A program made the translations under genes and the position numbers. Of a DNA stretch of 64,000 nucleotides, positions 1 through 64,000 are shown piece by piece; position 1 is the first letter of the stretch; the number at the start of each line of letters is the position of its first letter. Source of the stretch: Octopus vulgaris (Eukaryota). The notes under the pieces were generated by a model. The model was not told the DNA's origin and did no database searches. It saw only the letters and a list, made by a program, of their open reading frames with translations. The stretch lies in NCBI GenBank assembly GCA_951406725.2, contig OX597818.1:30566001-30630000 (forward strand), written 5' to 3'.

Positions 1-1009
1 CAGGAGCTCTGACTCTTGATTTTTTTCTCAGGGTCTACCCCCAGAAACCTTCCCCACAACTGAGTATGGCTACAAGGCAGTAGAGGTTTGGGATCAGGGT
101 TTTCCTTCTAGATGGGTCCTCCCTCACCCAGGCTAATGAGCTCCATATGCCTGACTGACTTAAGTGCTTCTACTTAAGATCAAAGTAGACTTGAGAAATA
201 TAGTGGCTAAGAGGTGATTCCACACTCCTCAAAATCCTGGAACTCCTGAACCAGGGTTCCATTTCTGGATGCAATTTACCCAGGACCAATTATCCAAGTC
301 AACTTTTCTTGCCATACTGTGGGAGAAATACTCCATTGTGGATCTCACTGAAACTTTGTAGAGGATTAGTAATTGTAGAAGACTGAAATATTTTCAGGTT
401 CTAAAGAGGACAGATCTTTAAGATACATTTCTAACAATAATCTATGTTTAGTCAAGGAGATGCATTTATCAGAAGGGCTCTGAGTGCTGCTAACAAGTGA
501 ATAATTTACAGGTTTTGCCTGATATAGTCAGTAATAATTATTTGTACTCACTGCTTTACTTTCCATGACAAATTTTATTGCCTGTAAAAATTTGATATTA
601 CTGAAGTTGAAATAGAGAGAGAGAGGGTGGGCAGGGACTGGGAAGCAGTGCGCATTAAAAAAATACTGCTAAATATAAAAGACGCCTTTACATTTGAATT
701 ACAACTAGAATATAAAAAAGGGCATACATTCGAATTATTTAATGATATTATTCTGATAGATATTAATCGACATAGAATGTACGACATAAAAAAAAAATTC
801 CTGGCTTACATGAATCCAAATAATATATGAGTCGAAAGTACTCTTTCTATGTGTTGTAATAGATAAAATGTAATAAGAAATTTTTTTCTCGTACTTTCAA
901 TTTCATTTTGATAAAAATATCAACCCAGTTAATATCCTGCACTTCTTTTGTTGTGCAATGACAATGGTCAAGTTGTTGAATGGTTAAAAAAAAACCTATG
1001 TACCTTGTT

Positions 1010-1408
1010 TACTCTTTTACTTGTTTCAGTCATTTGACTGCGGCCATGCTGGAGCACCGCCTTTAAATGAGCAACTCGACCCCAGGACTTATTCTTTTGT
1101 AAGCCCAGTACTTATTCTATCGGTCTCTTTTGCCGAACCGCTAAGTAACGGGGACGTAAACACACCAGCATCGGCTGTCAAGCAATGCTAGGGGGACAAA
1201 TACAGACACACAAACACACACACCCATATATATATACATATATACGACGGGCTTCTTTCAGTTTCCGTCTACCAAATCTTCTCACAAGGCTTTGGTCGGC
1301 CTGAGGCTATAGTAGAAGACACTTTCCCAAGGTACCACGCAGTGGGACTGAACCCGGAACCATGTGGTTGGTAAACAAGCTACTTACCACACAGTCACTC
1401 CTGCACCT
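1010..1408 (-). mobile_element. tRNA-derived SINE, family A (CORE-like middle)
   Basis: A/B-box head (TGGCTGTGTGG-like, GGTTCAGTCCC), ACCTTGGG(C/A)AAGT core, internal (TA)n(TG)n, (GAGTAAAA) tail; homologous to 19268 and 26250. Confidence 0.85.
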
Positions 1409-2861
1409 ATTTGTTTATGAAAATATATATAAAAAAAACTTTCAAAAGCTTTATTAAACATAATCCTTACTTACATTTTCTCTACAAAATTTTATTAAAA
1501 GATATGTATTATCAAGAAAGTCATAAAGAAGCAGAATCAAGGTGTGGTACACCAAACTATAGTTGTAGGTTGGGCAAGTCTTTATTATTATGTAGCTTAG
1601 CTAACAGAATCATTTGAGCATGGAGAAATACTTTGCTGCATTCATTCTGGTTCTTTGTGTAATGAGCCCAAATATTGCCGAGGCTAGTCTAATACTGTGT
1701 TTGATGGTATCGACTTATCCTCTCCCTCAAAATCATTGGCTTTGGCCTAAATCAGTAACAGTTATTTAGTCCGAGATGAACTGAGGCTGAATAACCCATA
1801 AATATCCAATGTGTCCAATTTTCTTGAGGAATTTGGCCGTTATTTCTAATTAGTAGAGCGACTGCAAAGAGGTTTCTTTGTTGTTGTTTAAGCACTCCAT
1901 ATAACCCCTCATAACTTTTTGTGGGGCTAATGCAGTTTCACACCTCTCCTTGAAAAATGCATTTTTAAAACAAAATTTGGTGGGGTTTCCTACATTTTAG
2001 ATATCGGAGATAACGAATATGCAAAAAAAAAATTTTCTTTTATTTCACCCCCACCCAACACAAATATAAATTTTTGATTTTATTTACTTTAAAGAAATTG
2101 TAGCAAAATGACGAACATATGCAAATCGAAATTAAATACAGAAAAAAGCATTAATGTGAAAAGCATTTGTTTTACTTGTGTTTGCCTTAAATAGTTGTAA
2201 ATCTATCTATATATATAAAGATGAGAATGTGTGTCTGTCAGTCTGTGTAAATCCCTAAAACTTGAGAAGTACACAACCAATTTCATTTAAATTTTACACA
2301 TGCCTTACTTAGGGTCCATGTAGTGCCATAGGCCAAAAAAATTTTTAACTTCTTGCCTAATGTGAGCCCAGAGCAATATATCTCCTCCACTATTTCAGTA
2401 TTACATGTTAAAAGTGAAACAATAACATCTCTATTGTAATGTCAGATATTTTCACTTTAATACTGAAACTTATCTCAAATATATACAGGCATAAATACAT
2501 ATATACATACATATATATGATATATATTATGCATCATCATCATTTAACGTCTGCTTTCCATGCTAGCTTTGATTAGACGATTTGACTGAGGACTGGCAAA
2601 CCAGATGGCTGCACCTGGTAATGATCATGCTCGAATGGTGCTTTTTACGTGCCACCAGCATGGAAGCCAGTTAGCTGCTCTGGCAATGATCACGCTCGGA
2701 TGGTGTTCTTAGCGCTCCACGGATGCCAGTCATTGAATTTGATTTCAATTTCACTTGCCTCTTCGCAGAGTTTAGTGTCCAATGAAGGAAAGGTACACAT
2801 AAGTGGGCTGGTTACAGCCCTGGCATAGGCCACGAGGATATGGTCTCATTTGGCTTGCTGG

Positions 2862-5616
2862 GTTAGTTAGTTAGTTAATTTTTTGGCTCAAAAAGCAAGG
2901 CCATGTAGGGGGACATGGAGTTATGTACAGGGTGGTGTTCATGTAAAGAGTTCAGGCCACTTGTGGTCAAGGGAGACTTTGAACCGAGCGGTCATTGGCA
3001 TCTTCACTATCTCGTCCGGCAGCTTATTCCACGGACCCGCAACCCGGACAGAGAAAGCCCCTCTCCTTCGATTGAGATGAAATCGTCGCAGATAGAGCTT
3101 TTCGGAGTGACCCCGCAGCCGACGCTGTGGAGCAGGAGTGAAGAACAGCTCTTTTGAGAGGTTACACTTTCTGCTTATGATGTTGTGAGCAAGAATGAGA
3201 TCACCACGGCGTCTGCGTTTTTCTAGAGAATAAATGTCGAGCGTCTTCAGCCTTTCTTCATAAGACAAATGCTTGAGACCAAGAACCATGTAGGTAGCCA
3301 GCTTCTGGACTCTTTCGAGATGCTGTATGTCTTTGAGGAGATAAGGAGAAGAGGCTTGAATCCCGTACTCCAATATGGGTCTCACCAGCGTGACATAGAG
3401 CGGTAGGAATATGGCTGCTGTGAGCATTCCAATTGACCGTCGAATCAAGAACAGAATTCCGCGTGCTTTGTTGGCAGCATGGACGCACTGGGCCGAAGGC
3501 GAAAAGGAGGAATCCACCAAGATACCCAGGTCCTTTACCTGATCGGTCCTCTCCAGCAGCAGACGACCCGGCTCGAAATCAAGTTGAGTTGCAGGAGGAG
3601 AGCCAACAGGCAGATGACAGCACTTTGACACGTTCAGACACAGGTCCCATTTGTTAGACCACCTCCAAATTTGGTGGAGGCATCGACGAAGATCCTCTAT
3701 ATCACCGCGAGGAGCGACCAGTTTGACATTGTCAGCAAATAGAAGGGGGTGTTGTGTGAGGTCGTCGGCCAAGTCATTTATGAAGACTAAGAACAATAAG
3801 GGCCCAAGCACTGAACCTTGAGGCACGCCACTGCTCGCACTGGAGACGTTGGACCGCGAACCATTAACTTGGACTTGGAAGGAGCGATCTGAGAGGAAGG
3901 CACCAACCCATTGTACAATATCCGGATGGAAACTATATGCTTGAAGCTTGACAAGTAATAGGCGGTGGTTTATCAAGTCAAAAGCTTTGGCAAAGTCCGA
4001 TAAAACGATGTCAACAGCATCACTATCATCGAGGATGCGCGTCACCAATTCTTCCATTACCAGTAAGTTGGTCAAGCATGATCCCTTCAGCATGAAGCCG
4101 TGTTGGGAATCAGAGATAGAGGCTGTGTTTTGGAGGTGGAGCATCATACTTTTCTTAAGGATGGTTTCGAACATCTTGCTGATTATTGAAGTAAGGGAAA
4201 CCAGTCGGTAGTTAAGCGGGTCTTCGCGGCTCCCTTTCTTGAAAATTGGGCAGATTATCGCTGTTCTCCAGTCCGCAGGTATAACACCCGTTGCCAATGA
4301 CATATTGAATAGACGTGTTAAAGGCTCGCAGATGACCAGAGCCAACGCTTTGATAACCCGTGGGTGTATGCTGTCAGGGCCGTGACCCTTGTTGACATCG
4401 AGGCCTTGAATAACGCATTTGACTTCGTCCCACGTGATGACCAATCTAAGCATTGGAGGTACCGATCTATGAAATGGAGGGGATTCACGACCATCATCTT
4501 GTTTGAAAATAGTTGAAAAAGCCTCGGCAAATAACTGACTCTGTTGATAAGTGTCCTCAATTGATACGCCTGTTAAGTCTACCAACGTTGCAATCTGGTT
4601 GTTCAAGCGAGAATTCCGTTGGACATGGGCAAAGAAGGTTTTTGGATTGCGACTGGCGTTTGCCGCGATTCTGTATTGATATCTGAAGCGTTCTTCCTTT
4701 TTAATTTTCACGGCTCGGTCTCGTTGAGTTTTGTACACCCCAAAAGCTGCAGTCGAATCTAGATTTTTGAATTCAGCCCAAGCAATATCTCTGAGTCGAA
4801 GTTCTCGTTTAACCTTCTTCGTCACCCAGGGCTTGTGTTTCTTCTTCTTGGGAAGCCCAACGGGAACTGCTTGGTCAGTCAATCAGATTACATATGCTTT
4901 GAGGGTTGATCATAGTTCGTCAACTGAGGACATTGTCATCAGGGATCGCCAGTCCAGAAGCGCGGAAGCCTCGGTTAGAATTTCAAGATTAATTGCAGAG
5001 AAGACTCTACATGGCAGCAAAGTTGTCATGGGCATAGAAAAAGTTGTGTGCATGACGAACTTCAGGACCGCATGATCACTCTTGGCAAGAGGGGCGCACA
5101 CAGATAAGCCTGACACTGATCTTGGATAGCGGGAGAATACCAGATCCAGCATAGATGGCTGCTGCCCAGACCGATGCCTTGTCGGATATTCAACATGTTG
5201 CGATAGAAAACAATCTTCAGCCACGTCAAGAAGGGCCTGGCCGAACCGGGAAGATGATGTACAAATTGATGCGGGCTAGTCAATCGTGGGAGCGTTGAAG
5301 TCTCCTAATATCAAACAGTCATGAGAAGCTGAAACGAATCTTATCGCTTCGAGTAAATGAGCATCGTCCTGGGGGTCGGCAAGAGGCGGCCTGTAGACAG
5401 CTAACACGGGCAGGCAAAACCCGGATAGGCTCAGCTTGCAATAGACGGCATCGAATTTTGTTGTAGGTTGAGCATTAGTGGGTAGAATACCGCTGGATGG
5501 TTTGAGATCAGATTTAACATACACAGCAACACCTCCACCTTGCCTTTATTCTGTCACATCTGAAGAGGGCGTAGCCCTGTAGGTGGATTTCTGAGTCCTT
5601 TACTGCTGGTGTCAGC
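2862..5616 (-). mobile_element. CR1-clade LINE, 5'-truncated (APE endonuclease + RT), inactive
   Basis: RT motifs DFAKAFD, GVPQGSVLGPLLF, FADN, LRGH, WNKLP. APE motifs GYALFRCDR, GGGVAVYV, VYRPP, GDFN, LDL, SDH lie in shifted frames. (TAAC)n 3' tail at 2862-2878. Confidence 0.92.
2939..4882 (-). pseudogene. CR1 ORF2 reverse transcriptase segment (647 aa open, catalytic FADD changed to FADN)
   Basis: ORF track; frameshifted from the upstream endonuclease fragments at 4910-5224 and 5276-5524. Confidence 0.88.
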
Positions 5617-6457
5617 ATATTTCCAAAAGTTTCGGTCAGTAGTCATTGCCTTGGTGAGGCCTAATGTTCGAAGGTCATGCTTCACCACTTCATCCCAGGT
5701 CTTCCTTGGTCTACCTCTTCCACAAGTTCCCTCAACTGTTAGAGTGTGACACTTTTTCACACAGCTATCCTCATCCATTCTCGCCACATGACCATACCAG
5801 TGCAGATGTCTCTCTTGCACACCACATCTGATGGTTCTTAGGTCCAACTTTTCTCTCAAGGTTGTTACACTCTGTCGAGTAGGCACACTGACATTACACA
5901 TCCATCGGATCATACTGGCTTCATTCCTTGCATGCTTATGCATGTCCTCAGTGGTCCTATTTCACTGCTATGTTGCATGGCTGTTCCTACACATGCGTCA
6001 TACAGAGGCCCTTTGTCACCAGCAGAGGTAAGAACTCTCTGAACTTTGCCCAGGCTATTCTTATTCTAGCAGCTACACTTGGTCACCTAGGTAACGGAAG
6101 CTATCAACTACTAGTTTTTCTCCCTGGAATGTGGCGGAAGTTGTTCTCTGCACATTTTCAGTGTTTATTGCTCCTGAGATATATATATATATACGGATAG
6201 TCTGATTCTGTCATTTGTTTCTGATTGTAATTTCGGGGGAGGAGAGGTTGTTCTTCTTTATAATTTCTGAATTTAAATTACAAACATTTTTTTTTGTTGC
6301 TTAAATCCCAGCAACAGACAGCCCTTGGGCACATCACCATTCCATTAAATGTGTTTACCGAGAGAAAAATATTGAAAAATATCAATGCATGTCAGAGTGA
6401 TGAAGAAACGAGGAAGTATTGAAATAATAAACGGAACCAAATGGCAGATTCGAACTG

Positions 6458-6780
6458 GGATCTTTTCCTTTTGAACGGCACATGTCAACACAATTTCTAG
6501 TTAACTAAACACTTTAAAATTTCGTATACTGGTAGAATGTGTCAGAATAAAACATTTTTTTCTCTTAGCTTTCTTGATAAAATTGTAATTCGTTTGGAGG
6601 CGATTCATTGGTTAAAATTCGAAAAATTAAACTACGTTAAACAAACGAATTACAATTTTATCAAGAAAGCCAAGAGAAAAAAGTGTTTTATTTTGAAACA
6701 TTCTACCAGTATACGAAGTTTTAAAGTGTTTAGTTAACTAGAAATTGTGTGGACATGTGCCGTACAAAAGGAAAAGATCT
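6458..6780. mobile_element. Foldback MITE with about 137-bp terminal inverted repeats
   Basis: 6459-6596 is the near-perfect reverse complement of 6642-6779; flanked by TTCGAACTG / TTCGAACCG (8-9 bp imperfect TSD, Mutator/Merlin-like). Confidence 0.85.
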
Positions 6781-6999
6781 TCGAACCGTACATATTTTAA
6801 AAATTTGACTAAAAAAAATTCGAGAAAGGGTGGAAATTTTAGGATTTATGGGGTTGGGGGAATTAAAAGATTTGAAGATGAAAATTTTTTTTTTGTATAA
6901 CCGTATGAATTCCCGTAGGTAGAATAAATTCAAAAAAAATTTCCGAAAATTCCCCAAAATATAAATGTATGAGGGATTATACGGAGTGCTTAAACCGCA

Positions 7000-7411
7000 A
7001 CTCTGCCGTTGGTTTGTATTACTGTGGGATATATGGTGCCTGTAGTGACTAATAATGACGAGTGCGTGAATTGTAGCCATCTGAGAGATGTGGTGGTAAG
7101 AGAAAAAAATCAACGTAGTCATTGTCGTAGCGACTATAATGACGCAAACATTGGTGGTAATAGATGTGTAGCTTACAGAGCTAGCAACGACAGTAGGCAG
7201 CAAAATCACGCGAGATCTCGAAGCGACATATCATAACATGGGAGAAGCTATCTATCCTCGTTTTACTTTCTGTCCATTGCACGTGGCTTATTTATCTACT
7301 CGGAGCCGGGTCCTTCTGTATGGCTGGTCGTGAGCTCGTGTATATCTGTAGTGAGCCGATATACATACACCTTTTGATGTCTCACGTTTCTTTTTCTATA
7401 TTTCATTGATC
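7000..7411 (+). promoter_or_regulatory. Probable promoter / 5' leader of the ZIP gene
   Basis: Locally CpG-rich stretch just upstream of exon 1; TCACGCGAGA (7206-7215, one mismatch to TCTCGCGAGA) and E-box CACGTG (7280-7285). TSS not determinable. Confidence 0.45.
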
Positions 7412-7810
7412 ATGTCTTCTAGTTGCGCGGACTTTCGTCCTGTCTGTTTGTACCACATCATCATTATTCTGTTGATTATCTCTCCTGTATCATTGGCCGA
7501 TGGATTCAGCGATGATGTTTCTAAAATCGGGACTCTTTCGTTCTCCTCGAAAGCTCATCGCAATAATTTCATCAACGTCACCAAAGAATATCTAGATGAG
7601 ATTATGGATCTTTTTGGAACTAATGGAACAATGAATTCACACCAATTCGCACAGATGATCGAAGAATTTAAGTCACACGCACATCGTAACTCGCATTCTA
7701 CGAAGCGTCATTCTAGTGGAGATGAGTCTGTTACACATAATGCTAAAACAACTAAATATCAATTATATAATGCCAGTGAAACGACACTCGAAAATCCACA
7801 GTTCATTAAG
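7412..7810 (+). CDS. SLC39A14: ZIP8/ZIP14-like (SLC39A, LIV-1 subfamily) metal transporter, coding exon 1: signal peptide and N-terminal ectodomain
   Basis: ATG at 7412 (A at -3) followed by hydrophobic signal peptide (LYHIIIILLIISPVSLA) and His-containing ectodomain (HAHRNSHSTKRH). Ends AAG|GTTAGT, 399 nt, phase 0, matching the next exon. The symbol means ZIP14/ZIP8 co-ortholog. Confidence 0.8.
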
Positions 7811-8927
7811 GTTAGTAATTGATATTCCTTGGAGTTAAAGACTACGCACACCACCCGTTTTCGGCGTAACGAAAATCCTAACCTTAAACCCAAACACTGG
7901 GTGTGCGTATTCTTTACCTTCGCCTGATTTTTTCACCCTTGTTGCTTTGCAAATATGTTTGTTTTACTTGGATATTTTCTTATTTTTGTTATATTTGGGT
8001 ATAGTCATTTTTTTTTCTTTTAGTTTCTGCTTTTACTTGTAATTAACGTCAGTATAAATGACATGGGAAGAATGCTATAGATACAAGTATGTAAACAAAC
8101 AGTAATACAGGAAGATGGGAGGGAGAGTTCGGGCAAATAAAAGATCCTCACCCGGGCACACACAAAAAATAATAATAATAATTAACCAGGCCTGGCGGGG
8201 TGTTAACAAGTAGGAAAAACGAATATGAAAAAAAAATGCGCACTGATGACCGGGGGAGGGGGGTTCTTTCGCAAAAATTCACAAGATCCGATTTTTCCGT
8301 CATAACTTCGGGTAAAATGGATATATATATATATATTGATTTTTTTTTTTATGGAATCCCACGTTTTTAGTTATGAAGGATCCGATTCTGAAAACTAAAA
8401 AAATTTCAGAAATCACATTTTCAAAATTCACCCCACTCGATCCCTTCATTTTCCCCCTTTTCCGGATTTTTTTTTTTTTTTGCGAAATACGTAGACAAAT
8501 ACGAAGATTACGATTCTGAAAAAATTTGTTTGTAAAATTTCAATTTTTCAACAAGAAAAAAAATATATATAACATTGCCTATATATATACCCCCAAGCCT
8601 TCAAGCCGGCTATCCACATACTAGAAATAACAGCCAAATCTCACAAAACTGCAATAACATAATGAAATTTCGAAAATGCGAGCCAAGTTATATTTGTGTC
8701 ACATTTTTCAGCGGACTTTAGGAATTACTGTCTCACAAGGTTTGGAATTTCTTCATTTTTTTTTTATTGTCGGCATCTTTCCAAATTATTTTCTTGTATC
8801 CTACATTTCTAAACAATCGGAGGAAGTCGTTTATTAAAAAAAAAAAAAAAACCCTCCTCCCGCCTCATCACACTTGATGACATCAGCAACCACTAAAATG
8901 ATTTTCTATTTCGTTATTTTCACTGTA

Positions 8928-9313
8928 GTGGAGGTGCAATGGCCCAGTGGTTAGGGCAGCGGACTCGCGGTCATAGGATCGCGGTTTCGATTCCCAGACC
9001 GGGCGTTGTGAGTGTTTATTGAGCGAAAGCACCTAAAGCTCCACGAGGCTCCGGCAGGGGATGGTGGTGATCCCTGCTGTACTCTTTCACCACAACTTTC
9101 TCTCACTCTTACTTCCTGTTTCTGTTGTACCTGTATTTCAAAGGGCCGGCCTTGTCACTCTCTGTGTCACGCTGAATATCCCCGAGAACTACGTTAAGGG
9201 TACACGTGTCTGTGGAGTGCTCAGCCACTTACACGTTAATTTCACGAGCAGGCTGTTCCGTTGATTCGGATCAACCGGAACCCTCATCATCGTAACCGAC
9301 GGAGCGCTTCCAC
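8928..9313 (+). mobile_element. tRNA-derived SINE, family B, with 12-bp TSD
   Basis: TGGCCCAGTGG A box and GTTTCGATTCC B box; TSD ATTTTCACTGTA at 8916-8927 and 9314-9325. Confidence 0.9.
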
Positions 9314-11679
9314 ATTTTCACTGTATCCCGTATTATGAAACATTTGTGATTCGCATTTAAAGATCTTACCCACCTTACCCCGTCATCGTATCTTTTTCAC
9401 GATTAAAATGATTTCTCTTTTTCATCATCTTTTGCCTGGACCTTTTCTTTTTTCCACTTTTGCCATTCTTTTAAATACTTCAAAATCAAAATTGTGTAAA
9501 TATGTGTGCCAAAAACTATTTAAACATTAAAGAAATAGATTTTTGGGAGATCACTTATTATATTATGAAAGTAAAGAAACTATTGTTACCGAGTGTTTAT
9601 TTATTTTTGTCCCCTAATTACATATTTTTATCACACTTGCCATTCTGCAAAAACTTTTTTCTGTACATGTTGCATAGAAATTAAACGAATTAAAAGCAAA
9701 ACAAGAATTTATCAGGACGTAACTCGATTTCATTCCCTCACACCAAAATTGTGGGCTAGTCATCCTTCGCTAAGAGCTATCGATTCAGTTCAGGATATCA
9801 ACATTTCACAAAATTCTCCCTCCCACAAAAGAAAGAAATGTTTTGAAATGAAGAAACAAAAAACAAAAAAACAAAAAAAAAAACGCTTTTCAGTGGCGGG
9901 AAGTACGTTTTCTCGGAGATTGCTATTGCAAAAAATAGACCTCTGAAAGAAGTGTCTATAATACAATAATTTTACTTGTTTGAAATGTAGAAAAGAATAT
10001 CTTTAATGGGTCCAAAAAAAAAAAAAAACTCAGGGCATATATTACGATTATAAAGAAATTTGTGGAGAAATTTTTTCCGAGGGGTGGGAAGAGGACTTTT
10101 GGAAAATTCACACGATCCGATTTTTCCCCTCATAACTTTTAGGAAAATCGATATCAGCGCAACCGTACCAAGTTAAATAAAGAAAAAGGACATGTTGGAG
10201 AATGTCGTTCCTTACCGTCTTTTAGAAAAGGTCGACGAATAATGAGCGGAGTTTCGGCCACATAGGTTGGATTTTATTCCTTTTGACTCGGATTTTTCCA
10301 GTTTCCTTTTCTGGTCCAATTTTTTATTTGTACTATTCACTTAAAAAGGAAAAAAACATCAGTGTCCGCTCTTAACATCATTCTTATTCGAAATTCATTA
10401 CCACTTAGTAAATTGCCAACATCAGTAGGGGGTATGATCTACAGTCAGCTGTTTAATTACAATTGATTTACATTTAGTTAGATATCAAGTCTTTTGAATA
10501 TAATTTAACATCAACTTCAGATCTTATCAAAACAGCATCCTACTCTTGTTACCCTGCCTTATTTGAAGGTTCCTCTTCAGATTTCTCCATTCTGTTAAAG
10601 CTCCTTTAGTTTTCTTAAGAAATTAGGAACTCCTGTTAGCAAAGGAATTGTCTAAGGAGGATGCTGAATAACAAGGTATTGAAAAGTTTTCACATCTGCA
10701 ACAATCCAAACCATCATTATGCAATGGCCTAAGTTTGTACCTAGACAAGCTCATCTGACAAATTAACATTGTATATTATCTCAAATTTTTGTTGTACAAG
10801 GTCAGGCCAAAATCAGAAGATACAGGATTGCTTTTTAAAAAATAGATGGGTTTTGTTATCAACATGCAAAGCATTTGTATGTCTTTGATATTATTAAGAA
10901 GACTATGCAAATTTTGTATCTTTGCCAAGATAGTCATTGGAATGTGAAGATCAGTTAATGATGTTATGAAGAGCAACTAATTTTGTACTAATCTAAATCG
11001 TTAATATTAAGAAGTTTCACATAGATTCTCTGTAAGTCTTTCAATAGAGTTCAGTACTTGGGACTGGATAACTTGACTTGTACACTTATAAAAGTGCTAT
11101 GAATTGCTTGAGAATTCTTTTTACAGTTATTTGTATGTTAATAGCCAACCAAAGATGAATTGTGTATAATGTTATATGGAAAATTACAAGTGTTTTTTGG
11201 CCTCAAGTCAACCCTGATTGTGCTAAGGCATTCTAGCGATGACTATCCTATTTTCCATATGTGCATTGAACCGAAGATCACATTATCAAAAGTATCCCTA
11301 TTTTAAGATAGTACAAAACGATTTTGAAGGTACTTTTACTGCTGTTTCCATCAAGTTCAGTTTACTATGTGAGGTGCTCTCTTTAGTCCAACAACAGCTG
11401 TGATGCATAGCATGCTTCAGTAAATTTCAAAGTCTTGAATTTTAGTATTTATTCTTCATTGAAACTTTGGTAACAATGTATGTGTGTGTGTGTGTGCATT
11501 TCTTTAAGAACTTAGGTGGTGCTATTAAATTAGACATGGCCTGAGAAACTTCAGCCGAAACTTATCTAAGTAATCTAATCTATGCTGTAACCTTTTAATC
11601 AAGGCTGATATCTTTAACATTTCTGATGGTCTTAAGTATAAAAAAAATTATGATTTTTTTTTTCAATGTGAGTGACCAG

Positions 11680-13900
11680 ATTAAACTCTGCTTGCCCTGC
11701 CTTGTGGGAACCATGTTACTTTCTTCTTTGTGTATGCACTGTGTCTTCATTCAGTGGGAGAAATTCTATATCTTTTCTATGTTAATCTTAGAAATGCTTT
11801 TCTTTCCACACGAACTGGCAACAAAATCATTCAATCAAGTAACTTTAATACCAGGATAGGTAACAACTGCAATACATGGTCTAGTTTGGGATGCTTTGGC
11901 CTAGGCAAAATGAAAAGTTTTCTACATATGCTGCAACTATGTTCTGAGTTCAGCCTTGTGTTAAGTAACATAATGTTTTGTCCGAAACTCAAGCATAAAG
12001 CTTCCAAGACTCACCTTCAGTCAAACCAAGGCCATCTTTTTGATTTTGTTTTATTACATAAATGTGACATTCATGATCCATGTTGTTATAAAGTTTTGTG
12101 TGGAATTACATGTTGGAAAGACCACTACCTTGTATGAATAAACCTGAAGCTGGTTGTAAGGAAAAAGTTCCAAAATAACTGAATGTTGACAAACTGTGAG
12201 AACCAGTTCATGAAGTTCTAGCAAATTCATTGCTTGATGGTTTAGATATTATTGAAGCATCATTAATCAACATATCTGTGGATATTCAACTGACCTTTGA
12301 CTGGAAAGACTCCTAAGCAATGTACACTTTGTTAAAACAAATATTTTGCCCCCATCAATCAACTAATCAACAACTGCTTCTCTCAATTCCAAAGATGGAT
12401 TTACTTCAGTCAGTGAAACTCAAAATAATTTGAAGCGATAGCTTCAGCAGTTCACAGATCTTTTCTATGATCCATCCTTAGTAGATAAGAGAGTCATAGA
12501 AGACCTACTGCAGCACCACGTTATTGAAAGAATGGATAATAATCCTATTATAAGTTAAAATTGCAATGAAACAGATCAACTAAAGAGAAGTTTCAGGAAC
12601 TGGTGGTTTACTAGCTAAGATCACATCAACCACTGCATCCTCATGTTTAAACATGATGAGGATGTAGTGACTAACCTTGTGACCTCACAAATTGTTGACT
12701 GTACAAGATCAGAGGCACCAAGTCCAACTATGTTAACTTTCATGGTATTTTTGTAATTTTAACTGTTGGCATGTTATCCACCAGACTTTTATTGAATATA
12801 CTGCAGACATATATATGCTTCATTCTTATTTCAGGAGTACCTCAGATATCTTCAGGAATTGCAGAAATTCAGAGAGTGGAAGCTTTCTCTTTATCAAGTT
12901 TTCCTTACTCTAACAAAAGCCTTAGACAGGGTGAATAGAAATGCACTGTGGAGAATCTCAGGCAAGTTGGTGGTACTTCTTTAAGTTGTCTGACCAACTG
13001 GACACTGCTATGGAGGGCTACATCAACTCAAATGGTTCTCTGTCAGAACAGTGGTGTTAAATAGAAGATATACCTGTGCCAACTTTGTTATCCCTGTGCT
13101 TTGCAGTGGTGATGGCTCATGCATTTAAGGACTGTTTTTAGGTATCTTTGTCTGCTATCACACAACAGATAAATATTTTAATCTGAATCATTTCAAAGCT
13201 AATTCAAAGATCATTATAATTATTTTTTTTACAATTTATTATATGCTGATGACTGTGTTCTTGTGTTTCACTCTGAGCAAAGATATTCAGAACATAATGA
13301 GCCGTTTCTTTAGTGTCTGTACAAATCTGTAAAAGAATCCACTATAAAGACTTCAGTTATACTTGGGACACTGGAGAAATGAATCTAGTTAAGAGGGACA
13401 TGAAATTGTCTATTGAGCTTTGCATATATTATGTTTGTATCATCACATCCCTGCTGTACTTATCTGAGACATATCTGAGAAGATCTGAGGTATATATTAA
13501 AATCATCAGTTGGAAATTTTTTACACTTATCACAGATGTACTGGGAAATGCAGACTGCCTCAGTATGGAAGCTCATTGGTTATATTATGTTTTGATGATT
13601 TCAGGCTTCTGAAGTGATCAGTTTATGGAGAATTAGTTCTTGCTAAGCAGTCCCAGCATAAACCAAAGAGATTTCATGGCATCCCCACAAACATCCACAA
13701 GTCCTTGAACATTAGCACTGTTCGTTGGGAATATCTTGCATTGAACAGAAAAAAAAGGATGGTCTGAAACTGGGAATAATAGCATGCAGTTTGAGAAAAT
13801 TCAAATTGCCCATTAATAGTGAAATGTAATGCCTGAAAACTGCAGTGTTGAAAGTCTGGATATAATTTTGCCTGCATAGTCTGTGGTCATCTTATCATTC
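11680..13900 (+). mobile_element. Old, heavily degraded RTE (BovB-like) LINE
   Basis: Remnant motifs KFREWKLSLYQVFLTLTKALDRVNRNALW (about 12860-12950) and LYADDC (YADD at 13242-13253); 3' part homologous to 56340-56760; boundaries approximate. Confidence 0.65.
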
Positions 13901-14614
13901 TGAAAGCTCACAAGCACACACACACACACATTTCTATTATACTAAATTATTTATGTACTTTTTTATTGTGTAGTTCAGTGGTGAAACTACTGAAGACAGC
14001 CACAAGTTCAACTACTTTTACTGAGAAGAATTCTCAAGAGATTTTGTCAACAATATCATTCACATATGAACAAAAAAATCTAAACTGTGGACAGTAAACT
14101 CATCATGCATTTTCTACATTCCTTGACATAATTTATAAATATGATTTGCTGTCATTTTTGAAGGCACAAACTCACCAGTGATTTAATGCAATAATAGTTG
14201 GAGAAATCTTCAGGAATTAAATATAGGCATTTCTATTGTTTTAACCCCAATGAAATATTAAAACCATTTATGTAAAAATGTTCATATTCTCATTGCATCC
14301 AATCCTTCAGTGTATGTTGATAAATATTTAATTATTTTTATAAGACAAGTCTGTATCAAATATATGGAATGTATGTTATGTCAATACATTTATCAAATAC
14401 TTGATTTAGTTTATTTCTTAAAAAATGGTTATTTTTGACAGTACAACCTTACTAGTTCATCCATCCATCTGTGTGTGTGTGTGTGTGTAGTATTCAACTA
14501 CTCTGCTCCCCACAAAGATTGCTGGTTTTGTGCCTAAATTAGATACCATTACTATTATTGTTGTTGCTGTGGCTGTTAACAACATGGATAAAACTGAAAC
14601 CAAACTTTAGAAGG

Positions 14615-14825
14615 AGGCGAGCTGGCAGAATTGTTAGCACGCCGGGCGAAATGCTTAGTGGTATTTCGTCTGCCGTTATGTTCTGAGTTCAAATTCGACT
14701 TTGCCTTTCATCCTTTCGGGGTTGATAAATTAAGTTCCAGTTATGCACTGGGGTCGATGTAATCGACTTAATACCTTTGTTTGTCCCCTCTATGTTTAGC
14801 CCCTTGTGGGCAATAAAGAAATAAG
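14615..14825 (+). mobile_element. tRNA-derived SINE, family C (followed by degenerate copies to about 15330)
   Basis: GGCGAGCTGGCAGAA...GAGTTCAAAT...GCCTTTCATCCTTTCGGGG...; homologous to 42488-42722. Confidence 0.85.
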
Positions 14826-15811
14826 AATCATTAGCAGGCCAGAAAAATTTCTTAGCAGCATTTTATTTGTCTTTATATTCTGCGGTCATCTTTGGCTTTC
14901 ATCCTTTCGAAATCAATAAAATACATACCAGTCAAACACTGGGCTTGATACGCTTGACTAGCCCTTTCACCACAAATTCCAGGCTTCTTACCTATAATAG
15001 AAAGAATTCTTATTATTGTGTGGTGGGTTGACAATATTGTTATAGTGTTGAAAAAAGTTTCTTGCTGTATTTGTTTTGGTACTTCAGATTCTGAGTTCAA
15101 ATCTCACTGAAGTTTCATGTTTCATCCATTTGGTGGGTCAATAAGTCAAGTGGTGTGATTTGATTAATCAACCATCCCTTGTACTTCTCCACCAGTTTCT
15201 AACATTCTGTCTCTGTTAGAAATGGTGAATTGAGAGGATTGACAACAGTGAAACTAAATATCTAATATTTCATTTTATTTTCATAGATTCTAGGTTGAAA
15301 CCCCACTGAAGTCAAGCCTTCCTCTTTTCTAGTTCAATTTTCCACCTTTTTTGATCCATAGTATACAAAATATTATGGTAAATGAGTTACAGCACTCCAT
15401 CCACTTTCTAAAAAATTTATTATGAAAAAAAAAAAGAAAAATTATTTTAAACAAAAACACATGCCTTGTACTTTGCTGCAAATGAACCTCTGCACCAGTC
15501 CAGGGCCTTCAAAACATTCGAGGGTTTCTAAATATCTTGCTGTTTTCCAACATATCTTAAAAACTCATGCCACACCAATGAAGCATATACTACACAGTCT
15601 GCTTGTCAGTGAAGTAATTGTCATATTCTAAAGTTAATTGAATTTTATGGCCTTGTGTTTGGGTAAAAAAAAAAACCATCGTTATTATTGTCACATCAGC
15701 AGTCTTGTTGCTTATTTCAAATAGTTGTTTCTAATATATGCTCATTTCTTCTGGGGTTTTCATTTATTTGAACTATCTTTCTGGCCTCCTCCAATTAAAT
15801 GGGCTGCAAAT

Positions 15812-16400
15812 CATCGTCACCATCCATTAACATCTGTTTTCCATACCCGCATGGGTTGGATGGTTTGACCAGAGTTGCACCAGGTTTCAATCTGATTTGA
15901 CCCGGTTTTTACAGCTGGATGCCCTTCCTAATGCCAACCACTTTACAGTGTGTGCTGGGTGCTTTTAACGTGGCACTGCACAAGTATTTTTATGTGATAC
16001 TAGCATGAGTGCTTTTTGCATGGCACCAGCACTTGCCTCTTGCAGGTCAATCCTCTTCACTAGGAGGAGTGGTCTTAACACTTCTGCTGTAACAGACAGG
16101 TTTTTTTGAATACAGCAAAGCGCTAGGTATTTTGGTCCTTTGTCATCTTGTGTGAAAGGTCCAGTATCCTGAAGTCGTCTTTCAGTACTTTGTCCCTCAT
16201 CTTCTTGTGTCTCCCTCTTCCATCTGTTCCATCCGCTTTGAGAGGTCAACACTTTATGGAGCTGTTGGCATCCATCTGCATTACATGACCAAACCAGTGC
16301 AGTCTTGTCTCTAGTGCACTGCATCTAATTCCTCTTGCACCTGACTTTTCTCTCAAAGCACCAGCACTCTGTCGAACATGTACACTTACATTACACATCA
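15812..16400 (-). mobile_element. RTE LINE 3' fragment
   Basis: MCNVSVHVRQS...RLHWFGHVMQMD plus the degenerate structured 3' tail. Confidence 0.8.
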
Positions 16401-17997
16401 AGTAAAACAAAGTAAGGCAGAATTTCTCTTTTGCAATAGTACAAAATTTAAAATGAGAAGTATCAACCATCTGACATATCTAATTATTTATCATTTTCCC
16501 CCCATCACAACAGCAATATTGTACGTAGTATTTGTTGCTTATTTTCTCATTACTTGCCTCTTACTTGGTAGATGAACCATTAATTAATCTCTCAAATAGA
16601 GAGAAGGGGGAGGCAGAGAGAGGAGGAGTTTTGTGTGTGTAAATAAAAATCATGAAGTTACATGTATCTTCTCTGGAGGATGTACTGTCAAGCTGAAGTA
16701 ATACAAGTTACTAAAAACATTGTTATTGTGTTAATAATAACCAAGGTCTTTCGAACAATCATCTTCTTCACAGCTTGCTAGAAAATCTCTGTGTGTCTGT
16801 GTGTGTGCGTGTTTGGAAATTTTGGCCTACAATGAAAGAATATAGATTTTCTTGGCTTCTTTACAAAATGTATTGCTTCAAGTGAATTACTTATTAACAA
16901 ATTGTTATTTATCCCTCAACTCCCTGGTTAGTTCTGATCAAGCAAACCTATGATTAAAGGCATTCCAGTTATGATCATACCATCCTTTTTAAGTGTATGT
17001 AGGTCTACGTTGTCCCCTGTATCCTTTTCTTTTCCAAAATGCTAGGGTATGATCTGAGGAAAGCAAACATATAGAGACTTTCTCTTATAAGTAAAAATTC
17101 AGATAGAAGCAAATGAATATTTAATGTTCAGCTTTTTTTTATCTATTTTGGGTAACAAATATGTGTCTATTTGTATATTTATGTGTATATACAGTGTGCC
17201 AGGCAACATTTTTATCCTTATGTTTTAGAAAGGAGGGCAGGCAGTGTCCATGACACTTACTGGTCCTCTAAGACAGGTGGGAGGGAGGAAGATATCCTCT
17301 AACTTGAAGGCAGGCCTGAATACTTGCAACAGAATGGACTAGGCTAAAAGCACCTTAGATGCCAGATAGTGATGTTAAGCTGACAGGTCAAGTTTACCAC
17401 TCATGTTGGCCTTGATGAGATCTGAAGTCAGAACACAAAGTACTGGAAGAAACACTGCAAAACATCCTGTCTGATGTTTTCATGGTTCCACCAATCCACC
17501 ACCCTGATTTGGAATTTTTTCTATTTCCATCTTCAAAGGGTGAAAGGCAGAAGAAGGGTGAAGAGTTCAGATCCTCTGCAGGATCTGAACTCAGACTACT
17601 GATAGTTGGAACAAATCCTGCATAGCATTCTGTCTGACACTCTAATGATTCTGTCAATTTCCTGCCTAAACTGAAAACAACAAAACATAATTAAAATATA
17701 CGATATCAGACATAAAAACAATGTGCTTCCAGAAAATAACAGGTTACACATTTAGCTAGATACATCAAGAAAACAAGCTCGTCAGCAAAACTGCCCTTGA
17801 CTCAAATGACGATATTAATGCCTCTATAGAAGTGAGTGGATGCCAGGATCAGGTGGGGTATCTTGCTCCTTCCAACTATGTCCATGACAATGAATCTTTG
17901 GCCCTGTGGAGCCACTGATCAGGCATCCTTGGACGTACTCTAGATACAGCAGTCAAAGTCATTGGGGGGGCACATGTTGGATGTCACATGATAATGA

Positions 17998-18312
17998 ATC
18001 ATCATCATCATCGTTTAACGTCCGCTTTCCATGCTAGCATGGGTTGGACAGTTCAACTGGGGTCTGAGAAGCCAGAAGGCTGCACCAGGCCCAGTCTGAT
18101 CTGGCAGTGTTTCTACAGCTGGATGCCCTTCCTAATGCCAACCACTCCGTGAGTGTAGTGGGTGCTTTTTACGTGCCACCGGCACAGGTGCCAGACGAAG
18201 CTGGCAAACGGCCACGATCGGATGGTGCTTTTTACGTGCCATGGGCACGGAGACCAGATGAGGCTGGCAACGGCCACGATCGGATGGCGCTTTTTATGTG
18301 CCACCAGCACGG
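17998..18312 (-). mobile_element. RTE 3'-tail repeat (3 tandem units)
   Basis: (CAT)n-CGTTTAACGTCCGCTTTCCATGCTAGCATGGG start on +; three GGTGCTTTTTACGTGCCACC-like units. Confidence 0.85.
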
Positions 18313-19267
18313 ATTATCAACAATTCCTGGGTTGCATGGGCCATGTGGGAGGGAGTGGAACCCCACTTGAACATGCATATTCCACACACCCTCACTTACA
18401 CTCTACATTCTCATTTTCAGTCCCTATCAAGATCAGATTTACTTTTCATTCTTCCAGGTCAATATAATCCACTTTAACCTTACTTCTAAATGTGAGCCCT
18501 TGGATCCATGTTGGAAATCAATATCTTTGTCACGAGTAAGATTTTCAGTATATTTTAGTGCGTGTGTGTGCATGTAATTTTGGCTAAAATACAACAATCT
18601 TAACACTTGCTCTTTTTAAGTGTCAACAACATAGAAATTGTACAAGTATGATGTCCTCATATCTTGAGAAACTTGTTTGCTTGGGATTTATGTTAAAGCT
18701 TGACGAATTTGGTGTTGAACATCAAAAGATCTTGTAATGTCAGAAATTTTTTCAGTCCACCAGAGAGATATTACTAAAATTCCTTTAGGGTAATTTATGT
18801 GTATAGAGCTGCTTGTTTCAGGCTTCGTTATTGAAGTTTGTATAATTTGTATTTGTTAGTAGTAAAGAATATTTCCCCCCCACATGATGTTATGCAGTAA
18901 TGGTATCTGGAAAACTCAGATATGTTTGTTTATACTTGCGTACATGTACGTGATTTAATTTTCTCTTTTTCTTATATACACATTTGCACATACCCTTGTA
19001 CATATATGCATAAACTTGTGTCATGTTCTTTCTGTTGGCTGATGGTGGAGGTGGTGGTGATTGGAGAGCTAAATTTTCCCCAAACTTATGTTGTGTGTAT
19101 GTGTGTGTGTGTATGTTTTTTTCATACATCTCTCTCTCTTTCTTGTGATCCTTTTGATTTTGAAGAAGTTAAACTTGTGAAACAAATAAAAGGGCTCATG
19201 GAATCTCATGTTTCACCAAACTAAATAAATGTCATAGTAAAAAAAAAGAAAAAAAAAAGCATTTATT

Positions 19268-19578
19268 GGCGCAGGAGTGGCTGTGTGGTAAGTAGCTTGT
19301 TTACCAACCACATGGTTCTGGGTTCAGTCCCACTGCGTGGCACCTTGGGTAAGTGTCTTCTACTATAGCCTCGAGCCTACCAAAGCCTTGTGAGTAGATT
19401 TGGTAGACGGAAACTGAAAGAAGCCCGTCGTATATATGTATATATATATATATGCGTGTGTGTGTTTGTCACCCTAGCATTGCTTGACAACCGATGCTGG
19501 GGTCGATTTGCTCGACTAAAGGCAGTGCTCCAGCATGGCCACAGTCAAATGACTGAAACGAGTAAAAGAGTAAAGAGT
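19268..19578 (+). mobile_element. SINE family A (further degenerate SINE copies at about 19811-20295 and 20560-20885)
   Basis: Reverse complement of the 1010-1408 element. Confidence 0.85.
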
Positions 19579-20929
19579 ATTGCTACAATATTAGACTTAT
19601 CAGCTATCTATAGATATAATCTTAAGTTCAAATCTACTGAAAGTAATTTGATATGTATTTGAGTATTGCATTTAATTCTCTATGCCCTTGTTCACTTTTC
19701 AGTCAAGAATATGTACTAAGTAATCAAGAAATTTTACTTGTGATAGATTGGCTTTCTGTCTAGTAGGTCACCTTATCTAGTTAATAAGCCAGAATTTAAT
19801 ATGCATCATAGGCTCAGACGTGGCTGTGTGGTAAGAAGTTTGCTTCCCAACCACATAGTTTCAGTCCCAGCCTCACTGTGTGGTACCTTGGGCAAGTATC
19901 TTCTACTATAGCCCTGGGTTGACCAATGCCTTGTGAGTAGATTTAGTTGACAGAATCTTAAAGAATCCTGTTATTATTTGTGTGTGCATATGTTTGTGGT
20001 ATATGTATGAGGTAGTGAGTTTGATTCCTGGATTGGGTTGTGTGTCGTGTTCTTGAGCAAGACACTTTATTTCAGTTGCTCCAGTTCACTGTGCTGTAAA
20101 AATGAGTTGCAATGTCACTGGTGCCAAGCTATATTGCACACTGCCTTTCCTTTGGATAACATCAGTAGCATGGAGAGGGGAGGCTGGTATGCATGGGCAA
20201 TTGCTGATCTTCCATAAACAACCTCACTTGGATTTGTGCCTCAGAGGGTAACTTTCTCAGTGTAATTCCATGGGCATTCCTGACCAAAGGGGGTCATTTT
20301 TTATATGTTTGTGTCTTGATATTATGTGATTGTTTTAAATGAATGTCACTAGGTGTAGGTATGACTACCTTAGATAAGTTTCTTCTGTCATAGCCTTGGA
20401 TTGACTTGTGAATGAAATTTTATAGTTGGAAACTGTGTGGAAGCTTTCAAGTTCTTGGATAGCAGAATTTATTGCATCAGATGTATCAAAAATATACGAG
20501 TGATTTGGAAAATTTATCTTGAATGAAAGAAAAAGCCCTAGTTACTTCCCTCCATTTTTGTGTGGTAAGAAGCTTGCATCCCAACCACATGGTTCTGGGT
20601 CCAGTCCCTCTGTATGGCTCCTTGAGCAAGTGTTTTCTACTATAGCCTTGTGAGTGGATTTGGTGGATGGAAACTGAAAGAAGCCTGTTATATATGTGTG
20701 TGTGTGTGTATCTGTGTTTGTCGTTCTACCCCCCCCCCCCATCACTGCTTGACAACTGGTGCTGGTGTGTTTGTATCCCACCAGGCTTTAAAAAAAAAGT
20801 CCTAGGGCCAATTTGCTTGACTAAAATGTGATGCTCCAGCATGGTGGCAGTCACTTGACTGAAACAAGTCAAAGAAATAAAAGAATATTAAACTATAGAT
20901 ATTACACACATGCAGTCGAAGAATTAGAC

Positions 20930-22554
20930 TTTTCTGTTATATTTTCTGTAATGAACTGGAATACCTATGTTTAGAATTTCATCAAAATTGCAGATGAGGG
21001 TTCTTTCCCTCTGTACACACCCTAAAAAAATTGTAATCGTGCCACATGTATCCCATACTACTGATTTTTATGCGCATATTCCAAAATTCCAGTGTTATAG
21101 AACCTGTTAAAAGGATTTTGCTCCTGAAAAATGGAGGTCATGGAGCTCTAAAATACGAGAGTTAAGGCCCCTATTGGAGGTGGGCGTCTTAATGTCAACC
21201 AGAGAAGTTGAATTGTCGAGAATCTTTTTAACTTGGGTTTTATATCTATTGCTTGAATTTCTTTGAAATAGGAAACATATGTTCACTGGGTTTGTAAAAG
21301 AGAGCAAAGCTACAGGAAACCAAAAGACGAATGATGACAATAAGCAGTCAGCTACCCTACCCTAGTCGTTACCACTCCCAATGTAGGATTCCTCACCATC
21401 CAGGTGACAGACACAGCCGTAAGATGCATTACGAATCTATAGCAATTGGAAGGGTGTGACCCAACTGAAATAAACATCAACAACTGTGTGACATGAGGGC
21501 TAAGGAGAAATGAAAGTGTCACCTCTGGAGTTTGCAAATGACCAATATACTGATACATAACTGGACAGAATAAATTTACAATCTCTAAATGACTTTGACT
21601 AACCAGTCACTCATTTGGGAAGGCCTTGAAATCAATGTTACCATCTGGGGACTATGTGTGACCCAGTGATAATAAAAAGACTGAAAGGAGGTCTGCAACC
21701 AAATAACTTTATAGAACACTTTGCAACTGAATCAGTGGAAGCAAAGATGCCTCTCATTTATTTGACAATTTATGCAGCACATTGCAGAAATCACAATCTA
21801 AGTATATCTCAAAGCAAACTCTTACACTATTGTACCATTGAATTACAAATAATGCTCATCTTTTATGCTCGGGTGACCCTACAGCTTCCAAGAGTACAAC
21901 TGAATTCATCATTGCTTAGATAAAATGACTAAATTGTGGGTGTTAGGTCCCCATGAAGGGGTTTTTCTAACTTGTAAGAAGATGAAATTTTATAGATCTT
22001 ACTTTATTTGTGTGTAATATCTATGGTTTAAAATTTCATCACAGCAAAAATATACGAATTGTCATAGGGGTTATGCATAGAATATAATTTCCAAATTTCC
22101 TAAAGATCCATTCAGTACTTTTTACCTAGTTTTGGATCATAAAATAAATGACTAAAATTTGGGAGTTAAGGCCCCCATTAGGGTGTCTTAGAATCCTCAT
22201 GTGAAGTGGAAACTTTGAGAATACTTCTTGATGTGTGTCAATTACCCATGGTTGAAATTTCATCAACATCAAAAATTTATGAATTTTCATGGGGGTTCTG
22301 CCCCCTTTAAGCCATCTGAAATTCAAACCAAACATATTGCATTATACCTGCCCTTATGCATTGAATCTAAGTTTCAAATATCATAAGGATCCATTCAGTA
22401 ATTTTGGTCCATGCAATTGTATGAACTACACAGCATTACCCTTCTCCCAAGGCTTTGATTTTGTGTTCCAAATTTCATTATGATCGGTGCATAGTTTTCG
22501 AATGTATAAGTAACACACAAACACACATAAAGACATTGACTTTCATATAATAGA
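20930..22554 (-). mobile_element. Degenerate non-autonomous Helitron-like element
   Basis: Minus-strand A|TCTATTATATGAAAG...TGTGTGTTTGTG 5' end at 22554; internal recurring AAATTTCATCA-type subrepeats; 3' end not identified. Confidence 0.4.
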
Positions 22555-23019
22555 TATGAATATGCACATATACATACATATATATATATATATGTGTGTG
22601 TGTATTACATACACACTTGTATTCAGACAATCAGTATTACAGAAAGTATGATGTGACTAGTTCCATAAATCTCAGACCGTCCAACAAGCTTTCACAGAGT
22701 TTCCCTACAGTCAATTTCAGTGTCATGTGTAAAAGGAAGCTTGGCCAAGGTGCTATGCAACAGTTGGAATCAGTAACACTTGACACCAATGCTGGATAGA
22801 AAGATTTGTAGGTGCCTGGTATTTGACTATGTCCAGTTCTTTCCGTATTTAAATTTTATGTTCATTTTGATTTCATCTCTTCAAGCTTGCTAAAAATAAG
22901 TATCAGTTGAATTAGTACTGAGATTGATATAATCAACTACATTATATGAGGCATGAGCACAGTAAACAAAATATATACATATATGTCATAAACACACTTG
23001 TTTACCTATTTATTTGCAG

Positions 23020-23179
23020 TGCATGAATTCCAGCAGTCTCCTCCTTCTGTACAACTTCTCCATTGACTATAATATTACCCGAGATGACCTATTGCTTCTA
23101 TCACCTGCCATTCTGCACCAATTATACACCTGTAAAACTGTTCCTATAGGTAACCAAAAGTACAACAAATCTGCTGAAG
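23020..23179 (+). CDS. SLC39A14: ZIP8/14-like exon 2 (ectodomain with PAL motif)
   Basis: tttatttgcag|TGC...GAA G|gtatta; CMNSSSLLLLYNF...LLSPAILHQLYTC, corresponding to the LIV-1 CPALLxQ motif; phase 0 to 1. Confidence 0.85.
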
Positions 23180-24343
23180 GTATTATACCCATCCTTTCCA
23201 TATTTTTCACTACCTTTGATACATTTTATAATTACACGCATTAATTTTTATTGATTTCTCTCCAGTCTGTTACCTGTGTTGTAATTTTACCATGAAATAT
23301 ACCTGCCTTGTGGTTGCAGCTGGAACAGTGGGTTTTCTATCTAGGTGTTCTTGATGGTTTGAGAGGGTAGAAACAAAGCTGTTTTATATAACTACTAGCC
23401 ATGAACCATGAAGCCTCTCTCTATAAACCCACACAATATGTTCATCTTTTGAGCCTACCTCCTGCATATGTAAAATCTTAATCCACTTCTATTTTTTCTA
23501 TCACTGTTACAGTGGGCTTATGCCCACCTCTGATCAAGCATTCCTGACTTCTCTATTCTCCTCTCATCACTCATATTGTCTTCCCACTTGCTCAGGCCCC
23601 TTACTAACCAATATATCCTGTCCTTTCTTCTCTGAATGTTCGCTCTCTAGAATTCCCTACTCAGCACGTTCCTCCTGTAGACATCAGCTTGCAGCTATTC
23701 AAGAGGAATGTTAATCACATGCATCTGACCATCCTCAGAGAGTCTACAAAGGTTGTGGGCATAATCCCTTCCTCCTAACCAAACAAATGAAAAATACAAA
23801 GTATTGAGTGGAGTACCCTGGTAAACTCTTACAAACAGAAAAATGTTATTTGAGGCCAGAACAGTTGTAATGATGATAATTATTATTAGTGGTGGTGATG
23901 ATAATAAAGGATGTTATATTCAATTGTAACCATAGTTAAACCATTTCAAAGCTGAAAATCTGACTAGATGTTACTGTCTCTGACTAGCCACACTGTAAGT
24001 TCTGTGTATTACTTGTATTTATTTTAATATTTTTATTGAGTGTCTAACTAATAATTGTTGTTAGTGGCTGAGTTAATAGGATTTCTGGCTGTCAGCTGAA
24101 GAGCCAGCACTTTGTATTCTATCACCAGCACTGTGATGTGTCCTTGAGTAAGACACATAGCTGTCCATTTAAGTGAAAGCTGATACTTCAGATCTGTACA
24201 GCTCACTACTAGAAAAAAAAAAGAAGAAAAGAAAAAGAAAAACTTTACAACTGTTTCCCTTTTGTCAACACTGATCAAGGATAGATTTATCATCAAAGTA
24301 ATTTCAGCTGTGACAATCCATCTCTTTCTCAGATGTCTAAAAC

Positions 24344-24546
24344 TACAAGGTGGTATCAAAAGGTTCCCGGACTAGTTATGTTTAATAAAAAATAACACAT
24401 TTATCTTAGTTTTAACATCATCTCCTTTAAAATAGTTACCTTGCACAGCACTGCACCACTCTCAGCATTCCTGCCACTTTTGGAATCTGGCCTGGAAGTT
24501 GTTTTCCATGAGTTCTGGACCTTCTGCGATTCACTCTTGATCTCTT
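24344..24546. mobile_element. Mariner-like terminal fragment
   Basis: TACAAGGTGGTATCAAAAGGTTCCCGGACT resembles a mariner TIR after TA; second TIR not seen. Confidence 0.45.
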
Positions 24547-25151
24547 ACTTGGAAATAGATGGGGGTTGGTGATATGGCGTGAAGATTATCTGAATAACTT
24601 AGCTTCAATAAATCAAGAAGAGAGCAGTTTAGAAAATAAACTATCTTTATCTACATTGCAAAATTGAAATTAGTAACTTATAGGACATAAAACTAAAACC
24701 CACTTGTTCTCACCACCACAAAATATTATTCTCTGGTAAAATCATGGGAAAATCAGCATGCTGATGACAGACTGAAGAAGCCCATTTGAAAATGAAAATA
24801 AGCAAATATCACTTAGATAATATAATAAACTACTCTCAGACTATTTTCACTTGGGAATCCTAAATGCTTAAATTATAACTATCATGGATCAGAAGAGTGT
24901 ATTCATAGAATGATGTTTATATTTAGTTTCAGTTCACATGACCTGAACAAATGAGTTTGAGTAAAACCATCCTACCCACCCTTTTAGTAATACACCTACT
25001 GACATGCACACCTGCACAGACACATGGATACTAATAAACATCCACACACACACACACACTACTTGTATACATATGGAACATGTGCATAGCTACATTCTTT
25101 AAGGAGAAAAAAATAATATTGATTTCAGGTATTTTCAATGGTTTCTTTCAG

Positions 25152-25321
25152 CATGGGGATTTGGTTTCTTGTTTGTAACACTTATCAACCTGTGTGCTCT
25201 CTGTGGTGTGGTGGTACTGCCTGTCATGAATACACGTATCTATAAAAAAGTCCTGCTCTTCCTTGTTGCTTTGGCTGTAGGAAGTCTTGCAGGAAGTGGG
25301 CTTCTTGTCCTAATTCCAGAG
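25152..25321 (+). CDS. SLC39A14: ZIP8/14-like exon 3 (TM1-TM2)
   Basis: tttctttcag|CA TGG GGA...CCA GAG|gtaagt; AWGFGFLFVTLINLCALCG...LAVGSLAGSGLLVLIPE; 170 nt, phase 1 to 0. Confidence 0.93.
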
Positions 25322-26249
25322 GTAAGTTATCAAATTTTCAATACTCTTCAAATTTATTTCCTCATGCAGATGGGTTTTTTAAAATGTTCTTTTGTGTGTG
25401 TGTGTATGTTTGTGTGCGCGCGCACAGGAATGCCTGTGTGGTAAGAAGCTTGCTTCCCAATTACATTGTTTTATGTTCAGATCCACTTGGGCAAGAATCT
25501 TCTACTATGGCCCTGATCAAAGCCTTGCGAGTGGATTTGGTTATCAGAAACTGAAAGGAGCCATCGTGTATATGTATGTATGCATGTATGTATACACACA
25601 CAAGAGTGAGCAGACAAATGAAAGAACAGGGCACTCAATACATTTAGTAGGAGTTACATGCATTATTTAAAACAGTTTGATTCAGTTCCGTGCTACAGGC
25701 CCCTAATGGGAAGACTCCTTTAGGTTTCTAAAATGTCAAATTGGCATTCAGCATTCCAGAAACCTGAAGGAGTAGGCTTCCTTGTAGGGGTTTGTGAAAC
25801 TTGAAGTTGCATCGAACTGAATCAAGCTGTTTTAGATAATGTGTGTGGGTGTTTGTGTATGTCCTGCACCACCACTTGATGACCAATATTGATTTGTTTA
25901 TGTCCCTGTAACTTTGCAACTTGGTAAAGAGACTTATTAAATAGGTACTGGGGTCTATTTGTTTGACTAGAATAGCATGGCTGCAGTCCAATGACTGAAA
26001 CAAGTAAAAGATAATATATACATAAAAAAAAAAAATGGAACAAGACCATAACAGGTGACGACAAAACATGGCAAAAGGTAATATGTATATTTGTTTTATA
26101 CTTAGAAGTGATGTATATTACCAGAAATTCCAACATATCAGAAAAGGTTTTCCAAATGTGAAAATGCAATACTGCATCATTTGTGCATATGTGTATATGT
26201 GCAGGTGATGCAATATTACATTTTCACATTTGGAAAATCTTTTCTGATA

Positions 26250-26597
26250 TACTCTTTTACTTGTTTCAGTCATTTGACTGCGGCCATGCTCAAGCACCGC
26301 CTTTAGTCAGTCAAATCGACTCCGGGACTTATTCTTTGTAAGCCCAGTACTTATTCTATCGGTCTCTTTTGCCGAACCGCTAAGTGACGGGAACATAAAC
26401 ATACCAGCATCGGTTGTCAAGCAATGCTTGGGGGACAAACACAGACACCCCCCCACACACACACATATATATATACATATATACGACAGGCTTCTTTCAG
26501 TTTCCGTCTACCAAATCCACTCACAAGGCATTGGTCGGCCCGGGGCTATAGCAGAAGACACTTGCCCAAGATGCCACGCAGTGGGACTGAACCCGGA
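26250..26597 (-). mobile_element. SINE family A, 5'-truncated
   Basis: Closely matches 1010-1358. Confidence 0.88.
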
Positions 26598-27292
26598 ATC
26601 ATGGAAATTTTCCACTCCTTCACAAATTCGTGGTCGTATTTTCATGTGTAAGTAGGGATAAATGATAGAAAGTTAGTGTCTCTGTAGTCCTTATATAAAA
26701 GATGTGGACAAGATGAATGAAATTTGTTTATTTGATAGGAAATAGTTCAGTTGACAGTTTTGATTAGAGAAGAGACTTCCTGGCTGAGGATTCGACAGTT
26801 ATTCCTGTCATTGGTATCTTACTGCGTCCAGGAATGTTCTTCCACTTTTGAAACATTGTGTATGACTCATTGCCTTGTCGCTGTAAGCTTGCCTAAATAT
26901 ACTCAATGTCTCTGTAGTAGACTTCTCAACTTTAATTCAAAATTTCACGTTGGCTCTTTGTTCCAACTTCCTGTCCATGTCAAAATGGCAGATTACAGCA
27001 TACACGTGATCGCAAAACACAAATTTCACAACTTGGGAAATAAACACAACAATGTCACAGGGCACACTGCCTCATGAAGGTCAATGCTAGCTCTCACTGC
27101 ACATGCAACCGTGTGCTGCCATTTGTTTGTATGCTACAGTCTGGGAACTTTTTGATACCATCTCATTTGATGTTCAAATTAAAAATACCCATACCATACC
27201 GTAATGAAATAGTGGATGTCAGATATTCAAAACTGAAGTCCAAAATTAATATAAAACATCTTAATTTTGTAATTTTCTTGTTCTCTTTCCAG

Positions 27293-27421
27293 GCCTTTGA
27301 ACTTGTTGGTACACAAGAGAACCGACATGGTTATTTATGGATGAGCACTACAATTATGGGAGGGGTATATTTATTTTTCCTTATTGAAAGATTTCTAAAG
27401 TCAGCATTTGAATGGAAGAAG
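27293..27421 (+). CDS. SLC39A14: ZIP8/14-like exon 4 (TM3)
   Basis: ctctttccag|GCC...AAG|gtaaga; AFELVG...GGVYLFFLIERFLK; 129 nt, phase 0 to 0. Confidence 0.92.
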
Positions 27422-29004
27422 GTAAGATTTTTTTTTTCACTTTCGTATTACTGTAATTATTTCTTAACTTTCCATCTATGTACATTATAGATACATCTGT
27501 TCCATTCTTTTCTGACATTTTATATCTGATAACAATTTTGGCAAGGCAAAATGGTTGTTAAATTGATAATGGTCCTGTCAGCTAGTACATAGTCAGCAAC
27601 ATTCCTTGAGGGTGGTGAGTTGGTAGAATTCTTAGAACATCAGTCAGTGCATCATACAGTATATAGTTAGGTTTTTTTTTAATACTCTGGGTTTAAATTC
27701 TGCTGTGGTTGACCATGTCTTTCATCCTTCCATAGAAGCTAAAGTAAAGTGCTTGTCAAGTACTAGAATCAATATAATTGATTATTTCCTCCTCAAAAAT
27801 TTGTGGTCTTGTGGCCATGGAGAGAATAACAGAATTTCATCAGTTGGCAATCTTTTTACAGATAACTTTTCTTACAAAGTAACTGTTAAATCTATTTCTA
27901 TACATATAATGTAAGGGACTATGAAATAGGTTGTGCCTTAGATTGTGTTAATGTAATCATCAGTTACTGTTTCATTTTAATTGCCTTAAATTCTGTTAGA
28001 CCTATACAAACATGGAAAATTGAACATTGAAATGATGATGACATTTGTGTGGTGTAACTAAAATATGTTGCAATAATATTCAGTGAGACAAAAAAAGTAC
28101 AAATTCACAAGTGCTTCTTTGATTGTTCTGAGTAATTTTCTTAACCCTATAATGCCTACAGTATATATAAGAGCATAGTATTTCAAGAATTATTAAAACA
28201 TATAGAGTCCATTTTATGTACTACTACCCTTTCATGTATATGTATCATGTCTGGCAATGCTATCTGAAATAGACTGGCACTTTATGCAAAGAAAGATTTA
28301 TCTCTTATCCACTAAATTTCATGAAACCAGAGCGTTGCTTTGAAAAGCTGTCAAGACATAGGAAGCCTTATATTAAGCAGTTAGGACAGTGTGTAATTGA
28401 TGACTGATTTGTTAGGTTGCAGTAGTGAGCTTAAATACTTACATGAAATGAGAAGTGATGGTGAGAAGCCATTTCTGTGTTTCATTTTTGAAAGAGGGAT
28501 ATCATTTTCATTGAAGCCAATGGAGCTGAAATTTCATATTGAAATTTAGCTAAGAGTCAAGCAATTAACTCTGTTTTTCACAGTTACATGAAATCATAAT
28601 GAATTTTAAAGAAATACCCTGTTAGGCCCACAAATCAGATTTTATTCTCTGTATTTTGTAATTGTTTGTTTTAGCTGAGGAAAATATTAGAATGAAAGCC
28701 TTTATGCATGAATTTTTAATGATTAGTTAACAATACTAATAAAATAATCAGTGAAAAGTTCTTAAATTTAATTATTACACATTGAATTTGATTGTCACTA
28801 TTGGAAAAATGAAAAAAGACAAACTAATAACTCTTTCTGTTGATGACATTATATTCTATAACTACAACTCGTATATTGACAAATAGAAAACTTATAAAAG
28901 ATTTTTAAAAATATCTACATATTTTTCATAATTTCAGCTATATTCGCAAATGAGTTTCAACTTTAAAGTAATTTTATTGTATTTTGTTTCATCCCTTCTT
29001 TTAG

Positions 29005-29046
29005 AACAACAATGAGGATGATGAAGCAGAATATAGCATGATAATG
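29005..29046 (+). CDS. SLC39A14: ZIP8/14-like exon 5, 42-nt microexon in the TM3-TM4 cytoplasmic loop
   Basis: Strong polypyrimidine acceptor (tttcatcccttcttttag) and consensus donor GTGAGT; open in phase 0-0: NNNEDDEAEYSMIM. Not in the ORF track. Confidence 0.7.
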
Positions 29047-29289
29047 GTGAGTAAACATATTTCATCATTGTCTTAAAATTCAGATGCTTCAACACCAAAT
29101 ACACATTTTAGCATTCTGATATTGTTAACAGTAAGATGTGGAAATTTTTTCTTCTACTATATTCCAGATTCTAAAAACAATTGAGTTTCTGCCCGAAAAG
29201 AAAACTTACTGTAACTCTCTGATTATGTTTTTAAAGCATATTTTTTTCTGAGTGTACATTATGCTACCTTAGTATTTTAGGTAGGATAC

Positions 29290-29580
29290 ACCATCCGATC
29301 GTGGCCGTTGCCAGCCTCACCTGGCCCCCGTGCTGGTGGCACGTAAAAAGCACCATCCGATCGTAGCCGTTTGCCAGCCTCGTCTGGCACCTGTGCTGGT
29401 GGCACGTAAAAGCACCCACTACACTCACAGAGTGGTTGGCATTAGGAAGGGCATCCAGCCATAGAAACATTGCCAGATCAGACTGGGCCTGATGCAGCCG
29501 TCTGGCTTCCCAGACCCCAGTTGAACCGGCCAACCCATGCTAGCATGGAAAGCGGACGCTAAACGATGATGATGATGATG
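29290..29580 (+). mobile_element. RTE 3'-tail repeat (2 tandem units, well preserved)
   Basis: Reverse complement of 17998-18290; ends in (GAT)n. Confidence 0.88.
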
Positions 29581-29812
29581 ACACCAAGCTTTTATAGCTT
29601 AACATTCATGACTTTATGGTGGTTGAATGTGATTGTACTTCTCATTAGAATTAAGGTGCATACCTTGTGAAGATATAGTGTAGAGTTTATATTGTAATTG
29701 TCTGTTTTAGTTTTAAGCATCAACATCTTTTTAACAGCTGCTCCAATTTTGATGTTTATCAAATTTTGTTGCCAAAGTGATTATTACCTGTTTCTCTTTT
29801 GCTCAATTTCAG

Positions 29813-30037
29813 GATAAAAACAAAAACCGCCAAATTAGTTGTCTGGAAGAAAATCCCAATATATCAGATATTGTTTGTTCTGTGAAATCCAAGACTCCTG
29901 TAGACAATGACACTGCAAAGCTGAAAGATCCTTCAAATTATCATGCGTCTGCTAGTCAGTGCACATCAAGCTTGGGTCGAACTAACAGCAGTGAATTTTT
30001 AGATATACAAGCTAAAACTGAAACAAATTGTAATGAT
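29813..30037 (+). CDS. SLC39A14: ZIP8/14-like exon 6 (TM3-TM4 loop)
   Basis: caatttcag|GAT...GAT|gtaagt; 225 nt open, phase 0-0; DKNKNRQISC...TETNCND. Confidence 0.8.
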
Positions 30038-30254
30038 GTAAGTTCAAATCAAATCTTAAAATTATGTAATCTTCCATTTAATACATTATTGTTTAGTATC
30101 TTAAATTTCTATGTGAATATGATCAAGGAAGCAAAGTGCCAGACTATATGCTTTGGTGTAAACTAACTCTGTATCTTTTGTAGGAGTTGATAAAATAAGT
30201 ACAAAATTTTATTTACAATGGACGGATAGGTGTCCTCACCTTGTTTGTTGTTAC

Positions 30255-30298
30255 CACAACGTTTCGGCTGATGTACTCTCCAGCCTTCATCAGATGTT
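30255..30298 (-). ncRNA. Minimal type I hammerhead ribozyme (PLE type), intact core
   Basis: CAU-CUGAUGA-A-GGCUG(gagaguacau)CAGCC-GAAA-CGUU-GUG: conserved core, 5-bp stem II, palindromic AACGUU stem III, short stem I. Confidence 0.7.
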
Positions 30299-31718
30299 CT
30301 GGGGGAATTTCAAACCCAATCCTTTATTTGACTAATGGAGTACTCTCTCCTCATTCCTAAGGTATTCTTTTCTTTTGCCGATATTATTTTTTCTGTAGAT
30401 ATTATTTCCCAAGTCCCTGCCTGGGATCAGACACAGAATCCAATGGTTAGTAGCCTGCGCTCTTATCCACTACATTATATGCCTGTAGGCAATTATAGGG
30501 TGAATTTTTGGGCCTATAAACCTAATATTTTATCTTTTCTTAATAATGGTTCCCATATTACATTGAGTCTGCTTAGGAGATTATTGTTAGGAGGCATATG
30601 TGCTGCCTCTTTTAATTTTCGTATTTTCAAGTGGTGTTCTCTGTCTATTATTTGACTTCATCCCACAGGGGAAAGTGGTCACTGTTTTTCCATACATGAT
30701 TGGCTATACCTGATTTTTCAATATCTCCTTGTGTCACAGCTTTACAATGTTCCTCTACCCTTATTTTAAGGGTGCAGCATGTTTTGCCCTTGTGTAACCC
30801 TACTGCAACTGCATGGGATGGAGTACATGTAATTTTTGGAGGGGTTGGCATTAGGAAGGGCATCCAGCTGTAGAAACTCTGCCAGATCAAGACTGGAGCC
30901 TGGTGCAGCCATCTGGTTCGCCAGTCCTCGGTCAAATTGTCCAACCCATGCTAGCATGGAAAGCAGACGTTAAATGATGATGATGATGATTCTCTTCTAT
31001 GGGTGGTTTTACTTGGAGGAGATATATGCAAAGTGCTGTATTACTTCTGAATACTGTCCTGATGTCATATAGACTGCATGTCTTTTGTATCTTTTCTGAG
31101 AAGCCTTTGACATAGGGTAGACAGACTGCGGTCAGTTTATGGGTTTCATCCTCTCTCCTTTTCCTAATTGGAGTGGATAGTATGTTTTCTGGGTAGTTGT
31201 TGCATAGTAGATTGTTTCTAAGCCTGGTCATTTCTTCATGGTGTGTATCAGGATCACTACTTATAGTCTTTGCTTGATGTTTTAGACACTGAGCAATTCC
31301 TCTCTTTATACTGTATGGCTGGTGGGATTTGAAGTTGAGGTATTCAGTGAAGGTTGGCTTGCACTATACGCAAATGTCCTGAACCAATCCTCAGTGGATG
31401 TTATTAATACAGCCAGGAATATCAGCTGATTGTCTTTTTCCTAAGCAGACCTAGTGCAGATATGAATGTTATATGGGAACTGGTATTAAGAAAAGATAAA
31501 ATATTAGGTCTATAAGCCCAAAAATTCACTCTATAATTGTCTACAGGCATACAGCACAGTGGATAAAAGCGCAGACTGCTAACCCTCGGATTCTGAATTC
31601 AATCCCAAGCAGGGACTTGGGAAATAATATCTACAGAAAAATATAACATAAACAAAAAAAAAATAACCAAAAAAAAAAACCATTAGTCAAATAAGGGGTT
31701 GGGTTCAAAATTCCACCA

Positions 31719-31763
31719 GAACACCTGATGAAGGCTGGAGAGAACATCAGCTGAAACATTGTA
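31719..31763 (+). ncRNA. Second hammerhead copy, stem III mutated
   Basis: CAC-CUGAUGA(31725-31731)-A-GGCUG...CAGCU-GAAAC(31753-31757)-AUUGUA. Confidence 0.55.
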
Positions 31764-32496
31764 GTAACAACAAACAAGGTGAGGACATCTATCCATCCAC
31801 TGTAAAAAAAATGTACATAATTCCTCATCTCAAAAATATAGAATAGCAAGTACAAAACTTTGTATGTAATGAAAAGAAATTAATAATTTCACATTAATTC
31901 AGTATGCATGGAATTGGTGTTGGATATGTTTGCTTCTATTATTGGAAAAAGTATTTGGCATCTGGATATTCTTTACCTTGCCAATGACTTAGTAGTGAAT
32001 AGTATAGGAATGACACTGATCTTCAGTTTGGTAGATAAATCTGATGGCATTTGAACTCGAGACTTTGAGGCCAGTCGTGCAACACCGCATTGGTATTTCA
32101 CACTTCTTAGTTATGTTCATGTTAATTAAGATATCTATCATACCTTATAAAATTATAACTTGATAAGTAGGTGCAGAAGCCATAGAATTTCTGAGATGCT
32201 TCCTCAATGGAATCTTTTGGTTAGTACAGTTAGTCTCCAGGTTGAATTGTTGAAGATTGTTTGGAAGGAAAAATGTGAGAATTCAGTTTTGGAACAGAAG
32301 GATTGTGAGAGGTAATTTTTGTATGAGATTTGGAACAGAAAAGCACAATGTGAGAGAAATATATTATATGATATCTCTTCAGATTTGATGATGATATGAT
32401 TGTGTTTAGGATGATGATGGTGCTGACTACAATGATGTTTATGATATACATTATGTTTCATATTTATTTATTTATTTTTTATTTTTTAATCAACAG

Positions 32497-32701
32497 AACA
32501 GTCGTGGAGATTATAATGACTGCATCATTAAAACAAGTAAAAAGAAACCAATCAAAACTGTTGCTTGGATGATTATATTTGGTGATGCTTTGCATAATTT
32601 TATTGATGGCTTGTCCATTGGAGCTGCCTTCACTTCTTCTGTAATGACCGGCATCAGTGTTTCCCTTGCTGTTATTTGTGAAGAACTACCTCATGAATTA
32701 G
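32497..32701 (+). CDS. SLC39A14: ZIP8/14-like exon 7 (TM4-TM5, metal transport site)
   Basis: caacag|AAC...TTA G|gtaaga; [24 protein letters not shown]...CEELPHELG, the HNFxDG and EExPHE signatures. Confidence 0.95.
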
Positions 32702-33329
32702 GTAAGAAACATTATATTTACAAAATGAAGCAGTGGCAAAAAGTTGAGATACATTTTTTAAAATCAAATATAAGTTGTTTTTTTTATTGTTGACTTGACA
32801 TTTTTAAGAGAGAGCTATGATCAATTGAGTTGATCCGAATTAATGTTAGTACTTATTTTATTGACTCTAATAAAATAAAATGATTTTATTTGAAGACAAA
32901 GATAGCTTCTATGGGATGCAGAAGTTTGAAACTAATTACTGTATAGCATGCAGTCTGTTGATCTACTGTTTCAGCCACTATTGCACTGTTCTTAACACAA
33001 AGTAATATAAAGCAAAAATGTAACTAAATAAGAAATGCCTTAATGATACAAGAAATAATTAAACAAAGGGAATAGTTGTACAGTGGCACAAGACCAAAGA
33101 CCTCTAACAGGATAGGTAAAACAACTTTTTTTTCTCTCTTAGAAACCAATTGCCCCTTCTGTTTTGCCAACCACATTGTTCTAGTGCTTAGTGATTGCTC
33201 ATGTATGCACAGTACAATTTATGCTACATGGTACTTCCTGCTTAACATCTAATATATATTGAATGCTGGAATTTGAAAGCTTGATATGAATTGAAGTTAA
33301 CTATTCCATCTATTTTCTCCACTCCCTAT

Positions 33330-34290
33330 TCCTAGGAAGGTCATAGGAGCAGAGGCCTCAGGTGCTTCCTCCATAGAATCCTCTCAGAATCAATTGTCAT
33401 TATACTTTCTGGATGGATACCCAAATATGACCAACTGAAACTATGGATATTATCCAACCATTTCATTCTTGGTCTACCCCTGGGCCTCCTGCCAGTTGGC
33501 TTGGCTTGAAGAATCTTTCCTGTGATTCTTTCTTACAACTTTCTTATTACATGTTCATAGTACTAGAGCTGTGATTTCTCAATGTGAAGTAGTGGCTCAA
33601 TTGAGAGAGATTCCCTAATCTCCAAGCTTTGCACTTTGTTGAATAACATTACCCCAGAGATTCTTCGGAGGAACTCCATCTTGGCCACTTGTATTAGCAA
33701 TTGTGCTCTTTTGGTCATTACCCAGAATTGGTGACCATAGGTGAGGATAGGCATGAAACCAAACCGAAGATAGCAAATTTGGTTTTTTTTTACCTCCTCT
33801 TCTCTTCTGGGGATTGAATGCTGGAGCTGCCAAATACTATGCCAACACCTGAAATTCTAGCATCCAATTCAACCTCCTGCCTCCCATTACTTGTGAATAT
33901 GATTCCAAGATACTTTAACTTCTCCACTTGCTTTAGTTTTGCTCCACTAGCAAGCAGAGTGCACTGGGAAAACTTTCTTGAGGAGACCAATGCCTCAGTC
34001 TTCACAACACTAATTCTCATCCTTGCCTTGCAGCATTGGGCAGCAAACCTATTTGCATGAGCCATGTAGTACCATGTCTTTAGCCAATATCAACCGACTG
34101 ATCCTACATTCACTGATTGTGATACTACTTCCACATCAGTTGTGCATGTCATTCCAGTTCTTGAAAATTATGAAAAGAAGATGCGACTATACACATTCCT
34201 ACCAAAGTCCAACACCCACATTGAAAGGTTTTGACCTAGCACCATTTACATATATCTGAGCATTCTGATAGGGACTTCACTGCAACTAGA
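33330..34290 (-). mobile_element. Degraded RTE-clade (Expander/Rex3-like) LINE fragment
   Basis: MRISVVKTE...QVEKLKYLG...ELDARI and PILTYGHQFW...MEFLRRISG in broken frames. Confidence 0.75.
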
Positions 34291-34689
34291 ATTTATTAAA
34301 TTTTATAATTTATATCTAAAGTAATTCATCCAGCAAATGCTGCTATGGCAAATGGGTGTTAAGATTTAATTTATGACAATGATGATAACAGAAAGCTCTA
34401 TTCTGGAGAATCACAATAAAGAATATGATTACAGCAGAATCCCATTTGGTCATTGTGTTGTGAGGTGTTGATTTAATCCATCTTGTTGACTAAAATCTTT
34501 CTTGAAATTTTAATATTTTCACGAGACACATCAACTGTATTATCTAAAAGCACTATTTAGGATTGTAATCCTATTTCACAAAGGTAATATCTTAACATTA
34601 AAGATTTCCAAAATGGAAATACACTAACTTTCTAATGAATTTTATGTCAATTATCTAATTGGTACTTCATTTCTTATTTTTCTTTGCAG

Positions 34690-34877
34690 GAGATTTTGCT
34701 ATCCTTTTGAATTCTGGCATGACATTAAAAAAAGCTCTGCTCTTTAATTTCTTGTCTGCTTGTATGTGTTATGTTGGTCTTATATTTGGTATTTTATTGG
34801 CTGAAGTTACTGCAGCTCATACTTGGATATTTGGAGTAGCTGGTGGCATGTTTCTCTATATCTCACTTGTAGACATG
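34690..34877 (+). CDS. SLC39A14: ZIP8/14-like exon 8 (TM5-TM7)
   Basis: ttctttgcag|GA GAT...ATG|gtaaga; [10 protein letters not shown]...[18 protein letters not shown]; phase 1 to 0. Confidence 0.95.
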
Positions 34878-35758
34878 GTAAGAATTCAATTTTTTTTGCT
34901 TTGTTTTTCATCATTAATCAATGGTTTTGTTGGAGTTGTAGCAGTCACAAGTCAATTAGTTGGAATTTGGCATGATGAAGATTGTAAAATCAGAACCTGG
35001 CTAAATGAATTCTATAATGAAACACTGTTGGAACAATCAGGCATTTCAGTGTGACACCATTGTTGAGTGATTAGTAGGACACTTTGAGGTGACACCACTG
35101 TAGTGATTTGTAGGGCATCTCATACTAGAGTAAGGATTACATATCTAAGAAGTAACATATCACTGCCATTTAACTTTAACCATAACCTAGCATCACAATG
35201 ATGTAATTAAATTAAAACTACTATGGTTCTTAACCACAAATACTGAAGTTGTTTATGAAATACATTTATAAAATAGCAAATATTTCTGAATTCAGTTAAA
35301 GTGTTAATTGTTTAATCATTCAGGATTAAGTGTAACTATTCTTCAAATTGAGTGTGACACTCAAAGTTAAGTAAATTTGTCAAAATAGATATAATTATCT
35401 GAAGAAAAGCAAATTTCTCCATCAGTAATAGTAAAGCTATGGTTATTTTTCAAGCATTGGCTTTTATGTATTTAAATATGGCTGTCTTTCAAATAAATAT
35501 TTGTGTAATTTGTCAGGGAATAAAACTTCATCAATAATAAAATGATAAAGAATCATAGGATTTATGTTAAGTCTTTCATTTTCAAATTTCTATTGAAATA
35601 CACTGCTTTTATTTCAGTTAATTTTGCCATTATGAAACTGTTGTTAGGAACATAAATTAACGTACAATTTTGATGGGAGGTTTTAATTTAGATCACTATA
35701 AAACAAGAAATATACATCTTAGAACCAGGGTCAGATTTGTTAGTATCAAAAGGGTTAA

Positions 35759-35980
35759 CCCTTTTGATACCAACCAGGCTGAAACTGCCTCTGGCTTTGT
35801 AGTACAAATGTCTTGTTTTCATAAATTTTGAATTAAAATCTTCCACCAAACCTTAATCACAATTTATGTTCTTAACACTAGCTGAATGATAACTATGTTA
35901 TTTTACTGAATTCTTTGTTATATTTAAAATGAATTGAAAGAAACACAGAACATCTCAACAGAAATATGGTAACAAAAGGG
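35759..35980. mobile_element. piggyBac-type MITE (TTAA TSD), with an inverted partial copy at about 35585-35754
   Basis: TTAA|CCCTTTTGATACCA...TGGTAACAAAAGGG|TTAA. Confidence 0.82.
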
Positions 35981-36389
35981 TTAAAATAATTTTGTTCATT
36001 TGTTTTATCTCTTAAGATTCAAAACCTTAGCTTCTCTCTCTTGTTGAATTTATCAATTTGCCATGTTATCTTACAGTTAGACCAAATTTTATGCAAGTAT
36101 TAGTTCTGTGGTGCATGAAAAGATGATTTCTATATGTAATTGTAAATTGAAGAGAGAATGTTTTGTAGATCTTTCAAACCAACTCCATATTTTTCAATGG
36201 GTATATTTTACATGATGCTAAGTTTTGAAAGTGCTCTTGAAATGCTTTAGGTAGAGGAATTGTTATTATTTGTTTAAGCTGTATTCATTGTTGATGATAG
36301 TGAAGCCAGATAAAGAAGACAGGAGAAACAAATAGAATTTTATTTATTGATAAGTAGTTTACTGAACACGAAAAAAAAAGAATAAAATA

Positions 36390-37338
36390 CTAGTAATCCC
36401 TCAACTATCGCAGGTGTTACATTCCAAACTACACTGCGATAGGCGAAAATCAGCAAAGTAGAAACAGTATTGTATTGTATATTTATCATTATTATTTTTA
36501 TAATTGGTATCATCATCGTTTAACGTCTGCTTTCCATGCTAGCATGGGTTGGATGATTTGACTGAGGACTAACGAACCAGATGGCTGCACCAGTCTCCAA
36601 TCTGATCTGGCAGAGCTGGATGCCTTTCCTAATGCCAACCACTCCGAGAGTGTAGTGGGTGCTTTTATGTGCCACCAGCACAAGGGCCAGTCAGGCGGTA
36701 CTGGCAACAGCCATGCTCAAATGGTGTTTTTTACATGCCACCTACACAGGAGCCAGTCCAGCGGTACTGGCAACGACCTCGCTTGAATGTTTTTTCATGT
36801 GCCACCAGCACAAGTGCCGGTAAGGTGACGTTGGTAACGATCATGCTCGAATGGTGCTTTTTATGTGCAACCGGCATGGAAGCCAGTTAGCTGCTCTGGC
36901 AACGGTCACGCTCGGATGGTGCTCTTAGCGCTCCACTAGCACTGATGCCAATCATTGAATTTGATTTCGATTTCATTTGCCTCAACAGGTCAACACCACA
37001 CATTCACCTCCTGAGTTTCGTTTTCCATACAGTATGTGCAATTCTTTGTTTACTCACCTACAGTACACTGTATTTTCTTTTAAGATATTTTAATTAATGT
37101 GTTATACAGTGCAGCACTGTACTGTATTTTCATTTATTAGTTTATTAATTTTTAGGCATAAAAATGCTTATTTTACCACAGAAATAATTGAAATCTAAAG
37201 AAATATAAATACCTATCAGCTGCAGAAACCCACAATATACTGAGGAGTCTACAATATAAATTTACATATATTAGCCAGAAAAATCCGCTATGTATGGAGG
37301 GCACGATAGGTGAACCACAATATAGCAAGTGATTACTG
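36390..37338. mobile_element. Tigger/pogo-like non-autonomous element with nested RTE tail
   Basis: Ends TA-C(T)AGTAATCCCTC... and ...GTGATTACTG-TA; RTE tail inserted at 36508-36991. Confidence 0.6.
36508..36991 (-). mobile_element. RTE 3'-tail repeat (5 tandem units, about 65-nt period)
   Basis: Unit starts on + near 36658, 36723, 36789, 36854 and 36918. Confidence 0.88.
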
Positions 37339-37709
37339 TATTTAATAATTTTAATCCTGTTTCTAATTTCTATAACAAAAATTCCAAAATGATTTTCAAT
37401 TCTTAAGAATGAATTATGGAATGAAATAACTTTAAATATTCTATTCTGTATAATATAATTTCATCAATTTACATTAAAATTATTTTTACATTACATTTTT
37501 ACATTTTACTTTAGAAGCATTTACTTTCTCATTCATTGAAAATCTCTGTCTTGTTATCATTGCTGCCGTTGATATCATCAATACCAATATTATTTTTGTT
37601 ACTGTTATCATTATCACCGTTATGTTTTTTTTTTTGTTTTTTTTTACATGAACAGTTTTTATTCTGGCATATGTCTGATAGTTTAAATAACTTCCACAAA
37701 TCTCACAAG

Positions 37710-38520
37710 TCATCATTATCATCATCCTTTAACATCTGTTTTCCATGCTGCCATGAGTTGGGCAATTTAATCAGAGATGGCAAGCTGGGGAGTTGTACCA
37801 GAGTCCAGCCTGATTTAGCTTGGTTTCTACAGTTAGATCATCATCATCATCATCATTGTTTAACGTCCGTTTTCCATGCTAGCATGGGTTGGACGGTTCA
37901 ACTGGGGTCTGGGAAGCCAGAAGGCTGCGCCAGGCCCAGTCTGATCTGGCAGTGTCTCTACAGCTGGATGCTCTTCCTAACACCAACTACTCCGTGAGTG
38001 TAGTGGGTGCTTTTTACGTGCCACCTGCACAGGTGCCAGACGAGGCTGGCAAACGGCCACAATCGGATGGTGCTTTTTATGTGCCACCGGCACTGGTATC
38101 ACAGCTACAATTTCCATTGATGTTGATCGATTTCAATTTTGATTTTGATTTTCATTTGCCTCAACAGGTCTTCACAAGTAGGGTTTGTGTCACAAGAAGG
38201 AAAGGTATGCATAAGTGGGCTGGCTACGTCCCAGGTAGAGGCCACGGGTTATGGTCTCATTTGTCCTGCCAGGTCTTCCCACGCACAGCATACTTCCAAA
38301 GGTCTCGGTCTCTGGTCATTTCCTCGGTGAGACCTAAAGTTTGAAGGTCGTGCTTCACCACCTCGTCCCAGGTTTTCCTGGGTAGATGCCCTTCCTAATT
38401 GCCAACCACTTTACAGTGTGTGATGGATACTTTTAACATGACACCAACAGGAGTGCTTTTTACGTGGCACCAACACAGGACTCTTGCAGGACAATCCTCT
38501 TCACCAGGGATAGTGGCCTT
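37710..38520 (-). mobile_element. Younger RTE 3' fragment (37838-38385) inserted in an older copy of the same tail
   Basis: The older copy breaks at ...TTTCTACAGTTAGAT and resumes at AGATGCCCTTCCTAA after the insert. Confidence 0.75.
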
Positions 38521-38638
38521 TCATTCAAATCAATATAGAAAACTAAAAGTTGAAGCTGTGATGTTAATGATATTGGCAACAATAAGGATTTTAAAATATA
38601 TATATCACTTTGTAATTTGATTCTGTTTTACATTACAG

Positions 38639-38791
38639 ATGCCAGAAATGAACCAAGTTGTAGAAGCCAAAGAAAACCAGGATGTTGGTAAAATGCAGCT
38701 GTTCATACTACAAAATATTGGTATGATCATTGGTTTCAGCGTGATCTTATTAATTTCATATTATGCAGAGGATATTAACATTATAACATGA
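38639..38791 (+). CDS. SLC39A14: ZIP8/14-like exon 9 (TM8 and stop)
   Basis: cattacag|ATG CCA GAA ATG...ACA TGA; MPEMNQ...FILQNIGMIIGFSVILLISYYAEDINIIT*, a typical LIV-1 C-terminus (PEM...QNxG). Not in the ORF track. Confidence 0.92.
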   Translation: MPEMNQVVEAKENQDVGKMQLFILQNIGMIIGFSVILLISYYAEDINIIT

Positions 38792-38892
38792 TAATGAATG
38801 CAGTCAACACTTTTTGAGCCTTAATTTCTGTCCATCATGTTATTTGAATTGTTTTGTTTTAATATAATTTCATCTATTTCCAAATATATGAG

Positions 38893-38896
<4 letters not shown>

Positions 38897-38926
<30 letters not shown>

Positions 38927-39021
38927 TGTGCACATTCCCATTAGTTATATATTTTCCATGTAAGTCAATTTTTATCAATGTTATAGTTTCTAGATTTTTA
39001 TTATTTGTTTTTCGTTGATGC

Positions 39022-39070
<49 letters not shown>

Positions 39071-39316
39071 CACACATATATACATATATATATAGTTTTT
39101 GTTTGTCAAACAGTAGCTCTAGTTTTTTTTTTCCTGCTGAGTCTAGATGAAGGTACATGTCCATAATCTTTACAGACTGGCAAGCTAGAAGTGATAAAAG
39201 CTGTGTGTGTAAATATATATACGAGAAGGTGGGGATATGATGGTGATGTTGATGATACATGGTGACAATGATGTTGATTATATATATATATATATATGTA
39301 TGTATACTGGTGGATT

Positions 39317-39353
<37 letters not shown>
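38897..39353. repeat. Microsatellite cluster (AG)n and (TA)n downstream of the ZIP stop codon
   Basis: Direct reading. Confidence 0.95.
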
Positions 39354-39357
<4 letters not shown>

Positions 39358-39369
39358 CTTTTGTATTCT

Positions 39370-39570
39370 AGGCACAAGGCCCGAAATTTTTTGGGGGGCG
39401 GGGCCAGTCAATTAAATCAACCTCAATATGCAAATGGTACTTAATTTATCAACACCCCGAAAAGATGAATGGCAAAGCCGACCTTGGTAAAATTTGAACT
39501 CAGAACGTAAAGACAGATGAAATACTGCTAAGCATTTTGCTTGGCGTGCTAATGTTTCTGCCAGTTTGCA
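39370..39570 (-). mobile_element. SINE family C variant (similar copy at about 53215-53420)
   Basis: GGCACAAGGCC...ATTTGAACTCAGAACGTAAAGACAGATGAAAT...GCTAAGCATTTTGC shared by both copies. Confidence 0.75.
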
Positions 39571-41456
39571 TTTTATATATATATTAGAAAGTATTATTTA
39601 TTGCTGAATTTTGCCAAACAACCCAACAGGAATTGATGTGATAATGTTTATATCTAAAGGGTTATTAAAACAATTTTTCAAATACTGTTAAACATACTTT
39701 TGGGCTTGGTACCACATTTCAATATACATATACATTTGAGATTGTTGTCTACTATATGCTGAATATTCAGAAAATCTCTCTCTCTATATATATATCACAT
39801 TTCATTTTTTATAGACTCACACCCCAGCTAATATAGCTTTTAATGTAAATCTTATAAAAATGTTATAACTGACAATGGCTTTACATGTAGTTATTTCTCC
39901 ACGACATTGATCACCAAACATTACTCATCAATACCCATGAATATTTTGACTACACTTCTTTTTAACACATTTACTGACTTCAGTATCCTCATATTTACAT
40001 ATTTCCTACATTGACTGGTAATAATAAGTTCAGGTGCCTAAATGAACAGGTGGATTAGTGTATATTTATCATTTCACCAATTTCTCATCCTTCAACAATT
40101 TAACATATTGAGTATTGCTTGTTAATTGTTTTTTCTTCAAAGATCTGAAATTTAAAATTTTACCATAATCCATTCACTCTTGTGTACAAGGACACACTCT
40201 TGGAATTGTAAACTACTCATCAGTTTTCACTTAGTCCAATGTTGTTTTTTTGTTCTATCTTGCTATCAGTTATGAGGGTCAGGGAAGGTTCAGTACCTTA
40301 CTTTAGGCACAGTGGTGGGATAGGTTTAATCCCACAACTTGTTCAACCGAGAGGCTGATACCATATCCATCTGGCCATTGCAACTCCACATGGCTGCAAT
40401 GTAGTCAACTTATGTGTATATATATGTGTGTGTGTGTGTGCATGTGTGTGTGTGTATAATTTATCTTGAGTGTTTTTAAGTGTAACAGTTTTAAAGTTCA
40501 TTATCTTATTTTATTTATTGTTTATTTGTATTGAAGTTTTCTTTTTACAAGTTTTCAATCTCCAGCTTTTAACCGTTAAAATTAACTGTGACAGTTGATG
40601 TGCTGAAAAATAGCTTCATTTATGAGCTATAACTGATTTGCTGAAAAGAAAAACAACAAAACAAACTATCTATTTTTAAAACAAGCTAAATTAACTGAAC
40701 TTATATTGATATGACATTCTCAAAATATGATACTTTGAAAAGTAAAAATAAATTTGTCACTTGTGCCTTTTCTATTTCTAATCTAACATATTTAATTGGT
40801 AAATGTTAGCTCTGGTTATTTAAATGCCATTTTGGCAAGTAAGAAGGTTGCAGGTTCAGATCATAACCTTAGGAAATCTTTTAAAAGAAGGAATCATTAT
40901 AATGGGTAAATCTTTGACAGGAAAATTCTTTGATTAGCTTATAATAATTGTGATGGTAGTAATTAATAGTAGTGGTTGTACTTATTTATCTCTGAGGGTT
41001 AACTTTCATGTTTATCAAATATTATCTGATAGTAAATCAGAAAGGTTGAGATTTTTTAAAACATTGAACAATGTAATTTATTAAGGATTTTTATCACTCA
41101 TCATGACTAATATAAAATTGTCTAGTTAGTAAAATTTAATTTTAAAAGTTTAAAAAATTTTTTTTAGTTCAGTATTTGAAATGACTGTTATAATATCAAT
41201 ATACCGATTCTGTATCAATACTAATGATGTAATTATACCTATCCTTCTTTATCAAAATTTGAATTAATTACCGTTCTGTTACAGAACACAAAAGTAATTC
41301 ACTTTTGCATATTTTTCTTGAGAGCATTTCCTTGCAATTCCTTCAGTTACATTTTTTTTCTTGTTTATCTCAATTCTTTCTCTTTACAAATGATACATTC
41401 ATAAAATAAACCCAGCTCTCTTCAAGCAATGATTTTAATGTTTTGTTTAGATTTAA

Positions 41457-41635
41457 CCCTTTTGATAGGAAACCACCTGAGACTGTCCTAGTTAAACCTT
41501 GCATCAAAATTTCGTAATTTATATTCCAAACTTGAGCTTAATACATTCTACTAAATTTTACTGAATTCTTCATTATTTTCAAAATTAATTGAAACAAAAA
41601 CAGTGTATTTCAATGAGAATATGGTAACAAAAGAG
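41457..41635. mobile_element. piggyBac-type MITE, third copy
   Basis: TTAA|CCCTTTTGATA...TGGTAACAAAAGAG|TTAA. Confidence 0.75.
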
Positions 41636-42487
41636 TTAATGTTATGTTAATTGGAAGCAATTAGTAATAAATAATGTTGGGTCCAATTGTGCACAATTAA
41701 TTCTTGTTTGTGCTCATTTTCCATTAGAGAATCTACCGGTTGTGAATTTTTAGGCAGTGATTTAGAATGAAAACCTATATTTGTATATTCAGTTTTCACT
41801 TTCTCCTTTTTCATGTTATGTCTTCAGAGAATTATTTCTCGCTTGTCCAAAGAAGTACTTAAAAAACACGATTTTCTTAGTTTTCAGTATTTTACCCTTT
41901 ATATGTATGTTGTGCATGTCCTGTGATTATTTTCACATGCTGCTCTCAGATCACTAAACTCCAGAATTTCTTTGCTTAATTATTTTTAGCTCTGGTTGTC
42001 TCTTGAAGCAGATTCTCCACCCAAATGCTTTGTAGAACTTGTCAAACATATCTCTTAAAACATATACAAAAATTAAATTATTTAAAAAAAAAACAAAAAA
42101 AAACCATCTATCAAACTTTTATATTATTTTAAGAATGATTTTTACAAGGATTAGAAATCCACTGAATTGTCAGTATTATATCTATTTCGTTTTTATTTAT
42201 TTGAACTATACAAAATAATTCTTGACTCATAAATTACATGATCCTAAAAGCCCTGTTACCCAAGAGATGCAACTGATTCACTTTATCTGCATTTTTGACA
42301 AAAATGCAGGCATAGAAGTCAAATGTGGAACTTATTCACTGTCCAAACCTTTTGGTAATGCATTGCACCTTCCAGCACACTGTTTGGATTGTATGTGTGT
42401 GTGTGTGTACATATATAACAGCAATTCTCCAGCAGATGGCAGTGCCCAGCATGGCTGTAGCTCTTGAGCTGGAACTAGTGTGGTATA

Positions 42488-42722
42488 AGGCGGTGAGCTG
42501 GCAGACACGTTAGCGCGCCAGGCGAAATGCTTAGCGGTATATTGCCTGCCATTACGTTTTGAGTTCAAATTCCGCCGAGGTCGACTTTGCCTTTCATCCT
42601 TTCGGGGGTCGATAAATTAAGTACCAGTTATGCACTGGGGTCGATATAATCGACTTAATACCTTTGTCTGTCCTTGTTTGTCTCCTCTGTGTTTAGCCCC
42701 TTGTGGGTAGTAAAGAAATAGG
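42488..42722 (+). mobile_element. SINE family C, well preserved
   Basis: CpG-rich; homologous to 14615-14825. Confidence 0.88.
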
Positions 42723-42762
42723 TATAACAGAATATATACCACACTTACACATGTCTATATAT

Positions 42763-42803
<41 letters not shown>

Positions 42804-43019
42804 TACATATATATGTGTGTGTGTTTTCAGCTAATGTTTTCACTCTGTCTCTACTTCTGTACTATTCTCTTTGTACATTTGCCTAAGAAATGTACAAAGT
42901 GAGAAACTTGGAGTAAGAGCAGAGTAAATCAGATTCAAATGAATAAATAATCTTTACAACTTGTATCGAGTTACCTTACTCCCATTTGTACACCCAATCA
43001 ACCTGTGCACCAGGTGTGG

Positions 43020-43305
43020 CATAGGTGTAGGTGTGACTGTGTGGTAAGAATATTGCTTTCCAACCACATGTCCAGGTTCAGTCCTATTGCATGACACCTT
43101 GGGCAAGTATCTTTTACTATTGCCTCAGGTCGATCAAATCCTTGTGTGTCACTGTGTATGTGTTTGTTCCTGACCACCACTTGACAACTGGTGCCGGTTT
43201 GTGTATGTCTCCATAACTTAGCAGTTCAGCAAAAGAAACCAATAGAATAAGTGCCAGACTTTTAAAAACAGTGACTCCTGTGGCTGACTGAAACAAGTAA
43301 AAGGG
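43020..43305 (+). mobile_element. SINE family A, degenerate (others at about 25424, 51365, 58025, 63650)
   Basis: CTGTGTGGTAAG...GGTTCAGTCC...ACCTTGGGCAAGT...GACTGAAACAAGTAAAAG. Confidence 0.7.
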
Positions 43306-46300
43306 GAAAAAAGAAAAATGTACACATAGATGGTTGAGTAAGCTCTTCAGTAAAAATTGAAGTGCTAGTCATCTAAAACATTACAATAAATTTGACTATT
43401 ATTGAAGAAGCTTTAAAAGATAAAATATTATGCACATAAGTACGTCTCTATACATATTTTATAGATAGTCACTCATATGTCTAATGCTAGTCTTTACTCA
43501 TTGCTGTTATCTGTTAGCATGTTATTTTGTATAATTTGAATCTTCACCGGATTTCTTTCTATCACATGATGCATATTTGAGAGAACTGTACTTGCCATAT
43601 AATCATTAACTTATTAATTAGGTCCTTCTGATGAACAAACTTTATGAACAAAATTATAAGGTATGTTTAAGGGAGCAGACATTGCTTTCGCACAATGTTT
43701 CCTGGGTTTCAATCAAAAAATGAATGTACATTTGTGAATTATTTGGTTTTCTTATATTGCCAGAAATGACAATTTCTTACATGAAGAAAAAGGGGGTTTT
43801 TTTAATGTGATTTCACAGCTGCTATCATTTCAATGTTTATATTTTTTTCCTTTACTGCAGTAAACTAAATTCAAGAATGTTATTTATATTTTAATTAAAA
43901 TAATTACAAAGAGCTCCTTTTTGGAATGAAATGAGCAGTGAGTACCTTTTGAAAATGTAGTCAAAGATACAAATTGTTTGAAATACTGATTTTTTTTTTC
44001 AATTCAGTTTGTATGTAAGATTTTTTTTTGTTAAATAAAAATGGGAAAAACACCTTGTTCTTTTTTCAAATTTTATGTTTAAAACTTTTTTTTTTTTGTA
44101 AATTTGATATTTAATGGAGGCCACAATGTAGTTTTGGTTCCAGTTAAACATGTTTCACTTCACCTACATAGCTATTGCTCTTGGGAAAAGGCATGATTAC
44201 TTTAATATTCTATTTCTCTTTGTCTATAAAATATTAGCCTTCTGTTTAGTGATAAAAATTTATATTTACAATAATTGAAATTTTGAACTAATTTTGATTC
44301 ACAGTGGAAGAAACTTATGCATGTTGCAAATACTTTTGGAAAGAAGAGGATCTTCACTGGTCTATCAATATAAGATCTTGTGCTCAATAGAAATAAATAA
44401 CTATTTAAAGTAACGTAGTTGACAAGCTAGCAGAAACTGCAGAATATTGAACTATAGGGATATCTTCTGATTTCAGATTCTGTTCAGGAAGAATTTCCTT
44501 TCCATCTCTGTAGAGGTTTGTTCAAATAAATACCACTATTACATTAGGAACAATTCAATCAGCTGTATTTTGTCTCCTACACATAAAATATCCTTGTGTT
44601 TAAGTAATAAAGCAATATTCTGAGTAAAGGTACAATTGGACAAGACAATGTATGTCAGATTAAATGCATTATAAAATTTATTGAAATTCCACTGAAATCA
44701 ATGATCTTATAATATAGATCCCAGTAATGTATTGGTGTCAGTTTGGTCGACAATATTGTTCTCTTTGAAAACAGATTGTGTGCTTAGATGGAAAAGAAAA
44801 AAATATATACAGTAAAAGATAATGATTTCCTTCATACTTTTTCGTCTTTTCTGTCAGTCAAGGTTGAGCATGTATCTGCATGTGTGTATGTGTAGGCCTG
44901 GGCAAGGTTTTTTGAGAAAAACTAGCTGCTACCCATGCATGCATCTCTATCCACTCCATATCACTGATGTTTACCTAAGGGAAAGGCATCTGATTTGCAC
45001 TGATACAGCTTGGCTTCATTGTCATCACAGGTTTTATTGTCAGAATACAAAGGCTTGAACAAATTCTTTATAGCATCTCACTCCACTACTCTAGATTGAT
45101 AATTTTTACTGATCCTGAAATGATGGAAGGCAAAGCTGACCTTGGTAGATGGAGCAAATACTGTGAAACATTTTATCCACTGCTCTAATGACTTTAGTCA
45201 TATACCACCTTTATTTCCTTTCATGAATATAATTTTTCACATTTGTATAAAGCCACAAATTTGTAAGCTAGGAGCTGTCATTTACATAAATTTCATATAG
45301 GCCTGGTATTTCATTTTTTTCTAATGCTCCTGGGGTAGTGAAAAAAAATAAGCTCAGTGTCAACCCTAGTTAGATTTTTTAAAAATATATTTTTATAAAT
45401 GGTTTTGTTTTAGAGAAGTTTATGTCCATGGCCTTCCCAGATCAACATGACTAATAATGTTCTTGTAAATCTGCATGTAATTCCATGAGTACAAAGGTAA
45501 TTCCAGAAAACAAAGATTGAGCATAGTGGTTAGTCCTGGATATGTGTGATAAATGAACACAACATTGGGTGGAGGGTATGAAACAAGCCAACTTCAAGGA
45601 ATAGAGGCCACTAGTACCTGTAGAAAAGGCATATTTGGGCCAGATGTTGGAATGTGTTGGTGACATCACACAGCTATAGGAACAGTATTCAGTTGTACGC
45701 TTTGCAGGAACTTTGTCATGGGCTAATAGTTGGGAGCTGAAATATTTTCTGGTTTTGATGAGAAAGGCTAGTCTTTGCTGTGTTAAGGATATGAGATTGC
45801 TAGGAGAGATCCTCATTGATGTTGAGGCCTACTATTTAAATTGGAAGATGTTGTGAGGCCTTTGGTCTACTGCTTCTCAGTTTCTACCACCCAACTACAC
45901 TGTTTTTTTTTTACAGTAACAAATGATACGATCCAAGATGACAATGAAATCAATTTTTTCACAATACAAACCCTGAAGTAGCAAAACTTGTTCAATTCCT
46001 GTTATTAATTTGTTACCTTATTTACTTATTGGCATATAGATGGAAACCTCTATGTATACGTGTGTGTGCGTATATGCATGTGTTTGTGAGAATGTATGCA
46101 GTTTGCATTTTGCATGCAAAAAGTCTTGAGCTAAAAATGACTTGTGCTGACATTACTTAACAACAAAATTGTCCTCTAGCTCTAGATGAGTGAAATAAAA
46201 AAAAAAAGAAATGTCACTTTAAAAACAGATAAGGTTTAGCAACAGGAAGAGTATATAGCAATACTGTAATATTCATCCGACTTGTGTTGAAGGTGACTAA

Positions 46301-46974
46301 GGAATAAGAAATGTTTATTGGCTACAAAAATCACTTTTATGAGTCATTAGAAGTGACAGGTTCTCACATTTGTAGAGATAGGATGTAATTTACTGAATTA
46401 CCTTCTATTTTGGGGCATTTGACTTAATCCATCATTTGCCATAATTCCACTACCTAGTCCTCGGATGTCTTGAGCATAGTTCACTCTGTTATAACCTTTT
46501 GGACAAGGTCTGTAGTTCTAAAGATGACTCATGAATTGTGATTTCATCTTTGCTTTTAATCTTGTAAGTCTTGCAAAAATGTTGGTGTGAAAAGTTTTAT
46601 TTAACTATACTAGAGTAGCCAAGCCTTCAATAATGGTGGCAGTATCATTGAGAAAGGTACACAATGAAAGTCGATTATGAGAGTATGAGGAAGTAAATAA
46701 AAATGTCAAAATAACTGAAAAATAAGAAAATTATTCAAAATACTATACAGGTATGATTAACAGCAAAAATTAATGAAGAACAATATTTCTTGTATAGATA
46801 TGAGGAAGCACTAACACATTCTGGCCTTTTGAATTATCAATCTGCTATTTCAAATTGTTCTTGTTTTTTATACTGCTTAAAGCAACATAGAGTTGGCTGT
46901 GGATAGAAAACACTGTCTTTGTTAAATACACCTCAAACAATCTCAAATAATTGGCCCTAATATTTATAGTCACT

Positions 46975-47177
46975 GTGGAGGTGCGTGGCTTAGTGGTTAG
47001 GGTGTCAGCATCATGATCGTAAGATTGTGGTTTCGATTCCTGGACCGGGTGACGCGTTGTGTTCTTGAGCAAAACACTTCATTTCATGTTGCTCCTGTCC
47101 ACTCAGCTGGCAAAAATGAGTAACACTGCGATGGGCTGGGGAACACATACACCATAGAAAGGGTGCATTTATTTTAT
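46975..47177 (+). mobile_element. SINE family B variant with 14-15 bp TSD
   Basis: TGGCTTAGTGG and GTTTCGATTCC boxes; TSD TATTTATAGTCACT at 46961-46974 and 47178-47191. Confidence 0.85.
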
Positions 47178-47482
47178 TATTTATAGTCACTGCAAATGAT
47201 GGAATAACAAAGAAACGCCTCTTTTCAAAGAAAAAGATAATGATGTATCACTTGGAGTTAAGCATTATGAAACAATGAAGGTAGCAGAATGAACTTATGA
47301 ATATTAAAAAAAAAAAAAATATTTAAGTTTAACAAGTGGTGACCTTGTTTAAAAATTTAGAAAGATTTTTGTAAGTCTTAGTGGAAAAAAAATTAAATCA
47401 AACTTAAGTATCATTAGTCTATATGACAGCATCTTACCTCAAAAGAAGTCTGGGTTACATTAATGAATAAATCTCTTATAAA

Positions 47483-47737
47483 TGGAACAAACTGCCGGCA
47501 TCAGTCGTTAGTTGTCGGAGCACTGCATCCTTCAAAACTTCCATGCTTTCTGAGATTCACCAACACTACACCTGATTTTCTCCCCTCCATACACACACAA
47601 GCATGTATCTGACTCATACATTGTTCGATTTCCAGACATTTGTACATTACTGCATATATTCTATACACACTTTCTGACAAGTTGTGGCGTACCTGAGCAC
47701 TGTATACAATAATTTCATTATTATTATTATTATTATT
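47483..47737 (+). mobile_element. 3' end of a CR1/L2-type LINE with (ATT)n tail
   Basis: Encodes WNKLPASVVSCRSTASFKTSM...*, then a UTR and (ATT)n. Confidence 0.7.
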
Positions 47738-49262
47738 AAATACTGTGATGCACGTTGAATCAATAGAAGTCATGTATATTAAAACAATATTTAAGCATTA
47801 AGAAGCAGTTAGCAGAAAGAACTTTCAAATATCAGAAACAGAACAACTAAGTGGAGATGCTATTACAGCAAGAAAGTAGAGACACCATTGCATAATTTAG
47901 ACAACTTAAAACTGTTACATTAAGCATTATGAAACAAAGAAGACAACAGAATGAATTTTTAAAGACAGAAAATAAACAAATTACTCTAGTTCATGCTGAA
48001 TGGTTTAGAAAGTAAATCTTAGGAAGTGGAACAAATTCAAGAGCTTCAAATACTTGTGTTACAAGAAAAGTATATGTATAAAGACAGTGTATTATCTATA
48101 TATTATTATGTGAATAAACATTTGAGACTCATGAGTTTATTTTTATATCAAATAAAATCAATATCAATGTAGATAGTAAAAAAAAATGAATCTGGGGTTA
48201 ATATCTTCTTGTCACTAATTTGGCAACTGTAGTGACGTGTATGCTTGCCTACATGGTCACAAGACTAAAATATTTTTAGAGTTGTCTCCCATATCTGCCA
48301 AAATAACTTAAATATTATACAGACAGTTTTTTCCTCACTACATAAATATTTCTAGTTAATATTTTAATTCTGTCTGTTAACACTAACTTAACTTGTAATG
48401 CAGTTTTGCGTGATATTCAAAGCTCATTACTTCATTTGTTATTCCACTGAAAATTCTGACTACAATATTTGTAGCAAATCAGCTTGGTTGACTCTGTTTT
48501 TCAAACTATATGTATGAGGATATTCTAACTGTACCTACACATACTAAATAAAGGTACATGACTTAGTGGTTAGAATGTTGATCTTACAATCTTAAGGTAA
48601 TTGGTTGAGTTCGTGGACCAGGCAACAGATTGCATCCTTGTGCAAGGCACTTTATTTCATGTTGCTTCTGTCTACCTAATTGAAATTGAGTATCAGTTGA
48701 CTGTTGGTACAACCCGCTCCCCATCCAATTGTCAGATCCTTGATGTTCTGCTGGCTCAGTGACGAGAGGGCTGAGAAGGCATCATGGATACACAAGCACT
48801 TATAAAAATCATCAAAAATATGGTATAAGCTACCAGATCATACATATCTGCGAGTGATGTAAACTTCCTTTTGCCATTGTTTATTCATTGTTTGGTGATG
48901 TGAGCCACTAAGAGTTTAGCATCTTGGCCATGAGCACAATGCAATGACCAGATCAGAGTTTCAGTCTTCAATCCAACACACTATTAACCCTTCCACTAAT
49001 TCATGTGTAATTCTGAAACTTCAAGTAAAATTGATATTTTTTAATTCAAATAATTTAGTCAGAAGAAGGAGAACTGCACCCTTGACCCTTTCCAGTACTT
49101 TGTTGACTGGTACGAAGAAATCACACTAGAGCTTTGGTCTAAATGCTTGCAACAGTATGGTCAGCAATTAAGGTCAAAAACCAGGTGGTGATAAAACCTA
49201 CCACTCAAAAACATAGGTGATCTTCAGATGATATTTAATACAATTTATATCTACTATGTTAG

Positions 49263-49552
49263 GTGGCGGCGCAATGGCCCAGTGGTTTGGGCAGCGGATC
49301 CGCGGTCGTAGGATCGTGGTTTCGACTCCCAGACCAGGCGTTGTGAGTGTTAATTGAACGAAAACACCTAAAGCTTCACGAGGCTCTGGCAGGGGGGGGG
49401 TGGCGATCCCTGCTGTACTCTTTCTCTCACTCTTTCTTCTGTTGGCCTGCTCACTTAGCCAGCGGGGTGGCATCATTTGAAGGCTAAAACAATGCGAAGC
49501 ACATTGTGACCAGCAACATCTGATAGCCTGGTCGGTCACAGTGATCACGGTG
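49263..49552 (+). mobile_element. SINE family B with alternative tail and about 16-bp TSD
   Basis: Head matches the 8928 element; TSD ATATCTACTAT(G/A)TTAG at 49247-49262 and 49553-49568. Confidence 0.88.
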
Positions 49553-50010
49553 ATATCTACTATATTAGAGAAAATCCTCCAGAGCTATGCAATAAAAGAA
49601 GAATTTTGATGGAGATGAGAGATCAATAAATCATGGATGATGAAAAGTGGAGTAAAATGTACTGTAATGGTAGTCACTTTTAAGTTTATCTCTACAGATT
49701 TTCTATAGAATTTAGAGCCAGCTCTGAAAGTTGTGACATTTCATACATGAGTATGTCTATGTAAGCAATGTGAATAATGAAAGGAAAATTGGTAAAGGTG
49801 GTAAATGCATATTCCAGGAGTTATTGCTCTTTCTTCAGCACCACATCCAACCTATTAACCATCCATGAACACATTGCTTAAATACCCACTAAGTTTAGTG
49901 GGGTAACAGTATTGGATAGGCTAATTTAAGAGATAAGCTTAAAAGGGATTGTATTGTACTGCTATCACAAAAGTAGGACTTTGAAACCTGTAATATACTT
50001 GGTAGCATAA

Positions 50011-50559
50011 GTTAAGTTAATTTTTTGGCTCAAAAAGCAAAAGCAAGGCCATGTAGGGGGACATGGAGTTATGTACAGGGTGGTGTTCAGGCAAAGAATT
50101 CAGGCCATTTCTGGTCAAAAGAGTCTTTGAACCGAGTGATCATCAGCATCTTCACTATCTCGTCCGGCAGCTTATTCCACGGATCCACAACCCAGATGGA
50201 GAAAGCCCCTCTCCTTCGATTGAGATGAAGTCATTGCAGATAGAGCTTTTCGGAGTGACCCCGCAGCCTACGCTCTGGAGCAGGAGTGAAGAACAGCTCT
50301 TTCGAGAGGTTACACTTTCTGCTTATGATGTTGTGAGCAAGAATGAGATCAGCACGGTGTCGTCGTTTTTCTAGAGAATAAAGGTTGAGCGTCTTCAGCC
50401 TTTCTTCATAAGACAAATGCTGAGACCAAGAACCATGCGGGTAGCTAGCTTCTGGACTCTTTCAAGATGATGTATGTCTTTGAGGAGATAAAGAGAAGAA
50501 GCTTGAATCCCGTACTCCAATATGGGTCTCACCAGCGTGACATAGAGCGGTAGGAATAT
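50011..50559 (-). mobile_element. CR1 3' fragment, same family as 2862-5616
   Basis: Colinear with about 2872-3411; SYEERLKTLNLYSLEKRR...LRGHSEKL. Confidence 0.92.
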
Positions 50560-51866
50560 ATAGTTGCAAAACGAAATACAGTGTCCCTATCGGCAATTAA
50601 TATGTAATGGTAGTTGGAAAGGCAGAAGAATGCGAAAGGATGACAGATTGATGCTGAGCATATGCATGGTAACTAGTTAGGTCAGAACAGAAGTTTACAT
50701 GCTCATAACTAGTCAGGATGTTGAAGTTGTAAAAGAACAAGACCATCAGGAACTAACTAAAGAAGTCTCTATATGATTGCTCGAATTGCTAAAAATAGCG
50801 ACCAAATTCCCCCCATATTATATCTTACTGAATTAAGAAAAGAAACACACACTGTGTAAGGTTGTTGTAGATATATGCTATCTTTGTAAAAGAAGGCTTA
50901 CTTTAAAAAAAAGAGTCCATTATTGTGTCAATTACAATAGAAAATAGCTATAGAGTTTGCTTTGTACATGACTTGAATAAGACTTTCAAGCAATATCTAT
51001 TGACTACTAACTGAATTTTTCATAGAAATTTTGTTTCATAAGAAGTATATTAGTATCATGTAGTGTGAAAATACTAGTGTTATACCTAAGTTGAAGCAGT
51101 TGACTGTATTCCATCTAATTATGGAATAAGATATTATGTAAAAAAAAAATTACAGTTTTTAATTATATTACTGAGGTACAAGGCTACACATTTATGGATA
51201 GTATGATAACAGATTCTTCAAAAGTATTAGATGAAAAGACTAATTTCTGGGCAGTTATCATATAATATTTTCTGATGGTACTGCATAAATAACAAGAGTC
51301 AGAGAGACTGAAAGATACTTAATTAGATGTCTACAATAACATACTCATCCACATACACTCATACAGGTATATCTGTGTGGTTAAGAAGTTTGCTTCCTAA
51401 CCTCATAACTTTGGGTTCAACTCCCTGCATAGTCTGTTAGGGAGGTATCTTCTGCTGTAGCATCAGGTTGACAAAGACTTGTGAGTGGATTTCATAGACT
51501 GAAAATAAAAGAGGCCTGTCATGCGTACGCGCACACATACACGCACATATGTATATATTTACATATATATATATAATGTATGTATATATGTGTGTGTTTT
51601 TGTCTTTTTGTTGCCTCATGGCATGATAGTTATTAATGAATGTCACTGTCTTATGAGTAGTGTCCTTCATTTTCAGTATTGTGCAAGAACATGTATAACT
51701 ATGGGGAAATATTACCTTGCTTGGAAACATGTAAGGGTTGGTGACACGAAGGGGATCTGGTTATAGAAAATCTACCTCCTTAACCTCTATCTAACTCATG
51801 CAAGCATGGAAAAGTGGACTTCAAAATAATGATTATAATGATATATATATATATGTGTGCATGTAT

Positions 51867-52238
51867 ATCATCATCATCATTTAGTGCCTACTTTCTATGC
51901 TGGCATGGGTTAGACAGTTTAACTGGAGCTGGTAAGCCAAAGAGCTGTACTAGGTGCTAGTCTGATTTTGCTTTGGTTTCTGTGGTTGGATGCCCTTCCT
52001 AACACCAACCACTCCAAGAGTGTAGAGGGTGTCTTCAACATGTCACTGGTGCAGGTGCTTTTATGCGTCACTGAGATGGGTGGTGTTATGTCACTAATAC
52101 AGGTGCTATTACATGTCACTGATACTGGCCCCAACTATGGTTTCACTTGATGAGTCTTCTCAAGTACATCAAAATGCCAAAGGTTTTAATCACTTGTTAT
52201 CACCTGCATGAGACTCAACTTTCAAAGATCTTGCTTTA
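51867..52238 (-). mobile_element. RTE 3'-tail repeat, degenerate
   Basis: (CAT)n...CATGGGTTAGAC...GGATGCCCTTCCTAACACCAACCAC. Confidence 0.75.
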
Positions 52239-52270
<32 letters not shown>

Positions 52271-52275
52271 GTATG

Positions 52276-52310
<35 letters not shown>

Positions 52311-52570
52311 TAACTAATAAAAAGTGAACTACAACAAATGTGCATGGCTGTGTTTTTATTGGTAGAATGATTCTGACAACACTATATTTATAAGGCAAAT
52401 TAAAGATGTAAGAGAATGGGAAAGGATAGATGTTAGGTTTAAAAGTCTTTTAGACCCAAAACTTTCACTTATGTTCTGGTCAGTACAATTACTTAGTTGT
52501 AATTTTAGATATGTTACTCAAGTATGAAGACAATGGGAAAATATATTTCATGGTATGAACTTCCAGTTAA

Positions 52571-53037
52571 CAGTAAGTGCTGCCTGATTGGCACCCATGC
52601 TGGTGGCATGTAAAAAGTACCATTCAAGTGTGGATGATGCCAGTGCTGCCTGAATGGCATCTGTACCAGTGGCACATAAAAAGCATCATTCAAGTGTGGT
52701 CAACACCAGTGCTGCCTGACTGACTCCCATGCCGGTGCCACATAAAAAGCACCATTTGAGTATGGTTGATGCCAGTGCCACTTGACTAGCTCACATACCG
52801 GTGGCATGGAAAAAGCACCATTTGAATGTGGTCGATGCCAGTGCCTCTTGACTGGCTCCCATGCCAGTGACATGTAAAAAGCACCCACTACACTCTCAGA
52901 GTGGTTGCCATTAGGAAGGGTATCTAGCTACAGAAACTTTGCCAGGTCCTCCTGGCTTGCCAGTCCTCAATCAAACCGTCCAACCTACGTTAGCATGGTA
53001 AGTGGACGTTAAACCATGATGATGATGATAATGATGA
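52571..53037 (+). mobile_element. RTE 3'-tail repeat with five 66-nt tandem units
   Basis: Unit anchors at 52596, 52662, 52728, 52794 and 52860 (exact 66-nt period); (GAT)n tail. Confidence 0.9.
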
Positions 53038-54819
53038 GTAAGATGTTCAGAAGCATAATGCTTGGAAATATAAAGTACAGGATTTCTGTAGTCCTATTTG
53101 TGAGTAAAAGTACATAGAGTACCTTAACTCAGATGTAGAACAAGTGTACCGTACATTTTACCTGTTTTACATTACTTACATCTACTTATTATTACAATTA
53201 ACATTGGCTTCAAATTTTGGCACAAGGCCAGCAACTTTGGGGGATAGTGTGAATCGATTACCTTGATCCCAGTGCTTGACTGGTACTTATTTTATTGACC
53301 CAGAAGGATGCAAGACAAAGTCAACTGTAGTAAAATTTGAACCCAGAATGTAAAGACAGATGAAATGCCACTAAGCATTTTGCCTGGCATGCTAACAATT
53401 CTGGTGGTTTACTGCCTTAAATTGCTACTCTTAATATAAATTGCATAATTGTTTTGTAGTGTAAACTTTAGTTTTCTTGAAAATTATCAACTATTCATAA
53501 TTAATACTTTTAAGTCAGTATAGTGAGCCAAACAATTATAATTGAGACTTCTGTTTCAATTAAATAATTGTGAAACGGGAAACTTTAGTCCAGTCCTTAA
53601 AACTGATAATGACAGATAGGATCGATAGCACTAAATTCTCAATTAATTAAAATAATTAATGTAGTAAGGGGGAAGAAAACATCATATTGCATGTTCTGGA
53701 TTGGCTGTGGAGAAAGCAAAAAGAAAAACAAGTAACACTATTTAAGTAAGTAAAAAATGTTGCAACATGATTTTACAGTTAGTAGCAGTGATTTGATATC
53801 TGAAACCATGAAATAATCGGTCAGACATGAGTGAACCACTACAGTTTTACATGATCAGTCTATTAAGCAATCAAAAAGTGTGAAGCTGTTGTGTGATTTT
53901 GTTTTCTTGGATTTTCTTTCTTGTACCCTATAGAAGACTGTTATGCTGTTCAATTAGTTGCAGAATGCTGCTGGAAAATGAGCGATTCGTTTCCCTTCTT
54001 GCAAAGCAGAGTATAACTCTGGACATGTTAAGGTCTTATTAGTCCTTCTCAGCAAACTATAACCATTTTTGCACTTGGTGACAAGAAAATCAGTATATAA
54101 ATGTACAATAATGTACATGAATTGGCATGGCATTGTATCACGACATCATAATTAAAAAAAAAAACTCAGAAAACGCAAAAAATAAAAAAAAAGATCTAAA
54201 AGCATTTAAGTTAGTGAGAAAGTACTTCAGATATATTTAAATATTAGGTTTGGGGCTAATGTTTTCTTTCGTTCACTATATGCGCAGTTCTAATTTTGTC
54301 GACATAATTTAGATGTGATAGCAAGGGAAGGAAACAAAGATCGTGTTCTTAAACCAAATAATTCTTTTTATGACAATGATAGATGTTGAAATTTTTTGAA
54401 CCTATCCTTGAAGAACCGATATTCCTCATTATACGAAAAAAGGGAATGACGTTATATTTATGAAATTTTAACGGTGATTATTCAAGTAAGTAAAGCAAAC
54501 TGGTTTCAACACGAAATTTCTCTCTTCCAGTTGCTATTGTTAAACATAATATTGTTAAGCATAACAGTATCCAAGAGACAGGGGTAGATAACTGATCGGT
54601 ACAGAAATTCTAAAATGCAGGGGCAATAACCAATTGAAACAATACCTACGAAGTAATGAGTCTTATCGCCGAGCAGTCAACTGAATGTAGGTCAGTTTAC
54701 AATTTTATTAATTCATAAAAGTTATGTATTTCAAAAAACACATAATAAATTTAAAAAAAATATATTACTTAAATACAAACTGAAATTAATGTGATAAATA
54801 TTTCTAGTCAAATGATAGC

Positions 54820-54936
54820 CCATAGCATCTTCAGTTCGGAGCTAGCTTCCGGTTTCAGTGCTGCCCCATGCTATTTCGGTTAGAACTGTTATTGGCGGTG
54901 GATCTGTATTGATTCTGTGGAACGTGATCGGAAAAG
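54820..54936 (+). promoter_or_regulatory. Probable API5 promoter / 5' UTR
   Basis: CpG-enriched patch with ETS-like CTTCCGG (about 54846-54852) directly upstream of the ATG. Confidence 0.45.
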
Positions 54937-55002
54937 ATGGTCACTGTTGAACAGCTATATAAAGATTTCGGTGTGCTACAGGATGCATCAAATAAATCTG
55001 AG
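54937..55002 (+). CDS. API5: Apoptosis inhibitor 5, first coding exon (rest not found in window)
   Basis: aagATGG Kozak context; MVTVEQLYKDFGVLQDASNKSE resembles the API5 N-terminus (human MPTVEELYRNYGILADA...); ends GAG|gtatgt in phase 0. Confidence 0.8.
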
Positions 55003-56069
55003 GTATGTATTTCTTGAAAAAAATTTTATCCGGCCATTCACTGAATTACAACTTTTGACACGAGGTATTGTGACCAAAGTAAACCAACCAAAATACAAAG
55101 TGCCGAAGAGTTTCGAAGCATGTTTGTTATCTGTATCAATTAATTGCTGACTTTTTTTATGAATCATATTCTAATCATTGTTAGGATAGAGAAAACAGTG
55201 GTGTAGCTATTAGCGACCCAAACATGCGTAATTGTTTATCTAGAAACACGGCAGTTTCTATTGTATATCAAACTCGTAGTCTTGTCCCTTTAGTTGTGAC
55301 AATGTCTCGTAAAGAAGTTAATTCAGATCTGTTGGAAGATTGTTTAAATATTTTTCTTTTTCTTTTTTTTAAAAAATATATTTTAGAGTTAACACGACTT
55401 TTAAATTCAGTCAGGATTTTATATACAGTCGTGTATTGTTGATCATTAAGTCCGTGATCATTGATGATGATGAGTAATGGACGAGAGTGTGGAACATTGA
55501 CTTTGGCCTTATCTAGTTACGAGTGGGCAACTTCATCGAATGGGGACTGCAGTATACATTTGTCAAACTAACCTTTTAGGAAAAGCTCACCTTATGTTTA
55601 AGTAGTATATGAAAATCAGATCTAAGAAAAGCTGAATTTGGGATGCATTTAGATGCTGTTAATTTTGTTTTGTTTAACATAAATTTGAGTTCTTAACTAA
55701 AAATGTGCGTAGTTTTTATTTCTGTTATCATCAGACTAACAACTAAATGTAAATATAATATTATTTTGGTTTAGAAAATCAAGCTTTCATTAATGTAGGA
55801 TGTTATTATCAATGACATAAGGGACATAACTCTATTTTTGTTGACAAATTTTAGAGATATGTCATTTGAAACTGCTGTGCTCTGCTTGAAGTATGAAAAT
55901 ATTTTGTAGTCATACAGTTTCTTGGTTTTTAGTTTGCAGTATCACCATAGCTTTTATTTTTCTACTTTGAAGTAGTTTGGACAGATATAAATAACAGTAT
56001 ATTTTAATGCAGTCTTAAACGCCGTTCCATCTCCAAGGGAAGTTTAATTTCCTTAGAATTCATCTAAAT

Positions 56070-57530
56070 ATGCCGTTTTCGATGTTTTTAGTCTATCTGC
56101 ATCTACCACTTCTTAGTCACACTTATGTGTTCGTGTGGCTCACCTTGGAAATTTTGGATACCTGTGCGGAACCGAATATACTTGTCCAAAGAACCGGACT
56201 TGCTATTATGAATTGTTTTGTGTATCTTTTGCAATTCTGTCTTCAGGGATGGATCAACTTGAGGACTGAAAAGGATTCTGTTGCGTTTGGGACATGTAAA
56301 AACGATTATGGTCAGATAGAGGGTTCGAAACTGTCTGTCTAATTCTGCATCATCACATCCCAGCTATACTCATCTAAGACATGGACGATGACACATTTAA
56401 ATATTTGAGAAATTTAATCAGATGTGTCTAAGATATATATTCACCATCATCTAGATATCTTTTACACCTGTTAAAAGTACTGGGAAAGCTAGATAATGTC
56501 CATATGTAAACTTGCCTCATCAAATACTATTGGTATCAGTCATGTCATCAATTTTGATGATGTCATGCTTCCAAAGTGATTACTCTAATTGCTTCTCAGA
56601 AAATATCCCCAACACAAACCAAAAATGATTATAGCATTACCAAAAATGGTCTTAAGTTCTTGAACATCAGCATTGTTCATTGGGAATATCTTGCATTGAA
56701 CAAAAATGAATGGCTGTCTGTAATAATGAACACTAGCATGCAGTGAGAAAATTCAATTTGACCATGTGATGAAAGATGATCTTCAGATGTGGAGTCTCAC
56801 GGAGGCGATATGATTGAAACTTTTGTTGATTTGTTGAGAAAACATGTCATCATCTTCCTCATCATCATCAGTTAACGTCCGTTTTCCATGCTGGTATGGG
56901 TTGGGCTGTTTGACTGATGTCTGGAGAGCCAGTGGCTGCACCAGGCTCCAATCTGATCTTGCAATGTTTCTACAGCTGAATGCCCTTCCTAACACCATCC
57001 ACTCTGAGAGTGTGGTGGGTGCTTTATACATGCTGCCAGCACAGGAGCCAGTCAGGTGGGCCTGGCATTGATCACATTCGGATAGTGCTTTTTATGTACC
57101 ACCGGCATGGGGGGGGGGCAGTCAGTGGGTACTGGCATTGGTCATGTTCCATGTTCAGATGGTGCTTTTTACATGCCACCAGCACGGGTGCCAGTCAGGG
57201 GTTACTGGCATTGGCCATGTTCGGATGGTGCTTTTTGAAATTGTAGTTGTGGTCAGTACCAGTGACACATAAAAGGCACCTGGTACATTTTGTGGGGTGG
57301 TTGGCATTAGTAAGGGCATCCAGCTGTAGAAACCAATCCAAAACCAACTAGAGCCTGATGCAGTTCTCAGGCTTACCAATTCCACTCAAACTGTCTAACC
57401 CATGCCAGTGTGGAAAATGGACACATAATGATGATGATGATGAATGCTTGAACACTCTGCATGGTTAGAGGATTCAGAGATAATCTTACCTGCACAGTCT
57501 GTGGTCATATTACATCATGTAAATCATCCA
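56070..57530 (+). mobile_element. Degraded RTE (BovB-like) 3' fragment interrupted by two RTE tails
   Basis: 56655-56715 matches 13700-13765; resumes at about 57485 (CCTGCACAGTCTGTGGTCAT, matching 13871). Confidence 0.6.
56858..57442. repeat. Inverted pair of RTE 3' tails (56858-57236 minus, 57255-57442 plus); more copies at 57858-58020 (+) and 58517-58778 (-)
   Basis: (CAT)n at the left end, (GAT)n at the right end, homologous arms. Confidence 0.85.
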
Positions 57531-59401
57531 TGTAAGTTCACATATTGGGAGACCAGCTTGAGATGCTTATTTGCTTACAACTCTAGTGGAACACTGGTGT
57601 CCTTTTTGTCCAAAGTATGCTCATCTATTGGACTGAAAATCCATTTTGATTGAATCCAAAAATGTGGAATTGTTGTTGGTGTGAATCTTGACCAAATTAT
57701 GTGTTAACATATGTTACAAAAAAAAATTTAAAACATAATCAGGACTAAGTAATCATCAGTGGCCTATAGTAAAAATGCTATCAAACCTGTTGCAGGTATA
57801 TGTCTTCATTAAGAAAGTTGTTATGCTTAAAATCTCCCTTGTTTTACCCTTCTTGTCTGCACCCACTACACTCTCGGAATGGTTGGCGTTAGGAAGGGCA
57901 TCCAGCTGTAGAAACTGCCAGATCAGATTGGAGCTTGGCGCAGCCATCTGGTTCACCAGTCCTCAGTCAAATCGTCCAACCCGTGCTAGCATGGAAAGCG
58001 GACGTTAAATGATGATGATGTACATGCATGCATGAGTTTATGGTTAAGCAGACTCTTCCCAACAATGTGGTTTTAAGTTCAATCCTATTGTGTAGCACCT
58101 TGGGCAAGTGTCTTCTGCTATAGCTTCAGGTTGACCAATGTCTAGAGTGAGTGAAATTGACAGGTAGAAACTATATGGAAACTCATTGCGTGTGATTATA
58201 TTTGTGAATGTTGATGTTTCAAGGTTTCACTTGTCACTGCTTGATCAAAATAGTGATATAATGTTTACATTCTCTGTTGACATTATGACTAGACATTCTG
58301 AGCTTTTGAAGACCAGTGAAATAAAAAAAAAAAAATCTTTGCTGACAAACAAGTAAGAGTTGGTGATAGAAATAGCATCTTGTAAAATTCAGCCTCAAGT
58401 AAGTCACCATTCAGCCCTTGCTAGCATGGGGAAAGCAGACAAAAATAACTGTAGAAACCAAGCTTAAAATGAAAGTTATGTGTGCGATATGATCCACTTA
58501 GCTAAGAGAGCATTAATCATCATCATCATCGTTTAGCGTCTGCTTTCCATGCTAGCATGGGTTGGACGGTTCAACTGGGGTCTGGGAAGCCTGAAGGCTG
58601 CACCAGGCCCAGTCTGATCTGGCAATGTTTCTACAGCTGGATGCCTTTCCTAACGCCAACCACTCCGTGAGTGTAGTGGGTGCTTTTTACGCGCCACCGG
58701 CACAGGTGCCAGATGAGGCTGGCAAACGGCCACAATCAGATGGTGCTTTTTATGTGCCACCAGCACGGAGGCCAGACATGTATGTTATACATTTAATTAC
58801 CATTTTTGAAGATCATGTTAATTAAATTTGACAGAAATTCATTCACTTACATTTCTGTCTTCTATCACCCTGTTACTCCATATTACTCCTGCTGTTTTTC
58901 TATTCATTCTCCTTTCCAACAACATGTTGCTTCTTATCAATGTCTCTTTTCCGTCACACCTGCATTTCTTAGTCTCTCTCTCCTATCATTTTTTTTTTAC
59001 TTACATACTATACTTTCTTTCACCTTCTCACCCCCTCTGTTATCGCTGTCTTCTATTCACCCTTTTGGTCACTATGTTTACTTCAAATGAATAGTGACAA
59101 TGTAGAGCAGAGAGCCTCTTTATTTTTTTTAGGGGACAAGACTTCTATGCTGGTGCCATGATAAATGTACGCAGTATACTCTGTAAAATGATTAGTGAAC
59201 ACTCAAAGACAATGTAGAGTTGCCTTATCAAGGACATGATGATTTCTCTATTGCAGATCTATGATAAAAAACAGCCAATGTGCCCGTAAAGTAGTTAGCC
59301 TTAGGAACGGTATCCAACAATAGAAAACCATGCCAAAAAGTGGAACTTATGAGTGAGATGTGGTTCTCCAACTTATCTAGATATAGGAAGGTAGTAAGCT
59401 A

Positions 59402-62400
59402 TCTTCTTCTATATCTATAAAACTCAAAATGCATGCCTATGTGTATGCTTTTTATACATTTCCACATTTTTCATCCGATTTTGATGAAATTTTTTTTATT
59501 AAGTGACAAATTTACCCAATCAGGTCACTGTTGCATTACTGATACCAAGAGATACCCACTTCTGGGGAGAAAATCGATAAAACTGAAGCCCCCCCCACTT
59601 TAAAAAAAAAAAAGGCAAAAGTTGCACGCAAGAAAAGTTTTTACAGGAATGTCCAATTTTTATAATTTTAGTGTCAAAAAGACCGTCATGTTGCGACATT
59701 TCAGACAAATATTTTGGCACAGCCTTGGGGCTTCTGATTCCCAAGAAAATTATGAAAAACTTTGAAAAAAATCGATTTTTCGCATTTTTGCAAAGTTACA
59801 CAGTAGAAAACTTTTTACTGGAAAGTCTGATTTCCTTGGGTTTTATGGCTAAAAAACCACCATGTAACAGCGGTTCTATCAAGTATCTGTTCTATGTCCA
59901 AAGGCATCCCTGTGTGACAAAAAATCACGAAAAACTGAAAAAATTGATTTTTTTCAAGTTTTGCATCTTGAAAATGGCCAAACAGTCTACTTCTCCAGCT
60001 CTAATGTTGTTCAGCTTGTACAAGAACCCAAGGCCACCATGCTCATTTCCTTCTTCAAACTAAGCACCAGTGACCCCTTCGCCAAAACCCTCCTGTGTCC
60101 CCAGGTTCCATCATATTATATTTGGAAAATGAAAACACGCATTTGGGAATCAAGGAAACAAGGATAACCCATCGAGGGACAACCAAACTTAAAATCTTTT
60201 CCCACCCTTGGAAGAGTTTATACAGTTCGCCCTTACCAACAGGAATGATTTTACCTTCGTCTACTGCTGCACGAGGTCATGGGACTGACATTTTTTGACA
60301 ACCTGAAAAGCTTTGATGGTGAAGTTTTTGCAACATAATGTGAAGCCTGCCTTAAACGTAGCCTGCTAGATGGTGGTGCTCAGTGGGATGCAACAATGGT
60401 GGAAGCAGCTACAATATGTTCGGTGAGGAGTCTTCGAAAGCTCTCTGCAGTGCTACTGCAAACATGTGAACTCAGTGATCCTGTAACCTTATGGGAGAAA
60501 TACAAGGAAGACCTTTCAGAGGACTACCACCAAAAAGGACAACTTCTGTTGCCTCACTTGAACATCGGTTTCAACGATGACTTCTTCAACAGAGCACTCA
60601 TCAACATTGAGGATAACCTACTTACTGCTGGCAGTAACAACCTTTTATTTCATGGTCTACCAAAAGTCAGTAGAACAGGCTCGCACACACTACCAACAGG
60701 CATTATTCAGGAAACAGCCTATGATGTCAGTGTCCTTCAACAATACATTGACGAAAATGAGCCAAAGTTGCTTCAGGACCAGCAGCACACATACAGCGCT
60801 GTCTACACTTCAATTCGTGAATGCAAAGGAGGTATTTTCTTTTTAGATGCCCCAGGAGGAACTGGTAAAACATTCGTGACTAAACTCCTCCTTGCAAAAG
60901 TACGCCAGCAAAAGGGGGTCACTTTAGCTGTAGCTTCTTCCGGAATTGCTATGACTCTACTGCCCAGGAGTAGGATGGCTCATTTGACCTTCAATGCTTC
61001 TGTGTCTGACTCAGCTACCTGCAATATTACAAAAGACTCAGACAAAGCAGAAGTGCTGCGAAGGTGCCAGCTCATTATTTGAGATGAATGCATTATGACA
61101 CATAAAGGATCTCTTGAAGCACTGGACAGGACCCTTAAAGGCATCAGGGGCTGTATTAACCCCATGGGAGGTGTTTCCCTCCTGCTGCCTGATGATTTCA
61201 GATAAACCCTACCCATAATTCCAAAAGGCACCAGAGCCGATACTGTAATGGCTTGCATTAAGTTATCTTCCCTGTGGCAGGACGTGACAATTTTGATTCT
61301 TACAACAAACATGAGGGCCCAGCTTTTCGGCGACAACTTATAGGGTGACTTCTCCAAGCAACTTCTCAGTGTTGGTGGTGGTACAGCTTCCTCCAATGCA
61401 GCTGGAGAGATGACTGTCTCACACATAGGCACACCTATGGACCTTACAGCAGCTGTTTCTCCTGATCTGCACATAAACTACCAAAACCTGAATTGGCTGT
61501 GCGAAAGAGCCATATTAGCTCCCAAAAACACATTTGTTGTGAAACCAAATGAAAACCTACTGTGAAGCCTTCTTGGAAACTTTTACACCTACAAATCTGT
61601 GGACCAAGAAGAGGCTTTTAATTTTCCCACAGAATTCCTCAATTCCTTGGACCCCTCCTGACTACCACCTCATCAACTGCGCCTCAAAATTGGAGCTTCG
61701 GTCGCAATGGAATGCAGTTTGTGGTAAAAAAATGTGCTGCCTCTTGTTATTGAAGCAACAATTCGTATGGGTTGTGGTATCAGAAACATCTTTATACCCA
61801 GGATACCTCTTACTCCATCAGATAAGCAATGCCTCTGTCCCTTGTGTTGATTTAAGTTCCCTCTTCAACTTTTCTTTTGCCATGTCCATCAACAAGTCCC
61901 AAGTCAAACACTAACAATGACAGGCCTCCATTTAGGCCAACCATGCTTCTCGCTCAGCCAGTTATATGTCAGATGCAAAAAAAACCTTTTCATGTTTCCC
62001 CTGAAAGCCAAAATGAAAAATGTTGTCTAATGTGAGGTGCTGTAGGCCATCCAACATACTGCAGCTTCCCTGCCAAACAGGTTTATAGTGAGCGAGTACT
62101 ATTGTTGCCATTCTTTCGAAATTACCTGTTTTCCTTAAGTCTTTTTTTATATTCTGTCTGTTACAGTTTCTCAATCTCCTTGTAGATGGCTTGAGTTTTG
62201 GCCTCACTGCACCCACTGCTTTACATATGAACGAAAAAGGACGTTTATACCTGTGAACGGTTAACAATCCTTTTCAGGGCTATTGTGAGAACGATAGCAT
62301 GGCCCTTTTTAGGGCTACTTCACATTCACTTGTTGCACCTCCTGAGATGCTCTTGTGGCTTCTCCAGGGCTTTTCACCCTGTTGTTACTACTTTATTTAT

Positions 62401-62953
62401 GGTCTATGAGAAAAATCACTTCTTCCTCAATGCCAATGTTTGCAACTTAATGCAAAAAATATTCAAAGAGATCATCATCATCGTCATTTAATGTCCGCCT
62501 TCCATGCTAGCATGGGTTGGACGGTTCGACTGAGGTCTGGGAAGCCAGGAGGCTGCACCAGGCCCAGTCTGATTTGGCAGTGTTTCTACTGCTGGATGCC
62601 CTTCCTAACGCCAACCACTCCATGAGTGTAGTGGGTGATTTTTATGTGCCAGGCGAGGCTGGCAACGGCCATGATCGGTTGGTGCTTTTTACATGCCACC
62701 AGCACGGAGGCCAGTCGAGGCAGCACTGGCAATGGACACGTTCGGATGGTTCTTTTACATGCCACCGGCACTGGTATGACAACTACAATTTCCATTGATT
62801 TTTGATCGATTTCGATTTCACTTGCCTCAACAGGTCTTCGCAAGCAGAGTTTTGTGTCCCAAGAAGGAAATGTCAAAAAAAAAAAAATGGTGAAACCTAT
62901 TAAAACCATTGCCAAGTATTTAATACCTAAGCAATGCTGGGTACTCCTGCTAG
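59402..62953 (+). mobile_element. Helitron, internally deleted and degenerate, with both termini
   Basis: 5' A|TC...TCTATATCTATAAAAC; 3' imperfect hairpin TACCTAAGCAATGCTGGGTA then CTAG|T at 62950-62954; RepHel remnants inside; RTE tail nested at 62471-62870. Confidence 0.8.
59961..61990 (+). pseudogene. Helitron RepHel remnant (PIF1-like SF1 helicase)
   Basis: HLENGQTVYF, FLDAPGGTGKTF (Walker A), AVASSGIA, II*DEC (Walker B with stop), LTTNMR, FAMSINKSQ; many stops and frameshifts; Rep HUH/Y2 motifs not seen. Confidence 0.9.
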
Positions 62954-64000
62954 TTTTAAAGAAGAACTAATTCAGCCCATCACATAAAATGAAGATGAAG
63001 TTAAACATGTACACATGCACAGTTTCATCTGAATAATACATTACATATGTGTGCTTTGTATTGGATCAAGTTTAGCTAGAGATGTTAAAGTGAAATGGTA
63101 CATTATGTAGAGCTCCTTTTCTGAGATTATAGAACAGTCTAAACCACAAGGCCACTGTTGGATTGCTCATTACTGGATTCTCCTTACTCTTTGGATGATT
63201 TAAGAAATAACACAAATACTGTGCATGATTGCAAAAAGTAGTCGAAACATTTGATATTGACACAAAATAATGAATATATGTCATATTAAAACTATCAAAA
63301 GCATTTATTTAGGTATTCTTGTAATTCACTTAAACATTATTTTTATTTATTCTATGTTTTTAGAATCATCTGTGGACAGTATTTAGTCATTTAAACACAT
63401 ATTTGCGAAAAATACACACACTGCCTGTGATATTGACATTGCTCTTAAAAAAGATTGAACCTAGTATGTGAAATATTTACTGTATGATGATTGAGATTGT
63501 ATTCTGATTTGTAAAAGCATGTAGTAAAATACATAATTATTTACAGAAGTAAAATATGTAATTAGAAAACAAACTATAAATTATGTGAACTTCAGAAGCA
63601 AATTGATATGGAATAATATCTGATTATTATTAGAAAGATTTAAGCACATACAAAGTGTGAGTTCACTTTGTAACCATGTGGTTGTGAGTTCTGTCTCCCT
63701 GTGTCGCCTCTTGGACAAATGTCTTCTACTGTAATTTCAGCCAATCAGTGCTTTGTGATTGAAATTAGTACATGGAAACTGTGCAAGCTTGTCATATGTA
63801 TGTGTGTATATATTTACATTGTATATTGTCATCACATCTTTTATTGTCTATGTTCTATGTTACTATGGATAAGATGATTTGAGGATTGAATTGTATTCCA
63901 GTGTCTGCTTTGGCATGGTTTCTGCAGTTATATTTTCATTTTCACTTGCTCTGTTTGTGAGTTTGTCACTATTTGTAGTATATTCATTTATTCTTTTACA

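What the first reader, a model, noticed from the sequence alone, without database searches (positions are those of the whole stretch)
52571..52890. RTE retrotransposon 3' UTR is a tandem array of putative H-type RNA pseudoknots
Seen: about 15 copies of one RTE 3' tail in 64 kb, carrying up to 5 tandem units of 63-66 nt (five at an exact 66-nt period here). On the LINE sense strand the best-preserved unit (29329-29354) reads CGUGC-U-GGUG-GCACG-UAAAAAG-CACC. That gives stem 1 CGUGC/GCACG, a 1-nt loop, stem 2 GGUG/CACC and an A-rich loop 3, the layout of compact H-type pseudoknots such as luteoviral frameshift pseudoknots. Units alternate with a GCCAG/CUGGC hairpin whose loop differs between subfamilies. 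Established: tobamoviruses use a row of 3'-UTR pseudoknots in place of poly(A). Inference: this LINE ends in (AUG)n rather than poly(A) and may use an expandable pseudoknot array for stability, translation, exonuclease blocking or RT recognition. I do not know a description of this array.
Basis: partly seen in the sequence, partly recalled or inferred. Interest (0 to 1): 0.78.

Follow-up and report, generated by a model that had tools for sequence, protein, structure and literature searches.

The report
LINE tail repeats a relocated leader
A very common jumping gene in this genome ends in a variable run of short repeats whose core likely folds into a small RNA knot; in distant relatives the same core and its neighbouring RNA structure sit at the front of the element, a fixed distance before the start codon, where they likely help start translation.

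Summary
The array is real: five 66-nt units at 52576-52885, in the 3' UTR of a very abundant RTE-type LINE (about 1.7e5 core-bearing copies; 2-17 units behind intact ORF ends). It is not a native 3' UTR. In distant relatives (42-55% protein identity) the 3' UTR is 0-100 nt, and the hairpin domain that follows the array lies in the 5' leader, 40-52 nt before the first in-frame ATG in 11 of 12 cases, with strong covariation (98% of cells paired). Two of 10 assessable leaders carry the same 26-nt core at the same spacing, with compensated stem 1. So the LINE likely took a bipartite leader-plus-tail RTE cassette as its 3' end, and the core was then duplicated (26-, 61-63- and 65-68-nt classes). 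The pseudoknot is plausible, unproven: stem 2 shows only G-U changes, no excess of double changes genome-wide, and recurrent internal units break it. A poly(A) substitute is unlikely; the extra units behave like a VNTR. The best new lead is the conserved leader domain, a candidate small translation-initiation or ribosome-binding element, also kept in SINEs.

The parts
52576..52885 (+). Tandem array of five 66-nt units (spacer with GCCAG hairpin + 26-nt core) in a 5'-truncated, decayed LINE copy
   Evidence: TRF period 66 x 4.7; cores at 52596-52621, 52662-52687, 52728-52753, 52794-52819, 52860-52885
52891..52903 (+). Short hairpin between the terminal core and the leader domain
   Evidence: in the homologous copy at 29422-29434 only the 3-nt loop varies
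52905..52929 (+). Decayed copy of the conserved RTE leader domain (two stacked stems, AGGGCA loop)
   Evidence: covariance model hit 52894-52960, 16.9 bits, E 0.018
52976..53012 (+). 3'-terminal stem-loop, relic of an RTE ORF end; likely RT recognition site
   Evidence: the same two-stem fold with other letters ends the ORF in L162, L164, L166, L170
53016..53036 (+). (ATG)n microsatellite end
52572..52577 (+). Possible 6-bp target-site duplication (second copy 53037-53042)
   Evidence: weak, 6 bp only
29329..29354 (+). Best-preserved internal core in the window (5-bp stem 1, 1-nt loop, 4-bp stem 2, 7-nt A-rich loop)
29392..29416 (+). Terminal core of a young copy; reference for the cross-run variation test
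29425..29491 (+). Well-preserved leader domain behind the array
   Evidence: 53.3 bits, E 1e-13 (this row helped build the model)
15958..16033 (-). Old-type array of three 24-26-nt units (core only, C at core position 11)
16099..16413 (-). Decayed RTE ORF end directly upstream of the old-type array
   Evidence: tblastn to residues 943-1048, 46%, E 3e-25
36509..36990 (-). Second five-unit copy with part of the pre-array UTR
17998..18312 (-). Young three-unit copy (62-nt period)

Best explanation
The array is a variable tandem repeat in the 3' UTR of an RTE-type LINE whose 26-nt core and downstream hairpin domain match the 5' leader of related elements, so the LINE likely took a bipartite leader-plus-tail RTE cassette as its 3' end and the core, likely an H-type pseudoknot, was then duplicated, likely by slippage, with the extra copies likely dispensable. 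Shown: the order ORF stop, unique UTR, array, hairpin, leader domain, terminal stem-loop, (ATG)n; the leader position of the domain in relatives; its absence from the front of this LINE; three unit classes; 2-17 units. Inferred: capture by tail exchange, because this ORF ends without the ancestral tail and old copies carry the same cassette with one core behind a different upstream sequence. Inferred: duplication and deletion by mis-annealing at the short direct repeats inside the unit, during reverse transcription or later in DNA. Inferred: in relatives the domain positions the ribosome for an uncapped or co-transcribed RNA (about 0.55); here a new promoter region and a splice-acceptor-like site stand before the ORF, so the cassette is needed mainly for its terminal stem-loop. 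Probability that the core folds as a pseudoknot in its intact form: about 0.6.
For: Array follows the ORF stop in ORF-anchored loci; intact 1051-aa frame with endonuclease, RT and a PHD-like insert. Relatives end within 0-100 nt of the stop, with the tail inside the ORF end. The domain lies before the ORF in 12 instances on 11 contigs; first in-frame ATG at +40 to +52 in 11 of 12, +62 in one. Domain structure: 98.2% of 112 cells paired, 4 of 7 pairs with double changes, score 0.448 against 0.205 shuffled, 0 of 500. None of 30 N-terminus loci or L143 has the domain at leader position; its 8 hits there are antisense, 1.2-1.4 kb away with their own tail, in the 3' UTR, or weak. L169 and L179 carry the core 44-45 nt before the domain against 46 nt here; L169 is in the same starred clade as this LINE (100/99). 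Period 25-27 goes with C11 (10 C, 0 G of 16), period 60-68 with G11 (91 G, 1 C of 100), which moves one pair from stem 1 to stem 2. Old single-core copies have no sense ORF within 1.5 kb (0 of 13 rows). Unit number 2-17 in 38 ORF-linked copies. Stem-2-breaking haplotypes recur in internal units (15, 12, 6 and 5 elements) and in none of 195 terminal units at the 4-element cut-off. Bipartite RTE derivatives and tail exchange are documented (PMC5786205; PMC7245038).
Against: Only 2 of 10 assessable leaders have the core; L179 fails my strict filter and lies in another clade. Stem 2: 0 of 4 pairs with double change; the plain 6-bp hairpin scores as well or better on the same rows (0.303 against 0.219). 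No parent RTE with this exact leader was found in G000 (0 of 30 loci fetched of 52 matches were such an element). Three independent array classes all keep the core, which could mean selection for more copies. Terminal units are one per lineage and internal units several, so more variants inside are expected anyway, and the sample is biased toward my queries. No RNA-level data.
Confidence: 0.55

Rival explanations
1. The cassette still binds ribosomes or initiation factors at the 3' end. It works as a 3' translation enhancer or holds the RNA at the ribosome so that newly made RT loads on it, as the Alu domain does for L1 (recalled); more cores mean more binding.
For: The domain keeps its pairs in this genome (the variants at 29440, 29460 and 29461 are all G-U-preserving) and is retained in tRNA-headed SINEs and bipartite elements of several animals, where no ORF follows. 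Arrays arose in three period classes. Terminal cores show no recurrent stem-2 loss.
Against: The SINEs keep the domain without the core. Internal units with broken stem 2 spread in young subfamilies. No binding or translation data.
Confidence: 0.2
2. One reading: a row of pseudoknots that replaces poly(A), as the tobamovirus upstream pseudoknot domain does, giving stability, exonuclease blocking or translation in proportion to unit number.
For: Tandem pseudoknot-like layout; 0 of 176 young tails hold AATAAA; the element ends in (ATG)n; the TMV domain acts in translation and replication (PMC4683447, start of abstract only).
Against: Relatives with the same microsatellite end need no array; the module is leader-derived; unit number is free, 2-17; the array would leave the last 165 nt, which carry the terminal stem-loop, unprotected from 3' decay; 5' ends of truncated copies scatter over the unit.
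Confidence: 0.12
3. Only stem 1 forms (a 5-6-bp hairpin with a GGUG loop); the CACC match is inherited sequence, and the array is a hairpin VNTR.
For: All double-sided changes are in stem 1. Genome-wide double mutants at stem-2 pairs are few and not biased to pairing: 18 at pair 9/24 (C-G 6, G-T 1, unpaired 11) and 66 at pair 8/25, below crude neutral estimates of 94 and 722. With the harsher recalled penalty the knot is no better than the nested fold (-7.1 against -6.9 kcal/mol). One nucleotide across a 4-bp stem 2 is tight (own knowledge).
Against: The loop-1 base is A or G in 23-35% of depth in four runs, which breaks the 6-bp hairpin. In C11 arrays stem 2 is the stronger helix (-11 against -4 to -5 kcal/mol). 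L169 and L179 keep all four stem-2 pairs and the A-rich loop while stem 1 letters change. None of the 8 stem-2 positions varies at 8% or more.
Confidence: 0.35
4. The unit acts as DNA: a multimerised transcription-factor site (E-box or hypoxia-element-like hexamer, recalled label).
For: Many units contain such a hexamer across core positions 11-16.
Against: A young subfamily and both leader homologs lack it while keeping the pairing.
Confidence: 0.04

Closest known systems
Bipartite RTE derivatives and RTE-derived SINE bodies (Kojima 2018, PMC5786205; Kojima 2020, PMC7245038)
   Same: 5' UTR piece joined to the extreme 3' end of an RTE; tail exchange between elements; leader pieces kept in SINE bodies.
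   Different: Here the cassette is the 3' end of an autonomous LINE, and part of it is tandemly amplified. The domain is not the one those papers show: their supplement has 76 hits for the Ceph-type motif and none for this motif.
RTE-2_OV of octopus brain (Petrosino 2022, PMC9115989)
   Same: Single-ORF RTE-clade LINE with endonuclease, RT and a zinc finger, about 600-nt UTRs.
   Different: 1109 aa with a mostly microsatellite 3' UTR there; 1051-aa frame, PHD-like insert and structured array here. Sequence not available for comparison.
Tobamovirus upstream pseudoknot domain
   Same: Several small pseudoknot-like units upstream of a structured, non-poly(A) 3' end.
   Different: Fixed number and tested function there; here 1 to over 20 units, leader origin, no functional data.
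Luteoviral frameshift pseudoknots (recalled)
   Same: 5-bp stem 1, short stem 2, 7-nt A-rich loop 3.
   Different: Outside any ORF here, no slippery site.
HDV-like and twister ribozymes in non-LTR 5' ends, proposed to act also as IRES (review PMC6765202; PMC8501958 listing only)
   Same: Structured leader RNA in RTE-type elements linked to translation initiation.
   Different: No Rfam ribozyme match; this domain lies close to the AUG, not at the 5' end.
SVA VNTR and L1 5' monomers (recalled)
   Same: Variable GC-rich tandem units inside a retrotransposon, with higher-order repeats.
   Different: The unit here is built round a conserved structured core.

Membership tests
RTE-clade LINE | Single ORF with APE endonuclease and RT | tested here: met
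   L143:4939-8094, 1051 aa; PF03372/PF14529 and PF00078, weak PHD hit
RTE-clade LINE | Microsatellite 3' end | tested here: met
   (ATG)n in window and loci; typical of RTE per PMC6007223
RTE-clade LINE | Very short 3' UTR | tested here: not met
   310-1247 nt from stop to cassette in 24 loci against 0-100 nt in relatives
RTE-clade LINE | RT phylogeny with named RTE references | tested here: inconclusive
   Tree of 27 rows holds no named reference; the clade label rests on recalled ORF features
Bipartite RTE cassette | 5' UTR piece joined to the 3'-terminal piece | tested here: met
   Domain is in leaders of 12 relatives, terminal stem-loop at their ORF ends
Bipartite RTE cassette | Autonomous parent with both pieces in place | tested here: inconclusive
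   None among 30 of 52 matches fetched
H-type pseudoknot | Loop of stem 1 complementary to a 3' strand, A-rich loop 3 | tested here: met
   0-1 of 1000 shuffles; 86% of 108 cells paired in 12 hand-picked rows
H-type pseudoknot | Covariation in stem 1 | tested here: met
   3 of 5 pairs; two rest on L169 and L179 only, one is CpG-type
H-type pseudoknot | Covariation in stem 2 | tested here: not met
   0 of 4 pairs, G-U changes only; no excess of double mutants
H-type pseudoknot | Both stems formed at once in RNA | not testable with these tools
   Energy estimates span -5 to -14 kcal/mol against -5 to -7 nested, by recalled penalties
Tobamovirus-type 3' pseudoknot row | Conserved number of intact knots | tested here: not met
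   2-17 units; recurrent broken stem 2
Tobamovirus-type 3' pseudoknot row | Non-polyadenylated RNA; replaces poly(A) in assays | not testable with these tools
   0 of 176 tails with AATAAA; no raw RNA reads available
Luteoviral frameshift pseudoknot | Inside an ORF behind a slippery heptamer | tested here: not met
   Array starts after the ORF stop
Self-cleaving ribozyme (HDV-like, twister, hammerhead) | Match to family model; one precise 5' end | tested here: not met
   No Rfam hit in the window or 12 loci; 5' ends scattered
IRES-like initiation element (leader domain in relatives) | Conserved structure at fixed distance before the AUG | tested here: met
   11 of 12 at 40-52 nt; covariation
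IRES-like initiation element (leader domain in relatives) | Cap-independent initiation and ribosome binding | not testable with these tools
   Needs reporters and toeprinting

The most novel reading that the evidence does not exclude
RTE retrotransposons across animals carry a very small, covarying ribosome-recruiting RNA (pseudoknot, hairpin, GGG-loop domain, A/C-rich landing zone, AUG at a fixed distance). SINEs keep it to sit on ribosomes and catch fresh RT. This LINE moved the element to its 3' end and multiplied the pseudoknot, making a tunable 3' translation enhancer that drove one of the largest repeat expansions in its genome.
Probability: 0.15. Interest if true: 0.85.

Novelty: new variant of a known kind. 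Interest (0 to 1): 0.55.

Why it matters
How single-ORF LINEs start translation, and why RTE-derived SINEs keep a piece of the 5' UTR, are open questions; a 25-nt covarying domain at a fixed distance from the AUG makes both directly testable. RTE UTRs are being engineered for RNA-based gene insertion (PMC13708176, passages), so a defined leader element has practical use. The array itself marks about 1e5 insertions with two or more units in this genome and shows an autonomous LINE rebuilt by capture of a bipartite cassette.

Tried and rejected
Rfam: no hit in the window; nine weak, unrelated hits in 12 loci. No tRNA gene in the window. Viral collection: nothing by pattern or protein. No RNA holder listed and no raw reads, so expression, RNA ends and editing were not tested. 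Whole-copy folding energy is not unusual (z -0.26). 5'-end mapping: 36 of 54 young copies end inside the array and by eye many start at core positions 1-5, but boundaries overshoot into flanking microsatellites and the core's first letters share microhomology with them; not used as evidence for an exonuclease stop. A mini-ORF in the cassette: ATG occurs in 5 of 145 scored tails, at +27 rather than +40-52, frames inconsistent; rejected. L164, L193 and L241b have a GGTG stem-loop at a similar place but fold as well as nested hairpins; loose pseudoknot hits in other leaders occur in 5-65% of shuffles; none counted. Alignment A3 had wrong offsets and was replaced by A4. A covariance model of the domain found no new leaders in 88 loci. 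Earlier findings: none by sequence, words or place. The primary paper on HDV-like ribozymes in RTE leaders was not held; it or Repbase/Dfam entries may already show this domain.

Full report
Setting. The window is G000:C5:30566001-30630000 of a 2.8-Gb animal genome; from size and repeats I take it to be an octopus (recalled, not verified). It is mostly intron of a ZIP zinc-transporter gene (three exons tested hit PF02535).

Observation. TRF gives 52576-52885, period 66, 4.7 copies. BLAST and HMM searches find 15-19 tails in the window. A compact knot layout with an A-rich third loop arose in 0-1 of 1000 shuffles of a unit. The copy at the given coordinates is old: 1 of its 5 cores keeps all nine pairs and 3 keep stem 2.

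The element. A search with the ORF end gave 56,853 first-look candidates; in the 30 loci fetched the array follows the stop after a unique stretch, and 24 of them reach the tail. L143 holds an intact 1051-aa frame with endonuclease, RT and a PHD-like insert. In 131 evenly spaced 10-kb stretches (1.31 Mb) there are 159 tails, 79 with a core and 53 with two or more, about 1.7e5 and 1.1e5 genome-wide. Periods fall into 25-26, 61-63 and 65-68 nt. Behind ORF ends unit number is 2-17 in 38 copies; one locus has at least 23. Young copies vary by a two-unit higher-order repeat.

Origin. Homologous proteins are many (1341 at E 1e-3 or better). With their alignment I fetched 80 metagenome and 8 genome-collection loci. 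In these relatives the ORF runs into the tail and the 3' UTR is 0-100 nt; the terminal two-stem fold with changed letters is shared. The motif that follows the array here lies in their 5' leader. In 12 instances with an ORF downstream (11 contigs; instances in SINEs or bipartite elements and chance matches left out) the first in-frame ATG is at +42, 42, 42, 47, 46, 44, 48, 40, 62, 46, 52 and 43. On 16 rows the domain's two stems pair in 98.2% of cells, with double changes at 4 of 7 pairs; no shuffle or slid register comes near (I read the structure off these rows, which favours it). The LINE studied here lacks the domain at its front in 30 of 30 loci and L143; it has roughly 650-bp tandem monomers in one subfamily and an acceptor-like site before the ORF in 28 of 30. 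Old copies carry one core and the same cassette behind a different, pyrimidine-rich sequence with no sense ORF in 1.5 kb (0 of 13 rows), while two old 26-nt arrays follow ORF ends. A tRNA-headed SINE of this genome keeps the domain without the core. Bipartite RTE derivatives and tail exchange are known (PMC5786205, parts 1-3 of 5 read and supplement searched; PMC7245038, passages). I infer capture of such a cassette.

Is the core a pseudoknot? For: L169 (48% protein identity, same starred clade) and L179 (42%, other clade) carry it 44-45 nt before the domain against 46 here, with two stem-1 pairs changed on both sides and all four stem-2 pairs kept, one or two as G-U. The L169 layout arose in 4 of 500 shuffles; L179 fails that strict filter. 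In four public runs (61,900, 47,966, 1,008 and 457 contigs laid; organisms C-F) the terminal core varies at 8% or more only at position 5 (to G-U), position 6 (all four letters), position 15 (pair kept), loop-3 length and position 22. The short-period class has C11 and the long-period classes G11, which trades a stem-1 pair for a stem-2 pair. Against: 8 of 10 assessable leaders lack the layout (two more are cut off by contig ends); stem 2 has no double change and the plain hairpin scores as high; genome-wide double mutants number 18 and 66, below crude neutral estimates and not biased to pairing beyond transitions; four stem-2-breaking haplotypes recur in internal units. Energies are undecided: -5 to -7 or -11 to -14 kcal/mol by two recalled penalty sets, against -5 to -7 for the best nested fold, and in old arrays long nested hairpins win in context. 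My estimate is 0.6.

Mechanism. Shown: anatomy, leader homology, free unit number. Inferred: the terminal stem-loop and (ATG)n serve priming and RT recognition (microsatellite role per PMC6007223, passages); the leader part came along with the tail; short direct repeats in the unit allow slippage, seen as deletions joining the spacer end to the last strand of the core. The extra units are probably tolerated, not required (0.55). A residual ribosome-binding or 3' enhancer role is the main rival (0.2); a poly(A) substitute is less likely (0.12).

Prior description. Eight full-text searches found no account of the array, the core or the domain; four motif strings occur in no held paper. Term searches in the octopus repeat papers show no 'pseudoknot' and nothing on such a UTR (PMC9115989 passages; PMC13282606 part 1 of 3 and terms; PMC8967140 passages; their supplements were not read). 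Leader ribozymes proposed as IRES are reviewed in PMC6765202 (passages); the primary RTE paper was not held. Repbase, Dfam and most subscription journals could not be searched, and the family itself is very likely in repeat libraries.

Verdict. Real feature, new variant of a known kind. The stronger result lies beside the finding: a covarying RTE leader domain at a fixed distance from the start codon. Interest 0.55.

Noticed in passing
L249-L278, 70-85 nt before the endonuclease start (e.g. L253, L266): A pyrimidine tract ending in CAG/G, like a splice acceptor, stands before the ORF in 28 of 30 copies; one subfamily has ATA where the other has ATG just behind it, so the ORF start may come from an upstream exon or a non-AUG codon.
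   Followed up: partly
L249, L253, L257 (1-1210): The 5' region of one subfamily is a tandem of roughly 650-bp monomers, another has shorter monomers (L274); like L1 promoter monomers.
   Followed up: no
L333, L326, L334, L336-L338: A tRNA-headed SINE of this genome, often in tandem, carries the leader domain in its body without the core.
   Followed up: partly
L230, L195, L199, L204, L232; L279/L283/L286: Other animals have bipartite elements and a tRNA-SINE with the same domain.
   Followed up: partly
L170:70-200; L241:3900-3985: Leaders of two relatives hold tandem duplicates of their own upstream hairpin module (about 62 nt in L170), so this region duplicates in other lineages too.
   Followed up: no
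L169:1-30: Contig begins with a stretch like the loop of an HDV-like ribozyme (recalled motif), cut off by the contig end; no Rfam hit.
   Followed up: no
L241-L244: Bacterial genome bins contain animal-type RTE elements and SINEs, i.e. likely eukaryotic contamination.
   Followed up: no
window 7355-35054 (+): Host gene is a ZIP zinc transporter; exons at about 25103-25444, 32410-32793, 34659-35054.
   Followed up: partly
window 56853-57236 (-) and 57277-57443 (+): Two copies lie head to head in inverted orientation 40 nt apart and could form double-stranded RNA, a possible editing substrate.
   Followed up: no
window 2939-4882 (-) and 5554-5961 (-): A 647-aa RT frame of another LINE family lies between an RTE ORF end and an RTE 3' UTR remnant at 2526-2850, suggesting a nested insertion.
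   Followed up: no
window 60339-61082 (+): PIF1-like helicase fragment, likely a Helitron.
   Followed up: no
L149 (G000:C10:105369300-105371125): Single-locus expansion to at least 23 homogenised units.
   Followed up: partly
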